Shown here piece after piece: positions 1 to 40,000 of a DNA stretch of 40,000 nucleotides. The stretch spans positions 99,646 through 139,645 of the forward strand of contig NZ_JABTCF010000009.1 in the NCBI RefSeq assembly GCF_014596745.1, given 5' to 3'. The notes beneath the pieces are model-generated. The model made no database searches. It was not told the DNA's origin and worked only from the letters and a program-made list of their open reading frames with translations. Position 1 is the first letter of the stretch, and every line of letters begins with the position of its first letter. The position numbers and the translations under genes are program-made. This DNA comes from Maribacter aquimaris. Its GTDB lineage: Bacteria; Bacteroidota; Bacteroidia; Flavobacteriales; Flavobacteriaceae.

Positions 1-1
1 C

Positions 2-1000
2 ACGTGGCTTATCTGGAAACTTTCAAGGGGAAAAATGTTCATTACCGATGTATCCAACGCAAGTAGGACTATGTTGTTCAACATACATACCATGGCGTGG
101 GACAATGAATTGATGGAGTTGTTCAACATACCAAAAGCCATGTTACCCGAGGTTAAAGAAAGTAGTGAGATTTATGGTACTACGGCTACCACCCTATTCT
201 CCTCCAAAATTCCGATTGCGGGAATTGCAGGGGATCAACAAGCAGCCTTGTTCGGTCAAATGTGTACCAAACCGGGAATGGTTAAAAATACGTACGGCAC
301 AGGATGTTTCCTATTAATGAATACCGGTGATAAAGCGGTGTACTCAGAAAACAATCTTTTAACCACCGTTGCTTGGAAAATCAACGGTAAAACCACCTAT
401 GCCCTTGAAGGAAGTGTTTTTGTTGGTGGAGCCGCTATCCAATGGTTACGCGACGGCGCAAAAATGGTGAAAACAGCCCCAGGCATCAACCATTTGGCAG
501 AAACCGTGGAAGATAACGGAGGTGTTTATTTTGTACCGGCCCTAACGGGATTGGGAGCACCTTATTGGGACCAATATGCCCGCGGTGCCATGTTGGGTAT
601 CACCCGGGGTACCACAGATGCCCATATAGCAAGGGCAACGATAGAGGGTATAGCATTTCAAGTATACGACATCGTAAGGGCCATGGAAGCCGATGCAGGT
701 GAAAAAAGTATTGAACTACGCGTAGATGGTGGTGCAAGTGCCAGCGATTTATTAATGCAGATCCAAGCCGATTTGTTCGGATTTAAGATCATACGGCCCA
801 AAACTTTGGAAACAACAGTTATGGGCGCCGCCTATTTGGCAGGTTTGGCCGTTGGTTACTGGGACAGTATCGATGATATCCAATCCCAATGGGTTGTTGA
901 TAAGGAATTCTATCCAGAAGCTCCTAAAGAAAAAGTCGACAATATGTTGCATTACTGGCATAAAGCCGTTAAGTGTGCACAGCATTGGATCGAAGAGTAA
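2..1000 (+). CDS. glpK: Glycerol kinase, C-terminal ~332 codons (5' end lies outside the window)
   Basis: The frame is open from nt 2 (TWLIWKLSRGKMFITDVSNASRTMLFNIHT...). It carries FGGY/glycerol-kinase motifs (NASRTMLFNI, GDQQAALFGQ, GTGCF, VDGGAS) and is followed directly by glpF. Confidence 0.95.
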   Translation, partial: TWLIWKLSRGKMFITDVSNASRTMLFNIHTMAWDNELMELFNIPKAMLPEVKESSEIYGTTATTLFSSKIPIAGIAGDQQAALFGQMCTKPGMVKNTYGTGCFLLMNTGDKAVYSENNLLTTVAWKINGKTTYALEGSVFVGGAAIQWLRDGAKMVKTAPGINHLAETVEDNGGVYFVPALTGLGAPYWDQYARGAMLGITRGTTDAHIARATIEGIAFQVYDIVRAMEADAGEKSIELRVDGGASASDLLMQIQADLFGFKIIRPKTLETTVMGAAYLAGLAVGYWDSIDDIQSQWVVDKEFYPEAPKEKVDNMLHYWHKAVKCAQHWIEE

Positions 1001-1032
1001 TTAGTCATCAACAACTATAAAAACAGAAAATC

Positions 1033-1770
1033 ATGTCAATTTTAGTAGCAGAAATATTAGGCACCATGCTTCTTATGCTTATGGGTAACGGAGTTGTGGC
1101 CAATGCAGTATTGAAGGGCACCAAGGGTAATGGTGCTGGATGGATCGAAATCACCACAGCCTGGGCTCTGGGTGTCTTTATAGGAGTAGTCGTGGCAGGC
1201 CCCTATAGTGGCGCGCACTTGAACCCAGCGGTAACCATAGGTTTGGCAACTGCAGGTAAGATTTCTTGGACTGTCGTCCCTGAATATTTAGCGGGTGAAA
1301 TGATCGGGGCCATGTTAGGAGCGTTTTTAGTGTGGTTCTTCTATAAGGATCACTATAAAATCACTGATGATGAGGAAGGTATGTTAGCTTCTTTTTGTAC
1401 GGGACCGGCCATTAAGAACACTTTTTCCAACTTAATGAGTGAGATTATAGGAACCTTCGTTTTGGTCTTTGTAATATTCTATTTAGCTGGTCCGGAATTA
1501 GATATCACAGGAGATGTAGAAGCTCGTGCCATCATAGGTTTAGGCTCTATTGGGGCAGTACCCGTAGCCTTTCTTGTATGGGTCATTGGTTTGTCCTTGG
1601 GAGGAACAACAGGCTATGCCATTAATCCTGCCCGGGATCTAGGGCCCAGGATCATGCATTCCATTTTACCCGTAAAAGGTAAAAGTAATTGGGGTTATGC
1701 TTGGATACCCGTAGTGGGTCCTATCATCGGATGTGTAATTGCAGCCTACTTATATATGGCCTTAATGTAG
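1033..1770 (+). CDS. glpF: Aquaglyceroporin / glycerol uptake facilitator (MIP family)
   Basis: 245 aa and hydrophobic throughout, with two NPA boxes (HLNPAVTIG, AINPARDLGPR). It starts 33 nt after glpK. Confidence 0.9.
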   Translation: MSILVAEILGTMLLMLMGNGVVANAVLKGTKGNGAGWIEITTAWALGVFIGVVVAGPYSGAHLNPAVTIGLATAGKISWTVVPEYLAGEMIGAMLGAFLVWFFYKDHYKITDDEEGMLASFCTGPAIKNTFSNLMSEIIGTFVLVFVIFYLAGPELDITGDVEARAIIGLGSIGAVPVAFLVWVIGLSLGGTTGYAINPARDLGPRIMHSILPVKGKSNWGYAWIPVVGPIIGCVIAAYLYMALM

Positions 1771-1795
1771 CATATTCCCCTTATAGTAAACTACA

Positions 1796-2563
1796 ATGAA
1801 AAAAATACTTATAGTATTCGTAGCGCTGATCACAGTGCAAATGGGCTATGCCCAAAAAACAGAATCGAAAGACAGTCCGATAGACTTTAATGTTGATGTA
1901 AAAACGAACCATTTATGGAGGGGTTTGGTCATTACCGATAAACCCATGGCCGCTGTTTTCTCTCAATTGAGATTGAATGAATCGGGTAGTTTCACCACTG
2001 GTTTTTGGGGTGGAATGTCGTTCTCCAATGATGCCGACGGTACTTATTACAAAGAAATAAACTACTATATCCAATATGCCGAAAATGGCTTTTCCATTGG
2101 TCTGTGGGATTTATTCAATACCCGTAACGTAGCTACCCCTGATGTGTGGAATTACGATAAGAACACCACCACGCATTTATTGGATCTACGCACCTCTTAT
2201 ACCTTCAACGAAAGTTTCCCTTTACGTTTGGAAGCCGATGTGTTATTGTATGGTAGTGGCGATGCCCAATTGAATGATGATGGTGATCTAGAACAGCGCT
2301 ATTCTACCTATGTGGAAGTGTCTTATCCGTTGATCACAGAATCAAAAGTGAATTTAAGGAGCTTTGTAGGTGGTGCATTCTCTTTTAACGGGGATACGCA
2401 TTTATACGGTGATGGTAAGCAGAATTTCGATTTTGTGAATGTAGGCTTAACAGCCTCAAAAACCCTAAAATTTTCAGACGTAAACTTCCCGGTTTCAGCA
2501 ACAACTCTATGGAACCCTTCTCAAAAAATAGCAAGGGTACAATTAGCGGTTGGCTTATTTTAA
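1796..2563 (+). CDS. Uncharacterised secreted protein, probable outer-membrane beta-barrel; third gene of the glp operon
   Basis: Signal peptide MKKILIVFVALITVQMGYAQ; alternating aromatic/polar strands; C-terminal ...VQLAVGLF ends in Phe. It lies 25 nt after glpF and is followed by a terminator. Confidence 0.7.
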   Translation: MKKILIVFVALITVQMGYAQKTESKDSPIDFNVDVKTNHLWRGLVITDKPMAAVFSQLRLNESGSFTTGFWGGMSFSNDADGTYYKEINYYIQYAENGFSIGLWDLFNTRNVATPDVWNYDKNTTTHLLDLRTSYTFNESFPLRLEADVLLYGSGDAQLNDDGDLEQRYSTYVEVSYPLITESKVNLRSFVGGAFSFNGDTHLYGDGKQNFDFVNVGLTASKTLKFSDVNFPVSATTLWNPSQKIARVQLAVGLF

Positions 2564-2591
2564 TATTAGGTAGTTTCCCCAAACTTAGCAT

Positions 2592-2634
2592 AAAACCCGT
2601 GGTTCGAAGGTATGTTCAAACCGCGGGTTTTTAT
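2592..2634 (+). terminator. Rho-independent terminator of the glp operon
   Basis: AAAACCCGTGGTT ... AACCGCGGGTTTT is an inverted repeat with one mismatch, followed by a T-run. Confidence 0.6.
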
Positions 2635-2743
2635 GTTCATAACTAAAATGACAAGACCTAGTCCAACGCTATTCAATAGGGACAATACAAACAACCGCCT
2701 TTTTCAATTTACCCTGAACCGAGCGCTTTAATTTCCTTTTTTC

Positions 2744-3592
2744 TTATCTGTTTTTAAATAATCCGATCATTTCCATGGGGGATATATGCGGTCTTCCAGA
2801 GGCCTTTTCGAAATCAGATGGTACATCATTGGATCCATTCTTGATCCCTTCGTAAATTCCGGTGATGATGGTTCCCATGAATTCCCCCAACTCCTTTTTT
2901 CTGTCTTCCGCATAAGCTTCAACTGAAATAGGATTATAAGACAGGCTTGTCCCATACGCTTGATTGATCAATTTGGCCAGGTACTCTTGGGTGATTGGCT
3001 CACCTACCAAATTGTACACCAGCCCATTATGCTTTTCATGCAACAGCATTTGTGCATAGGCGTAACCCAATTCCTCCCTACTGGTATAGGCACATTTCCC
3101 TGTCCCCGCACAATTCTTGATTTCACCCGCTTTGACATACTGGTCTATGTATTCCAAATCGGGTTCGATATAAATTCCATTTCTACCAATGACCCACGCA
3201 AGGCCCGATTCCTGTATATCCTTTTCGGTTTGGCGATTACTTTGCACGACAGGACTAAAGGCCGTTTTATTTTCGTCTCCAATAATGCTGGTGTAAACAA
3301 TCTTATGAACCCCGTTCAGTTTTGCCGCTTCAATGACATTTCTATGCTGTTGTATCCTTTTCTGTGGGTCATCCATACCTGAAACCAAAAGAACCGCATC
3401 AATACCTTGTAATGCTTGATTAAAATGCTCTCGGTTATTGTAATCTCCCTCTCGGATTTCGATTCCCAGACGATGTGCTTTTTCGGGGGTCCGTGCAATA
3501 CCTATAACATTCTCTTTCCCGATTTCCTTTATTAGTTGCCGTACGATGGCCGACCCCAAATGCCCGCTAGCTGATGTTACTGCAATCTTCAT
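2744..3592 (-). CDS. NmrA-like / atypical SDR NAD(P)H-binding oxidoreductase
   Basis: N-terminal Gly-rich dinucleotide motif MKIAVTSASGHLGSAIV. 282 aa, with the length and layout typical of the NmrA/QorB-like family. Confidence 0.8.
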   Translation of the reverse strand: MKIAVTSASGHLGSAIVRQLIKEIGKENVIGIARTPEKAHRLGIEIREGDYNNREHFNQALQGIDAVLLVSGMDDPQKRIQQHRNVIEAAKLNGVHKIVYTSIIGDENKTAFSPVVQSNRQTEKDIQESGLAWVIGRNGIYIEPDLEYIDQYVKAGEIKNCAGTGKCAYTSREELGYAYAQMLLHEKHNGLVYNLVGEPITQEYLAKLINQAYGTSLSYNPISVEAYAEDRKKELGEFMGTIITGIYEGIKNGSNDVPSDFEKASGRPHISPMEMIGLFKNR

Positions 3593-3597
3593 ATCCG

Positions 3598-3798
3598 TTA
3601 TTTTTGCTTTGACTTAATGATCTCCAACTCCTTTTCAAGTTGCTCTGCCTTTGCTTTGAACTTTTCCATGGCCTTTTTAAGTTGACCTATTTTCTGGAAA
3701 GCTTCTTCATCTTGAATTGCCTGATAGGAAACGACCCCATCCTCTTCCTTGATCTTTGATTTACCGCCACATTTGGGGCACAATGCTACTTGACTCAT
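3598..3798 (-). CDS. Small hypothetical protein (CPKCGG zinc-ribbon-like motif plus coiled coil)
   Basis: The ATG at 3798 (MSQVALCPKCGGKSK...) is preferred over the ORF-track start at 3846. The gene ends 5 nt before the NmrA-like gene start, so the two are probably co-transcribed. Confidence 0.5.
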   Translation of the reverse strand: MSQVALCPKCGGKSKIKEEDGVVSYQAIQDEEAFQKIGQLKKAMEKFKAKAEQLEKELEIIKSKQK

Positions 3799-3911
3799 AA
3801 TTTTATTTTTTACAGGACAAAGTTCCGTTGTGTTTATCCTTTTCAAAAGGTAAATCCTTGCCTAAGAATGGTAAATATGGGAATAATATTCAAAAAATGG
3901 GGTTTTGCTCT

Positions 3912-4235
3912 TCAGCAATGTTTACATACGATAGCTAAACATCCTATACCAACATCATTCCTGAAACCTTTCACTAATGTATATTTTGACATCCAAGTCC
4001 TAATCGTGATTTTTTCCTTATATCTTGGATACCACTCCATTTGCATCATCCCAGAAACTAAAACCCAACCAATATTTTGTCCTCCCTATTGATACAGGCT
4101 AGGGTTAATGGAATAACAATGTTCTGCTGCCGTTTCCTCCAAAAGGGTTAAGATGGTCGTCGGCAATGCAAAACCATATTCGTTTATTTCAAAATATCGT
4201 AATTCAAATTCCTTTTCAAAATAGTTCTTGATCAT
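3912..4235 (-). pseudogene. Acyl-ACP thioesterase-like gene remnant (in-frame TAG, 3' truncation)
   Basis: My own translation from the ATG at 4235 reads MIKNYFEKEFELRYFEINEYGFALPTTILTLLEETAAEHCYSINPSLYQ, then TAG at 4086-4088. The same frame continues GGQNIGWVLVSGMMQMEWYPRYKEKITIRTWMSKYTLVKGFRN... and stops at 3912. The pattern fits the N-terminal hot-dog half of acyl-ACP thioesterases, and the remaining half of the gene is missing. Confidence 0.55.
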
Positions 4236-4441
4236 CTTTCCTTCCCCTATTGAATATTTCACTTATATGATGCAAAAACAATTGTATATCAGTACGATTA
4301 GGATGTAAACCATTGATCTTACCAACACCCCTAATTCAATCGATCTTCAAATTATATCGTTGATTTTAAAGCACCGATCCAATGTTTTTCATTGGCCCCA
4401 TTAGGTACTGCCTCGATGTTCAAAAGGAATTTACGGAATCA

Positions 4442-5728
4442 TTAATCGGTTTTTAAAACGGTTTTTATTTCGTTTAAATCCCCATCGATTTCATTCGGGA
4501 TTTCAAGACCTAAAATCTGACATACCAAAGGATAGATATGGATGTTTTTTATGGAAGGGATAACATAACCTTCCTTAAATGCGGGGCCATTGGCGTAAAA
4601 TATACCATGCATGTCCTTATACTTGGGATCGTATCCATGTACTCCAATCGCTGTAATCGATTTTTTCCTCAGGGTTTCAATACGTTCCTTACCCGAAAAA
4701 TAATATCCAAAATCGGGGATAACCTGAATGCTTCCCCAATCCTTGTTTCGTGGCTTATATTCAAAACCGGGGGTGTTTTCGGTCGTATAGACCTTAAAAT
4801 GGTCTTCCTTCGGTTTTAGGTATTCTAACATAGTATCCGTTGAAGTATTGTTTTTTGGATGAACGTTGAGAATCGCCCCATTGTCGACCACCGTATATAG
4901 GCTATCATTCACAAGATCCCCAACAGGTATCATATTCGCTGTGGGTAATGTTGCCATACCGTGGTCGGAAACTATGATGACGTTTATGGGCAGACCGGTT
5001 GCTTCAACACCTTTAAACAACTCCCCCAAATTTTCATCCAAAGCGAACAGGACTTTTTTTAATTGCGCATCATTATCTGGACTAAACTCATGTCCCACAT
5101 CATCCATATCGGAAAAATACAAGGTTATCATATGTGGTCTTTCCTTTTTGGGCAACGCAAACCATTTTAAGGTCTCGGCTACACGAACCTCATTTTTGAT
5201 TGCTCCATCGTACACCTGATAATAGGTGGGTCTTACGCCTTGTATATCAGCCTCTGAACCTACAAAAAAATAACTCGCAGATACCATATTCGCCTTATCC
5301 GCCTGCACCCAAAGAGGCGTACCGCCGTAAAAGGTGCCATCCTCTACCATTTCCCTATTGCCAATCTTATAGGTGACATCCTTTTTATTACTATAAAAAG
5401 AATTCCCGATTATGCCATGCTTATCAGGGTACATCCCGGTTGCGATGGTGTAGTGGTTCGGAAATGTTTTGGAAGGAAACGATGGGATCAACGACTCGGA
5501 CCGTACCCCTTTCCCAATAAATTCGGTAAGATGGGGAGGTTTGTATTTATCGACATAATCCCAACGAAAACCATCAAGGGAAACCAAGATCACATAGGGT
5601 TTTTGTAGTGAAGCTTTTGAATTCCTGGTCAATGTTGGTTCCGTTAGATTGGAACTGGATTTACAGGATGAAAAATTTAAGGTAATCAAAATTACGATAA
5701 GGGGGTATATGAAATTTCTTTGTGCCAT
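4442..5728 (-). CDS. Ectonucleotide pyrophosphatase/phosphodiesterase (NPP, alkaline-phosphatase superfamily), lipoprotein
   Basis: Motifs VSLDGFRWDY, SKTFPNHYTIATG (catalytic Thr region) and VSDHGM; signal/lipobox ...LNFSSC. Confidence 0.85.
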   Translation of the reverse strand: MAQRNFIYPLIVILITLNFSSCKSSSNLTEPTLTRNSKASLQKPYVILVSLDGFRWDYVDKYKPPHLTEFIGKGVRSESLIPSFPSKTFPNHYTIATGMYPDKHGIIGNSFYSNKKDVTYKIGNREMVEDGTFYGGTPLWVQADKANMVSASYFFVGSEADIQGVRPTYYQVYDGAIKNEVRVAETLKWFALPKKERPHMITLYFSDMDDVGHEFSPDNDAQLKKVLFALDENLGELFKGVEATGLPINVIIVSDHGMATLPTANMIPVGDLVNDSLYTVVDNGAILNVHPKNNTSTDTMLEYLKPKEDHFKVYTTENTPGFEYKPRNKDWGSIQVIPDFGYYFSGKERIETLRKKSITAIGVHGYDPKYKDMHGIFYANGPAFKEGYVIPSIKNIHIYPLVCQILGLEIPNEIDGDLNEIKTVLKTD

Positions 5729-5893
5729 TCAATTCAGTCTTTATGGTTTCCAGCGTAGTGGAAAGATTTGTTGATGTAATACACGGTTCGAAATAAATCC
5801 TGATTTCGACACCGCACATGTAGTTGATTTTTAAAAAAACCAAGGCAATTTAATTCAGGGTCAGGCCTTTCTTATGGTCAGTCCATAGCCCGT

Positions 5894-6739
5894 TCAATTC
5901 CCATACCGATCAAAAAATTCCCCAACATCCTTGATATCCCCGATACCTAAAATGGAGCAAACTTCAGACAAGTCGGAGAAATCCAATCCGCCTGCGGAAA
6001 CAGCATGATTATTGTACCTCCCATCCTTTCCATTGTATTGATTTGACAAATCTGTGGAAAGCCCCCATATTTCTTTCAATTTAGGATTCCCGACGTTATC
6101 TTTCCAATTGGTATAATCCGCATCACGAAATCCTGGGGTTCCATTTCCCACTGCATTACCATCCGGTATTTTCCAATAATCCGTGTTTTTCTTTACGAAA
6201 TCGAGGTCCTTTGGGGAAGTTGATTTTTCATTCCAATCACTGTGCTGCACGACATGTATGCGCTGTAATGTGTTTATTTTAGGCAAATCCTGTTGAATGG
6301 CCTTGACAAGTTCAGCCGTAAAATCGGATTGGCCCGCCTCCGCTATCCAGACATCCCCCTTACGTCTAAGGATTTTCTTTACTATGTCCTTGACTTTTTG
6401 AACGGCTAAATCCCTATTCTTATGGGCATCTGTCCAATTGTTTCCAAAAGAGAGCTGCATGAGATCATTTGGCGGAACGTATAAACCCTCTTGAATTCCA
6501 TAGGTTCCCGCAACCGCATGGTACTTCAATTTTGAAAAATCGGAATCAGCCACTAAAGTTGCCAATGCCGCCGCCGTATGAAGATCATCTACATCGGTTT
6601 TACAATCCAACTGTACCAATAGCAAGTCCTTTTTAATATTAAAGTCCTTCGATTTTATTTTCATGGTATTGATACTATGGGTTGTAAAGGATAATAACGT
6701 AGTTGCCATTGCAACGATTAGAAGCGATTTTGATTTCAT
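5894..6739 (-). CDS. Secreted hypothetical protein (possible nucleoside-hydrolase-like N-terminal Asp cluster)
   Basis: The start is placed at ATG 6739 (MKSKSLLIVAMATTLLSF signal peptide), not at the ORF-track start 6856. The DCKTDVDDLH motif is reminiscent of the DxDxxxDD box. Function is uncertain. Confidence 0.55.
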   Translation of the reverse strand: MKSKSLLIVAMATTLLSFTTHSINTMKIKSKDFNIKKDLLLVQLDCKTDVDDLHTAAALATLVADSDFSKLKYHAVAGTYGIQEGLYVPPNDLMQLSFGNNWTDAHKNRDLAVQKVKDIVKKILRRKGDVWIAEAGQSDFTAELVKAIQQDLPKINTLQRIHVVQHSDWNEKSTSPKDLDFVKKNTDYWKIPDGNAVGNGTPGFRDADYTNWKDNVGNPKLKEIWGLSTDLSNQYNGKDGRYNNHAVSAGGLDFSDLSEVCSILGIGDIKDVGEFFDRYGN

Positions 6740-6978
6740 ACGTATTAAAAATTGAAATTTTGAAATAGATTTTATAAAGTTAAGACGTTGTAGGGAAAAT
6801 TGACATCCAATGACCAACAAATATTGGTGCCTGAAAATCCTTTTTAATAACACCACTAATTTAATAGATTTTTAAAATATCCCTCAGGTTTTAAAGCACG
6901 GAACAGTGCCCTTTTTTAAGACATTTTGTTGATTGACCATAATACCTTCACTTTAGTCTTTAAGGATAAATTATCATA

Positions 6979-8469
6979 TCAATCAAAAATATGATCCTCG
7001 TAGGCTTTCCACCATTTTTCAATATCGACTTTTGGTTTTCTACAAATATAAAGTGGGATACCGTTCTCTTCGTCAATGGCATATTTGTGGGTGATTATCT
7101 TAACCAATTCAACGTCCTCAAAAACATGTTCCACAGATGGTTTTTCGTTGCCTAAACTGATCCAAACCTTGGCATCCTTATTGCCATAACCCCATGTCCA
7201 GAAAGTTCCGTGCCTACTAATGGGATCGGGTAGTCCATATTTTTTGCCCAATATTTTCAATGCGCCGGCCTCCCCATAATTTTCCGCCCAGAGTACACAA
7301 TGTTCCCTTTCATCAGCGCCCAAAGCGCGGTACACACTATCGACCAATCTTACTTGTTCTTCCCAACCGAACATATCGGCATAGTCACTGGTCAATGCTA
7401 TCCGCCCATTTTTATCTTCCTTAAGGCCCTTATAGGCCACATATTGTTCTATGGGCAATACAGGGGTTAGTTGTGGTATAAAATAAAGGGAAGGCGCTAA
7501 AACAAACGTCGCAATCACATACATCCAGATCGGTTTTTTTAAAAGCAAGGCCTCCAATTTGACCGCCCCGGCCGCAAAAAGGACCGGATATATACCAAAC
7601 ACATAATACGCCTTGGAATGTAGCGCCCATAGGGTGCAAAAAACAACCAAGACGCCTACCCCTACCCCCCTGTATTTGCTTAGGTTTTTACCGAATATCA
7701 TGGCCCCTAAACCAAAAAGACCTACTATCAGGGTGAACGGAAAGTCCAATTGCCCCAAACCGAAGGCCATCGGGTCCATATCATTCAATTGATAGACATT
7801 AAGGGCCTGTAAATGGGCTAAAAGCGGAAAGTCGTGCTGCACCTGCCAAATAAAATTGGGCAAGAAAATAAGCAGTGCGATCAAAGCCGAAATATAGAAC
7901 CATTTGTTTTTAAAGAGGTTGCCTTTTTGATAGAAAAACAGCCCGATCAATACCCCAAAGGCCCAAACGAACATGGTGTATTTGTTCAACAGCCCCAGAC
8001 CTAAGGTAATGCCTAAAAGAATCAGGAACCTTTTGTTTTGGGAATTGATAAACCTAATGATAAAGTAAAAACCCATGGTCCAGAATAATTGGTCAAAGGC
8101 CACGGGTTGAAACAAGGTGTGGTTGCGGTAAAAAGGAAGAAATGCCAATACACAGATTCCTGCAAGAAACACGGCCTTAAAACCACCTCCGAGTTCCTTG
8201 GCCATAAGACAACAAAGAATAAGGATGGCAACCCCTGCAAGTGTAGGAAATAGGCGTACACCCAACAGGGCGTAATCGAAAAACCAGTACGACAATTTAC
8301 CAAGGAAGGCGATAAGGGGCGGAAACTCCATAAAGCCCCAATCGAGGTGCTCACTCACCGATAAATGCAATAATTCATCACGATGGAAGCCGTAATTCCC
8401 ATTCCCCATCCATTGAACAATGAACTTAAACAATGCAAGAATCAGGATAATCGGTGCATATTTTTTCAT
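6979..8469 (-). CDS. GT-C fold glycosyltransferase (family 39/83, ArnT/PMT-like), polytopic membrane protein
   Basis: 496 aa with more than 10 hydrophobic segments, N-terminal GFHRDELLHL loop motif and a soluble C-terminal domain. Confidence 0.8.
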   Translation of the reverse strand: MKKYAPIILILALFKFIVQWMGNGNYGFHRDELLHLSVSEHLDWGFMEFPPLIAFLGKLSYWFFDYALLGVRLFPTLAGVAILILCCLMAKELGGGFKAVFLAGICVLAFLPFYRNHTLFQPVAFDQLFWTMGFYFIIRFINSQNKRFLILLGITLGLGLLNKYTMFVWAFGVLIGLFFYQKGNLFKNKWFYISALIALLIFLPNFIWQVQHDFPLLAHLQALNVYQLNDMDPMAFGLGQLDFPFTLIVGLFGLGAMIFGKNLSKYRGVGVGVLVVFCTLWALHSKAYYVFGIYPVLFAAGAVKLEALLLKKPIWMYVIATFVLAPSLYFIPQLTPVLPIEQYVAYKGLKEDKNGRIALTSDYADMFGWEEQVRLVDSVYRALGADEREHCVLWAENYGEAGALKILGKKYGLPDPISRHGTFWTWGYGNKDAKVWISLGNEKPSVEHVFEDVELVKIITHKYAIDEENGIPLYICRKPKVDIEKWWKAYEDHIFD

Positions 8470-8995
8470 GGATAGGTTTTGCCGTAAAATACAGTACCAT
8501 GGATTTGGTCTTTATTATACCGTTATAAATATAAGCGATTCATTTGTGAAGGGAAAGGGGAACAAAGGTCATACTGGAAAAGTTCTATCAAGAATAAGTA
8601 TTGGATGGTCTTAGATGACCGGGCAAAGGTTTTTTATACAGCAGGCTGTTGGGACTGCTTATTACCGAACTTCGACTTCAAAACCTTCAGTACTTTTTCC
8701 TAAAAAAAGACTTATACCTCTTGTGTTACAAGGCTATGGATAATAACTGATATTCTGTTAATTGGGTTTTAATAACCTATCTTTGGAATAGAATTGTTCA
8801 TCTGTTGATATTAATTGTCTCTTCGCTCCACTTCAGCGAATTGCCGAGGCTTTTTGTTTAAGCCCTTATTTTGGATTAATGAAACCCTAGTAGCTACTTA
8901 ATGCCTGATTACTAGCATATAACTATCTGATGTATTTTTAATATTACGATTTGCAAACGTCATTACCCTGCAACTCGTTTCAATTCCAAGAAGAT

Positions 8996-10150
8996 ATGGC
9001 TTTATTAAAAATGGGTGTTATTGGAACTTCCAAAAAAGAAGATGAAAGGCGGGTACCTATCCATCCAGAACATTTAAAAAGAATTCCGGAAACCATTCGA
9101 AGACAACTGATTTTTGAGAAAGGTTATGGCGCACCTTTCAAAATAGAAGACGAAGAAATCAGTGCCTTAACCGGTGGCATAGCCACACGGAGTGAGATAT
9201 TATCAGACATTGGTTCTGCCATAATCGCCAAACCTATCCTATCCGATCTGGAAGAGCTGAAAGATGGCGGCACTATTTGGGGATATCCGCATTGTGCACA
9301 GCAAATGCAAATTACACAAACGGCCATAGACAAAAAATTAACCTTGATTGCCTTTGAGGATATGTATGTGTGGTATCCCACTGGACAAATGGGAAGACAT
9401 ACCTTTTACAAAAACAATGAATTGGCCGGATATAGTGCCGTGAATCACGCATTGCAGCTAAGAGGAATAAATGGTCATTATGGAAACCAAAGGAAAGTGA
9501 TCATCTTTAGTTTTGGAGCAGTAAGTAGAGGAGCCATTTATGCCTTGAAATCACAAGGCTTTAGGGATATTACCATCTGTATCCAAAGACCGGATCATGA
9601 GGTTAGGGAGGAAGTCCTTAATGTACACTATGTCCGAATTAGAAAAGGAAACGAAAATGAACCTCGACTGATAGTTGTGGAGCACGATGGTTCAGAGCGA
9701 CCTTTGCTGGATTTAATAAACGAATCTGGAATAATAATCAATGGCACATATCAGGATACGGATGACCCCATTGATTATGTCCAGGAACATGAAAAATCCA
9801 TGCTTAAACCTGGGACACTAATCATAGATGTTAGTTGTGATGAAGGGATGGGATTTTATTTTGCAAAACCTACAACGTTTAAAAACCCGATCATAGCAAT
9901 CGATAAAATTGATTACTATGCCGTGGATCACACACCAAGTTATTTTTGGGAAAGTGCTTCCCGATCTATTTCAGCCGCATTAATGGTTCATGTGCCAGCT
10001 GTGGTATCCGGCCGCGAAAGTTGGGATGAAAATATGACTATTAAAAATGCCATTAATATTGATAAAGGCGTCATCTTGAAAGACACTATTCTAAGGTTTC
10101 AAAATCGCGATTCCAATTACCCGCATTTAATAAATGCCCCATTGAATTAA
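8996..10150 (+). CDS. Alanine dehydrogenase/PNT-family dehydrogenase (N5-(carboxyethyl)ornithine synthase / saccharopine dehydrogenase-like)
   Basis: N-domain motif KKEDERRVPIHPEHL and Rossmann-like stretch KVIIFSFGAVSRGAIYAL. The ATG at 8996 (MALLKMGVIG) is preferred to the TTG at 8951. Confidence 0.7.
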   Translation: MALLKMGVIGTSKKEDERRVPIHPEHLKRIPETIRRQLIFEKGYGAPFKIEDEEISALTGGIATRSEILSDIGSAIIAKPILSDLEELKDGGTIWGYPHCAQQMQITQTAIDKKLTLIAFEDMYVWYPTGQMGRHTFYKNNELAGYSAVNHALQLRGINGHYGNQRKVIIFSFGAVSRGAIYALKSQGFRDITICIQRPDHEVREEVLNVHYVRIRKGNENEPRLIVVEHDGSERPLLDLINESGIIINGTYQDTDDPIDYVQEHEKSMLKPGTLIIDVSCDEGMGFYFAKPTTFKNPIIAIDKIDYYAVDHTPSYFWESASRSISAALMVHVPAVVSGRESWDENMTIKNAINIDKGVILKDTILRFQNRDSNYPHLINAPLN

Positions 10151-10166
10151 CATAGTCGTTTTAACA

Positions 10167-10610
10167 CTAAAGATAGAGTCCTTCACGTACCCGGCCCTCA
10201 AAAGGATATTTAATCCCTATTCTTGCCTGAATTCCTTTGGTATAGTAATGATTTATTTCTTTCATTTCAGTAACCAGATCAGCAAATTCAATCAGCTGGT
10301 CAGGAGCGTATCTTCCTGTAATTATTACCTCCAATCCTTCTGGTTTTCCCTTCAATAAATCCATCAGTTCTTCAACACCGAATAATCTGTAGTAGTTAGC
10401 AATATGGGCTTCGTCTAAAACCAAAACATCATATTTTCCGGACAAAATGATTTCAGAAACTTCAATAAACCATCCCTTTAACAAATTGGGCTAAGAAACT
10501 TTCTTGTCCGCACCAACTGCGCGTATGGCAAGCCCCAAGGCAGCCGTTGTTTTTACTTTTCCATTACCTGGATCAGTAGAAAAAAGGCTAAAAGAACCTC
10601 GTTTTTGAAT
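10167..10610 (-). pseudogene. cobO: Decayed cob(I)yrinic acid a,c-diamide adenosyltransferase (CobO/BtuR family)
   Basis: My own translation gives ...STDPGNGKVKTTAALGLAIRAVGADKKVS, TAG at 10491-10493, then PNLLKGWFIEVSEIILSGKYDVLVLDEA...ITGRYAP...LVTEMKEINH. There is no start codon after the upstream stop at 10611-10613. About 40 aa are missing between the P-loop segment and the VLDE box when compared with my recollection of E. coli BtuR. Confidence 0.7.
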
Positions 10611-10674
10611 CTATGGTTTTAGAACAATAATATCCTGGATTACGAAAGAATTTGTTTGCTTTTAATTCCATCGG

Positions 10675-11001
10675 CTAATGTGAAACGGCTTTTAACCCAA
10701 CAATTGAGATAATCAAGGTCGTCAGAAACAACAGCCTTAAAAATGTTGTAGGTTCTTTAAATACAAAAATCCCAACCAATACGGTTCCTACCGCCCCAAT
10801 CCCTGTCCATACCGCATACGCAGTTCCTATTGGTAAAGATTGGGTGGCCTTGATTAAAAGCACCATACTAAAACTTAGGGCTATAAAAAATCCGACATAC
10901 CATAGGTACATTTCATTTCCGGTTGACTCTTTTGCCTTTCCAAGACAGAAAGCGAATGCGACTTCAAAAAGTCCTGCAATTGCCAATAGTATCCAATTCA
11001 T
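10675..11001 (-). CDS. sugE: SMR-family small multidrug/guanidinium exporter (SugE/Gdx type)
   Basis: 108 aa with 4 TM segments; conserved membrane Glu in MNWILLAIAGLFEVAFAF; motifs PIGTAYAVWTGIGAVGT. Confidence 0.85.
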   Translation of the reverse strand: MNWILLAIAGLFEVAFAFCLGKAKESTGNEMYLWYVGFFIALSFSMVLLIKATQSLPIGTAYAVWTGIGAVGTVLVGIFVFKEPTTFLRLLFLTTLIISIVGLKAVSH

Positions 11002-11169
11002 AATTTTGTTCAGGTAGCAGCTAACGTTTTTACATAGGGTTTGTTGCGTATTTCAAACACCAAATTTAGCAATTATAAACGGAATGGAAGTCCACGAAAC
11101 CCAACGCTTCAGGGCTTATAAGAAGGCTTGTGCCAGCAATGGGTTTTAAACGGCCTAAGTCGGGATTGG

Positions 11170-11923
11170 TTATTTATTCCCCTTCCCCGATCCATCTTCC
11201 AATTCCATTTTGATAAGATGTATGATTTGTTCGCCTTCTGATTTAACATTTTCAATATAATCCCTTACTTTATAGGCATATGAAGGTTCAAGATTAACCA
11301 ATTTCCTGAATTCAACGGACGTAAAGGATTCCATCATTTTGACTTTTTCGAACTTTGAAATAAAACTTGGGTTTTTAGTATCAAAGGGACGTAATCCTGA
11401 GGTATGGTTTGAAAAGTTACAAGCGTTTATTTTCACCCTTTCTTTCACCGCATTTAAATATCCATAGTAATTTGCGACAGCGTTTTTTATTGTATCATTT
11501 TCTAATGAGCTGTAAATTCCCAGTATTTACCAGTTCATCATAAGTACTTCTCTTACCAAAATCATATCCACCTGCCCCCCCACCATAGGATACACGATTT
11601 AAGAATTCCAATGTATCGGTCACTATTATTTCATTCTCACAATATTTTTTTGCCAATGTAAGGCCTTCCACTTTTTTGGGTAACCTACTGATAATTATTG
11701 ACTGGTTTAGGTAATTATTATATATCAACTCCTTATCAATACTCTTCAAATACTTTGTTTCCGCTATCCGGTCTAGCCTGCTTTGGTTCCAATTATTGAT
11801 TTGCAATGCAATTAAGATTCCAATAACCACAAGCACAATTTCCCCTATAGCGTATTTCAGATACTTTCCTGTTTTTCCTTCAGAAAGGAAGTGCTGGCGG
11901 ATACCCCTAAAAAATATTATCCT
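11170..11923 (-). pseudogene. Decayed paralogue of the neighbouring FRKIRQ...ALQINNWN membrane-anchored family (I believe Pfam DUF6090)
   Basis: It aligns codon-for-codon with 11987-12739. The start codon position reads AGG (11921-11923; R-I-I-F-F-R-G-I-R-Q versus M-I-K-F-F-R-K-I-R-Q). One extra nt near 11503-11506 splits the gene into the 113-aa and 92-aa track ORFs (...NTGNLQLIRK* / ENDTIKNAVANYYGYLNAVKERVKI...). Total length is 754 nt versus 753 nt for the intact copy. Confidence 0.75.
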
Positions 11924-11986
11924 CTTTTTTACCTTTAATTCCAGCGCTGCAGGCTGGCTCGTTTGTTTAAAATACTACCCAGCTGT

Positions 11987-12739
11987 TTAACCTTGTTGAA
12001 GTTGCCTTAAGATCTGCTCGTCCAGTTTATTCAACGATTCAATTATTTTCTTGTAGGATTTAATATCCAGTGTTATACCCTCCATTTTTAAAGTTACGTT
12101 ATTCCATAACTCGAGGTCATTGAAAAGAAGTTCAAAATTTGTTGGGGTACCTCCTGGTATAAGCCCCTTTCTATATAAGGGTAGTGCAATTTCACTATAG
12201 TTCAGGTTTTTGATGATATATGGCTCTATACGATCATTGTATTGACTGGAGGTGAATTTTTCCATGATATCAATTTCCTTCATTGAATATACATAGTAAT
12301 TGAATGCCAGTTTAACACTGTCATTTTGAACTTTTGATAAATAACCTTGATTTAAAAATTCTTCTGTCACCGGAAAATTCACGTCTAATGTCCAGGAGGT
12401 TCCTAGAGCACCCAAGGTTTCTTTTAAAACAGGAATGGAATCATAGTTTTTAGAGGCTAAAACCTTCAACGTCCTTTTGTTTAAAGACCCAATGTACTTC
12501 GCTTTTTCCGTAAACGATTCCACGGTCTTGATACCCTCTTGAATTTCGCTATGAATACGCTTATAATAATTAGCTACGGTCGCACGATCTATCCTATCTG
12601 AATTCCAGTTGTTTATCTGGAGCGCCATCAAAATACCGATGATGACCAAAACAATCTCCCCTATGGCGTAAGTCAGATATTTCCCGAATTTGTTTTCTAT
12701 TAAAAGCTGTTGCCTGATTTTTCTAAAGAATTTTATCAT
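11987..12739 (-). CDS. Membrane-anchored protein of unknown function, FRKIRQ...YAIGEIVLVIIGILMALQINNWN family (DUF6090-like)
   Basis: Intact 250-aa ORF with a single N-terminal TM segment carrying the family signature. Confidence 0.75.
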   Translation of the reverse strand: MIKFFRKIRQQLLIENKFGKYLTYAIGEIVLVIIGILMALQINNWNSDRIDRATVANYYKRIHSEIQEGIKTVESFTEKAKYIGSLNKRTLKVLASKNYDSIPVLKETLGALGTSWTLDVNFPVTEEFLNQGYLSKVQNDSVKLAFNYYVYSMKEIDIMEKFTSSQYNDRIEPYIIKNLNYSEIALPLYRKGLIPGGTPTNFELLFNDLELWNNVTLKMEGITLDIKSYKKIIESLNKLDEQILRQLQQG

Positions 12740-13046
12740 TTGGTTATTGGTTGGTCATCATAAAGCATAACGGCTAGCCCCTATGTTCGGTTATGGATTT
12801 AAAGATAAGATAAAAGTGACTTTAGGGAACTGGACTAAGACTTTGCATAGGAGGTTGTTGTTGTAAAGCGCTTAATATAATGCTAGGTATTTACCTTCGC
12901 CAAAATCTTTCTACGTTAATATTTTAAATTTCATCTATTATTGATTCTGTCTTTTAATGCAACACAACTTGTTTATATAGCTGTAAAATACACCTTTACA
13001 CCCCTCTATGGGCATACTATGGTTTATTCACTATATCCTTTACCTT

Positions 13047-13460
13047 CTACAAAAAACTCTGTATGGCCAAATCATAACTCTGCAGGCCAAACCCTAAAAT
13101 AACGCCTTTGGCCGCTGGTGAAATATGCGATACATGACGAAAGGCCTCCCGACCGAAGGTGTTGGAAATATGTACTTCGATAACTGGGGTGGTAATACCC
13201 CGGATGGCATCGCCAATACCGATCGAGGTGTGGGTATAGGCCCCGGCATTCAAAATAATACCATCATAGGAAAAACCGACTTCCTGGATCTTGTCAATAA
13301 GCTCCCCCTCGATATTCGATTGGTAATAGGCCAACTCTACCGTTTTGAACTTGGTTTGTAATTCGGTAAAATATGCCTCAAAAGTAGTACTTCCGTATAC
13401 TTCAGGTTCCCGTTTGCCCAAGAGGTTCAAATTGGGTCCGTTGATGATCATTATCTTCAT
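13047..13460 (-). CDS. aroQ: Type II 3-dehydroquinate dehydratase
   Basis: 137 aa; MKIMIINGPNLNLLGKREPEVYG, IILNAGAYTHTS, EVHISN. Confidence 0.95.
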   Translation of the reverse strand: MKIMIINGPNLNLLGKREPEVYGSTTFEAYFTELQTKFKTVELAYYQSNIEGELIDKIQEVGFSYDGIILNAGAYTHTSIGIGDAIRGITTPVIEVHISNTFGREAFRHVSHISPAAKGVILGFGLQSYDLAIQSFL

Positions 13461-13586
13461 TATCCTTGTTTTTATGGGCCTTATGACCCTCGATACTACT
13501 ACAGCACGTGTAACAGCACCCTCAGCAGCATACCACTTGGAGCCTGTGTGTGGCTTTCATTGCATAAATGTATCGATTTATGCGAA

Positions 13587-13616
13587 ATAAAAAAAGGGAA
13601 GCATGATCGCTTCCCC
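13587..13616 (-). terminator. Rho-independent terminator after the OM barrel gene 13654-14166
   Basis: On the minus strand: GGGAAGCGATCATGCTTCCC followed by TTTTTTTAT. Confidence 0.7.
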
Positions 13617-13653
13617 TTCCCTATGGTTATTTTTATGGTATCATCGGTTTAGA

Positions 13654-14166
13654 TCATCGACTGCGTTTCGATTTAAAGGTATACAAGACACCGAGATTCA
13701 AGGTGTTCCAAGAAGCCCCATCGAGCTCTACTGTTGAATATGAAAAATTGACCTCGGTACTGGGGCCCATAAGATACCCGATAACGGGTCGGTAATAGAG
13801 TCCACCATCATTACCGTCATTAATACCTACGGCATACCCCCCATCTACACCAAAGGAGAACGAATTGGAGGTCCATATACGAACCGAGGCGGCCAAAGGA
13901 ATAAATTCCACATTGGGAAAATCGGCTTCTATAGCCTCTGAACTGAAGCTTTCGCCAAAGCCATGTATAAATCCCGTGGCGATACCGATATCGATTGTTT
14001 CGTTCGCAGCATACATATAGCCCGCATCCAAAGCGAGGGTCAAGGTTACGGCATCATTAAAGTCGTTGATGGGAAAGCCCCCGTGAAACCCGAGTTTAAA
14101 GCCTTCTTGGGCAAAAATTCCGGTTCCCATTAAAAGAAAGATCAGGGCGAATAGGTTTTTGTGCAT
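13654..14166 (-). CDS. Small outer-membrane beta-barrel protein (paralogue of 15025-15519)
   Basis: Signal peptide ...GTGIFAQ. It shares GF(K/R)LG..., GINDGNDGG(L/F)YYRP(V/T)(I/V)GY and TLNLGVLY blocks with 15025-15519. Confidence 0.75.
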   Translation of the reverse strand: MHKNLFALIFLLMGTGIFAQEGFKLGFHGGFPINDFNDAVTLTLALDAGYMYAANETIDIGIATGFIHGFGESFSSEAIEADFPNVEFIPLAASVRIWTSNSFSFGVDGGYAVGINDGNDGGLYYRPVIGYLMGPSTEVNFSYSTVELDGASWNTLNLGVLYTFKSKRSR

Positions 14167-14287
14167 TGTGGTTTGGTTTTATAAAAGTGATTGGTTTAAA
14201 CTACCTACGAAAACGCAATGCATCGATTTTTGTTGCAAACCAACCAATTTTAATTCGGGCAAAAGACTTGGCTTCCCTTATAAATTC

Positions 14288-14314
14288 AAAAGAAAACGAC
14301 CCGTTTCGGGGTCG
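14288..14314 (-). terminator. Rho-independent terminator downstream of the decayed barrel gene
   Basis: On the minus strand: CGACCCCGAAACGGGTCG followed by TTTTCTTTT. Confidence 0.6.
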
Positions 14315-14381
14315 CTTTATACCTTTTAATATCGTATTGGTAGTCCTTCCATCGGAAAACAAAACCGGTTGTATCCTTACA

Positions 14382-14888
14382 TTAAAACATAAAGGCTACA
14401 CCGACCTGTAATGCAGACCCCTTAATATTGAGTACGCCACCAGCGGGATCAGAATACCTATCGGTCAGTTCGAAGGAATAACGTGCCTGGATCGTAAAAT
14501 TATCGGTAACATCGAAACCGGCCCCCACGCCTAAATCCACCCCGAGGTACGGAGTACATCATCAACATCGCCATTGGTACCCAAAAGTTCCTCGGCATCG
14601 CGAATGGTATTTTTAATATCGTCGAGATTTGAGGAGAAATTCAATTGGGGTCCGGCCTGTATGTGAAATTTAGGGGCTACATAATATTTGGCCATGATGG
14701 ACAAATAGACAAATGAAAGGTCTTCGGACTTCCCATAGGTCAGTTCTGGCTGTAGATGGAATTTTTCGGTAGCGGCAATATCGACCAAGGCCCCTATATA
14801 AAAACCGATATTGTTGATGTTCCCGTATTTTTTTCGACCCCGACAAGGTTCAAAAGGCAATCAACGGAAGAAGTAATGATTTTTTCAT
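14382..14888 (-). pseudogene. Frameshifted outer-membrane beta-barrel (PorT/OmpA-barrel-like) gene
   Basis: The ATG at 14888 gives MKKSLLLPLIAF and then a stop. The middle part is the track ORF 14531-14860 (...GFYIGALVDIAATEKFHLQPELTYGK...). The C-terminus sits in a third frame (LGVDLGVGAGFDVTDNFTIQARYSFELTDRY...GSALQVGVAFMF*, stop 14382-14384). The lesions lie near a T7 run (14828-14834) and a C4 run (~14540). Confidence 0.65.
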
Positions 14889-14969
14889 AATCGTATAGTG
14901 TTTAGTTCATAAAACACGAATCGTGTACACTACCTAATACAAATACGATGTCTAATCCAAAAAAGGGCA

Positions 14970-15001
14970 TAAAAAAAGCGAAAACTGGATTTGTTTTCGC
15001 T
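14970..15001 (-). terminator. Rho-independent terminator after the OM barrel gene 15025-15519
   Basis: On the minus strand: GCGAAAACAAATCCAGTTTTCGC followed by TTTTTTTAT. Confidence 0.7.
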
Positions 15002-15024
15002 TTTCGTATGATTGAAAATATGTT

Positions 15025-15519
15025 CTATAGATTGAATAGTACGCCTAGGTTGATTGTAGACCAAGTACCACCATCCAAACTAATTCCGGTATAAGAGGCA
15101 TTGATTTCCACACCATCACTAACGGCATAACCTACGGTTGGTCTGTAATAAAAACCACCATCGTTACCATCGTTGATACCTAAGGCATACCCTAAATCGG
15201 TACCGATAGATAATTCTTCGCTAGCTTTGTACCTGGCGACTCCTGCCAATGGCAAAAATTGCACATCTGGGACTTCATAAGTATATTCGCCTTCCCCGAT
15301 TTCCTTACCAAAAGAATTGGTATAACCGGTAGCGACCCCTAAATCGAAATCACCTGCAGTCTCGAACATGTACTGGGCATCCAAACCAATACTAAAGCCT
15401 GAAAGATCACCGGCATCACCAGTGGGCAAACCTAAATTGGCCCCTAGTCTAAAGCCGTCTTGGGCATTCATTGAAAATCCGATTAGCGCAAAGGCCAATA
15501 CTGCTACTACTTTTTTCAT
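15025..15519 (-). CDS. Small outer-membrane beta-barrel protein (paralogue of 13654-14166)
   Basis: Signal peptide MKKVVAVLAFALIGFSMNAQ and conserved blocks shared with 13654-14166. Confidence 0.75.
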   Translation of the reverse strand: MKKVVAVLAFALIGFSMNAQDGFRLGANLGLPTGDAGDLSGFSIGLDAQYMFETAGDFDLGVATGYTNSFGKEIGEGEYTYEVPDVQFLPLAGVARYKASEELSIGTDLGYALGINDGNDGGFYYRPTVGYAVSDGVEINASYTGISLDGGTWSTINLGVLFNL

Positions 15520-15668
15520 AATTGATTGTTTTAAATTGATGGGGCAAACTTAGAATGACTTACATCATTCGACTAATTTTCGTTGTGTAATAATCCAAAT
15601 ATGTTGTGTAATATTGTTTTTTCAGCTTTTTGGAATCGTTTGACGCATATAAATTGAATATTTGTAAA

Positions 15669-16565
15669 ATGAAATGGAAACAAGCTTTAGAAGATTACCA
15701 AGACTATCTTAAGCTAGAACGCGGCCTGTCTGACAACTCCATTAAAAACTACCTTTTGGATGTGGCCAAATTAATTGGCTTTCTTGAAGCCAACACACTC
15801 TCTGTAAGTCCTTTACTTATTGACAAGGAAACCATACAACGGTTTATCTATGAAATCGCGCAAGACGTAAATCCCCGATCACAGGCCCGTATTATTTCGG
15901 GCTTAAAGAGTTTCTTCAACTACTTGACCTTTGAGGATTACCGCACCGACAACCCTATGGATTTGCTTGAATCGCCCAAAATCGGCAGAAAATTGCCCGA
16001 TACCCTTTCTGAGGACGAAATCGATAAGATCATTGGGGCCGTAGACCTTTCCAAACCCGAAGGGGAACGCAACCGCGCCATGCTAGAGACCTTATATGGG
16101 TGTGGACTCCGGGTTTCCGAACTCATAAACCTACGTATATCGGACCTTTTTTTTGAGGAGGATTTTATAAAGGTAACGGGCAAGGGGGACAAACAACGCT
16201 TTGTACCGATCAGTGATTTCAATAAAAAATATATCAATATCTACCGAAATGAGGTTCGGGTGCACCAAAACATACAGAAGGGGTTTGATGATATCCTATT
16301 TTTGAACCGCAGGGGCAAACAACTTACCCGTGCCATGATCTTTACGATCATCAAACAACTCGCTACCAAAATCGAATTGGGCAAAAGTATTAGTCCACAT
16401 ACCTTTCGGCACTCCTTTGCCACCCATTTGTTAAAAAACGGGGCCGACCTTAGGGCCATTCAACAGATGTTGGGCCATGAAAGCATTACCACCACTGAGG
16501 TGTATGTGCACGTCGATCGCTCCCACTTGACCGAGGTCATGGATAAATACCATCCGAGGAAATAG
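15669..16565 (+). CDS. xerD: Tyrosine site-specific recombinase XerD
   Basis: The ATG at 15669 (MKWKQALEDYQDYLKLERGLSDNSIKNY, SAM-like N-domain) is preferred to the track start 15630. Catalytic region HTFRHSFATHLL ... LGHESITTTEVYVHV. Confidence 0.9.
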   Translation: MKWKQALEDYQDYLKLERGLSDNSIKNYLLDVAKLIGFLEANTLSVSPLLIDKETIQRFIYEIAQDVNPRSQARIISGLKSFFNYLTFEDYRTDNPMDLLESPKIGRKLPDTLSEDEIDKIIGAVDLSKPEGERNRAMLETLYGCGLRVSELINLRISDLFFEEDFIKVTGKGDKQRFVPISDFNKKYINIYRNEVRVHQNIQKGFDDILFLNRRGKQLTRAMIFTIIKQLATKIELGKSISPHTFRHSFATHLLKNGADLRAIQQMLGHESITTTEVYVHVDRSHLTEVMDKYHPRK

Positions 16566-17912
16566 TTGGTAGTTGCTGTTCGCTGCTGGCTAATCGCTGT
16601 TCGCTAATGGCTAGTGGCTAATGGCTTTGCGCTTTGCGCTTTGCGCTGCTGGCTGTTCGCTATTCGCTTTGTGCTAATTGCTAATTGTACATTGTTCACT
16701 GCTTACTGTTCACTGTACACTGTTCACTGCTTACTACTATGAACAAAAAACTTTTAACTTATAACTCCCAACTTGGCTGTTCGCTTTTCGCTGCTGGCTA
16801 ATCGCTGTGCGCTATTCGCTATACGCAGACCGCTTATTGCTAATGGTTAATGGCTAATGGCTGTTCGCTTTTCGCTGTTCATTGTTAATTGATCATTGCC
16901 CACTGCCCACTGTTCACTGTTCACTGTTCACTGTTCACTGCTTACTGCTTACTGCTTACTGCTTACTGCTTACTACTATGAACAAAAAACTTTTAACTTA
17001 TAACTCCCGACTTATAACTTCCAACTTGGCTTTTGGCTTTTGTCCCTTGGCTGTTCGCTATTCGCTTTGTGCTAATTGCTAATTGCTAATTGTACATTGT
17101 TCACTGCTTACTGTTCACTGCTTACTGTTCACTGTCCACTGTTCACTGCTTACTGCTTACTGCTTACAGTCCATTGCTTACTGCTTACTACTATGAACAA
17201 AAAACTTTTAACTTATAACTCCCAACTTGGCTGTTCGCTTTTCGCTGCTGGCTAATCGCTATTCGCTATACGCAGACCGCTTATTGCTAATGGTTAATGG
17301 CTGTTCGCTGTTCATTGTTAATTGATCATTGCCCACTGTCCACTGCCCACTGTCCACTGTCCACTGTTCACTGTACACTGCTTACTGCTTACTGCTTACA
17401 GTCCATTGCTTACTGCTTACTGCTATGAACAAAAAACTTTTAACTTACCCCTTATAACTTCCAACTTGGTTTTTGGCTTTTGTCCCTTGGCTGTTCGCTA
17501 ATCGCTTTGCGCTGTTCATTGTTAATTGTTCATTGTCCACTGTTCACTGTTCACTGTTCACTGTCCACTGTCCACTGTCCACTGTTCACTGTACACTGTA
17601 CACTGTTCACTGCTTACTGCTTACTGCTTACTGCTTACTGCTTACTACTATGAACAAAAAACTTTTAACTTACCCCTTATAACTTTAAACTTGGCTGTTA
17701 GCTGTTTGCCATTCGCTGTTCGCCAATTGTTAATTGCTTATTGGTCATTGTTAATTGCTCACTGCCCACTATTTACAGCTCACTGTCCACTGCCCACTCT
17801 TTACTGCTCACTGTCCACTATCCACTGCCCACTGTCCACTGCCCACTGTTCACTGTTCACTGTTCACTGCCCACTGTTCACTGCTTACTGTTCACTGTCC
17901 ACTGTCCACTGT
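16566..17912 (+). repeat. Heptanucleotide-lattice composite satellite, locus 1 (5 anchored units plus 1 degenerate unit)
   Basis: Heptad blocks of GCTNNNN, then AATTG/CATTG, then YYNACTG (TTCACTG, CTTACTG, CCCACTG, TCCACTG), followed by the anchor CTATGAACAAAAAACTTTTAACTTA. Anchor ATGs lie at 16739, 16978, 17193, 17425 and 17650 (spacing 239/215/232/225). I verified by hand one unbroken 7-nt lattice from 16575 to 17421. Confidence 0.95.
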
Positions 17913-18010
17913 TCCCCCATCCTTTTCGCCTAAATCCTTTTTTTTCTGACCAAAGTGTAACATTTTTGTAAAACGGACTACTTATAACGTAACAACCACC
18001 AAACAAAATC

Positions 18011-18505
18011 GTGAATAAAAAACTGGAGCATCAATTTGTGACGGAGCTTGAGAACAATCAGAATATTGTTCATAAGGTCTGCACCCTGTACACCAACGAC
18101 AGGCATTCACACAATGATCTGTTCCAAGAAATAACCATACAGCTTTGGAAGGCGTACCCGAAATTTCGGGGAGAATCAAAATTCAGTACTTGGATGTACC
18201 GGGTTGCGCTGAATACAGCGATTACACTATACCGAAAATCCAAAAGAAGTATACGGACACAGGATTATGACTCGGTCATTTATAAAATCACGGCCAATGA
18301 GTATGATCCCCATGAAGAGGAACAACTGAAACTCATGTATGCCGCTGTAAAGCAATTGGGAGATATAGAAAAAGCGTTGGTCTTCCTGTACCTGGAAGAC
18401 AAGGATTATCGGGAGATTGCGGAAACCCTAGGTATTACCGAGGTGAATGCGAGAGTGAAGATGAACAGGATAAAAAAGAAATTAAGAACCATATTGAATC
18501 CATGA
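18011..18505 (+). CDS. ECF-type RNA polymerase sigma-70 family factor
   Basis: Region 2 DLFQEITIQLWKAYPKF...FSTWMYRVALN; region 4 HTH YREIAETLGITEVNARVKMNRIKKKL; GTG start. Confidence 0.85.
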   Translation: MNKKLEHQFVTELENNQNIVHKVCTLYTNDRHSHNDLFQEITIQLWKAYPKFRGESKFSTWMYRVALNTAITLYRKSKRSIRTQDYDSVIYKITANEYDPHEEEQLKLMYAAVKQLGDIEKALVFLYLEDKDYREIAETLGITEVNARVKMNRIKKKLRTILNP

Positions 18506-18511
18506 CGATAT

Positions 18512-19162
18512 ATGATTGACGAACTCGATTTATTAAAAAAAGATTGGCAGAAAAGAGAAGAACACCTTCCTAAGTTGTCCTTTGATCAAATCCATAATAT
18601 GATCTGGAAGAAATCTTCCTCAATCGTACGATGGATATTGATTATCAGTATTCTGGAGATTACATTGCCTAATTTAATCTACCTATCCCCCTCATTTAGG
18701 GAAAATCCCCTATTGCGCGATGCAGGAGGGTTCAATACGATTTATATTGTATTGAATGTATTTTATTATGCGGTTGTTCTTTATTTTATCTTTCAATTCT
18801 ACCGAAGGTATAAGGAAATTTCAATCTTGGATAGTGCTAAGAATTTAATGCGACAAATAATCAAAACAAGAAAAACAGTTAAACACTATATCATTTTCTG
18901 TCTTACAATGAGTCTTGTTTTTTTCGCATTGTTCATCGTCGGTATCTATCTAAGTGATGACGTTTTATTGGCTTTCGATGGTATCGCTGAAAAAAGCAAG
19001 GAAATTCCTTTGGAAAAAATCAGAACCACGACCATATGGATCCTATCTATTGGAGCGGTTGTCTTTACTGCTTTTATTGCTGGAATCTACTTTCTGCTCT
19101 ACGGCTTATTGTTACGAAAGCTTAAAAGGAATTACAAGGAATTGAAACAATTGGAGGTTTAG
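18512..19162 (+). CDS. Membrane protein of unknown function, possible cognate anti-sigma/partner of the ECF sigma
   Basis: It starts 6 nt after the sigma gene. Cytoplasmic N-terminus, then 4 hydrophobic segments. No recognisable zinc-binding anti-sigma motif. Confidence 0.6.
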   Translation: MIDELDLLKKDWQKREEHLPKLSFDQIHNMIWKKSSSIVRWILIISILEITLPNLIYLSPSFRENPLLRDAGGFNTIYIVLNVFYYAVVLYFIFQFYRRYKEISILDSAKNLMRQIIKTRKTVKHYIIFCLTMSLVFFALFIVGIYLSDDVLLAFDGIAEKSKEIPLEKIRTTTIWILSIGAVVFTAFIAGIYFLLYGLLLRKLKRNYKELKQLEV

Positions 19163-19974
19163 ATTTTCTTACTATTGCGAAATCTACGTAGTTCATTCTC
19201 TTCTTCCAAGGCCAGCAGATCTTTTTGGGAGATTACCTTTAAGAAGGAAGGATGTTGCTCTATGGCATATTCCAGCTTTTCAATGATCGCTTCATAGGAT
19301 TCATTTTCATAATCGATATCCAATGGTTCCTTGATCACCATATTCTGTAGGATACCCTTTTTCTTAACCCGTAGGCCTTTTTTATCAAAGGAACGTCTAA
19401 AACCATCAATAACAACAGGCACAACAATCGGTTTGTATTTTTTAATGATATGGGCCGTACCTTTTCGTATCGGTTTCCAAGGGGTAGTGGTCCCTTGGGG
19501 AAACGTAATGACCCAACCATCGTTCAGTGCCTTTCCGATATTCGAAATATCGCTCATTTTTACCTGTCGTTTTACGTCCTTACCCTCGGCCCTCCACGTA
19601 CGTTCTACACTGATCGATCCGGCATAAGCGAAAATCTTGGTCAACAGACTTTTCTTCATGGTCTCCGCAGCCGCAACATAATACACGTTCAATTTGGGAT
19701 TCCATAGGTAACCTACATTCTTTAGGGAATCATCCCTACCGCTTAAACTAGCATTGAATACATGGAACATGGCAACGACATCGGCGAAATACGTTTGGTG
19801 GTTACTGACAAAAAGTACATTTCTATCCGGAAGGTTTCGTATAATCTCGGAACCCTCAATCTCCAAAGTGTTGAAGCCTTTATAACGTTGGTGGGTGAAT
19901 ACACCCAAAATACGGATTAGCCATCTTTTTAAGAAAAGAATGTGACCAAAAGGATTTTTTTTGAATATACCCAT
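19159..19974 (-). CDS. PlsC-like lysophospholipid acyltransferase
   Basis: Acyltransferase blocks VSNHQTYFAD and ITFPQGTT. The stop overlaps the convergent gene end by 4 nt. Confidence 0.75.
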   Translation of the reverse strand: MGIFKKNPFGHILFLKRWLIRILGVFTHQRYKGFNTLEIEGSEIIRNLPDRNVLFVSNHQTYFADVVAMFHVFNASLSGRDDSLKNVGYLWNPKLNVYYVAAAETMKKSLLTKIFAYAGSISVERTWRAEGKDVKRQVKMSDISNIGKALNDGWVITFPQGTTTPWKPIRKGTAHIIKKYKPIVVPVVIDGFRRSFDKKGLRVKKKGILQNMVIKEPLDIDYENESYEAIIEKLEYAIEQHPSFLKVISQKDLLALEEENELRRFRNSKKI

Positions 19975-19998
19975 AGCTACAAAACTACAAAATAAGCA

Positions 19999-20640
19999 TT
20001 ATAAAACTTGCTTCAAAAGCTCCTTGATTTCGTTCAGCATCATGGCCGTTGCCCCCCAAACCGTGTAACCATTTAATTTAAAGGCGGGTACATCCATGTT
20101 TTTCGCATAAGATGTCGATAATTTTTGGATAAATACCTTGGAGTCATCCATGAAATCAATCAAAGGTACCTCTACCAATGCTTCAACTTCGGACTCTTGC
20201 ATGATAAAGGGACAGGGATTCGCCATGAGTCCCATAAACGGCTTTACCTCAAAATTACTGGGCGGAATATAGATTTCACTCAATGATTTAATAATCGATA
20301 CCTTTTCGGGAGGCACGCCTACTTCCTCATATGTTTCCCGCAATGCGGTATGCAAAATATCAGCATCCTCTTTTTCGGACTTCCCCCCGGGGAACCCTAT
20401 TTGGTTCGAATGTACCCCCTCATAGGTCTTACGAAGGATCAACAGTAAATGGGTAAGGCTTCGCTGATCGGGGTAGAACAAGGCCAAAACAGCGGCTTTT
20501 TTCGCATTTTGTTTTTTAATCTCACCGGCTTCCAACTCCTTTAATCGAATTGAAGGGGCCATTTTATAGTGGGAAGCACTACCTGGTAAGGGCAGATTTT
20601 TTATTTTTGAACTACGTAAGGCAAAATCATCAAAATTCAT
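19999..20640 (-). CDS. Nudix hydrolase, CoA pyrophosphatase type
   Basis: Nudix box GFPGGKSEKEDADILHTALRETYEEVG. The ATG at 20640 (MNFDDF...) is preferred to the TTG at 20649. Confidence 0.8.
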   Translation of the reverse strand: MNFDDFALRSSKIKNLPLPGSASHYKMAPSIRLKELEAGEIKKQNAKKAAVLALFYPDQRSLTHLLLILRKTYEGVHSNQIGFPGGKSEKEDADILHTALRETYEEVGVPPEKVSIIKSLSEIYIPPSNFEVKPFMGLMANPCPFIMQESEVEALVEVPLIDFMDDSKVFIQKLSTSYAKNMDVPAFKLNGYTVWGATAMMLNEIKELLKQVL

Positions 20641-21343
20641 GATATCCAAAAAATTCTATTCCACTACAATATTACTACTTATATTTTTGGTTGCCTGTAA
20701 GGAAGAACCTAAACCTACCACTGAAAAAGTAACAATTGTAACACAGGATTCCGTAGCACCAAAAGAAGAAATAAAAAAAGAGGAAGAACCTTTTAAACTG
20801 ACCGATGAAAACGCTATTGATTTCTTCTTTAATTACAATAAGACCCTAAAAGATGACAAGGTAAGGATCACGACCACCTTGGGCAGTTTCACGGTTCAGT
20901 TGTATGATAATGTCCCTTATCACAAAGCGAACTTCATCTACTTGACCAAAAAAGGTTATTTCAACAATACCCAGTTTCACCGTGTGGTGAAGAATTTCAT
21001 TATTCAGGGTGGTAATTCCGACGATAAGGCCACGGCCCAAAAGCGTAATGCTATAGGTAGATATCTACTACCGCCTGATGCGAAAAAAGGATATAAACAC
21101 CATCGAGGTACCATTTCCATGCCCAGTAGTGAAGTGGATAACCCGCATATGTTGGCCTCTCCCTATGAATTCTTCATTGTGGTCACCAAACCGGGATCTT
21201 ACCATTTGGATGGGGAATACACGCCATTCGGGAAAGTAATACAAGGTATGGATGTCGTTGACAAAATCAATGCGCAACGTGTCGGAAAGGGCGATTGGCC
21301 GTATCAAAACATTTACATTACCAAGGCGGAGGTGGTGAAGTGA
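20639..21343 (+). CDS. Cyclophilin-type peptidyl-prolyl cis-trans isomerase, lipoprotein
   Basis: Lipobox LVAC; cyclophilin core FHRVVKNFIIQGG ... GTISMP ... FFIV ... PFGKVIQGMDVVDKI. Confidence 0.9.
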   Translation: MISKKFYSTTILLLIFLVACKEEPKPTTEKVTIVTQDSVAPKEEIKKEEEPFKLTDENAIDFFFNYNKTLKDDKVRITTTLGSFTVQLYDNVPYHKANFIYLTKKGYFNNTQFHRVVKNFIIQGGNSDDKATAQKRNAIGRYLLPPDAKKGYKHHRGTISMPSSEVDNPHMLASPYEFFIVVTKPGSYHLDGEYTPFGKVIQGMDVVDKINAQRVGKGDWPYQNIYITKAEVVK

Positions 21344-21346
21344 ATA

Positions 21347-22211
21347 ATTGGCTTTTCGCTTAGCGCTGTTCGCTGTTCGCTAAACGCTTTGTGCTAATTG
21401 CTAATTGTACATTGTCCACTGTTCACTGTTCACTGCTTACTGTTCACTGCTTACTGCTTACTGTTCACTGCTTACTGTTCACTGCTTACTGTTCACTGCT
21501 TACTGCTTACTGCTTACTGCTTACTGCTTACTGCTATGAACAAAAAACTTTTAACTTATAACTCCCGACTTATAACTTCCAACTTAACTTTTCGCTTAGC
21601 GCTTGACGCAGACCGCTAATCGCTTTTCGCTAATGGCTAATGGCTGATGGCTACTGGCTACTGGTTACTGGTTACTGGCTACTGGCTACTGGCTTTCCGC
21701 TAATCGCTAAACGCTTTGTGCTAATTGCTAATTGTCCACTGTTCACTGTTCACTGCTTACTGTTCACTGCTTACTGCTTACTGCTTACTGCTTACTACTA
21801 TGAACAAAAAACTTTTAACTTATAACTCCCGACTTATAACTCCCCACTTGGCTTTTGAAATTTGGAATTTGCTAATGGCTACTGGCTACTGGCTACTGGT
21901 TACTGGTACTGGCTACTGGCTACTGGTTACTGGCTACTGGCTGTTCGCTAAACGCTTTGTGCTAATTGCTAATTGTCCACTGTTCACTGCTTACTGTTCA
22001 CTGCTTACTGTTCACTGCTTACTGCTTACTGCTTACTGCTTACTGCTTACTGCTTACTGCTATGAACAAAAAACTTTTAACTTATAACTCCCGACTTATA
22101 ACTTCCAACTTAGCTTTTCGCTACTGGCTACTGGCTATTGGCTTTCCGCTAATCGCTATTCGCTTTGCGCTAATTGCTAATTGCTAATTGCTAATTGCTA
22201 ATTGCTAATTG
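21347..22211 (+). repeat. Heptanucleotide-lattice composite satellite, locus 2 (3 anchored units plus a terminal GCTAATT block)
   Basis: Anchor ATGs at 21536, 21800 and 22062 (spacing 264/262). Locus-specific GG(C/T)TACT heptads (for example 21635-21690 and 21876-21940). Six perfect CTTACTG at 22018-22059 and six perfect GCTAATT at 22169-22210. Confidence 0.95.
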
Positions 22212-22236
22212 AAATTTAGAATTCACCTTTCCCTTA

Positions 22237-22848
22237 CTACTTCTTCACCTTATAAATATTAGGCAAGGCGATATGAAACTTTACAGCCAATAAACGGAAT
22301 ACAATAACTATCATAATAGCAACGATATAGGAATACGCGGAATCGATTGGGGTCATAGCCAATAAAAAATACGATACCCCTCCCAAAATACAGGCTGTAG
22401 CATAGATTTCCTTTTGGAATATTACTGGAATCTCATTACAGAGGATATCCCGAATCACCCCTCCAAAGGAAGCCGTTATGGTTCCAAGGATAATACATAT
22501 GGGCGGTGCCAATTCGGCTTCAAGTCCCTTTTCTATACCTACCATGGTGAACAATCCTATACCGATGGTATCGAATAAAAAAAGCGTTTTCCTTAAAAAT
22601 TTCAATTGGTTTACGAACAATATCGCCAATATGACCGCCCCCAATATCGTAAAGAGATAGATGGGATTCAGCATCCAGAATACAGGCTTATTCCCAATAA
22701 GCACATCACGCAGTGTTCCTCCCCCAGTAGCCGTCACAAAGGCAATGATAAGCACCCCGAACAAATCGAGTTTCTTTTCCATGGCCACCAAAACCCCAGA
22801 AATTGCGAAAGCTGCCGCACCTAAAATATCAATAATCAAATAAAGCAT
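22237..22848 (-). CDS. TRIC-family (UPF0126/YadS-like) cation channel
   Basis: 203 aa with 7 TM segments and an internal duplication carrying GGGTLRDVL and FGGVIRDIL. Confidence 0.8.
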   Translation of the reverse strand: MLYLIIDILGAAAFAISGVLVAMEKKLDLFGVLIIAFVTATGGGTLRDVLIGNKPVFWMLNPIYLFTILGAVILAILFVNQLKFLRKTLFLFDTIGIGLFTMVGIEKGLEAELAPPICIILGTITASFGGVIRDILCNEIPVIFQKEIYATACILGGVSYFLLAMTPIDSAYSYIVAIMIVIVFRLLAVKFHIALPNIYKVKK

Positions 22849-22969
22849 CGAAAAATAATTTGGAGCGCAAAAGTATGTAATTGCACTGAACTATTTTCAA
22901 AAATTTTTAGGTAAAAAAATCACCTAAGTATTTAAAGGACAAAGGAATAATGGAATGCTTTTTTGGAGG

Positions 22970-23686
22970 CTAAAGTTGCTGGGTATAATAACTGTAATCC
23001 TTAATTATGGAGTCCACAAAATCGAGAGGTTTTTCCGCTGTTGTAATCTGGGTCACTTTCTTGATCTGATTGCTCAAGGATAGAATGACTTGGTGATTTC
23101 CATTCCTTCTCGCCTGATCGTACAATTCCTTGATTGTCTGCATTTCCCTATCCTCAAAAATCGTAACCTGGGGATACTTGGGTGCATAATCCTCAGGAAA
23201 TTCCCGTAAGAGGGTGTCTTGCAATCCTACCCGTTTCTTTTCACTAATGACCGTTGTCCCTGCCGCAATATCCCCGACACGTTGACCGTTGCCACGAATC
23301 AAAATCGTTAAGACGGCCAACCCCCCAGAGGTTAAGACAACATCAATAACACGAAGGATCCACCGAATGAAATAACTGGAAAAGCCCGGTTTGGAGCCAT
23401 CCAATTTCACTACCCGTATTTTCATCAACCCCTTACCAATGGTTTTACCATCCATAAAGGTTTCAAATAAAAGATAATATAAAAACGCCGGTAAACCCAT
23501 GAGCATATATAGGGCCCACATATCCTCCATATCAATGTCCATGCTTATGAGCATAATAATCATCAATATCGTATAGGCCATGATCACAAAACTATCGATC
23601 AGGTAGGCCAACATGCGGTCTCCCAAGTTGGCCGTATTTTGACTTATACTTATATTTTGGGCAGTTTCTATTTGAAATTGTTCCAT
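22970..23686 (-). CDS. RDD-family membrane protein
   Basis: LGDRMLAYLIDSFVI ... FIRWILRVIDV pattern with 3 TM segments and a soluble C-terminal tail. Divergent from the SpoIIM-like gene with a 33-nt gap. Confidence 0.75.
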   Translation of the reverse strand: MEQFQIETAQNISISQNTANLGDRMLAYLIDSFVIMAYTILMIIMLISMDIDMEDMWALYMLMGLPAFLYYLLFETFMDGKTIGKGLMKIRVVKLDGSKPGFSSYFIRWILRVIDVVLTSGGLAVLTILIRGNGQRVGDIAAGTTVISEKKRVGLQDTLLREFPEDYAPKYPQVTIFEDREMQTIKELYDQARRNGNHQVILSLSNQIKKVTQITTAEKPLDFVDSIIKDYSYYTQQL

Positions 23687-23719
23687 ATTTTAGTTCCTTT
23701 GGATAAAATCCGGTATTAA

Positions 23720-24685
23720 ATGCGAGAGGCCGCCTTTGTTAAGCAAAATAAAGACAAATGGATAACTTTTGAAAACGCCCTGTCGAACAAAACGAAGATA
23801 GCACCTGATGTATTGTCCAATCTGTACATTGAAATAACGGATCATTTGAGTTATGCCAAAACATTTTATGCTGGCAGCAATACGGAATTCTACCTCAACG
23901 CACTTGCATCCCAGGCCCACCAAAAGATCTACAAAACCAAAAAAGAACCCAAGAACCGTATCATTTCATTTTGGAAAACGGAATTCCCTACCCTATTCTA
24001 TCACCATCAAAGAGAGCTTCTGATCGCCTTTCTGGTTTTCACCTTCTTTACGTTGGTCGGGGCTTTCTCGGCCGCCAATGAGGGTGATTTTGTGCGCTCC
24101 ATTCTTGGTGATGGATACGTGAATATGACGATGGACAACATTGGAAAAGGGGATCCCATGGCCGTTTATAAGGAAATGGGGGAATTCAATATGTTCATGG
24201 GTATTACCATCAACAACATTCGTGTAGCCATGATGGCTTTTGCCTATGGGATCATGCTGGGCATAGGAACCTTATGGATCATGATGCAAAATGGGATTAT
24301 GTTGGGTAGTTTTCAATATTTCTTTTATGAAAAAGGATTACTATGGGAATCCGCACGTACCATATGGATCCATGGGACCATCGAAATCTCGGTCATTATC
24401 ATCGCAGGCTGTGCCGGACTGGTTCTTGCCAACGGTATGCTGTTCCCAGGGACTTATACCCGGTTGGAATCATTTAAGAGAGGGGTTAAGAACGGACTTA
24501 AAATCATGTTGAGTACCGTTCCCTTTTTTATCATCGCGGGGTTCTTGGAGGGTTTTGTGACCCGACATACCGAAATGCCCGATTGGTTGGCCATATTGAT
24601 CATTTTAACCTCTTTGGCACTAATTCTATTTTATTACGTTATATACCCATATCAATTACATTCAAAACCCAACCAAAATGAATAA
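23720..24685 (+). CDS. SpoIIM-like (stage II sporulation protein M family) membrane protein
   Basis: Soluble N-domain followed by a TM core with IWIHGTIEISVIIIAGCAGL, characteristic of the family. Confidence 0.7.
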   Translation: MREAAFVKQNKDKWITFENALSNKTKIAPDVLSNLYIEITDHLSYAKTFYAGSNTEFYLNALASQAHQKIYKTKKEPKNRIISFWKTEFPTLFYHHQRELLIAFLVFTFFTLVGAFSAANEGDFVRSILGDGYVNMTMDNIGKGDPMAVYKEMGEFNMFMGITINNIRVAMMAFAYGIMLGIGTLWIMMQNGIMLGSFQYFFYEKGLLWESARTIWIHGTIEISVIIIAGCAGLVLANGMLFPGTYTRLESFKRGVKNGLKIMLSTVPFFIIAGFLEGFVTRHTEMPDWLAILIILTSLALILFYYVIYPYQLHSKPNQNE

Positions 24686-25553
24686 TTATATCCATTTTAA
24701 GAAACAGCGTGAATTAGGTGAGATCCTTTCAGACACCTTTGCTTTTCTTAGATCACAATTCAAACCTTTTATCGCCACCTACTTTAAGATCGTTACCCCC
24801 TATCTATTGATCATGTTGATCGCCGTAGGATTTTATCTTTATGCATTCAGTTCGGTCTTGAATATTGGGTCCAGTTCCGGTTCGCTTGTTAGTGGTGTCA
24901 CCATGATGATCAGCGGCCTCGTTTTCTTGGTAGCCATGATTTTGGTATATGCCGTTTCACAATCAACCGTATTACACTATATAAAATCCTACACAGAACT
25001 TCAAGGACAGACCGACTTTGACAAAATAAGAAGGGAAGTCTATGATTCATTATGGAGTTTCATTGGCTTGGGAATCATCGTGGTGTTATCCATCGTGGTG
25101 GGATTTATCTGTTGTTTCCTTCCTGGAATCTACTTGGCCGTACCCCTTTCACTCTCCTTTAGCATAATGATCTTTATGAACAAAAGTGTTGGGGAATCTT
25201 TCAGTTATGGCTTCACCTTGGTAAAGGACGAATGGTGGATGACCTTCGCCACACTTTTGGTTGTAGGTATCATCGTAGGGGTTGCAGGGTATGCCTTTAG
25301 TTTGCCTGCCCAAATATACCAGATTGCAAGTATGGGTATCTTTTCCGGTGAAATGGATGCCTTGGACGTGAACTCCGGTTTTATGGATCCAGTGTATATC
25401 ATCCTATATATGATAAGTACCTTGGCCCAGATGCTTTTGAATACCATCTCTATTATTGCCGGTGCCTTTATTTTCTTTAACCTCAACGAAAAAAAGAATT
25501 TTACCGGCACCTTTGAACGCATTCAGAACTTAGGAAAAACCAACGAGGAATAA
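24678..25553 (+). CDS. Polytopic membrane protein of unknown function
   Basis: Its ATG overlaps the upstream stop by 8 nt (ATGAATAA). 291 aa with 5-6 hydrophobic segments. Confidence 0.65.
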   Translation: MNNYIHFKKQRELGEILSDTFAFLRSQFKPFIATYFKIVTPYLLIMLIAVGFYLYAFSSVLNIGSSSGSLVSGVTMMISGLVFLVAMILVYAVSQSTVLHYIKSYTELQGQTDFDKIRREVYDSLWSFIGLGIIVVLSIVVGFICCFLPGIYLAVPLSLSFSIMIFMNKSVGESFSYGFTLVKDEWWMTFATLLVVGIIVGVAGYAFSLPAQIYQIASMGIFSGEMDALDVNSGFMDPVYIILYMISTLAQMLLNTISIIAGAFIFFNLNEKKNFTGTFERIQNLGKTNEE

Positions 25554-25622
25554 TCAAATGTAAATTAAAAACACCTGTGGATAGCCCCTTTTTGAATTTA
25601 GACCCAAGAACAACGCCCGATC

Positions 25623-26360
25623 ATGCTTAAAAGGCTGTTCTTCACTCTATGTATGGTACTGGCCGCTCCTGTTTTGGGGCAGCAAGACACTACCTTGCTG
25701 CGATATGACAATAGGGAGTTAGAGGTGCAGACGATTACCGAGGAAGACCTTGGGCCTTACCGGAACAATCCCGATTTCGATTATGAGGTCGTTGAACCTG
25801 ACATAACTTGGTGGGACAATTTCACAACTTGGCTCGGTAACCTCTTCCGTCGTTTTTTCGAATGGTTGTTCGGGGCTGAAAAAGCCATTGGCTTTTTTGC
25901 TGATTTCCTGCGTATACTGCCATATATTCTAATTGGCATCCTTCTTTTTCTATTGATCAAGTTCTTCTTGAATGTAAATTCAAATGCACTATTGTATTCC
26001 AAGTCCAATGAGGCCGTGGTATCCCTATCCGAAGAGGAACATATTATCAAAAATGAGGATATAGACCAATTAATACAAAAAGCGCTGAACGAAAGGAATT
26101 ACCGCTTGGCCATTCGCTACCAATACCTGTTGATCCTCAAGCAAATGAGTGGAAAAGAACTGATTACTTGGGAAATCCAGAAAACCAACGACGATTATAT
26201 CAATGAATTGAAAAAGGAAGAACTAAAAACACCTTTCAGGGTCATCACATGGTTATACGACTATGTCTGGTATGGGGATTTCCCCATTGATGAAGCCAAA
26301 TATTCAAAGGCCGAAAATAAATTTACGTCCCTTCGTAAAACCTTGGAAAACTATGCGTAA
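25623..26360 (+). CDS. DUF4129-like protein (signal peptide, one TM, C-terminal helical domain)
   Basis: MLKRLFFTLCMVLAAPVLGQ signal peptide; central TM; C-terminal YRLAIRYQYLLILKQMSGKELITWEIQKTNDDY, typical of DUF4129. Confidence 0.65.
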   Translation: MLKRLFFTLCMVLAAPVLGQQDTTLLRYDNRELEVQTITEEDLGPYRNNPDFDYEVVEPDITWWDNFTTWLGNLFRRFFEWLFGAEKAIGFFADFLRILPYILIGILLFLLIKFFLNVNSNALLYSKSNEAVVSLSEEEHIIKNEDIDQLIQKALNERNYRLAIRYQYLLILKQMSGKELITWEIQKTNDDYINELKKEELKTPFRVITWLYDYVWYGDFPIDEAKYSKAENKFTSLRKTLENYA

Positions 26361-27570
26361 AAAAGGCTCCATATACTTGATCATTGGCGCGGTCACCCTA
26401 GTGATCCTTATGGTCTTTCAATATAGCAAACCCAAGGAAATCAATTGGTTCCCGTCTTTTGTGGCCCAACATAAAATTCCATACGGCACCTATGTCCTTA
26501 ATGATTTAATGGAAAAAAAATACAAGGACAACCTCAAACAAATCACCCAGCCCCCTTTTGAAGTACTTCAATCAGCGGATAGCCTTCGCGGCACTTATGT
26601 CTTTGTGAACAATGATGTCTTATTCGGAAAGGCCGAGCTCAATAGCTTATTGGATTGGACGTCTAAGGGAAATACGCTTTTTATCGCTTCTAGCAGTTTT
26701 GATGAGCAGTTACAGGACACCTTGAATTTTGAGACCTCGGCGTTATATGCAGACTTTGGCGAAAACCCAAAGCAAGTGCATGAATTACTGAATCCAAAAT
26801 TTAAGAGCGATGCCACCTACACCTTTAGTAAAGATGACTATGCCACGTATTTCAGTAAGATAGATACCCTGAATACCACGTTAATCGGACAAGTAGACTA
26901 CCCTGTTGAGGATGGTTCCGACACACAAAAACATTTTAATGTCATTCAACAAAATTTTGGCAAGGGAACCATTCTCCTCAATGCCTTTCCGAATGCCTTT
27001 ACAAATTATTTCATCCTAAAGGACGACAACCGGGATTACATGGCCGGACTCCTTTCCTATATCGATGGGGATCGACCCATTTATATGGACAACCATCATA
27101 AATCGGGAAAATCATTTTATACCTCACCCATGTATATCTTCCTTAACAACAAGGAATTGAAATGGGCCTATTACATTGTATTGATCGGGGCACTGGTCTA
27201 TGTGATTTTTGAAGGAAAACGCAAACAAAGGGCGATTCCCGTTATTGTACCCTTAAAGAACCAAACCCTTGCCTTTACACGTACCATTGCCGATATGTAT
27301 TTTGAAAAAGGCGAGCAAAAATCGATCACCGAGCATAAAATAGCCTATTTTTTGGAATATATACGTTCCCATTTCTACATGGATACCATTAAGCAAGATG
27401 AAGCATTCTATCGCAATTTGGCTGCCCGGAGCAATCATTCCTATGACGAAGTGAAAGACTTGTTCCTGTATATGGAAAAACTAAAGAAAGGTTCGGTTAT
27501 CACCAATGCCGATTTAATAAAATTGAATACAGAAATTGAAAAATTCAAAGTGAAAGCCCATGGAAAATAA
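26353..27570 (+). CDS. DUF4350-like membrane-anchored protein
   Basis: The ATG at 26353 (MRKKGSIYLIIGAVTLVILMV) overlaps the upstream stop by 8 nt. The track start 26263 lies inside the previous gene. Confidence 0.65.
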   Translation: MRKKGSIYLIIGAVTLVILMVFQYSKPKEINWFPSFVAQHKIPYGTYVLNDLMEKKYKDNLKQITQPPFEVLQSADSLRGTYVFVNNDVLFGKAELNSLLDWTSKGNTLFIASSSFDEQLQDTLNFETSALYADFGENPKQVHELLNPKFKSDATYTFSKDDYATYFSKIDTLNTTLIGQVDYPVEDGSDTQKHFNVIQQNFGKGTILLNAFPNAFTNYFILKDDNRDYMAGLLSYIDGDRPIYMDNHHKSGKSFYTSPMYIFLNNKELKWAYYIVLIGALVYVIFEGKRKQRAIPVIVPLKNQTLAFTRTIADMYFEKGEQKSITEHKIAYFLEYIRSHFYMDTIKQDEAFYRNLAARSNHSYDEVKDLFLYMEKLKKGSVITNADLIKLNTEIEKFKVKAHGK

Positions 27571-28558
27571 CGAGCAAACCAACAACGACCTCAACTTCGA
27601 TAATAGAATTCCGCTTGAAGAACTAAAAAATGCGGTTTCCAACATTAAAGCCGAACTGGCGAAGGTCATTATCGGGCAAGAAAATTTCATCGAACTAATG
27701 ATCGTTTCCCTTTTGGTGGATGGGCATGTCCTTATCGAAGGGGTACCCGGTATTGCCAAGACGATTACCGCCAAGCTTTTTGCCAAAACCCTTAAAACCG
27801 ATTTTAGCCGTATACAGTTTACCCCTGACCTCATGCCCAGTGATATTTTGGGCACCTCGATTTTCAATGTAAAAACATCGGAATTCGAATTTAAGAAAGG
27901 TCCTATTTTCTCCAATATCATATTAATCGATGAGATCAATCGCGCACCCGCAAAAACCCAAGCGGCCATGTTCGAAACAATGGAAGAACGACAGGTGACC
28001 ATGGATGGCACCACCTACAGCATGGATACCCCTTTCATGGTACTTGCCACCCAAAACCCAATTGAACAGGAAGGCACCTACGCCCTACCCGAAGCACAGT
28101 TGGACCGTTTTATTTTTAAGATCAAAGTGGATTACCCTTCGGTTGAGGAAGAAATAAAGATCATACAGACCCACCACGAACGGAAAGGAAAAAACCCACA
28201 GGAAAAAATTAGTGGTGTGCTGACCCCGGAACAACTGGCCGACTATAAATCGAAGATACAGGATGTCGTGGTCGAGGAAAAATTAATTAAATACATTGCC
28301 GATATCATAACCAAAACGAGGAATCATCCCCATTTGTTTTTAGGGGGATCCCCGAGGGCCTCCATCGCTACCCTGAACGCCGCGAAAGCCTTTGCCGCAA
28401 TCAAGGGAAGGGATTTCGTGATACCGGAAGATGTAAAAAAAGCACTGGTGCCCATTTTAAACCATAGGATAATCCTAACCCCTGAACGTGAAATGGAAGG
28501 TATGACCACCGAAAGCGTGATAAACATGATCGTAGAGTCCGTAGAAATACCCCGGTAG
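27560..28558 (+). CDS. moxR: MoxR-family AAA+ ATPase
   Basis: Walker A EGVPGIAKT, Walker B ILIDEINR, ATQNPIEQEGTYALPEAQLDRF. The start overlaps the upstream gene by 11 nt. Confidence 0.9.
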   Translation: MENNEQTNNDLNFDNRIPLEELKNAVSNIKAELAKVIIGQENFIELMIVSLLVDGHVLIEGVPGIAKTITAKLFAKTLKTDFSRIQFTPDLMPSDILGTSIFNVKTSEFEFKKGPIFSNIILIDEINRAPAKTQAAMFETMEERQVTMDGTTYSMDTPFMVLATQNPIEQEGTYALPEAQLDRFIFKIKVDYPSVEEEIKIIQTHHERKGKNPQEKISGVLTPEQLADYKSKIQDVVVEEKLIKYIADIITKTRNHPHLFLGGSPRASIATLNAAKAFAAIKGRDFVIPEDVKKALVPILNHRIILTPEREMEGMTTESVINMIVESVEIPR

Positions 28559-28562
28559 TGTT

Positions 28563-29894
28563 ATGCAGTTTCTAAAATCACTCTACATACACAACACCTT
28601 TTTTAGGTATATCGCAGTCCTTGCCGGCTGTTTTATGCTTTCCTTCTGGATTCCCGTCCTCTATCCCACTGCTTGGATATTGACCCTATTACTGTTGGGA
28701 TTGTTCCTGTTCGATATCTATCTACTATATACCCATTCCAAAGGTCTTGTGGCCAATCGGGTATTACCCAAAAAACTATCGAATAGCGACCCTAATCCTA
28801 TTTGCATAGTCTTTGAATCCTTCTATCCGTTTAAAACTTACATCTCCTTGATCGATGAATTGCCACAACAGTTTCAAAAGCGTGACTTTGAATATAGAAC
28901 GAGTTTGTTTAGAAACGAAAAAAAAGAGTTTGAATATACCGTCCGTCCCGTGGAACGAGGGGAATATGTTTTTGGAAACTTGAATGTTTATGCATCCTCG
29001 GCCCTGAAAATCATAAAAAGGCGTTTTGTGTTCCAAAAAAACCAAATGGTGCCCGTTTATCCAAGCATCATCCAAATGCAGCAGTACGACTTTTTGGCCA
29101 TTAGCAATAACCTAACCCAGATCGGACTCAAGAAAATAAGGCGTATTGGTCATACCCAAGAGTTTGAACAAATAAAGGAATACGTCGCAGGAGACGATAT
29201 TCGCACCGTAAACTGGAAAGCCACCGCAAAACAAAACCAGTTGATGATAAACCAATTCCAAGACGAAAAGTCACAACCTATCTATTCCATCATCGATACG
29301 GGAAGGGTAATGAAAATGCCCTTTAACGGACTCAAATTGTTGGATTATGCGATAAATGCAACCCTCGCTTTTTCGAACGTCGCCCTTAAAAAGAATGATA
29401 AAACGGGAATGGTTTCCTTTTCAAAAAAAATAGAAACCTTTGTGCCTGCCGTTCAAAAACTGACCCATCTCAATACGATACTGGAAAAACTGTACAACAT
29501 CACCACGGAATACACAGACTCCGATTTTGGATTGCTCTACGCCCATGTAAAACGAAAGGTAACACACCGGAGCCTATTGCTTTTATACACTAATTTTGAA
29601 CATATTTCGGCATTAAAAAGACAATTGCCCTACCTAATGGGTATGGCCAAAAAACATGTCTTGGTAGTTATCTTCTTTGAGAATACCGAGCTGGAAGAAC
29701 TCATTAGTGCTGATGCCGAAGACCTACAGACCATATATCATAAGACCATTGCCGAAAAATTCTCATTGGATAAAAGATTGATGCAAAAAGAATTGCAACG
29801 TTATGGTATTCAGACCATCCTCACCAAACCCGAAGAACTGACCATTAATACCATAAACAAGTACCTCGAAATCAAATCGCGCGGTCTTCTTTGA
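28563..29894 (+). CDS. DUF58-domain protein (MoxR partner, vWA-like)
   Basis: Two N-terminal TM segments and the DUF58 signature GDDIRTVNWKATAKQNQLMINQF. It starts 4 nt after moxR. Confidence 0.85.
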   Translation: MQFLKSLYIHNTFFRYIAVLAGCFMLSFWIPVLYPTAWILTLLLLGLFLFDIYLLYTHSKGLVANRVLPKKLSNSDPNPICIVFESFYPFKTYISLIDELPQQFQKRDFEYRTSLFRNEKKEFEYTVRPVERGEYVFGNLNVYASSALKIIKRRFVFQKNQMVPVYPSIIQMQQYDFLAISNNLTQIGLKKIRRIGHTQEFEQIKEYVAGDDIRTVNWKATAKQNQLMINQFQDEKSQPIYSIIDTGRVMKMPFNGLKLLDYAINATLAFSNVALKKNDKTGMVSFSKKIETFVPAVQKLTHLNTILEKLYNITTEYTDSDFGLLYAHVKRKVTHRSLLLLYTNFEHISALKRQLPYLMGMAKKHVLVVIFFENTELEELISADAEDLQTIYHKTIAEKFSLDKRLMQKELQRYGIQTILTKPEELTINTINKYLEIKSRGLL

Positions 29895-30380
29895 TCATTG
29901 CATGTCCGGTAATTGAAGAATGCGCTGGGATCGCAATGTCGAGGTTATATTCCTGGATGCAGAAATTGTGATATCCACATAGCGGAAATTCCCTGTTTTA
30001 GGCAAAGTCAACAATGCTGCATAACAATTACAAGATCTGTATTTTCTTCTTTTCTTAGTCTTTTTCAATAATAGATCAAGGGCAAATCCAGAAACTATCC
30101 CGCCAAGTACCGTAAACACGATATCATTGTTGTCCCAACCACCATAATCTGCCTGATCTATCGCCTCCTTCACCACTCCAGCAGCCAAGCTACTTCCTAC
30201 TGCCCCAGTCCACATCCAATATGGGTCACCATCGAACATATGATGGGCCGTATAACCTCCAACAGTCCCAATGATAAATCCGGCACCAAAGTGTAAAGGC
30301 TTATCCTTTGTTATTGTTGTTTGTGCGCTGACCATACTGCAAACAATGCACATTACAATAAGTAAAAATCCTTTTTTCAT
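29895..30380 (-). CDS. Small secreted/membrane hypothetical protein (Gly-rich amphipathic core)
   Basis: The ATG at 30380 gives the signal peptide MKKGFLLIVMCIVCSMVSAQ. The 89 codons upstream in the track ORF run through intergenic repeat A. The basic, low-complexity C-terminal tail is atypical. Confidence 0.5.
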   Translation of the reverse strand: MKKGFLLIVMCIVCSMVSAQTTITKDKPLHFGAGFIIGTVGGYTAHHMFDGDPYWMWTGAVGSSLAAGVVKEAIDQADYGGWDNNDIVFTVLGGIVSGFALDLLLKKTKKRRKYRSCNCYAALLTLPKTGNFRYVDITISASRNITSTLRSQRILQLPDMQ

Positions 30381-30609
30381 AAAAAGTGTTACCCATATCG
30401 CACAGCTTAAATGGCACATATGGTGATGAATGCGCAAAATACCTGTTTTAGGTAGTATGAAACCATAATCATCCTTATTTTCGATATAACGGTTATTTAT
30501 ACTGTTTTTTGATGCATCCCGAATGAAGAACTTGTATTTATTGTATGGATTACGTATTCCGGCCATTATATTTACGGAACACAGGATGCTATCACGCCCT
30601 ATCCAAACC

Positions 30610-30745
30610 CAGTGTTCAGCCTTCGTCAACAACCGACCTACTACCAAAAAAGTTATACGCCGTATCCATTAATTCCCTTAACGGATACGACGCATAACAA
30701 ATATGTTGGAATTCCTTGGTTTCAGAAACATCGGAAATCCGTTAG
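30610..30745 (-). repeat. Copy A of a ~140-nt paralogous intergenic element (hairpin plus T-tract on the minus strand)
   Basis: By eye it is about 75% identical to 33293-33430. Shared blocks are TTCGTCAACAACC, TTATACGC, ACGCATAACAAATATGT, AATTCC and TTCAG(A/G)AAC. It contains the inverted repeat ACGCCGTATCC...GGATACGACGC (30657-30693). Confidence 0.7.
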
Positions 30746-30826
30746 AATTTATTTTTCAGCCTCCCAGCAAATCCACCGGGAAACACTTTTCTTTCCATCT
30801 TGGTTGAGGATGGCCCCCAAGTTTGG

Positions 30827-32431
30827 TTAATCTGTAATCTCGGTAATCACGTGTCCAATACTTCCACTGGGTTGTTGTATGTTCAAGATTGCCGCAAGCG
30901 TAGAGGCAATATCGGTCATCCCAACCAACCTATGCGTTTTTCCTGGGCGTATACCTGTTCCCATCCATACAAGTGGGATATGAGCGTCATAAGGGTTCCA
31001 ATCGCCATGGGTGGCTCCTGTCCGTGATCCACTTTTCCATCCCGAGGATTTAACAATTACAATATCCCCACTGCGTTTGGGGTGGTACCCATTGATTAAC
31101 ATGGTCTTTATAGGTTCGGGATAAGTGGCCGATGCAAGAGCTTCATTCAAGAATGCCGTCTCAATACCGGGAACCTGCTTCAATTGTTCTATAATATAAT
31201 TCGCAACGGTAATCTTATCAATTCCCGCTTTAGAAATCACATCGTAATCCAAGTAAATCTGATAGCCATTTCTGGTTAGGATAAGACCGGGGATTCCGAA
31301 CTTTTTCTCTAATTCCGTATCTAAGTTCTTAAAAACATCATTGGTCAAAACACCCGTGGGAAGCTTGTTTTCTTCCAAGTATCCCGGTGAGTGATTGGCG
31401 CCATGGTCTGCTGTTATAAAAAACAGATAACCATCCTTGCCATATCTTTTATCCAAATAGCCAAAAAGATCTTCCAAATCCTTATCCAACCTAAGGTAGT
31501 TGTCTTCCACCTCAATTGAATTGGGTCCATAGGCATGGCCGATCTTATCGGGACTGGAAAGGCTGATAGCAAGCAAATCGGTAAATTTACCTTGACCCAA
31601 CTTGTATCCCTCCATGGCTACTTTTGCAAATTCCAGGGTCCAGGTATTTCCAAACGGAGATCTACTTATCGAAGGTTTATGGGGAAATACCGATTTTTTT
31701 TCGCCCTTATAAATCGTTTCATAATCCTTGTCATCCTCGTCACTTAACACATAGGTATCAGCAGGGTATAGTGTTTTCCAACCCTTTGGCATCAATAGTT
31801 TATCCCAATCTTTTTCGTTGAATTTCCTTGCCCATTCCGGCAAGGCATCCATATAATACGTACTGGTGGTGAATTTCCCGGAATCTTCCCAAAAAGCTCC
31901 ATTCGCAGCATGTCCGCCAGGAAGAATGGCTCCCCGATCTTTAATGGATATCCCTACTACTTTACTCTGATAATTGGTTGCGATTCGCAATTCATCACCA
32001 ATAGTGGTGGTAAGCAGATTACGGGGAGATTTATTCTGCTTGGCATTTCCCCCTACCCCGGTTACCGTGGAATCCTCGACGTTGGATATTTCACGGCCCC
32101 AAGAACGATCATACCAGGAGTTACCTGCAATACCGTTTATTGCTGGGACCGAACCTGTATAAACCGACGAATGGCCACAAGCTGTAACCGTTGGAGCATG
32201 TTGTATCATCGTATTCTCGCAACTGAAACCTTGATCAAGAAGCCGTTTGAATCCACCATCCCCATATCTATCCTGGTATTTGTATAAATAATCCCATCGC
32301 ATCTGATCCACCATAAGGCCTACTACTATTTTAGGCTTTTTTACAGGTGCAGTTTGGGCCACACATGGATTGGAGAATACATGGAATGTCATTAGAAAAA
32401 GAAGAAGCACTATTTTTTTCATGATATGCAT
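30827..32431 (-). CDS. pafA: PafA-type alkaline phosphatase (alkaline-phosphatase superfamily)
   Basis: KPKIVVGLMVDQMRWDYLYKY, HAPTVTACGHSSVYTGSVP, ITADHGANH and GATHGDWNPYDAHIPL closely resemble Flavobacteriia PafA as I recall it. The start may instead be the ATG at 32422 (MKKIVLLL). Confidence 0.85.
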   Translation of the reverse strand: MHIMKKIVLLLFLMTFHVFSNPCVAQTAPVKKPKIVVGLMVDQMRWDYLYKYQDRYGDGGFKRLLDQGFSCENTMIQHAPTVTACGHSSVYTGSVPAINGIAGNSWYDRSWGREISNVEDSTVTGVGGNAKQNKSPRNLLTTTIGDELRIATNYQSKVVGISIKDRGAILPGGHAANGAFWEDSGKFTTSTYYMDALPEWARKFNEKDWDKLLMPKGWKTLYPADTYVLSDEDDKDYETIYKGEKKSVFPHKPSISRSPFGNTWTLEFAKVAMEGYKLGQGKFTDLLAISLSSPDKIGHAYGPNSIEVEDNYLRLDKDLEDLFGYLDKRYGKDGYLFFITADHGANHSPGYLEENKLPTGVLTNDVFKNLDTELEKKFGIPGLILTRNGYQIYLDYDVISKAGIDKITVANYIIEQLKQVPGIETAFLNEALASATYPEPIKTMLINGYHPKRSGDIVIVKSSGWKSGSRTGATHGDWNPYDAHIPLVWMGTGIRPGKTHRLVGMTDIASTLAAILNIQQPSGSIGHVITEITD

Positions 32432-33292
32432 TTTGGAAATATGATTACTGAATATTACGTTTTGCCGAATAGGTTAAAGTTTGATTTTAATGACTAAGAT
32501 CAAAGGGTTTGATTCTTCATCAAAACTATCCTCTTTTACAATCAAAATCACATAGTATCTTATTGAAAACCTATATATTTTTGATGATTTCTGATAAGAT
32601 TATCCAAATTTCGGAATTTCAGGTTAATATGCCATTAGCAAAATCATAAGTTTTATCGATTCAATATTTACTTTAAATCACAGGAATTAATCAATGAAAT
32701 AAAAAGTATGGTCAAACCTGGGTCAATCCCAAAATAGGCCGTTCCTTTTTTAGGACCCCGTTCAGGGGTGTGAAAAATATAGCATTCTTCCTTTATGGAT
32801 TAACCACAATTTTTGCATAAACACAACAATTGATCCTGATCCTCAAACCTTACCCCCGGTCCTGGCCATAATTTTGAAATATTATCGGTAACGATCTTAA
32901 GAAAATGGGAGATATTCCCTTGGGCTGGAACAAATGGACTATAATTACTAGGTAGACTTCCCCTGATTGGGTACAAATCACCTTCAGCACTACAAAAAGT
33001 AGGAACAGGAACTGAATTTTGGAATAAAATAGGGGATTGGGGACATTTACTCTTGGGCGATAGTGTTTACCAGACCTTTTTGACCGGCAAATTTGACAGG
33101 GATAAACCTTTAATCAATCGTTGAAAAGTACTTTTCGAGAAAAAACCCTTCCCTTTTGACACCCGATTTTTTCAACGGATTATGTCTTAGAAAGTCCCCC
33201 AAAAACAGGTTATAACAAAAATCTTTCCTTTATCCGCACTGAAAACTGAACACTGAATGTAATCTTCTTTTGGCTATCATACATAAATACAC

Positions 33293-33430
33293 TCAGTATC
33301 CAGCATTCGTCAACAACCTATCAACTACTAAAAATCTTATACGCAGTATCTTTATTTTCCACTAACCGATACAACGCATAACAAATAACAAATATGTCTA
33401 AATTCCCAAGTTCAGGAACGTGGAAATTTG
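33293..33430 (-). repeat. Copy B of the ~140-nt paralogous intergenic element
   Basis: See copy A. It lies immediately downstream (on the minus strand) of the small gene 33439-33672. Confidence 0.7.
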
Positions 33431-33438
33431 TAAGGACC

Positions 33439-33672
33439 TTATTTTGATTTAGACCTAAACCGCAAAGATTTTATATCCTTTATCATAGTGATGCCCAATA
33501 ATAAAAAGGAGCATCCAAACACCGATTTTCCAATCGTACAAAACGCACATTCAAAATAATTCAATGAACATCCCATATAATGACTGACACAACCAACGAT
33601 AATCATAATGAGGTAATCAACCATTACGAAAACCGATAATAAGAACAACGATTTTATAGCTATATCTTTCAT
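33439..33672 (-). CDS. Small Cys-rich two-TM hypothetical protein
   Basis: 77-aa ORF with two hydrophobic segments and a Cys cluster in the central third (CVSHYMGCSLNYFECAFCTIGKSVFGC). No homology recognised. Confidence 0.4.
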   Translation of the reverse strand: MKDIAIKSLFLLSVFVMVDYLIMIIVGCVSHYMGCSLNYFECAFCTIGKSVFGCSFLLLGITMIKDIKSLRFRSKSK

Positions 33673-33854
33673 GTCCGTACTATTTAAAATCTTGGATTAC
33701 TTCTTTATTTAAAGGTAAATAGCAAGTACAGCTTCACAAAGTACTTTAGATAACCATTTCTTTGCCTTACTAATGGTATTTTTAACATTCTATGATGTAA
33801 TTTTACATTTTATGCCTTGAAACACAAAAAGATAGAACAAACATTCCAGATATA

Positions 33855-34550
33855 ATGCCTGATTTTTTAACCCAAAAAAGCAATCTAAACAACGAATTTT
33901 TAAATGCCCAAGCATGCCTGAATGTTTTATCCGATGAGGAAAAACAGGAACTGATCGACGGCAAGACCGATATCGAGTTTGAAGCTGGCGAACACATTGT
34001 CAAAAGAGGGGTTTTGGCCAATAATGTGCTCTATTTGACTGAAGGTCTTGTGAAATTGGAACTGGCCAATGATTCAATACCCTCAACCATCGCCATTCTT
34101 GAACCCCATTCTTTCATAGGTATCGTTTGTTGTTTTGCCTTTAAAAAAATAGATTTTACCGCAACTGCTTTAACAAAAACCAAAGTCAGTTTTATCGGGA
34201 TGGATGTTTTTGAGCGATTTATAAAGGACAACGGTGAATTTGCCTTAAGCCTGATCAAGCATATGTCCGGGATCAGTAATCAATTGTTACATCGCCTTAC
34301 CGGACTGTCCAAAAAGCACATTGATGGTGCTTTAGCGTATATTTTGCTCGATTTTATGGCTATTTACAAGGCCGATGAATTCGAGTTGCCCATGTCAAGG
34401 GTTGAATTGGCCAATATGCTGGACTATTCCAAGGAAAGTGTCATCAATACCCTCTCAAAATTCAATAGGGAAAAGATCATTAAGGTCAATGGCAAAAAAA
34501 TCAAGATTTTGGATCGTGAAAATCTAACGCAAATCTGCAAACTAGGATAA
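33855..34550 (+). CDS. Crp/Fnr-family transcriptional regulator
   Basis: N-terminal cNMP-binding-like barrel (FEAGEHIVKRGVLANNVLYLTEGLVKL) and C-terminal HTH (SRVELANMLDYSKESVINTLSKFNREKII). Confidence 0.85.
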   Translation: MPDFLTQKSNLNNEFLNAQACLNVLSDEEKQELIDGKTDIEFEAGEHIVKRGVLANNVLYLTEGLVKLELANDSIPSTIAILEPHSFIGIVCCFAFKKIDFTATALTKTKVSFIGMDVFERFIKDNGEFALSLIKHMSGISNQLLHRLTGLSKKHIDGALAYILLDFMAIYKADEFELPMSRVELANMLDYSKESVINTLSKFNREKIIKVNGKKIKILDRENLTQICKLG

Positions 34551-34933
34551 ACCACACTACGCCGGTATAACTGTTTGTAAGGCAGTTGGATGCGAATTGC
34601 TTATCAATGGGACTAGTGGTCAAAAAGCCAAGCCCGAAAACGAAGCCATTCACCATAAGTGACATTGAACCTAAAGTAACGTTATCCCAACGAATTACCG
34701 GCCACCTTCTATCGGGTTTTATTTCCTATGCCTGGTTATACCATATAGCATACATTCTTACGTTCCATGACCAGTTACCTATGTAACGAAAACTCTTTGT
34801 ACTATGATATTCGTCATTAGATCTATGATTTTTTGAACTTAAATTATAGCCCTTAATCTAATAAAGCAACAACCTTACTTACAGTATTGAAACATTCATA
34901 ACAAGTAATTAGTTTAATTTAAAAATAAAGAAA

Positions 34934-35407
34934 ATGAAGAATCTCGGACTGTTATTTATTTCAGGATTAATGATGTTTAGCTGTAATCAAATGCCAAAAA
35001 CGGCTAGTGACATGAACCAAGAAAAAGAAAGTGTAGTGCTGGCCAAACCGGTCAAAAATGGAATGTTGATTCACATCACAAAAGGTTATGACGACCCCCA
35101 TAGGGTATTAATGGCCTTAAAAATGGCGACAATGATGGCTGAGGACAAGGATGTGCTTGTTTATATGGACATTGATGCGGTTGGTTTATTGGTCAAAGAA
35201 GCGAAAGACTTAAACCATCCTGGTTTTGAATCTGCCCACACTTACATAAAACAACTCGTTGAAAAAAATGTGGGGGTATATGCCTGCCCAACCTGCATTA
35301 AAGTTGCAGGTTTCACCCCTGAAGACCTAATGGAAGGTGTTCAGGCAGCCCAAAAAGACAAATTTTTTGATTTTACTAAGGGACGAATTATCACCTTGGA
35401 TTATTAA
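34934..35407 (+). CDS. DsrE/DsrF-like family protein, exported (lipoprotein-type signal)
   Basis: Signal peptide with LMMFSC. The core MLIHITKGYDDPHRVLMALKMA...VLVYMDIDAV...VYACPTC resembles DsrE-like sulfur-relay/peroxiredoxin-fold proteins. The family assignment is tentative. Confidence 0.6.
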   Translation: MKNLGLLFISGLMMFSCNQMPKTASDMNQEKESVVLAKPVKNGMLIHITKGYDDPHRVLMALKMATMMAEDKDVLVYMDIDAVGLLVKEAKDLNHPGFESAHTYIKQLVEKNVGVYACPTCIKVAGFTPEDLMEGVQAAQKDKFFDFTKGRIITLDY

Positions 35408-35433
35408 TACGATTTAACACGAACTCAATTTTC

Positions 35434-35468
35434 ACAATAGCTATCCATTTGGGTAGCTATTGTTTCTT
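35434..35468 (+). terminator. Probable terminator hairpin
   Basis: Perfect 10-bp inverted repeat ACAATAGCTA...TAGCTATTGT followed by a short T-rich tail (TTCTT). Confidence 0.5.
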
Positions 35469-35614
35469 AAGGCAACAAAATGCAGCTGAAGGATGAAATA
35501 CCCAAAAGAAACCTCCTTCGTACGTATGCTGGGGACATGGTGACTTTTGTAACAGTGTAATTATGATTTTGCCATTACTTTTGAACACTTCCCTCTAAAT
35601 AAAATCGAACCTAA

Positions 35615-36835
35615 ATGGAATTATCACCATCTACTTCAAAACGCAATTTTAATTCATTGTTGTGGCATGCAGCGTTCTTATCCCTGGCACAGGTTTTTAT
35701 GGATGTGGACACCATAATCCCGGCCATGCTCGTCGATGCCGGTGGAAGTGCCATACAAATCGGTATTCTAACGGCAATTATGCTTGGCGGGTCCAGTTTT
35801 TCGCAATTGCTTTACGCCCCTTTTGTAAGTAATAATCACTTCAAGAAAAAGTTCTTGCTCATAGGAATCAATTCAAGGATCTTCGCCTTACTTGGCTTGG
35901 CACTAATGCTTTATTTTTCTTCTGTGGTCGATGAATCGATGACCATCTGGATGATCTTTATCTTGATTTCCATTTTTTCATTTGGCGGGGCTTTTGCCAA
36001 TTTAAGTTATACGGACATATTGGGTAAATCGATCATACAGGACACCCGTAAATCGTTCTTCTCATCGCGACAGGTCATTAAAGCGATTATCTTGTTTTTT
36101 GCCGCCCTGATCGCTAAAAAGATTTTCAATCTAGCTGACTATCCGGTCAATTACGGATATATGTTTTTTATCGCCTTTGCCGCACTTTTAATTTCATCCC
36201 TAGGTTTTTGGAACATTAAAGAGGTTACCCCTTCACGCCTATCCGTAAAAAGTCCGAAACACTTTTTTCAATTGATCACAACGGAACTACAACAAAATAA
36301 AAAACTGAAATATTTTCTAGGTTACATCAATACGATGGGGATCAGTATTGCCCTGCTCCCATTTGTAGTCCTTTATGCCAAGGAGTTCTACCTAACTGAT
36401 AGTGCCGATACAGGCTCGTTTCTGCTCTATAAGATTATCGGTAGCATAATTGCAGGTTCGATCTTATTCGTTTTGGCAAAAAGGTATAAATACCAATATC
36501 TACTGTATGGAAGTGCGGTATTGGCTTTTGCCCTACCGTTATTCATTTTACTATCTACCGAAATGCCTTCCTTCGTTCTCGTTTTTTTTATCGGGGGCAT
36601 CATTTATACCACCTATACCATTTCAATGAACGGGGTCCTCTTGGAAGTTTCAGGGACTGAAAACCGTACACTATACACGGGAATAACCGGAATCGGCAAT
36701 ATTCTACCTGCCCTATTCCCAATCGCGGGCGGATGGATCATTCACCAATTCGGGTTCCAGTTGTTCTTTATACTTTTTATGTTCATTATTTTATGTTCTT
36801 TATTTTTCATCTATAAACTGGACTGTAAGAAATAA
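35615..36835 (+). CDS. MFS transporter
   Basis: 406 aa with about 12 hydrophobic segments in a 6+6 layout with a central loop. Confidence 0.8.
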   Translation: MELSPSTSKRNFNSLLWHAAFLSLAQVFMDVDTIIPAMLVDAGGSAIQIGILTAIMLGGSSFSQLLYAPFVSNNHFKKKFLLIGINSRIFALLGLALMLYFSSVVDESMTIWMIFILISIFSFGGAFANLSYTDILGKSIIQDTRKSFFSSRQVIKAIILFFAALIAKKIFNLADYPVNYGYMFFIAFAALLISSLGFWNIKEVTPSRLSVKSPKHFFQLITTELQQNKKLKYFLGYINTMGISIALLPFVVLYAKEFYLTDSADTGSFLLYKIIGSIIAGSILFVLAKRYKYQYLLYGSAVLAFALPLFILLSTEMPSFVLVFFIGGIIYTTYTISMNGVLLEVSGTENRTLYTGITGIGNILPALFPIAGGWIIHQFGFQLFFILFMFIILCSLFFIYKLDCKK

Positions 36836-37038
36836 AGACTACCCATCCAGCACCCAAGACCCCAAATCTTGAACTCCAAACCTCAAACTTTAAATAAGTA
36901 CCTCTTGAACAATCAAACAGCCATAAACATGTGAGTGACCTATGTTACAAAATAGTTCGATTTTTGATTTTAACTTGCCGTTTTTTAAACACTGAACTTA
37001 TATTGGAATCTAGAAAACCAACTAAAAGAAACTGAACT

Positions 37039-37485
37039 ATGGAACCTCATTTTTTTAACGTAGATGTAAATTGGAAAAAGGATCGTATGGGAGTTATGTG
37101 CTCCCCAGAATTAAACCTTGAAACCAACAATTGTATAGAAATTGCCACTCCACCGGAATTCCCCAAAGGCATGCCTGGAAAATGGTCTCCAGAACATTTA
37201 TTTACCGCAGCAGTGAATAGCTGTTTAATGACCACCTTTTTGGCGATAGCCGAAAATTCAAAATTGGAGTTTTCAAGTTTCAGTTGTAAATCAAAAGGGA
37301 AAATGGAACGTGTCGAAGGTAAATATCTAATGACCGAAATTGTTTTGGAACCATCTGTGACTATTTCCGATGAACAATACAGGGGGAAAGCAGAAAAGGT
37401 CTTACAAAAATCAGAGGCTGCATGTTTAATTTCCAATTCGATAAAATCGAAAATAACCATGGTTCCGACCATTCATATCGCCTAA
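37039..37485 (+). CDS. OsmC/Ohr-family peroxiredoxin-like protein
   Basis: 148 aa; SPEHLFTAAVNSCLMTTF and ...SEAACLISNS carry the two conserved Cys regions. The antisense 141-aa ORF is a shadow. Confidence 0.85.
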   Translation: MEPHFFNVDVNWKKDRMGVMCSPELNLETNNCIEIATPPEFPKGMPGKWSPEHLFTAAVNSCLMTTFLAIAENSKLEFSSFSCKSKGKMERVEGKYLMTEIVLEPSVTISDEQYRGKAEKVLQKSEAACLISNSIKSKITMVPTIHIA

Positions 37486-37585
37486 ACCAACCCATAACAT
37501 CAGGTAAAGGTAGACTGTCGTACAAATTGAAATCATGGGTTTAATATACCTAAATCCTTTAGCCATCCGTATGACTTTTATTCAT

Positions 37586-38583
37586 TTATCGCTATTCGCT
37601 TGGCGCAAATCGCTATTCGCACATCGCTTACCGCCAATTGCTCATTACTAACTGTACATTGTTAATTGTTCATTGTTCACTGCTTACTGTTCACTGCCTA
37701 CTGTTCACTGCCTACTGCCTACTGCTTACTGCTTACTGCTTACTGCTTACTGCTATGAACAAAAAACCTTTTAACTTATAACTTCTCACTCATAACTTCC
37801 AACTTGGCTATTCGCTGCTCGCTAATCGCAGACCGCTTATCGCTATTCGCTTGGCGCAAATCGCTATTCGCACATCGCTTACCGCCAATATCTCATTACT
37901 AACTGTACATTGTTAATTGTTCACTGCTTACTGTTCACTGCCTACTGTTCACTGCTTACTGTTCACTGCCTACTGCTATGAACAAAAAACCTTTTAACTT
38001 ATAACTTCCAACTTTGCTATTCGCTGATGGCTGCTCGCAGACCGCTTATCGCTATTCGCTTGGCGCAAATCGCTATTCGCACATCGCTAACCGCCAATTG
38101 CTCATTACTAACTGTACATTGTTAATTGTTAATTGTTCACTGCTTACTGCTTACTGTTCACTGCTTACTGTTCACTGCTTACTGTTCACTGCCTACTGTT
38201 CACTGCCTACTGTTCACTGCCTACTGTTCACTGCCTACTGCCTACTGCTTACTGCTTACTGCTTACTGCTATGAACAAAAAACCTTTTAACTTATAACTT
38301 CTCACTTATAACTTCCAACTTGGCTATTCGCTGCTCGCTAATCGCAGACCGCTTATCGCTATTCGCTTGGCGCAAATCGCTATTCGCACATCGCTTACCG
38401 CCAATTGCTCATTATTACTAACTGTACATTGTTAAATGTTCTCTGCTTACTGATTACTGCTTACTGCTTACTGTTCACTGCTTACTGTTCACTGCTTACT
38501 GTTCACTGCTTACTGTTCACTGCTTACTGTTCACTGCTTACTGTTCACTGCCTACTGTTCACTGCCTACTGTCCACTGTTCAC
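37586..38583 (+). repeat. Heptanucleotide-lattice composite satellite, locus 3 (3 anchored units plus 1 terminal unit)
   Basis: Anchor ATGs at 37755, 37978 and 38271 (spacing 223/293). It carries the locus-specific CCTACTG heptad, the anchor variant AAAAAACC and a near-identical ~95-nt GCAGACCGCTTATCGCTATTCGCTTGGCGCAAATCGCTATTCGCACATCGCT...TGTACATTGTTAATTGTT block. Confidence 0.95.
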
Positions 38584-38717
38584 CCCCCTATACATTACCC
38601 ACCGTCTTTCCCCCAAAAATTAGTTAGGTATTCCGTTGTCATATGGTCGCTAAATTCGTAACTTACTCCTTGAATTTTTTTCTAGTAAACCAATCAAAAT
38701 TAATACCTAATAATTAC

Positions 38718-39731
38718 ATGAAAAACAAGATGAATACCTTGGCCTTCGCATGCAGTGCGATTTTCCTTTTCTCAACAACCATCGGATGTAAGAATAAGGA
38801 ATCGAAACCCTCAGAAGCCGAAGCTACGGAAGTTCAGGCAGAAGCTGAACCAGACTTTAAAATTTCCTTGGCCCAATGGTCCCTGCACAAAACCTTTTTT
38901 GGAGGTCAAATCGACTGGGAAAATTTTGGGAAAACACTAAAGGAATCACCCGATGATCTACTGAAAGGCCCGGATCCCATGGAATTTCCTGCAATGGCAG
39001 CGGCTTATGGCATAAACACCATCGAATTGGTCAATACCTTTTACTTCAGTAAAGGCGATGACATGGCGTATTGGACAGCCTTTAAAAAGAAATGTGATGA
39101 GGCCGGGGTAACGGTCGGTTTGATCATGTGTGATGCCTTGGGCAATCTTGGGGATGCTGATCCCGAAAAGCGTAAGGCTACGGTTGAAAACCATTACAAA
39201 TGGGTCGATATCGCCGAATTCCTAGGGGCACATTCCATTCGTGTGAACGCAGCCGGTGAAGGTACCGCCGAAGAAGTAGCCGAACATGCGGTCGCCGGAC
39301 TTAAAAGTTTAGCGGAATACGGTGCAACTAAAGGCATCAACATCATCGTAGAAAACCATGGTGGTTATTCTTCCGATGGTACATGGCTCAGTGGGGTCAT
39401 GGATAAAGTAGGTATGGACAATGTAGGTACACTCCCCGATTTCGGGAATTTCTGTATCGAAAGGGGTCCCGATGGTTGCATCAAGGAATATGACCGCTAT
39501 AAGGGAATCGCGGAATTAATGCCCTATGCCAAAGGCGTAAGTGCCAAATCACATAATTTTGATGAAAATGGCAATGAAGTGGATTCCGATTTTCTACGTA
39601 TCATGAAAATTGTAAAGGAATCCGGATTCAAAGGCTATGTCGGCATCGAATATGAAGGTACCGAACTTTCCGAAGATGAAGGTATCAAGGTAACAAAAGC
39701 CTTGTTAGAGAAAGTATTTGCTGAATTGTAA
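38718..39731 (+). CDS. Sugar phosphate isomerase/epimerase (xylose isomerase-like TIM barrel), lipoprotein
   Basis: The ATG at 38718 gives MKNKMNTLAFACSAIFLFSTTIGC (lipobox). Motifs SIRVNAAG, IIVENHGG and VGIEYEG. Confidence 0.8.
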   Translation: MKNKMNTLAFACSAIFLFSTTIGCKNKESKPSEAEATEVQAEAEPDFKISLAQWSLHKTFFGGQIDWENFGKTLKESPDDLLKGPDPMEFPAMAAAYGINTIELVNTFYFSKGDDMAYWTAFKKKCDEAGVTVGLIMCDALGNLGDADPEKRKATVENHYKWVDIAEFLGAHSIRVNAAGEGTAEEVAEHAVAGLKSLAEYGATKGINIIVENHGGYSSDGTWLSGVMDKVGMDNVGTLPDFGNFCIERGPDGCIKEYDRYKGIAELMPYAKGVSAKSHNFDENGNEVDSDFLRIMKIVKESGFKGYVGIEYEGTELSEDEGIKVTKALLEKVFAEL

Positions 39732-39803
39732 TATATACGTAAAGAGAATCAAATCTTTTTATCGCCATTTTCCAAAACAAGGCGGGTACACTAAGAAACA
39801 TTA

Positions 39804-39835
39804 AAGGGAGGACAAAAAAGTCCTCCCTTTTTTTA
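39804..39835 (+). terminator. Rho-independent terminator
   Basis: GGGAGGAC-AAAAAA-GTCCTCCC followed by T7. Confidence 0.8.
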
Positions 39836-39903
39836 CCCCTGACAACATCTGACATCCTCCAAACTATCTTTGTTTCATTGTTAAACCTTAAAATCAGTAA
39901 ACA

Positions 39904-40000
39904 ATGAAAAATGCAGTCAATTGGTTTGAAATACCAGCAACAAATTACGAAAGGGCGAAAAAATTTTATGAAACCATGTTGGGAATAACCATAACGGATA
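39904..40000 (+). CDS. VOC (glyoxalase/bleomycin-resistance fold) family protein, N-terminal 32 codons only
   Basis: MKNAVNWFEIPATNYERAKKFYETMLGITITD is a typical VOC N-terminus. The gene is truncated by the window end. Confidence 0.6.
   Translation, partial: MKNAVNWFEIPATNYERAKKFYETMLGITITD

Follow-up and report, generated by a model that had tools for sequence, protein, structure and literature searches.

Heptanucleotide repeat arrays with nested periods in three intergenic spacers of Maribacter aquimaris

The window analysed here is a 40,000-nucleotide stretch of a Maribacter aquimaris contig (NZ_JABTCF010000009.1). It carries three arrays of one heptanucleotide repeat family, all on the same strand and within 22 kb. 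The first array (locus 1) fills the spacer between a xerD tyrosine recombinase gene and an ECF-type sigma factor gene. The second (locus 2) lies in a convergent spacer between a cyclophilin PPIase gene and a glycine-transporter-family gene, and the third (locus 3) separates an OsmC gene from a sugar-phosphate isomerase gene; the boundaries of these two are approximate (Table 1). Proteins flanking the arrays are 99-100% identical to Maribacter (Flavobacteriaceae) proteins. XerD matches that of Maribacter sp. ANRC-HE7 (298 aa) at 100% identity, and from this length we infer the xerD start given in the table. A preliminary description of this DNA had presented the array as a phenomenon of the xerD/sigma locus alone, which the other two arrays, of the same family and polarity, contradict.

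Table 1 Coordinates of the repeat arrays and of the features around them, numbered within the window
Feature	Position	Strand	Description
xerD tyrosine recombinase gene	15669..16565	+	Pfam Phage_integrase and SAM-like domains; upstream flank, outside the repeat
Partial leading unit u0	16575..16736	+	Heptads of GCTNNNN/CGC, ATTG and YYNACTG type in this order; type A junction
Unit u1 (239 nt, type B)	16737..16975	+	Short anchor CTATGAACAAAAAACTTTTAACTTATAACTCCCAACTTGG followed by a CGC block containing CGCAGACCGCTTATTGCTAATGG
Unit u2 (215 nt, type A)	16976..17190	+	Long anchor with internal 14-nt duplication, then GCTAATT x3, then ATTG/ACTG heptads
Unit u3 (232 nt, type B)	17191..17422	+	Dimer partner of u1
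Unit u4 (225 nt, B-type junction)	17423..17647	+	Chimeric anchor
Terminal unit u5	17648..17912	+	Edge unit, called degenerate in the preliminary description
Conserved non-repeat region	17913..18010	+	Contains TCCTTTTTTTTCTGACCAAAGTGTAACATTTTTGTAAAACGGACTACTTATAACGTAACAACC; upstream of the ECF sigma gene; fixed 3' array boundary
ECF-type sigma factor gene	18011..18505	+	Pfam Sigma70_r2 and Sigma70_r4_2; downstream flank
Second array of the family (locus 2)	~21351..22212	+	Three anchors; extra GGCTACT heptad blocks
Third array of the family (locus 3)	~37590..38583	+	Three anchors, each with an extra C (CTATGAACAAAAAACCTTTTAAC)

The xerD/sigma array has a dominant seven-base period. Within 16566-17912, self-identity at lag 7 is 0.707, compared with 0.278±0.012 over 500 shuffles, which upholds the periodicity first claimed for it. 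Lags 14, 21 and 28 give identities of 0.65-0.60, and the remaining short lags ~0.2-0.26. No lag between 4 and 10 ever beats lag 7 in 21-nt windows, and TRF reports period-7 arrays all along 16575-17914. From 16575 onward the array opens with 23 G-initial heptads, 18 of them GCTNNNN, and its anchor includes six ACTNNNN/ACANNNN heptads, exactly as first described. At a threshold of 0.45 for lag-7 identity in sliding 200-nt windows, only one window beyond the three arrays qualifies (~36701, identity 0.46).

Neighbouring heptads agree on average at 4.95 of 7 positions (1.94 after shuffling), and 191 of them are consecutive. The preliminary description had followed a single lattice over 121 heptads. 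That lattice holds locally and even extends further, but it is a local smoothness at lag 7 and not one global register, which shifts in every unit. At block/anchor junctions the identity of neighbouring heptads falls to the chance level of 2-3 of 7.

The heptads are organised into a composite unit of ~215-240 nt with the order CGC block, ATTG block, ACTG block and anchor, and units u1 to u5 are counted from the starts of their anchors. In u1, for example, the CGC block is followed by an ATTG block and an ACTG block that ends in CTTACTG x5. The measured lengths of u1 to u4 bear out the 215-240 nt originally estimated. On division by 7 they leave remainders of 1, 5, 1 and 1, so identical anchors and ACTG blocks fall into different registers in successive units.

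A dimer period is superimposed on the units, with an identity of 0.55 at lag 447/454 compared with 0.49 at lag 225/232. Units u1 and u3 resemble each other at 0.77 and u2 and u4 at 0.61, whereas the neighbours u1 and u2 reach 0.43 and u2 and u3 0.50. Alternate units are therefore more alike than adjacent ones, as in higher-order-repeat satellites, a comparison that covers four units only. This lag peak supports the claimed ~450-nt dimer, and the alternation of A and B units is strict only among the first four; classed by their junctions, all six run A B A B B A. The nested periods of the Maribacter arrays are 7, 14, ~225 and ~450 nt.

The three loci have sequence in common to different degrees. 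Units u1 to u3 have 24-mers in common with locus 2, and those of u1 include words found in the locus 2 anchors. The chimeric anchor of u4 joins a locus-2-type 5' half (CTATGAACAAAAAAC) to a 3' part (TTACCCCTTATAACTT) typical of the xerD/sigma locus in relatives. At locus 3, TTCACTG, CTTACTG and CCTACTG heptads alternate, and the units are 0.68-0.86 similar among themselves and ~0.3-0.5 similar to units of the other loci. This higher similarity within than between loci points to concerted evolution. A CGC block opens each of the three arrays, and an ACTG block leading into a C-run closes those at loci 1 and 3.

The terminal unit u5 has a different affinity. It has the most sequence in common with the same-site array of M. 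polysiphoniae and is therefore the oldest part of the array. The 24-mers in common with assemblies L005, L001 and L004 are concentrated in u5 and the 3' flank, with only isolated words further upstream; the ancestry of the array is mosaic. The conserved region that follows u5 is almost identical in L004, L005 and L020, and its core motif TGTAACA…ACTACT…AACAAC recurs in M. luteus, in a contig resembling Maribacter sp. HTCC2170 and in Zobellia. It probably comprises the promoter and leader of the sigma gene.

The + strand of the xerD/sigma array is 65% pyrimidine with a C/G ratio of 1.70, in line with the pyrimidine richness reported earlier. Across the window arrays, the co-transcribed strand has a C/G ratio of 1.5-2.06 and ~63-65% pyrimidine, and the C-richness of the arrays falls on the strand that is itself C-rich and probably lagging. 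Positions A4, T6 and G7 are almost invariant among 236 heptads, and more than ten amplified variants differ at positions 1-3 and 5. All three arrays are co-oriented with the gene directly upstream, which at n=3 is not significant. They begin 8-100 nt after the upstream stop codon (10 nt at xerD, 8 nt at the PPIase gene). The distance from the array end to the next start codon is ~100 nt at locus 1 and ~130 nt at locus 3, and locus 2 is flanked by two stop codons.

A coding role for the arrays was rejected. Stop codons number 12-16 per frame on the + strand and 36-43 on the - strand, and the open frames of the + strand exist because YYNACTG heptads contain no stop codons on it. Database matches to these frames are solely other heptad-derived hypothetical proteins. 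The anchor begins with ATGAACAAAAAACTTTTAACT, which would encode MNKKLLT, and in a Bacteroidetes MAG (L003) an identical 22-mer opens a genuine gene with a signal peptide. We nevertheless rejected the anchor as a small gene: the ends of its mini-ORF vary, the extra C shifts the frame at locus 3, and the anchors of relatives have no ATG. The anchor may still derive from a captured gene start.

No match to Rfam was obtained at gathering scores in the whole window, nor at E≤1 within 16400-18100, and RNA folding gave z-scores of +0.88 and 0.02, so that the arrays are no more stable than shuffled sequence. A structured non-coding RNA family was rejected on both counts. The TAnnTTTG promoter box is absent from inside all arrays, and sigma-70-like and terminator-like matches within 15500-23000 occur at or below shuffle expectation. 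Inverted repeats in locus 1 are confined to weak, 74%-complementary low-complexity pairs without terminal inverted repeats, consistent with the near-absence noted before. Alignment scores of the anchor did not exceed those of shuffled anchors (z ~1.5), and the idea of the anchor as a relic of inverted heptads found no support. The weak inverted repeats and fold z-scores of ~0 to +0.9 also speak against a MITE, IS or REP element. A CRISPR array was set aside in view of inter-anchor stretches that are themselves repeats and vary in length, and Pfam searches with ten proteins encoded beside the three arrays revealed no Cas domains. The preliminary description, which had discounted coding, CRISPR, REP/MITE and IS origins, was right in each case.

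Arrays at the xerD/sigma site differ in size between closely related assemblies. The array measures 1435 nt in the window, 958 nt in L001, 773 nt in L005 and 324 nt in L004 and L006, with the same flanks throughout and XerD proteins that are 99% identical to that of the window. This corresponds to a copy number of ~2 to 6 units, although the sizes come from draft and metagenome assemblies and part of the difference could be assembly collapse. In L004 the array begins 1 nt past the xerD stop codon, and one Logan contig stops 217 nt past xerD, within the array.

More distant relatives hold different arrays in the same places. At least five species-level lineages have heptad arrays in the same two spacers, which could be retention rather than hot-spot behaviour. 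M. luteus carries simpler arrays in these spacers, (TGGCTAT)n and (TTGGCTY)n, whose co-transcribed strand has more G than C (skew +0.22 and +0.03). The locus 3 array, ~1 kb long with anchors in the window, corresponds to an anchor-less, single-register array of 376-404 nt in M. polysiphoniae. The arrays next described belong to the PPIase spacer. At the same site, the arrays of M. polysaccharolyticus and M. arenosus are inverted against an unchanged background GC skew, and replication direction was therefore rejected as a strict rule of polarity. The inverted, anchor-less array of M. polysaccharolyticus retains the same three cores in the same block order, CGC to ATTG to ACTG. Adjacency to xerD is incidental, as M. 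luteus and M. polysaccharolyticus have a peptidase M20 gene between xerD and the sigma gene. Directly upstream of the sigma promoter, M. luteus has a clear array and M. polysaccharolyticus only heptad remnants. Neither the HTCC2170-like contig nor Zobellia galactanivorans has arrays beside the same genes, and their PPIase spacers measure only 10-13 nt.

The ATG-type anchor is narrowly distributed. A scan of GTDB representative genomes for its core picked out a single genuine locus, that of M. polysiphoniae DSM 23514, besides two chance matches; no other representative genome has it within an array. A scan of JGI metagenomes with the anchor pattern gave nine matches, none in arrays and none a family member, and a plasmid search for the family gave nothing relevant.

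Several known repeat systems resemble the Maribacter arrays. The STRR repeats of heterocystous cyanobacteria, reportedly described by Mazel et al. in 1990, are likewise non-coding, strand-asymmetric, strain-variable tandem heptanucleotides at many loci, and the window with its three intergenic loci fits this pattern. The units STRR1 (CCCCAGT) and STRR3 (CAACAGT) read ACTGGGG and ACTGTTG on the opposite strand and thus belong to an NNNACTG class, and TTGGTCA is another STRR unit. The exact motifs differ, in that none of CCCCAGT, TTGGTCA and CAACAGT occurs in tandem even twice on either strand of the Maribacter sequence, and the host is a flavobacterium rather than a heterocystous cyanobacterium. 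We know of no anchor or higher-order unit in STRR arrays. A typical bacterial VNTR is confined to one locus and one unit size. The Maribacter arrays share with VNTR typing loci an intergenic position and a copy number that varies among close strains, but form a multi-locus family with nested periodicities.

To our knowledge, bacterial genomes are usually described as lacking eukaryotic-type satellite DNA. The monomer of alpha satellite is ~171 nt long and its arrays span megabases. By analogy only, the Maribacter arrays recall it in their monomers and higher-order units, homogenised interior and diverged edges, concerted evolution within arrays and exchange between them. They differ in their 7-nt monomer, a length of ~1 kb and a bacterial host, with no sign of a centromere or chromatin role.

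LSSRs are described as having 5-11-nt units, a scattered phylogenetic distribution and a proposed origin in polymerase slippage (Mrazek et al. 2007, as reported in PMC4679880), and the same account names heptanucleotide LSSRs as the commonest class in most prokaryotic genomes. The xerD/sigma array is likewise a head-to-tail tandem of units within 1-11 nt and far longer than chance. LSSRs are presented there as arrays of one simple unit, whereas the Maribacter array arranges at least three heptad families (CGC-, ATTG- and ACTG-type) and an anchor in a fixed order, in a tandem composite of ~225 nt common to several loci.

The preliminary description had named STRR as the closest analogue. The heptanucleotide likeness is fair, but mixed heptamer 'assemblages' were already described in intergenic regions of Gramella forsetii, Aequorivita sublithincola and Elizabethkingia anophelis (MacGregor 2015, PMC4679880), and such assemblages in Flavobacteriaceae spacers have been known since then. 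They resemble the Maribacter arrays in being long, intergenic and built of several related 7-nt units in marine Flavobacteriaceae, in having relatives with the same neighbourhood and short repeat-free spacers, and in breaking assemblies (PMC4679880). Unlike the present arrays, they come with no description of an anchor, fixed block order, dimer or inter-locus exchange in the main text of that paper. The TAACTGA repeats of Beggiatoaceae are short (2-6 copies), intergenic, usually forward and directly upstream of start codons (PMC4679880). The Maribacter arrays do not share this placement, and TAACTGA x2 has no match on either strand of the window. The higher-order and anchor organisation and the homogenisation between loci look new.

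On balance, we favour the view that the Maribacter arrays are a lineage-specific, non-coding heptanucleotide satellite of LSSR/STRR-like character, with turnover at three scales and most likely no sequence-specific function. At the smallest scale, slipped-strand mispairing would add or remove single heptads or heptad pairs and may have produced the CTTACTG x5 runs and the alternating TTCACTG/CTTACTG stretches. Unequal exchange among the ~215-240-nt units and ~450-nt dimers could then generate the higher-order repeat and leave older, diverged units at the array edges; a most diverged edge unit is what would be expected if unequal exchange homogenises the interior. Ectopic recombination or gene conversion between loci may spread unit variants, and would explain how the ATG-type anchor of the M. 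aquimaris genome, starting at the PPIase gene, reached the xerD/sigma and OsmC loci. The arrays occupy unconstrained spacers, from a stop codon to the next promoter or between convergent genes, probably as dispensable, fast-evolving filler DNA. Any effect on neighbouring genes would then be exerted through changes in spacer length.

Two observations count against a neutral satellite: the near-invariance of A4, T6 and G7, and the recurrence of the same cores and block order in the inverted array of M. polysaccharolyticus. Neither is obviously predicted by pure neutral drift, and selection for a binding motif could account for both. We consider it unlikely, but worth weighing, that the arrays are binding platforms in which each A-Y-T-G heptad is a putative site for a DNA- or ssRNA-binding protein. 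Titration or recruitment of this protein would let the array act as a sponge, as a nucleoid anchor or in the regulation of neighbouring genes. Besides the conserved core amid more than ten amplified variants, the filling of the same spacers in several Maribacter species and a predicted unstructured transcript are consistent with this, and S1-, Csp- or CsrA-like proteins were proposed for TAACTGA repeats (PMC4679880). However, no candidate binding protein emerged, the copy number ranges from ~2 to 6 units beside nearly identical XerD proteins, the orientation flips among species, and the syntenic outgroups manage without arrays. In viral contigs, the ACTG core is only modestly commoner than a control: (ACTGNNN)x12 occurs in 38 stretches and (AGTCNNN)x12 in 21, in partly overlapping sets, an enrichment too weak to mark the core as an obvious cross-phylum signature. 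It seems decidedly improbable that the heptads were selected as register-specific sites (one A-Y-T-G per 7 nt) for a putative nucleic-acid-binding protein, with the CGC/ATTG/ACTG/anchor grammar as a functional module.

We give little credence to a role of the arrays as Rho-loading, termination or insulator regions, in which transcription of the upstream gene would continue into long, untranslated, unstructured C>G RNA that loads Rho and blocks read-through into the sigma gene or a convergent neighbour. The arrays do start close behind the xerD and PPIase stop codons (8-10 nt; 1 nt in L004), their co-transcribed strand is rich in C and pyrimidine, their folds are no more stable than shuffled ones, and no intrinsic terminator that would serve xerD or the PPIase gene was found around loci 1 and 2 (15500-23000). 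This fits poorly with the same-site arrays of M. luteus, where G exceeds C on that strand, and with those of M. polysaccharolyticus and M. arenosus, which are inverted relative to the PPIase gene. Spacers of 10-13 nt suffice in the outgroups, and 1.35 kb far exceeds the requirement of a rut site.

A non-autonomous mobile element, inserting at new sites and amplifying there, is a highly improbable explanation of the anchor-bearing unit. Its presence at three loci here, with the ATG-type core at one in M. polysiphoniae DSM 23514, and the matching start and end points of the arrays would suit such an element. Against it stand the lack of terminal inverted repeats in the locus 1 array and of recognisable target-site duplications at the ends of the three arrays, a JGI metagenome scan without family members, and a neighbourhood whose only recombinase gene is the housekeeping xerD. 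All three sites in relatives already hold heptad arrays that are anchor-less or have different anchors, and spread into pre-existing arrays fits homologous conversion better than transposition. A short-read misassembly of the array or its length is scarcely credible: the sources are draft and metagenome assemblies, one contig ends inside the array and repeats caused the same assembly difficulty in Elizabethkingia (MacGregor, PMC4679880), but same-flank arrays occur at the xerD/sigma site in at least five independent assemblies and the units within one array are distinct enough for unique placement, so that the existence of the array is secure and exact copy numbers alone are uncertain.

If long reads confirm the arrays, the favoured satellite would provide a compact, tractable system for the origin and homogenisation of higher-order repeats. 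For Maribacter, the arrays would further offer practical markers for strain typing and stand as a known hazard in short-read assembly. They look dispensable on present evidence, and their interest is thus evolutionary and mechanistic rather than physiological. The invariant A-TG core offers a concrete handle on the old question of a binding partner for STRR and TAACTGA heptanucleotide arrays. Were the heptads selected binding sites after all, the arrays would be a bacterial counterpart of a functional higher-order satellite, a tunable protein sponge or platform whose dose is set by copy-number change. The same logic might then cover the NNNACTG-type arrays of cyanobacteria (STRR) and of Beggiatoaceae and Flavobacteriaceae (TAACTGA). 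Read cyclically as ATA-ACTG, the TAACTGA unit falls into this class together with the CTTACTG and TTCACTG heptads of Maribacter.

The heptad satellite between xerD and the ECF sigma gene (locus 1) had been described as a single-locus feature; we find that the same heptad and anchor family recurs on the same strand in two further intergenic regions of the window (loci 2 and 3). The arrays begin 10 nt (locus 1), 8 nt (locus 2) and ~100 nt (locus 3) after the upstream stop codon. All three follow a common grammar in which a CGC/GCT-type block opens the array and leads through ATTG and then YYNACTG heptads to the anchor, the ~55-nt segment that opens each unit. Within the ACTG block, C/TCCACTG heptads give way to TTCACTG and a closing CTTACTG run, and loci 1 and 3 terminate with an ACTG block and then a C-run. 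A pooled logo of 236 ATTG/ACTG heptads reads Y-Y-N-A-Y-T-G, with A4, T6 and G7 almost invariant. Locus 3 anchors carry one additional C (AAAAAACCTTTTAAC), and locus 2 has lengthy GGCTACT heptad runs. The arrays are most likely a lineage-specific heptanucleotide satellite.

Coordinates of the arrays and of features associated with them
Feature	Sequence	Coordinates	Context
Locus 1 array	window	16566-17912	between xerD (+) and ECF sigma gene (+)
Locus 2 array	window	~21351-22212	between cyclophilin PPIase gene (+) and glycine-transporter-family gene (-)
Locus 3 array	window	~37590-38583	between OsmC (+) and sugar-phosphate isomerase gene (+)
Peptidase M20 gene	M. luteus (L008)	11072-12511	
Peptidase M20 gene	M. 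polysaccharolyticus (L022)	11047-12486	
Peptidase M20 gene	HTCC2170-like contig (L189)	11790-13229	
Interval compared for peptidase M20 gene	window	16566-18010	gene missing
CAAT-type heptad run	M. polysiphoniae DSM 23514 (L001)	2040-2100	
CAAT-type heptad run	metagenome contig L004	14613-14660	
CAAT-type heptad run	relative L020	14607-14655	
CAAT-type heptad run	M. polysaccharolyticus (L022)	16014-16055	
TGTAACA…ACTACT…AACAAC motif	window	17913-18010	
TGTAACA…ACTACT…AACAAC motif	M. luteus (L008)	12625-12700	
TGTAACA…ACTACT…AACAAC motif	HTCC2170-like contig (L189)	13290-13350	
TGTAACA…ACTACT…AACAAC motif	Zobellia galactanivorans (L190)	14900-14960	

The heptad periodicity of locus 1 is real, and most of the preliminary description holds. 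Base identity at lag 7 is 0.707 vs 0.278±0.012 in 500 shuffles, with 0.65, 0.61 and 0.60 at lags 14, 21 and 28 and ~0.2-0.26 at the remaining short lags, and Tandem Repeats Finder tiles the locus with arrays of period 7, 14, 21 and 28. From 16575, the heptads run as the preliminary description listed them: 23 are G-initial (18/23 GCTNNNN), and a heptad-phased anchor follows (ACTATGA, ACAAAAA, ACTTTTA, ACTTATA, ACTCCCA, ACTTGGC). The 121-heptad lattice of that description is continuous at local scale and even longer than proposed. A fixed lattice extends over 191 heptads with a mean next-heptad identity of 4.95/7 (1.94 shuffled), and lag 7 is never surpassed by another lag between 4 and 10 in sliding windows of 21 nt. 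The lattice is not one coherent register, since register shifts between units and neighbour identity falls to 2-3 of 7, the chance level, at block/anchor junctions. The + strand is pyrimidine-rich (65%, C/G = 1.70), and inverted repeats are essentially nil, consisting of weak, 74%-complementary low-complexity matches; both properties had been noted from the sequence.

Locus 1 anchors (CTATGAACAAAAAAC…) begin at 16737, 16976, 17191, 17423 and 17648; the resulting units measure 239, 215, 232 and 225 nt, within the 215-240 nt originally estimated. These lengths are 1, 5, 1 and 1 mod 7, so the same anchor and ACTG block shift register from unit to unit; inside any one unit, all blocks are perfectly in phase. 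CGC-to-ATTG junctions are of two types, with offsets of -2 and +1 that lie 3 nt apart because (ACTGCTT)n holds both ACT and GCT at that separation. The suggested A/B dimer with a ~450-nt period is borne out in the first four units, where u1 resembles u3 (0.77) and u2 resembles u4 (0.61) more than neighbours resemble each other (0.43-0.50); identity is 0.55 at lag 447/454 vs 0.49 at lag 225/232. Strict alternation had to be abandoned, as the sequence of junction types is A B A B B A.

The arrays are highly polymorphic among relatives. The XerD and isomerase of the window are 100% identical to Maribacter sp. ANRC-HE7 proteins and 99% to those of M. polysiphoniae. Between conserved flanks, the locus 1 spacer of the window measures 1435 nt. 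Two M. polysiphoniae assemblies have spacers of 958 nt (DSM 23514) and 773 nt there, and metagenome contigs L004 and L006 have one of 324 nt; one Logan contig ends within the array. A relative with a 93% identical XerD (L020) carries a 260-nt array with a single anchor. In M. luteus, a simple (TGGCTAT)n array abuts the conserved sigma promoter region on its 5' side; only heptad remnants are left in M. polysaccharolyticus, and M. arenosus lacks an array here. The TGTAACA…ACTACT…AACAAC motif 5' of the ECF sigma gene, kept from Maribacter to Zobellia, always bounds the array on its downstream side and probably serves as promoter or leader of the sigma gene. Between xerD and the sigma gene, M. luteus, M. 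polysaccharolyticus and the HTCC2170-like contig carry a peptidase M20 gene that M. polysiphoniae, L020, M. arenosus and the window all lack; this gene-sized indel directly adjoins the array site.

Locus 2 is rearranged with unchanged edges in M. polysiphoniae, consists of (TTGGCTY)n and a few ACTG heptads in M. luteus, and is inverted and degenerate in M. arenosus. M. polysaccharolyticus has a 635-nt array there that is inverted and anchor-less and still has the block order CGC, ATTG, ACTG. The background GC skew (~-0.056) is alike in all Maribacter loci compared despite these inversions, which rules out that replication direction dictates array polarity. In relatives, the forward array of locus 2 is preceded on the PPIase side by short runs of CAAT-type heptads (ATTG in reverse complement), now lost from the window; they suggest small local inversions inside arrays. 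A second, distinct tandem repeat (…CCTTGAACTTGATCCTTGAACTTGA…) lies 3' of the inverted M. polysaccharolyticus array (L022 16650-16930), out of 7-nt register and with a period that seems to be ~8 or 16. At locus 3, M. polysiphoniae and the metagenome strain have anchor-less arrays of 376-404 nt with unchanged flanks, built from short ~70-85-nt units in a true single register. The outgroups, L189 with the Maribacter sp. HTCC2170 XerD and Z. galactanivorans, keep the gene order, lack heptad arrays throughout 21 kb and have a PPIase/Gly-transporter spacer of only 10-13 nt.

The window arrays are also mosaic. Units u1-u3 of locus 1 have 24-mers in common with the locus 2 anchors of the window, and 24-mers in common with the corresponding M. 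polysiphoniae site fall mostly in the terminal 'degenerate' unit and 3' flank. The u4 and u5 anchors are chimeric, with a locus-2-type 5' half and a 3' part as at locus 1 in relatives (TTACCCCTTATAACTT…). When one genome per species was scanned, an ATG-type anchor core within an array occurred only at locus 2 of M. polysiphoniae DSM 23514. On the simplest reading of these matches, in the ANRC-HE7 lineage anchor-bearing units would have moved from locus 2 into the arrays already present at loci 1 and 3, and recombination seeded by common heptads could have carried them. Units are more similar within than between loci, and this and the diverged edge unit are classic signs of unequal exchange and concerted evolution. 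The satellite probably expands through slipped-strand mispairing by 7- and 14-nt steps, through unequal exchange by unit and dimer steps, and through ectopic conversion between arrays as a third route. The initial 22 nt of the anchor (CTATGAACAAAAAACTTTTAAC) are identical to a real gene start in Bacteroidetes MAG JAEXBS010000047.1 (L003 7692-7713) that encodes a signal peptide (MNKKLLTAAAFALIG…). Capture of the 5' end of a gene might have given rise to the anchor, or the identity might reflect the commonness of this N-terminus in Bacteroidetes.

A coding role is rejected, as the preliminary description had it: array ORFs match solely other heptad-derived hypothetical proteins (metagenomes), and the anchor mini-ORF MNKKLLT… has no constant length, shows a frame shift in locus 3 and is missing from the anchors of relatives. 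Rfam gave zero matches at gathering scores (window) or E≤1 (16400-18100), and a tRNA search found none. The full unit folds no more stably than shuffles on either strand (z = +0.88, 0.02). No window array holds a Bacteroidetes-type TAnnTTTG box. Between 15500 and 23000, neither sigma-70-like nor terminator-like matches exceed shuffle expectation, and xerD and the PPIase gene are served by none of them.

We infer that the arrays probably fill unconstrained spacer DNA and are non-functional and dispensable to the cell. The main unexplained facts are the near-invariant A-TG core and the block order, conserved even in the inverted, anchor-less array of another species; both would fit a binding platform, a reading we consider rather unlikely. 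Rho-loading or insulator regions would fit arrays placed right behind stop codons, missing hairpin terminators and an unstructured RNA with C>G; the G>C arrays of M. luteus, the inverted arrays and the compact outgroup spacers make this role improbable. Transposition is very doubtful, since arrays pre-exist at all three sites in relatives and a search of the locus 1 array gave no terminal inverted repeats. Independent assemblies concur on the existence of the arrays, though exact copy numbers are uncertain, and an assembly artefact is thus scarcely credible.

Two other regions of the window were noted. The 1.8 kb at 10151-11986 holds only short - strand ORFs (92-113 aa); the equivalent interval in a close relative (L004 3946-5823) encodes a 220-aa protein and a 363-aa 3-keto-disaccharide-hydrolase-like protein, neither of which has a tblastn match in the whole window. 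A 1.4-kb divergent intergenic region (32432-33854) has ORFs of <=77 aa, and neither a heptad array nor an Rfam match was found in it.

The classical analogue of these arrays is the STRR family of cyanobacteria. MacGregor 2015 (PMC4679880) describes TAACTGA repeats in intergenic regions of Gramella forsetii, Aequorivita sublithincola and Elizabethkingia anophelis that also hold 'other heptamer direct repeats' or 'larger assemblages of heptamer repeats'. Spacers of close relatives are shorter and repeat-free, and contig ends are frequent in heptamer-repeat regions. According to Mrazek et al. 2007, as cited there, most prokaryotic genomes have heptanucleotides as their most frequent class of long simple sequence repeats (LSSRs), and such repeats were proposed to arise by polymerase slippage. 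Neither TAACTGA nor STRR units occur in tandem in the window. The window arrays resemble heptanucleotide LSSRs and STRR but differ in their higher-order satellite organisation. A fixed multi-block grammar with a unique anchor, a higher-order repeat of heptads and a multi-locus heptad family homogenised between loci are undescribed in the available text of PMC4679880 or in literature matched by full-text search. The interest of the arrays lies mainly in their use as a compact model for satellite evolution and as a strain marker.

The sole plasmid match to the dimer unit, in Yersinia pseudotuberculosis NZ_AP028969.1 (189523-189650), covers 131 nt at 72.5% identity, occurs at 7 places in the record and has no annotated feature; it probably represents an unrelated repeat, low-complexity or heptad-like. 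ACTG-core heptad arrays are plentiful in viral contigs, with >120 stretches at six units and, at twelve units, 38 stretches vs 21 for a control core; heptad arrays are thus widespread, and the ACTG core is favoured just modestly. Six viral-labelled IMG/VR contigs (L085, L044, L054, L063, L077 and L087) carry many separate ACTG-core arrays on both strands, with <=12 matches in 9 kb and ACTGATT, ACTGATC and ACTGATA as the main units. The median GC of viral loci with ACTG-core heptads (n=80) is ~58%.

Follow-up and report, generated by a model that had tools for sequence, protein, structure and literature searches.

What is an almost unbroken run of seven-nucleotide repeats doing between the 3′ ends of two convergent genes, and how did it come to be there? 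The locus in question (locus 2) is one of three satellite loci, all intergenic, that together occupy 8% of the 40-kb Maribacter window, by which we mean the whole stretch of DNA that was analyzed. A preliminary description had assigned it to the same satellite family as a neighboring locus (locus 1), had proposed that it grew by unequal exchange or by duplication events that included flanking sequence, and had argued that a promoter-only role does not fit all loci. Here, we describe the anatomy of locus 2, compare it with the orthologous spacers of related genomes, and weigh the explanations that could account for it.

Results

Locus 2 (21351-22223) is a noncoding array of about 880 nt with a nearly unbroken periodicity of 7 nt. 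Its self-identity at lag 7 is 0.71 over 893 nt, compared to a background of about 0.22 and a value of 0.26 for the flanking cyclophilin gene, and it declines to 0.68, 0.62, and 0.57 at lags of 14, 21, and 28, with 0.16-0.26 at the remaining lags. A period of 7 was reported by TRF all along the locus, and the head-to-tail repetition, which extends far beyond the length expected from composition, places the locus among the long simple sequence repeats of prokaryotes in the sense of Mrazek 2007 (unit length, 5-11 nt). One 7-nt frame with the consensus YYNNNNG / RCTNNNN covers every part of the locus, the anchor included, and places RCT at every seventh nucleotide. The heptads are contiguous and lack the unique spacers of a CRISPR array. 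On either side, the genes converge on the locus as had been described, with a Pro_isomerase domain (PF00160) on the + strand to the left and PF03458 on the - strand to the right (Table 1); homologues of the right-hand gene in Maribacter are named trimeric intracellular cation channel family protein.

The heptads are themselves arranged in higher-order units of about 200-265 nt that are in turn tandemly repeated, with 93% identity between units 1 and 2 over aligned columns. Each unit is marked by a 23-mer anchor, ATGAACAAAAAACTTTTAACTTA, which is exact at 21536, 21800, and 22062; these positions, and the spacings of 264 and 262 nt, are precisely those reported before. Five further exact copies of this 23-mer lie in locus 1, for a chance expectation of 0; both loci belong to one family. 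The order within a unit runs from GCT-type heptads through xxxATTG, TCCACTG/TTCACTG, and CTTACTG to the anchor ATGAACAAAAAACTTTTAACT and then to AACT-type heptads (TATAACT CCCGACT TATAACT TCCAACT after anchor 1). This graded order 5′ of the anchor is the same at 11 anchors in the window and at 12 anchors of the M. polysiphoniae clade (L001, L002, and L006).

The two blocks described as six perfect CTTACTG and six perfect GCTAATT copies are exact to the base. The GG(C/T)TACT heptads required more correction. The first run had been placed at 21635-21690; it is present but begins later, given that GGCTAAT and GGCTGAT precede it, and consists of six units at 21649-21690. The second run is also present, with bounds of 21877-21940, and contains a 6-nt GGTACT that shifts the register. 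A third short run, of two GCTACTG copies at 22120-22133, had been missed. The GG(C/T)TACT heptads had been called exclusive to this locus, which holds within the window, where 11 of 11 tandem GG[CT]TACT pairs fall in locus 2, and within M. polysiphoniae; it does not hold for L017 and L018, two strains of another Maribacter species, in which runs of GGCTACT lie upstream of the sigma-factor gene.

Table 1. Coordinates of locus 2, its parts, its flanking genes, and the sister loci in the window
Feature	Position	Strand	Basis or remark
Locus 1, same satellite, five same-orientation anchors	16575-17923	+	XerC/D-like recombinase gene on one side, ECF sigma-factor gene on the other
Left flank, cyclophilin-type peptidyl-prolyl isomerase	20639-21343	+	Pro_isomerase PF00160, E=1.1e-41; stop TGA 21341-21343
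Leading block, nine GCT-type heptads (GCTTTTC ... GCTAATT GCTAATT GTACATT)	21351-21413	+	Heptad register
ACTG-type block 0, 17 heptads (GTCCACT, GTTCACT, GCTTACT)	21414-21532	+	Five perfect GCTTACT adjoin anchor
Anchor 1 (ATG 21536), GCT-ATGAACAAAAAACTTTTAACT	21533-21586	+	Exact 23-mer; in 7-nt register
GCT-type block, unit 1	21587-21648	+	Heptad register
GG(C/T)TACT x6, locus-specific heptads of unit 1	21649-21690	+	Also in orthologous M. polysiphoniae array
GCT-type block, end TGCTAAT TGCTAA	21691-21731	+	Heptad register
ACTG-type block 1	21732-21799	+	Heptad register
Anchor 2, end ...ATAACTCCCCACTTGGC as in M. polysiphoniae terminal unit	21800-21852	+	23-mer match, alignment
Internal flank-like heptads TTTTGAAATTTGGAATTTGCTAAT	21853-21876	+	Orthologous to M. 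polysiphoniae CTTCGGAATTTGAGATTTGCTAAT
GG(C/T)TACT x9	21877-21940	+	TRF period 7, 10.4 copies; one 6-nt unit GGTACT, register shift of 1 base
GCT-type block, unit 2	21941-21973	+	Heptad register
ACTG-type block 2, including CTTACTG x6 at 22018-22059	21974-22061	+	Heptad register
Anchor 3, first 51 nt = anchor 1	22062-22112	+	Exact match, alignment
GCT-type block of unit 3, with GCTACTG x2 (22120-22133)	22113-22168	+	Heptad register
Terminal GCTAATT x6	22169-22210	+	Heptad register; ortholog comparison
TGAAATT TAGAATT, two degenerate in-register heptads, true right array edge	22210-22223	+	Conserved in M. polysiphoniae
Right flank, TRIC-like cation channel (UPF0126 / Gly_transporter)	22237-22848	-	PF03458, E=2.8e-49; stop CTA (+ strand) 22237-22239
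Locus 3, same satellite, three anchors with extra C, CCTACTG heptads	37590-38590	+	OsmC gene on one side, xylose-isomerase-like TIM-barrel gene on the other

The right end of the array had been set at 22210, followed by a unique flank motif of which a copy lay inside the array. The recurrence itself is real: TGAAATTTAGAATT (22210-22223) is found again at 21856-21869 with one mismatch, the sole match with at most one mismatch in the 40 kb. However, the anchor and the supposed flank motif are themselves in the 7-nt register, which moves the end of the array to 22223, and the motif, TGAAATT TAGAATT, is a pair of degenerate heptads rather than unique flank. M. polysiphoniae already has the two copies, only 21-42 nt from each other, so the pair predates the split. 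Heptads of the same class (TTGGAAT/TTGAAAT) also occur elsewhere, in the sigma-upstream array of L019 with TTTGGAATTTGGAATTTG and, in related forms, in L021 and L016-18.

Relative to M. polysiphoniae, at about 94% nucleotide identity, the window has about 290 extra nucleotides, or one unit, between the two flank-like copies; these may be a gain in the window or a loss in M. polysiphoniae. Unit 2 has a hybrid composition. On its left side, the anchor and CCCCACTTGGCTTTTGAAATTTGGAATTTGCTAAT have their ortholog in the M. polysiphoniae terminal unit; on its right side, it matches the corresponding portion of unit 1 at 93-100% identity, and the two sides meet within GCTAAT-type heptads. The proposal that the array grew by rearrangement at the level of units is borne out by this hybrid; unequal exchange is supported, and duplication of the flank is not.

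Identical arrays in close relatives would speak against such growth, and the arrays were found to vary. The orthologous spacers were located through near-identical homologues of the flanking proteins, because exact look-ups of both proteins, and of a 100%-identical match, returned no record. Two spacers of a 14.6-kb syntenic block contain arrays in most genomes (flanks 79-94% identical to the window) and the other spacers contain none; the exception is L021, in which the spacer upstream of the sigma gene was not scored as an array and has only degenerate heptad-like motifs. The spacer orthologous to locus 2 measures 685-950 nt in M. polysiphoniae, 162-218 nt in one Maribacter species group, and 10 nt in Maribacter sp. 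HTCC2170, which has no array there or anywhere else in the 14.6 kb of synteny.

Copy number also differs among closely related strains. Three genomes of the 162-218-nt group, with flanks 98.2-98.5% identical, carry (GCTYTTG)n in 10, 14, and 17 copies, and a different variant (GGCTAAT, GGCTACT, or GGCTATT) has been amplified in each of these strains in the array upstream of the sigma gene. At 70-119 nt, the GCTYTTG arrays are probably short enough for correct short-read assembly, as judged from array length. L001 and L002 differ in unit content at 99.8% flank identity, and the spacer measures 950 nt in L002 and 685 nt in L006 at 98.9% flank identity; unit counts from draft genomes are possibly distorted by assembly, and each of the 12 short-read contigs inspected stops 6-269 nt inside the array. 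Copies of the terminal G(C/T)TAATT heptad number 6, 6, and 3 across genomes, with one GCTAATT and five GTTAATT in L002 and two and one, respectively, in L006. In M. polysiphoniae arrays, TRF reported periods of 197 and 185 nt. The anchor ATG is missing from many orthologous units, and the array is inverted in M. polysaccharolyticus, while all other relatives have the orientation of the window. Locus 2 thus differs among near-identical strains and is absent from a distant relative, and it is satellite-like rather than a gene or a defined switch.

The orientation is alike at all three loci in the window. The arrays of loci 1 and 3 (TRF period at locus 3, 209 nt) lie on the sense strand between codirectional genes, upstream of gene starts, and that of locus 1 stops short of a conserved stretch, about 75 nt long, at the start of the sigma-factor gene. 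Loci 1 and 3 have a right-end junction in common, CCACTGTTC(A)CCCCC; the left array edges of the three loci have no sequence in common. An identical 50-nt anchor region is found at two loci 4.5 kb apart, with a close variant at the third, 16 kb off. The window-specific anchor variant ...TTATAACTCCCGACTTATAACTTCCAACTT is common to loci 1 and 2, the anchor of M. polysiphoniae locus 2 reads ...TAATAACTCCCCACTT, and a third variant is found at locus 1 of that species. Variants that agree within a genome and differ between genomes are the pattern of concerted evolution, here on the thin basis of two loci in two species.

Signals of function were sought at several levels. A coding role was rejected, given that the 120-aa ORF at 21725-22087 gave only 21 weak low-complexity matches, two of which come from contigs that are poor in genes and carry unrelated arrays of (TGTTCACTGCTTGC)n and (CTTACTG)n. 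A structured RNA was rejected as well, given that an Rfam scan of the whole window returned no match at gathering score and that the folding z-scores of one unit on the two strands, -0.64 and -0.01, were like those of shuffles. There is no inverted repeat of at least 10 nt in 981 nt at locus 2. A scan for sigma-70-type promoters and intrinsic terminators, which does not cover Bacteroidetes-type promoters, found fewer sites than in shuffles, and a manual look for TTTG / TAnnTTTG found only candidates with two mismatches, which do not count as evidence. No intrinsic terminator was predicted for either convergent gene.

Signals of mobility were similarly scarce. The array has no terminal inverted repeats and no recognizable target-site duplication of the kind left by a MITE or other nonautonomous transposon, the empty HTCC2170 site being too diverged for judging the latter. 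The anchor had no match in a scan of viral contigs, BLAST against a phage collection gave no match, and the 21 metagenome matches to the anchor core, none with a flanking heptad array, look like chance. The XerC/D-like recombinase was rejected as the array enzyme, given that it has the same synteny in the array-free HTCC2170. A fixed polarity with respect to replication or genes is contradicted by the inverted M. polysaccharolyticus array.

Discussion

We consider it likely that locus 2 is a noncoding, hypervariable heptanucleotide satellite of the M. polysiphoniae clade that resembles the cyanobacterial STRR sequences and is carried as a tolerated spacer, selfish or neutral. Its anatomy, its variability among strains and species, its absence from a distant relative, and the hybrid nature of unit 2 are directly observed; that it is a spacer with no sequence-specific role we infer from the absence of signal. 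Three processes may together have produced it. Slipped-strand mispairing would add or remove single heptads and so leave perfect runs and a copy number particular to each strain. Unequal recombination between same-type heptads of different units would duplicate, delete, or hybridize whole units, and exchange between the arrays of one genome would homogenize their variants. Heptanucleotides are described as the most abundant class of long simple sequence repeats in most prokaryote genomes and attributed to polymerase slippage (Mrazek 2007, as relayed in PMC4679880), and intergenic "assemblages of heptamer repeats" that are missing in close relatives have been noted in Gramella, Aequorivita, and Elizabethkingia (PMC4679880).

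Several features sit less comfortably with a neutral spacer. The persistent occupancy of two spacers could reflect long persistence by turnover or selection for an array there. The anchor core AAAAACTTTTAAC and the graded heptad order are conserved while copy numbers change, which does not follow in any obvious way from neutrality alone, and we also counted the uniform orientation in all relatives but M. polysaccharolyticus against the neutral reading.

One alternative is that the arrays are a functional platform for a single-strand- or RNA-binding factor, or a transcription insulator, which we regard as unlikely. A G-poor, unstructured transcript of the + strand with one conserved trinucleotide per 7 nt would load a protein, the candidates being Rho, ribosomal protein S1, and a cold-shock protein whose footprint is 7 nt. 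Once bound, the protein would terminate or dampen read-through, at locus 2 from the cyclophilin gene and at the other two loci from the gene upstream toward the promoter that follows. The + strand of the array is indeed 25% C and 17% G (median C/G ratio of 1.71 in 78-nt windows), has RCT at 7-nt spacing, and lacks secondary structure and inverted repeats, and both convergent genes are without a predicted intrinsic terminator. The sense-strand placement of loci 1 and 3 between codirectional genes, ending before the promoter-proximal conserved segment of the sigma gene, and the filling of the same spacers in most related genomes examined also agree with such a role. Binding of S1, Csp, or CsrA has been proposed by MacGregor for TAACTGA heptamers (PMC4679880), and deletion of heptamer repeats at Nostoc recO changed promoter activity 1.5- to 1.6-fold (bioRxiv 10.1101/2022.06.06.494920), which we counted on the same side. 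However, HTCC2170 has only its 10-nt spacer, the length ranges from 162 to 950 nt with heptad types freely swapped among strains, and the inverted array of M. polysaccharolyticus would make the G-poor strand serve the other gene. In addition, CTTACTG, the most abundant heptad, has no YC dinucleotide, which is the preferred element of the Rho primary binding site.

It is quite improbable that a dedicated, lineage-restricted activity builds and maintains the arrays. Such an activity would start at the anchor core, with its A-tract/T-tract, and add CTTACTG on the 5′ side; a polymerase that adds repeats from a template, or a single-strand-binding protein in phase with the heptads, could supply it. 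The activity would explain why the most homogeneous heptads always lie at the anchor and older, mutated ones farther out, why units of all loci and species follow one graded order, and why the same spacers stay occupied despite turnover of their content. It would also be a new bacterial genome-shaping system and might connect the heptamer arrays of cyanobacteria with those of Flavobacteriia.

Still less probable, in our estimation, is that the 200-265-nt unit is a nonautonomous mobile element that an enzyme, with the anchor as its recognition site, inserts into intergenic DNA and then multiplies in tandem. Such an element could have placed the same composite unit at two loci separated by 4.5 kb and a closely similar one 16 kb away, with variants that are specific to the genome rather than the locus, a shared right-end junction at loci 1 and 3, and no arrays in HTCC2170. 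However, it would be expected to bring terminal inverted repeats or a target-site duplication and to occupy new sites, whereas the orthologous spacers are occupied across species. None of the three loci is next to a transposase gene, the XerC/D-like gene keeps its synteny without arrays in HTCC2170, and the anchor is in no viral contig and, in metagenomes, is without arrays. Ectopic recombination between arrays accounts for the common variants without transposition.

A contingency (phase-variation) locus, in which heptad copy number tunes the expression of a neighboring gene as does (ATCTTTC)n at hmw1A of Haemophilus influenzae, is highly improbable here. Copy number does differ among strains, loci 1 and 3 do lie upstream of gene starts, and the mechanism is proven for the H. 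influenzae promoter repeats (PMC8262952). At locus 2, however, both neighbors present their 3′ ends and there is no promoter or reading frame to tune; the arrays, at 0.7-1.4 kb, greatly exceed known promoter SSRs in length, and the locus 1 array lies upstream of the 75-nt conserved segment, so the spacing inside this segment, the expected place of a core promoter, is unchanged. The convergent genes, together with the 10-nt spacer of HTCC2170, also uphold the earlier view that a promoter-only role is unfit. Lastly, an assembly artefact or mis-collapsed repeat in the window is scarcely credible even though short-read assemblies break inside the array, given that at least eight related genomes and metagenome scaffolds, assembled independently, have arrays of the same family at this position, alike in their edges and with sub-blocks in common, and that the internal structure is ordered, not chaotic.

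Tandem heptanucleotide arrays have reportedly been known in cyanobacteria since 1990. In a few Flavobacteriia, heptamer arrays were noticed in 2015 (PMC4679880). The Maribacter clade adds a compact and informative case, with a clear grammar of anchor and graded heptads and with orthologous loci that run from empty (10 nt) through all stages up to about 1 kb and that differ at 98-99.8% flank identity. Given these empty-to-full orthologs and near-identical strains, rates of slippage, unit exchange, and homogenization should be measurable in a culturable bacterium. If the arrays are neutral, they are a clean bacterial model of satellite-DNA dynamics; if they are bound or built by a specific factor, their interest rises sharply. 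In practical terms, the arrays break short-read assemblies and yield spurious ORFs, such as the 120-aa ORF at locus 2 and a 47-aa gene called in the L002 array.

We found no description of Maribacter satellites in the literature, and the nearest known systems each match in part. The REP/BIME sequences of enterobacteria are imperfect palindromes in alternating orientation that are tied to the RAYT (REP-associated tyrosine) transposase. Like them, locus 2 has short extragenic motifs in a fixed grammar, at a site often used by REP/BIME (between convergent genes or at 3′ ends), and strain differences; unlike them, it has no inverted repeat, and all of its units point in one direction. Heptanucleotide promoter repeats that drive phase variation, such as (ATCTTTC)n of H. 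influenzae hmw1A/hmw2A (PMC8262952) and (TTTTGAT)n in the V. cholerae ctxAB promoter (bioRxiv 10.1101/2021.05.14.444153), share the 7-nt unit and slippage-driven copy-number change between isolates. They differ in being within promoters and made of tens of copies of one heptad type, whereas locus 2 mixes types over about 0.9 kb between 3′ ends.

The closest precedent by lineage is the account of MacGregor 2015 (PMC4679880), in which Flavobacteriia have intergenic multi-heptamer arrays, close relatives have short repeat-free spacers, and contigs end in repeats; these arrays are treated in passing there, and no anchor, unit structure, strain comparison, or between-locus exchange is reported. The TAACTGA repeats of Beggiatoaceae have an ACTG core in common with the Maribacter heptads (TAACTGA being ACTGATA in another register). 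However, tandem TAACTGA has no match with at most one mismatch and none in any register at locus 2, and the Beggiatoaceae repeats stand in 2-6 copies just upstream of start codons, whereas locus 2 lies between two stop codons. Intergenic regions of Microcystis aeruginosa contain CTTACTG, TTTACTG, and TTCACTG, as do the Maribacter arrays (supplement of PMC4679880). STRR1/3, TAACTGA, and the Microcystis heptads can all be read as ACTGNNN, but the idea that an ACTG core is special across phyla is no more than a lead of low probability. It finds no support in viral contigs, where (CTTACTG)3 matched 15 stretches, compared to 26, 5, and 5 for composition-matched controls.

Cyanobacterial STRR, the short tandemly repeated repetitive heptanucleotides reportedly described by Mazel and colleagues in 1990, resemble the Maribacter arrays in their tandem 7-nt units, adjacent heptamer types, intergenic position at many loci, lineage specificity, and strain variability, and the Maribacter heptads are likewise tandem, noncoding, and present at many loci. 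The STRR heptamers themselves (STRR1 CCCCAGT, STRR2 TTGGTCA, and STRR3 CAACAGT) have no tandem copy in any register on either strand, and their hosts are (heterocystous) cyanobacteria, whereas Maribacter belongs to the Flavobacteriaceae (Bacteroidota). The arrays differ further in that a conserved anchor organizes the Maribacter heptads into higher-order units of 200-265 nt; to our knowledge, anchor-centered units of this kind have not been described for STRR. Higher-order repeats, unequal crossing-over, and concerted evolution are the hallmarks of eukaryotic satellite DNA, for example, alpha satellite. The Maribacter arrays differ from it in being on a bacterial chromosome, of kilobase rather than megabase size, with a 7-nt monomer and no centromere or heterochromatin, but they share with it the organization into higher-order units, a homogeneous core that degenerates toward the edges, polymorphism in copy number, and genome-specific variants common to separate arrays.

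RESULTS

Architecture of the locus 2 array

The heptad array at locus 2 is real and is a member of a broad class of prokaryotic heptanucleotide arrays. Direct reading in rows of 7 nt shows a single, almost continuous 7-nt-periodic array that starts seven bases past the cyclophilin stop codon and ends thirteen bases ahead of the stop codon of the TRIC-like gene. Self-identity reaches 0.71 at lag 7 and falls to 0.68, 0.62, and 0.57 as the lag grows to 14, 21, and 28, with 0.16 to 0.26 at the remaining lags and 0.26 at lag 7 in the adjoining coding sequence. Guanine is scarce on the + strand (A 21%, C 25%, G 17%, T 38%), and loci 1, 2, and 3 share one orientation and sum to 8% of the window. We confirmed the three anchors of the preliminary description as an exact 23-mer, ATGAACAAAAAACTTTTAACTTA, with five more copies in locus 1 and zero expected by chance, and also its two perfect sixfold runs and the converging 3' ends of the cyclophilin (+, Pfam PF00160) and TRIC-like (-, PF03458) genes. 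Beyond that description, the anchor itself lies in heptad register (GCTATGA ACAAAAA ACTTTTA ACTTATA ACTCCCG ACTTATA ACTTCCA), as does the flank motif (TGAAATT TAGAATT).

A leftward walk from 23 anchors (11 in the window and 12 in M. polysiphoniae-clade genomes) yielded a graded heptad series common to all of them. Positions 1 to 5 are mostly CTTACTG, followed by CTTACTG alternating with TTCACTG, then TCCACTG, CCCACTG, TTCATTG, and TACATTG, then GCTAATT, and outermost GCT-type heptads such as GCTATTC and GCTAATC. The copies adjoining the anchor are always the most homogeneous. Units 1 and 2 of locus 2 are 93% identical over aligned columns and differ mainly in the postanchor segment and in heptad counts. 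GG(C/T)TACT heptads had been proposed as specific to this locus, which holds within the window (11 of 11 tandem pairs) and, for GGCTACT, within M. polysiphoniae; it does not hold for the TH_r10 group, where two strains (L017 and L018) carry GGCTACT upstream of the sigma-factor gene. These heptads are part of a genus-wide repertoire.

Coordinates of features in the window and in compared sequences, with spacer lengths and flank identities
Feature	Sequence	Coordinates	Spacer (nt)	Flank nucleotide identity to window
Locus 2 array	Window	21351-22223
Anchor ATGs, units 1, 2, 3	Window	21536, 21800, 22062
CTTACTG x6	Window	22018-22059
GCTAATT x6	Window	22169-22210
14-mer, terminal copy	Window	22210-22223
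14-mer, internal copy	Window	21856-21869
Array ends, loci 1 and 3	Window	17890-17915, 38565-38590
Locus 1 boundary segment	Window	17915-18010
Spurious ORFs (probable)	Window	17526-17933, 21725-22087, 38014-38274
47-aa gene call	L002	12444-12587
Sigma-factor/recombinase gap, no M20 peptidase gene	Window	16566-18010
M20 peptidase gene	L016	11258-12697
M20 peptidase gene	L021	12059-13498
M20 peptidase gene	L024	11123-12568
TRIC-like/cyclophilin spacer	Window		893
Same spacer	L002, M. polysiphoniae-type		950	about 92-94%
Same spacer	L006, M. polysiphoniae-type		685	about 92-94%
Same spacer	L019, metagenome scaffold		170	86%
Same spacer	L020		170
Same spacer	L016, L017, L018, Maribacter sp. TH_r10 group		162, 183, 218	about 80%
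Same spacer	L021, M. polysaccharolyticus	7613-8536	924	79%
Same spacer	L024, Maribacter sp. HTCC2170		10	75%
GCGATTA array	L048	141-592
Heptad array	L061	3325-3415
Heptad arrays	L046	4100-4330
Heptad arrays	L047	4020-4290

Variation among relatives

An anchor scan of species-representative genomes gave one match only, Maribacter polysiphoniae DSM 23514, where it falls in the orthologous locus, whose right flank and TRIC-like gene are shared with the window. The TRIC-like protein is 100% identical to that of Maribacter sp. ANRC-HE7 and 99 to 100% identical to M. polysiphoniae proteins. Given the spacer length in HTCC2170 and the absence of heptad arrays across its 14.6-kb syntenic block, the locus 2 array fills, in certain lineages, a spacer that may be close to zero in length.

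Identical arrays in close relatives would have spoken against the growth proposed in the preliminary description, and the arrays clearly vary. In the TH_r10 group, (GCTYTTG)n occurs at 10, 14, and 17 copies with differing C/T patterns between flanks 98.2 to 98.5% identical; at 70 to 119 nt, these arrays are probably short enough for correct short-read assembly. The same three strains have each amplified a variant of their own in front of the sigma-factor gene (GGCTAAT x8, GGCTACT x8, or GGCTATT x9). Two M. polysiphoniae loci with flanks 98.9% identical (L002 and L006) are 265 nt apart in length, with several anchors of another type, and even at 99.8% flank identity (L001 and L002) the unit sets differ. 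Copies of G(C/T)TAATT in the terminal block number 6 in the window, 6 in L002, and 3 in L006. In M. polysaccharolyticus the heptads are inverted relative to all other relatives and joined to a separate, unrelated ~300-nt array of 14-nt period that reads (CTTGAAC TTGAYCC)n in window orientation; none of the other genomes examined showed such an array. Each of the 12 short-read (Logan/ENA) contigs with the same TRIC-like protein (L003-L005 and L007-L015) ends 6 to 269 nt past its stop codon, inside the array, so the number of units in long arrays of draft genomes needs care. Satellite arrays are a systematic cause of broken short-read assemblies in these bacteria.

At locus 1, the TH_r10 group, M. 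polysaccharolyticus, and HTCC2170 have a gene for a 479-aa M20 peptidase between those for the ECF sigma factor and the XerC/D-like recombinase. The window, M. polysiphoniae, and L019 lack this gene and show no tblastn remnant of it, and there the locus 1 satellite fills the gap. Comparison of the window with L006, L019, L016-18, L021, and L024 showed that locus 1 arrays all end at one boundary, upstream of a conserved ~75-nt segment (…CCTTTTTTTTCTGACCAAAGTGTAACATTTTTGTAAAAC…ACTACTTATAACGTAACAACCACC) before the ECF sigma-factor gene. This segment, recognizable even in array-free HTCC2170, is probably the promoter and leader of that gene.

Internal motif and exchange between loci

The 14-mer TGAAATTTAGAATT at the right array end has, as first noted, a second copy with one mismatch inside the array, and none elsewhere at that stringency. 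The final unit of M. polysiphoniae, ...ATAACTCCCCACTTGACCTTCGGAATTTGAGATTTGCTAATTG(TTAATTG)nAAATTTAGAATTCACC, already holds both copies with only a short terminal block between them; thus, the pair is older than the split of the two species. Unit 2 of the window opens with the orthologous counterpart of this sequence, ...ATAACTCCCCACTTGGCTTTTGAAATTTGGAATTTGCTAATGG, matching at 75 of 86 aligned positions, and then runs on as a GGCTACT/GCT/ACTG series that shares 93 to 100% identity with the right-hand part of unit 1; after it come one more anchor and the terminal block. Compared with M. polysiphoniae, the window has about 290 extra nt between the motif copies, with junctions in GCTAAT-type heptads. 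This may reflect a gain along the window lineage or a loss along that of M. polysiphoniae; in either case, the difference is the signature of unequal exchange between same-type heptads of different units. TTGGAAT/TTGAAAT heptads also occur in the sigma-upstream array of L019 (TTTGGAATTTGGAATTTG), with related forms in the L021 and TH_r10 spacers, and the motif is therefore not unique flank DNA. Of the proposed growth mechanism, unequal exchange is supported, and duplication of flank sequence is not.

Given that loci 1 and 2 share the window-specific anchor variant TTATAACTCCCGACTTATAACTTCCAACTT and that the M. polysiphoniae loci carry other forms (TAATAACTCCCCACTT at locus 2 and a third, CGTTCACAAAAACTTTTAACTTAACACTTATAACTTTAAACTT, at locus 1), anchor variants appear to track the genome rather than the locus, a pattern that suggests concerted evolution in these two loci of two species. 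One edge unit of locus 1 (…GGCTGTTAGCTGTTTGCCATTCGCT) is kept in both the window species and M. polysiphoniae. The arrays of loci 1 and 3 have a common end junction, ...CTGTCCACTGTTC(A)CCCCC, although the flanks beyond it are unrelated; this could be a shared array terminus or coincidence.

DISCUSSION

We consider it likely that slippage, unequal recombination, and ectopic exchange would together shape the array within a tolerated spacer, and this is our preferred mechanism. That the array serves as a platform for single-strand or RNA binding, or insulates transcription, seems to us unlikely. A dedicated array-building or array-binding activity is given a smaller chance still, which it owes to the persistent occupation of the same spacers and the homogeneity of anchor-proximal copies.

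Other identities were rejected. The locus 2 array has no Rfam match and so is not a known RNA, and a structured RNA or hairpin element was dismissed on fold z-scores of -0.64 and -0.01 and the lack of inverted repeats of at least 10 nt. Sigma-70-like promoters and intrinsic terminators show no excess in it. A coding role was discarded given that a 120-aa ORF has weak low-complexity matches only and many orthologous units lack the anchor ATG; the + strand frames are open because the heptads lack stop codons. A 47-aa gene called within the M. polysiphoniae locus 1 array is probably spurious, like the window ORFs. The array does not belong among CRISPR arrays, REP/BIME elements, or MITEs, and a phage-borne origin was rejected because the anchor is absent from viral contigs and a phage collection.

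Heptad arrays also occur elsewhere. A 7,335-bp circular "plasmid" of Chryseobacterium fluminis with no annotated gene (L048, NZ_CP111120.1) contains 64.6 perfect copies of GCGATTA, whose reverse complement is the GCTAATC-type heptad of the Maribacter arrays. Unrelated viral-labeled contigs carry arrays with the same units as Maribacter: GCTATTC adjoins GCTTACT in one labeled giant-virus MAG (L061), and in two of 64 to 65% GC (L052 and L063) the arrays comprise (CTCACTG)7 and a short inverted pair; all three may represent bacterial contamination. The ACTG core does not stand out against composition-matched controls, with (CTTACTG)3 in 15 viral contig stretches versus 26, 5, and 5 for the controls. 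On two gene-poor metagenome contigs (L046 and L047), gene callers rendered long arrays of (TGTTCACTGCTTGC)n and (CTTACTG/CCTACTG)n as "LLTAYCS" repeat proteins, an example of how heptad arrays seed spurious families in protein databases.

Known functional precedents for heptad repeats are confined to promoters, a position inapplicable to locus 2; examples are the hmw1A promoter (PMC8262952) and the Nostoc recO promoter, where repeat deletion had 1.5- to 1.6-fold effects (bioRxiv 10.1101/2022.06.06.494920). Our literature searches found no description of a conserved anchor and graded heptad series forming higher-order units, of strain-to-genus-level variation at orthologous loci, or of signs of interlocus homogenization for such arrays. 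The closest described systems are the cyanobacterial STRR, which are heptanucleotide arrays, the heptanucleotide long simple sequence repeats (SSRs), and the heptamer assemblages of Flavobacteriia. As summarized in PMC4679880, Mrazek et al. 2007 reported that in most genomes heptanucleotides form the largest class of long SSRs and attributed them to polymerase slippage. CTTACTG, TTTACTG, and TTCACTG heptads occur in Microcystis aeruginosa spacers (supplement of PMC4679880), and MacGregor described long intergenic "assemblages of heptamer repeats" in Gramella forsetii, Aequorivita sublithincola, and Elizabethkingia, which close relatives lack and which break assemblies (PMC4679880).

Follow-up and report, generated by a model that had tools for sequence, protein, structure and literature searches.

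The spacer between an OsmC family gene and a xylose-isomerase-like gene in Maribacter aquimaris holds several near-copies of a large unit, each itself built of 7-nt repeats. The locus raises the question of how these copies came to stand side by side, and of whether they serve a function there. We studied it within a stretch of 40,000 nucleotides, referred to here as the window. We consider it likely that this array, locus 3 (L3), belongs to a strand-asymmetric, non-coding heptanucleotide satellite that occurs in a narrow group of Maribacter species and has three arrays in the window, that the L3 array arose from an imported anchored unit through local tandem amplification and slippage, and that it most likely has no sequence-specific function.

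L3 is a continuous head-to-tail repeat of 7 nt (TRF period 7/14, scores of 100 to 218), and this 7-nt periodicity is far beyond chance. When the + strand is split after every G, nearly all of L3 falls into 7-nt words, or heptads. The parts of the array and its flanks are listed below, the copy numbers being those of one assembly.

37039..37485, + strand: OsmC family gene, the upstream flank, ending ~100 nt before the L3 array
37586..38583, + strand: L3 array of the heptad satellite, comprising a leading unit and three units with anchors; G-poor, C/G ratio 2.06
ATG at 37755, 37978 and 38271, + strand: the L3 anchors, A/T-rich, with the pattern ATGAACAAAAAACCTTTTAACTTATAACTT...CCAACTTGG
37586..37668, + strand: block copy 1 (83 nt), the array's original left edge, collinear with the left edge of the relative L003
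37676..37752, + strand: CTG-type tract of the leading unit, 11 heptads (TTCACTG, CTTACTG, CCTACTG)
37755..37807, + strand: anchor 1, 53 nt, ATGAACAAAAAACCTTTTAACTTATAACTTCTCACTCATAACTTCCAACTTGG, extra C present
37837..37919, + strand: block copy 2 (83 nt), 2 substitutions
37920..37975, + strand: CTG-type tract of unit 1, 8 heptads
37978..38016, + strand: anchor 2, 39 nt, extra C present, a 14-nt CTCACTCATAACTT piece missing
38046..38128, + strand: block copy 3 (83 nt), 1 substitution
38136..38268, + strand: CTG-type tract of unit 2, 19 heptads
38271..38323, + strand: anchor 3, 53 nt, extra C present
38353..38438, + strand: block copy 4 (86 nt), a 3-nt insertion and 1 substitution
38439..38578, + strand: terminal tract of CTG type, 20 tokens of heptad length, reaching the conserved right flank CCCCCCTATACATTACCC
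38643..39731, + strand: xylose-isomerase-like TIM barrel gene, the downstream flank; likely start 38715, from the gene length in relatives

The order of parts within a large unit, which measures 220 to 310 nt, is fixed: an A/T-rich anchor is followed by CG-type heptads (CTATTCG, CTAATCG and others), then by TTG-type heptads (CTAATTG, CCAATTG, TACATTG, TTAATTG), then by CTG-type heptads (TTCACTG, CTTACTG and CCTACTG, with CTTACTG the commonest heptad), and then by the next anchor. The leading unit of L3 has no anchor and starts at the unique left flank, which truncates block copy 1 on its 5' side. Within the CTG-type tracts there is a further period of 14 nt. Heptads two positions apart are identical in 74/130 cases, compared with 39.5 +/- 4.8 in shuffles, and 0/5000 shuffles equalled the observed count; the heptads alternate as 14-nt dimers. 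Between the array and the downstream gene lie 60 to 131 nt of unique sequence.

Two more arrays of the same satellite are present in the window.

16566..17915, + strand: locus 1 (L1), 5 anchors, units in the order A-B-A-B plus a terminal unit
21344..22215, + strand: locus 2 (L2), 3 anchors, between convergent cyclophilin and glycine-transporter genes

The three arrays have the same architecture on the same strand, are all intergenic and together make up 8.1% of the window. Their + strand is G-poor, with C/G ratios of 1.5 to 2.1, and a period-7 self-match scan of the window found nothing outside the three loci. The L1 array begins at the stop codon of a XerD-like gene. At L1 and L2 the arrays lie within ~10 nt of stop codons, and arrays end 60 to 131 nt short of start codons, which is the expectation for unconstrained expansion limited by promoter regions. 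The genes around the arrays are ordinary by Pfam, namely a XerD-like recombinase, an ECF sigma factor, a cyclophilin, a glycine transporter, OsmC and a sugar-phosphate isomerase-like protein. Within the window, L1 and L2 also have heptads of their own, CCCACTG at L1 (7 copies) and CTACTGG/GCTACTG at L2 (12 copies of GCTACTG).

The sequence-only reading had described L3 as a locus in which every unit carries variants absent from L1 and L2. This is so for the anchor with an extra C, which is specific to L3 in the window (AAAAAACCTTTTAAC in 3/3 L3 anchors, AAAAAACTTTTAAC in 8/8 anchors of L1 and L2), and for the heptad CCTACTG, which occurs in every L3 unit (12 copies; 3, 2, 5 and 2 per unit) and has 0 copies in L1 and L2, with 3 copies in the remaining ~37 kb of the window. 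Other parts of the description need narrower wording. ACTTCTCAC, said to be in all L3 units, occurs in units 1 and 3 but not in unit 2, where the 14-nt anchor piece is missing. The near-identical block does occur in four copies (starting at 37586, 37837, 38046 and 38353), although its length is 83 to 86 nt and not the ~95 nt quoted, and pairwise alignments of 83 to 86 columns give 80 to 82 matches, or 93 to 99% identity. Nor is the block wholly absent from L1 and L2, since its first ~22 nt (GCAGACCGCTTATCGCTATTCGC) recur there as 13-mers. The unit lengths of 223 and 293 nt are correct, and the 70-nt gap between units 1 and 2 is spread over several parts and not confined to one tract (anchor -14, middle block +7, CTG-type tract +77, all multiples of 7). 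Heptad copy number is not the sole source of length variation, however, because unit 3 carries a 3-nt insertion. The total of 13 units became 14 on recounting, as 11 anchored units and 3 leading segments.

Identities of whole units are dominated by heptad copy number and are misleading, and units were therefore compared over the anchor plus the middle block (the CG/TTG part). On this measure, the L3 units are mutually 80 to 86% identical, whereas their identity to units of other loci averages 62% and does not exceed 74%. No other triplet among the 165 that can be drawn is as similar as that of the anchored L3 units, and a neighbor-joining tree of units groups these three as a clade, as had been predicted. 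Identity within loci exceeds that between loci across the window (permutation p = 0.004). L1 is made up of two alternating subtypes (87% between u1 and u3, 85% between u2 and u4, 56 to 63% across subtypes), and its A-B-A-B order is, judging by these identities, the duplication of a two-unit block. The second unit of L1 is more similar to the third of L2 (74%) than to its L1 neighbors. The expectation that the tree would sort by locus was thus borne out for L3 but not for L1 and L2, which are intermixed, and the mixing of loci that had been named beforehand as evidence against this expectation was found in part. The pattern of concerted evolution was seen among the L3 units and the interior units of L2, with L1 split into its two subtypes. 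Clustering by locus is accordingly a property of L3 and is overstated as a general rule.

The L3 site in other genomes was retrieved by way of the OsmC gene. The synteny from OsmC to the sugar-isomerase gene is common to two lineages, L003 (~91% nucleotide identity to the window) and L010 (~87%), and in both the spacer holds a heptad array that contains CCTACTG and has no anchor. The arrays of the window, L003 and L010 have common flanks, CCATTTATC on the left and CCCCC..TA.CCATTACCC on the right. The first heptads of L003 (TTATCG CATATCA CTTGGCG ...) are collinear with the start of the block of the window (TTATCG CTATTCG CTTGGCG ...), the shared left-edge pattern being TTATCG-C.TAT.C.-CTTGGCG, and L003 has a single such edge. 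This collinearity indicates that the repeated block in the window is a copy of L3's own left edge. The unique flanks of the window are 86% (left) and 92.5% (right) identical to those of L003, a difference of 7.5 to 14%, and the block copies differ from one another by 1 to 7%; the copies are closer to each other than the flanks are to those of L003, which suggests that they arose after the two lineages had separated. Painting of L3 with 13-mers gave a mosaic of three kinds of part. L1, L2 and M. polysiphoniae also have the anchor, the TTCACTG/CTTACTG heptads and CGCAGACCGCTTATCGC; the L3 orthologues also have CCAATTGCTCATT...CTAACTGTACATTG and CTGATGGCTGCTCG; and CTTGGCGCAAATCG and CACATCGCTTACCG are seen only in L3 of the window.

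These comparisons suggest a history for the locus. An anchor-less CCTACTG array was, on the evidence of the orthologous spacers, already present between OsmC and the sugar-isomerase gene in the common ancestor with the closest relatives. One anchored segment, comprising TTCACTG/CTTACTG heptads, the anchor and CGCAGACCGCTTAT, would then have been acquired in the lineage of the window, probably from an array like L1 or L2 by recombination between arrays via shared heptads. Since the closest relatives have anchor-less arrays, the first anchored unit of L3 most likely came from another array, in one inter-locus exchange. We infer this gain of the anchor from the three lineages at L3; separate losses of it in L003 and in L010 are an alternative that fits as well. 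To judge by its sequence pattern, the mosaic so formed, with the left-edge block of the locus as a part of it, was then duplicated in tandem three times, presumably by unequal recombination or replication slippage. Afterwards, on the same evidence, the numbers of 7-nt and 14-nt sub-repeats were altered by slipped-strand mispairing. Tandem duplication and gene conversion cannot be told apart in a single snapshot such as this one. The view that the L3 units are local copies and not independent insertions of a mobile element is upheld by the clade that they form, by their shared derived changes and by a block that copies the locus's own left edge. Of the two processes that had been offered for their likeness, local amplification or gene conversion, recent duplication fits, and gene conversion among old paralogues is not required for the homogeneity.

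On this reading, turnover at two levels also operates at L1 and L2 and in Maribacter polysiphoniae, with interiors homogenized within species and edges orthologous between species. A scan of 185,579 species-representative bacterial genomes for the anchor pattern gave M. polysiphoniae DSM 23514 as the sole match, and a scan of metagenome contigs gave one match only (L002), which was judged to be chance. The match in M. polysiphoniae is the orthologue of L2 of the window, with conserved flanks, and an orthologue of L1 lies in the same 8-kb stretch; unique DNA of the two genomes is ~86 to 87% identical. Each array of M. polysiphoniae carries an anchor variant of its own (CACGTTCACAAAAACTTTTAACTTAACAC in the L1 array, CTATGAACAAAAAACTTTTAACTAATAACTCCCC in the L2 array), and each contains a pair of adjacent units that are 100% identical. 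The private heptads track the locus and not the species, with CCCACTG at L1 and CTACTGG at L2 in both genomes. Terminal units pair between species (the fifth L1 unit of the window with the second of M. polysiphoniae, and the third L2 unit of the window with the fifth of M. polysiphoniae), and interior units group by species. Conserved edges combined with homogenized interiors are the pattern expected from unequal exchange in a tandem array. Contrary to what the sequence-only reading had expected, the L3 variants are not all confined to one locus at the level of the genus, since CCTACTG is also found in the L2-site arrays of M. polysiphoniae and Maribacter polysaccharolyticus.

Further heptad arrays are present in every close Maribacter relative examined. 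In Maribacter arenosus and a related genome (~79% nucleotide identity), other genes follow OsmC and there is thus no L3 site; other spacers of these genomes contain arrays of GACTTTC, CAACCAA and CTGAAAC that are G-poor on one strand. M. polysaccharolyticus and two metagenomic lineages have arrays at the L2 site, between the cyclophilin and transporter genes, that are anchor-less and reversed in polarity relative to the genes. Maribacter halichondriae and one MAG have no arrays at the L1 and L2 sites. Such patchy presence among relatives suggests that arrays come and go quickly. Short-read contigs of the related samples L004 to L009 and L011 end inside arrays. The sign of the local GC skew matched array polarity at 7 of 8 or 9 independent sites; a replication-strand rule for polarity was considered and is not established, with M. 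polysaccharolyticus and the MAG L018 breaking the match. In four of the four arrays between co-directional genes, the G-poor strand is the sense strand, but four cases are too few to tell effects of transcription from those of replication or from chance.

Reports of heptanucleotide repeats between bacterial genes go back more than 30 years, beginning with the cyanobacterial STRR sequences. Mazel and coworkers are said to have described in 1990 the STRR heptads CCCCAGT, TTGGTCA and CAACAGT in heterocystous cyanobacteria. None of these three heptads has a tandem copy on either strand of the window, the host of which is a flavobacterium. Judged by their sequence, the Maribacter arrays are a higher-order variant of this known class of bacterial intergenic heptanucleotide repeats, and they show the features of LSSR/STRR-like repeats, with 7-nt head-to-tail runs beyond chance, intergenic position and several loci. 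PMC4679880 cites Mrazek et al. (2007) for the finding that, in many bacterial genomes, heptanucleotides outnumber all other long simple repeats, and for polymerase slippage as their proposed origin. Both Bacteroidetes and cyanobacteria are on record as having heptamer arrays between genes (PMC4679880, PMC4692102), and Rehm et al. (2015) described intergenic G-rich heptamers in Xanthomonas and Nostoc (PMC4692102). As far as these two sources describe LSSRs (STRR and the Xanthomonas and Nostoc repeats GGGAATC and GGGGA(C/T)T; PMC4679880, PMC4692102), the Maribacter arrays resemble them in being tandem 7-nt repeats at several intergenic loci, with G-asymmetric strands and growth by slippage. They differ in the heptads themselves, which have one G each and so permit no G-quadruplex, and in having ordered heptad types, an anchor and higher-order units of 220 to 310 nt that are themselves tandemly amplified.

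The TAACTGA direct repeats described by MacGregor (2015) in Beggiatoaceae, cyanobacteria and five Bacteroidetes (PMC4679880) offer a second comparison. The flavobacteria Gramella forsetii and Aequorivita sublithincola have long TAACTGA arrays in spacers that also contain other heptamers, and such arrays are missing in close relatives and are places where contigs break (PMC4679880). The Maribacter arrays share with them a core of the NNNACTG type, close relatives with no array at the same spacer, and broken assemblies. There are 0 TAACTGA doublets in the window and three single TAACTGA words, none of them inside an array. In the BOGUAY pattern, TAACTGA stands a few nucleotides upstream of the start codon in forward orientation, whereas the Maribacter arrays abut stop codons and end 60 to 131 nt before starts. 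Higher-order units and locus-specific variant signatures are features of the Maribacter arrays that are not described for TAACTGA repeats (PMC4679880). In a plasmid search, a Chryseobacterium record proved to contain (CTAATCG)x64, and plasmids of cyanobacteria proved to contain TTxACTG arrays; our literature searches found no description of such higher-order heptad arrays for Maribacter. REP/BIME and MITE-type repeats are likewise short, non-coding and intergenic, often lie 3' of genes and are sometimes clustered, but these families are defined by palindromes or terminal inverted repeats, and the Maribacter arrays have neither.

Several other identities were examined and rejected. The arrays are not coding: the anchor ATG opens 8 to 20 codons only, the extra C in L3 breaks or shifts the frame, and the array ORFs, including ORFs of 72 to 135 codons that traverse arrays, have no Pfam match. 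Nor are they a structured RNA. Searches against Rfam 15 were empty both for the whole window, at the gathering score, and for 37400-38800, at E <= 1, and neither strand shows excess folding: the + strand folds less well than its shuffles (z = +1.5), and the - strand folds about as they do (z = 0.0). Promoters were also rejected. Sigma-70-like sites numbered one where 3.2 were expected, and the arrays are free of the Bacteroidetes -7 motif, with 0 of the 38 TAnnTTTG motifs of the window inside them. The locus is not a CRISPR array, because the sequence between anchors is itself repeated (the block four times, and the heptad tracts) and does not consist of unique spacers; Pfam found no Cas domains among the 10 proteins flanking the arrays. 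Phase variation stands apart from these rejected identities: a contingency locus has its repeat inside a reading frame or between the promoter elements of the gene it controls, and the arrays here are external to the frames, come no closer than 60 nt to a start codon and contain no TAnnTTTG motif.

The arrays are probably near-neutral and fill the unconstrained part of intergenic spacers, neutrality being here an argument from absence. An unlikely alternative is that they are cis-elements that function when transcribed, their G-poor, C-rich and structure-free strand, lying downstream of genes, loading Rho or a single-strand-binding protein of the cold-shock or S1 type, and that selection partly maintains the homogenization. 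Such a role is consistent with the C/G ratio of 1.5 to 2.1, with a + strand less structured than shuffles, with the sense orientation of all four arrays between co-directional genes, and with arrays at L1 and L2 that start within ~10 nt of stop codons. Related species use other heptads (CAACCAA, GACTTTC) but keep the G-poor asymmetry, with skew down to -0.83. Proteins have been suggested to bind heptamer repeats, a cold-shock or S1-type protein in the case of TAACTGA (PMC4679880), and those of Xanthomonas and Nostoc are mostly transcribed (PMC4692102). However, the arrays are 10 to 15 times longer than any known Rho-loading site, and CTTACTG, the commonest heptad, lacks any YC dinucleotide. 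In the cyclophilin/transporter spacer, the arrays of M. polysaccharolyticus and two other lineages run the opposite way relative to the genes, and in some species that spacer is without an array. Between genomes that are 87 to 91% identical, the content of arrays is fully turned over.

Eukaryotic satellite DNA, such as alpha satellite, is organized as a hierarchy of monomers, dimers and higher-order units, with homogenized interiors, divergent orthologous edges and fast turnover. The Maribacter arrays resemble it, by analogy of process only, in their unit hierarchy, homogenized interiors, orthologous edges and rapid turnover, and differ in measuring 1 kb and not megabases, in lying in ordinary intergenic spacers of a bacterial chromosome, and in having no centromere or chromatin role. 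It is a doubtful proposition, in our estimate distinctly unlikely, that the arrays are a true bacterial counterpart of higher-order satellites kept for their polarity, either as a transcribed platform (for Rho or for a single-strand-binding protein of the 3' UTR) or as a replication-strand signal, with the anchor as a putative protein-binding landmark and homogenization driven in part by selection. The polarity bias could reflect selection on polarity, and a function could likewise explain why arrays persist in the same spacers from one species to another.

Under strict concerted evolution, the L3 units would be old paralogues that repeated gene conversion has kept alike. The L3 units do have several derived variants in common, and the interior units of L1 and L2 cluster by species rather than by position. 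We nevertheless find this improbable, because anchored L3 units are absent from the nearest relatives, which leaves no old paralogues to be homogenized, and because the varying unit number of L1 and L2 between species, together with adjacent pairs that are 100% identical, is a signature of duplication and deletion. Recent tandem duplication of an imported unit remains our preferred account of their similarity.

It is very improbable that the array or its unit count is an assembly artifact of a repetitive region. Related short-read contigs do break within these arrays, but heptad arrays stand between the same flanking genes in independent assemblies (M. polysiphoniae DSM 23514, a Logan contig and an ENA scaffold), and the four block copies carry private substitutions, which would be unexpected from collapsed or duplicated reads. 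A mobile element as such was rejected for want of inverted repeats (0 in 37400-38800, so that the array lacks the hallmark of MITE or REP elements) and of any phage match, the plasmid matches being to other simple heptad arrays only. That each unit is an independently inserted small element of the MITE or REP kind is scarcely credible, even with the same anchor at three loci of the window and two of M. polysiphoniae, as there are no terminal or internal inverted repeats and no target-site duplications, the units are never solitary but always head-to-tail in a single orientation, those of L3 contain locus-specific edge sequence, phage records give no match to the array, and the anchor pattern occurs in 1/185,579 species-representative genomes, with one chance match among metagenome contigs.

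Neither the function nor the mode of evolution of bacterial heptanucleotide repeats is agreed upon. Against that background, the window and the orthologous loci in four to five Maribacter genomes form an unusually readable record of how such arrays change. The record displays slippage of 7 and 14 nt, amplification of units of 220 to 310 nt, conserved edges, signatures tied to the locus across speciation and, probably, one or more transfers of a unit from array to array. In practice, arrays of this kind break short-read assemblies and so affect the assembly of flavobacterial genomes, and they affect annotation through the array-spanning ORFs of 72 to 135 codons. If the polarity of the arrays is selected, they would be candidates for a new 3'-end or chromosome-organizing signal in Bacteroidota.

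Locus 1 of the heptad satellite has an internal order of its own. Between 16739 and 17649 of the window, its units follow an A-B-A-B arrangement, with 87% identity between units 1 and 3 and 85% between units 2 and 4. This order indicates that a two-unit block of about 450 nt underwent duplication, and the duplicated block is a second level of higher-order repeat. The anchor, the A/T-rich start of each higher-order unit, had its sole match in M. polysiphoniae when species-representative genomes were scanned. Two window proteins gave no exact match in the protein collection, and the top protein matches were 94 to 95% identical.

Heptad arrays also occupy the cyclophilin/glycine-transporter spacer, the site of locus 2, in several Maribacter lineages, and their G-poor strand is reversed relative to the genes compared with the window (21344-22215) and M. 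polysiphoniae. The reversed arrays lie in three comparison records:

L016 (M. polysaccharolyticus), 7996-8567
L018 (a Maribacter metagenome-assembled genome, MAG), 1-490
L023 (a further record), ~100-690

The opposite polarities reflect either an independent origin of arrays at this spacer or an inversion. The array of M. polysaccharolyticus adjoins a second, unrelated repeat (L016, ~7700-7990) with a period of 13/14 nt (TTCAAGGGTCAAG / TTCAAGGATCAAG), which is purine-rich on the same strand that is G-poor in the heptads.

In more distant Maribacter genomes (L012, L015, and L018), a conserved non-heptad core of about 70 nt, laid out as CTTCYGGTTCTCGATAC-[hairpin]-...AAAATCACTCGAACTGAC, is interspersed among the heptad arrays. 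Its copies are as follows:

L012, ~14440-14530, 14700-14780, 14950-15030, and 17680-17760
L015, ~14480-14540 and 17210-17280
L018, ~75-135 and ~250-310

M. arenosus-type loci carry GATTTTCC(T/A)TGAAAATC as the inner hairpin and the MAG L018 carries CCCCGAGCATTCGGGG, and the outer CTCGA/TCGA stem is retained although the inner hairpin differs. The core, a possible structured repeat element, gave folding z-scores of -1.2 to -2.2; it had no match in Rfam and is not present in the window.

A perfect (CTAATCG)x64 array was found in NZ_CP111120.1 (L021), a 7335-bp record without annotation that is labeled Chryseobacterium fluminis "plasmid unnamed." By eye, part of this record resembles 23S rRNA, and the record may be a wrongly assigned chromosomal rRNA-operon fragment, not a plasmid.

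Within the window, a 1.4-kb AT-rich stretch (32432-33854; GC ~0.34) upstream of a Crp-family regulator gene has no open reading frame of at least 80 codons. The sole gene called there in relatives is 77 aa, and small tandem repeats lie at 33238-33257 and 33776-33814.

Of the Logan contigs assembled from short reads of related samples, seven (L004-L009 and L011) end within the array at the locus 3 site, the OsmC/sugar-isomerase spacer, which shows that these satellites break up Maribacter genome assemblies. Because stop codons seldom arise from G-poor heptads, reading frames of 72 to 135 codons cross the window arrays:

17526-17933, open reading frame
21725-22087, open reading frame
38014-38274, open reading frame
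38405-38623, open reading frame

These frames had no family match and could be wrongly annotated as hypothetical proteins.
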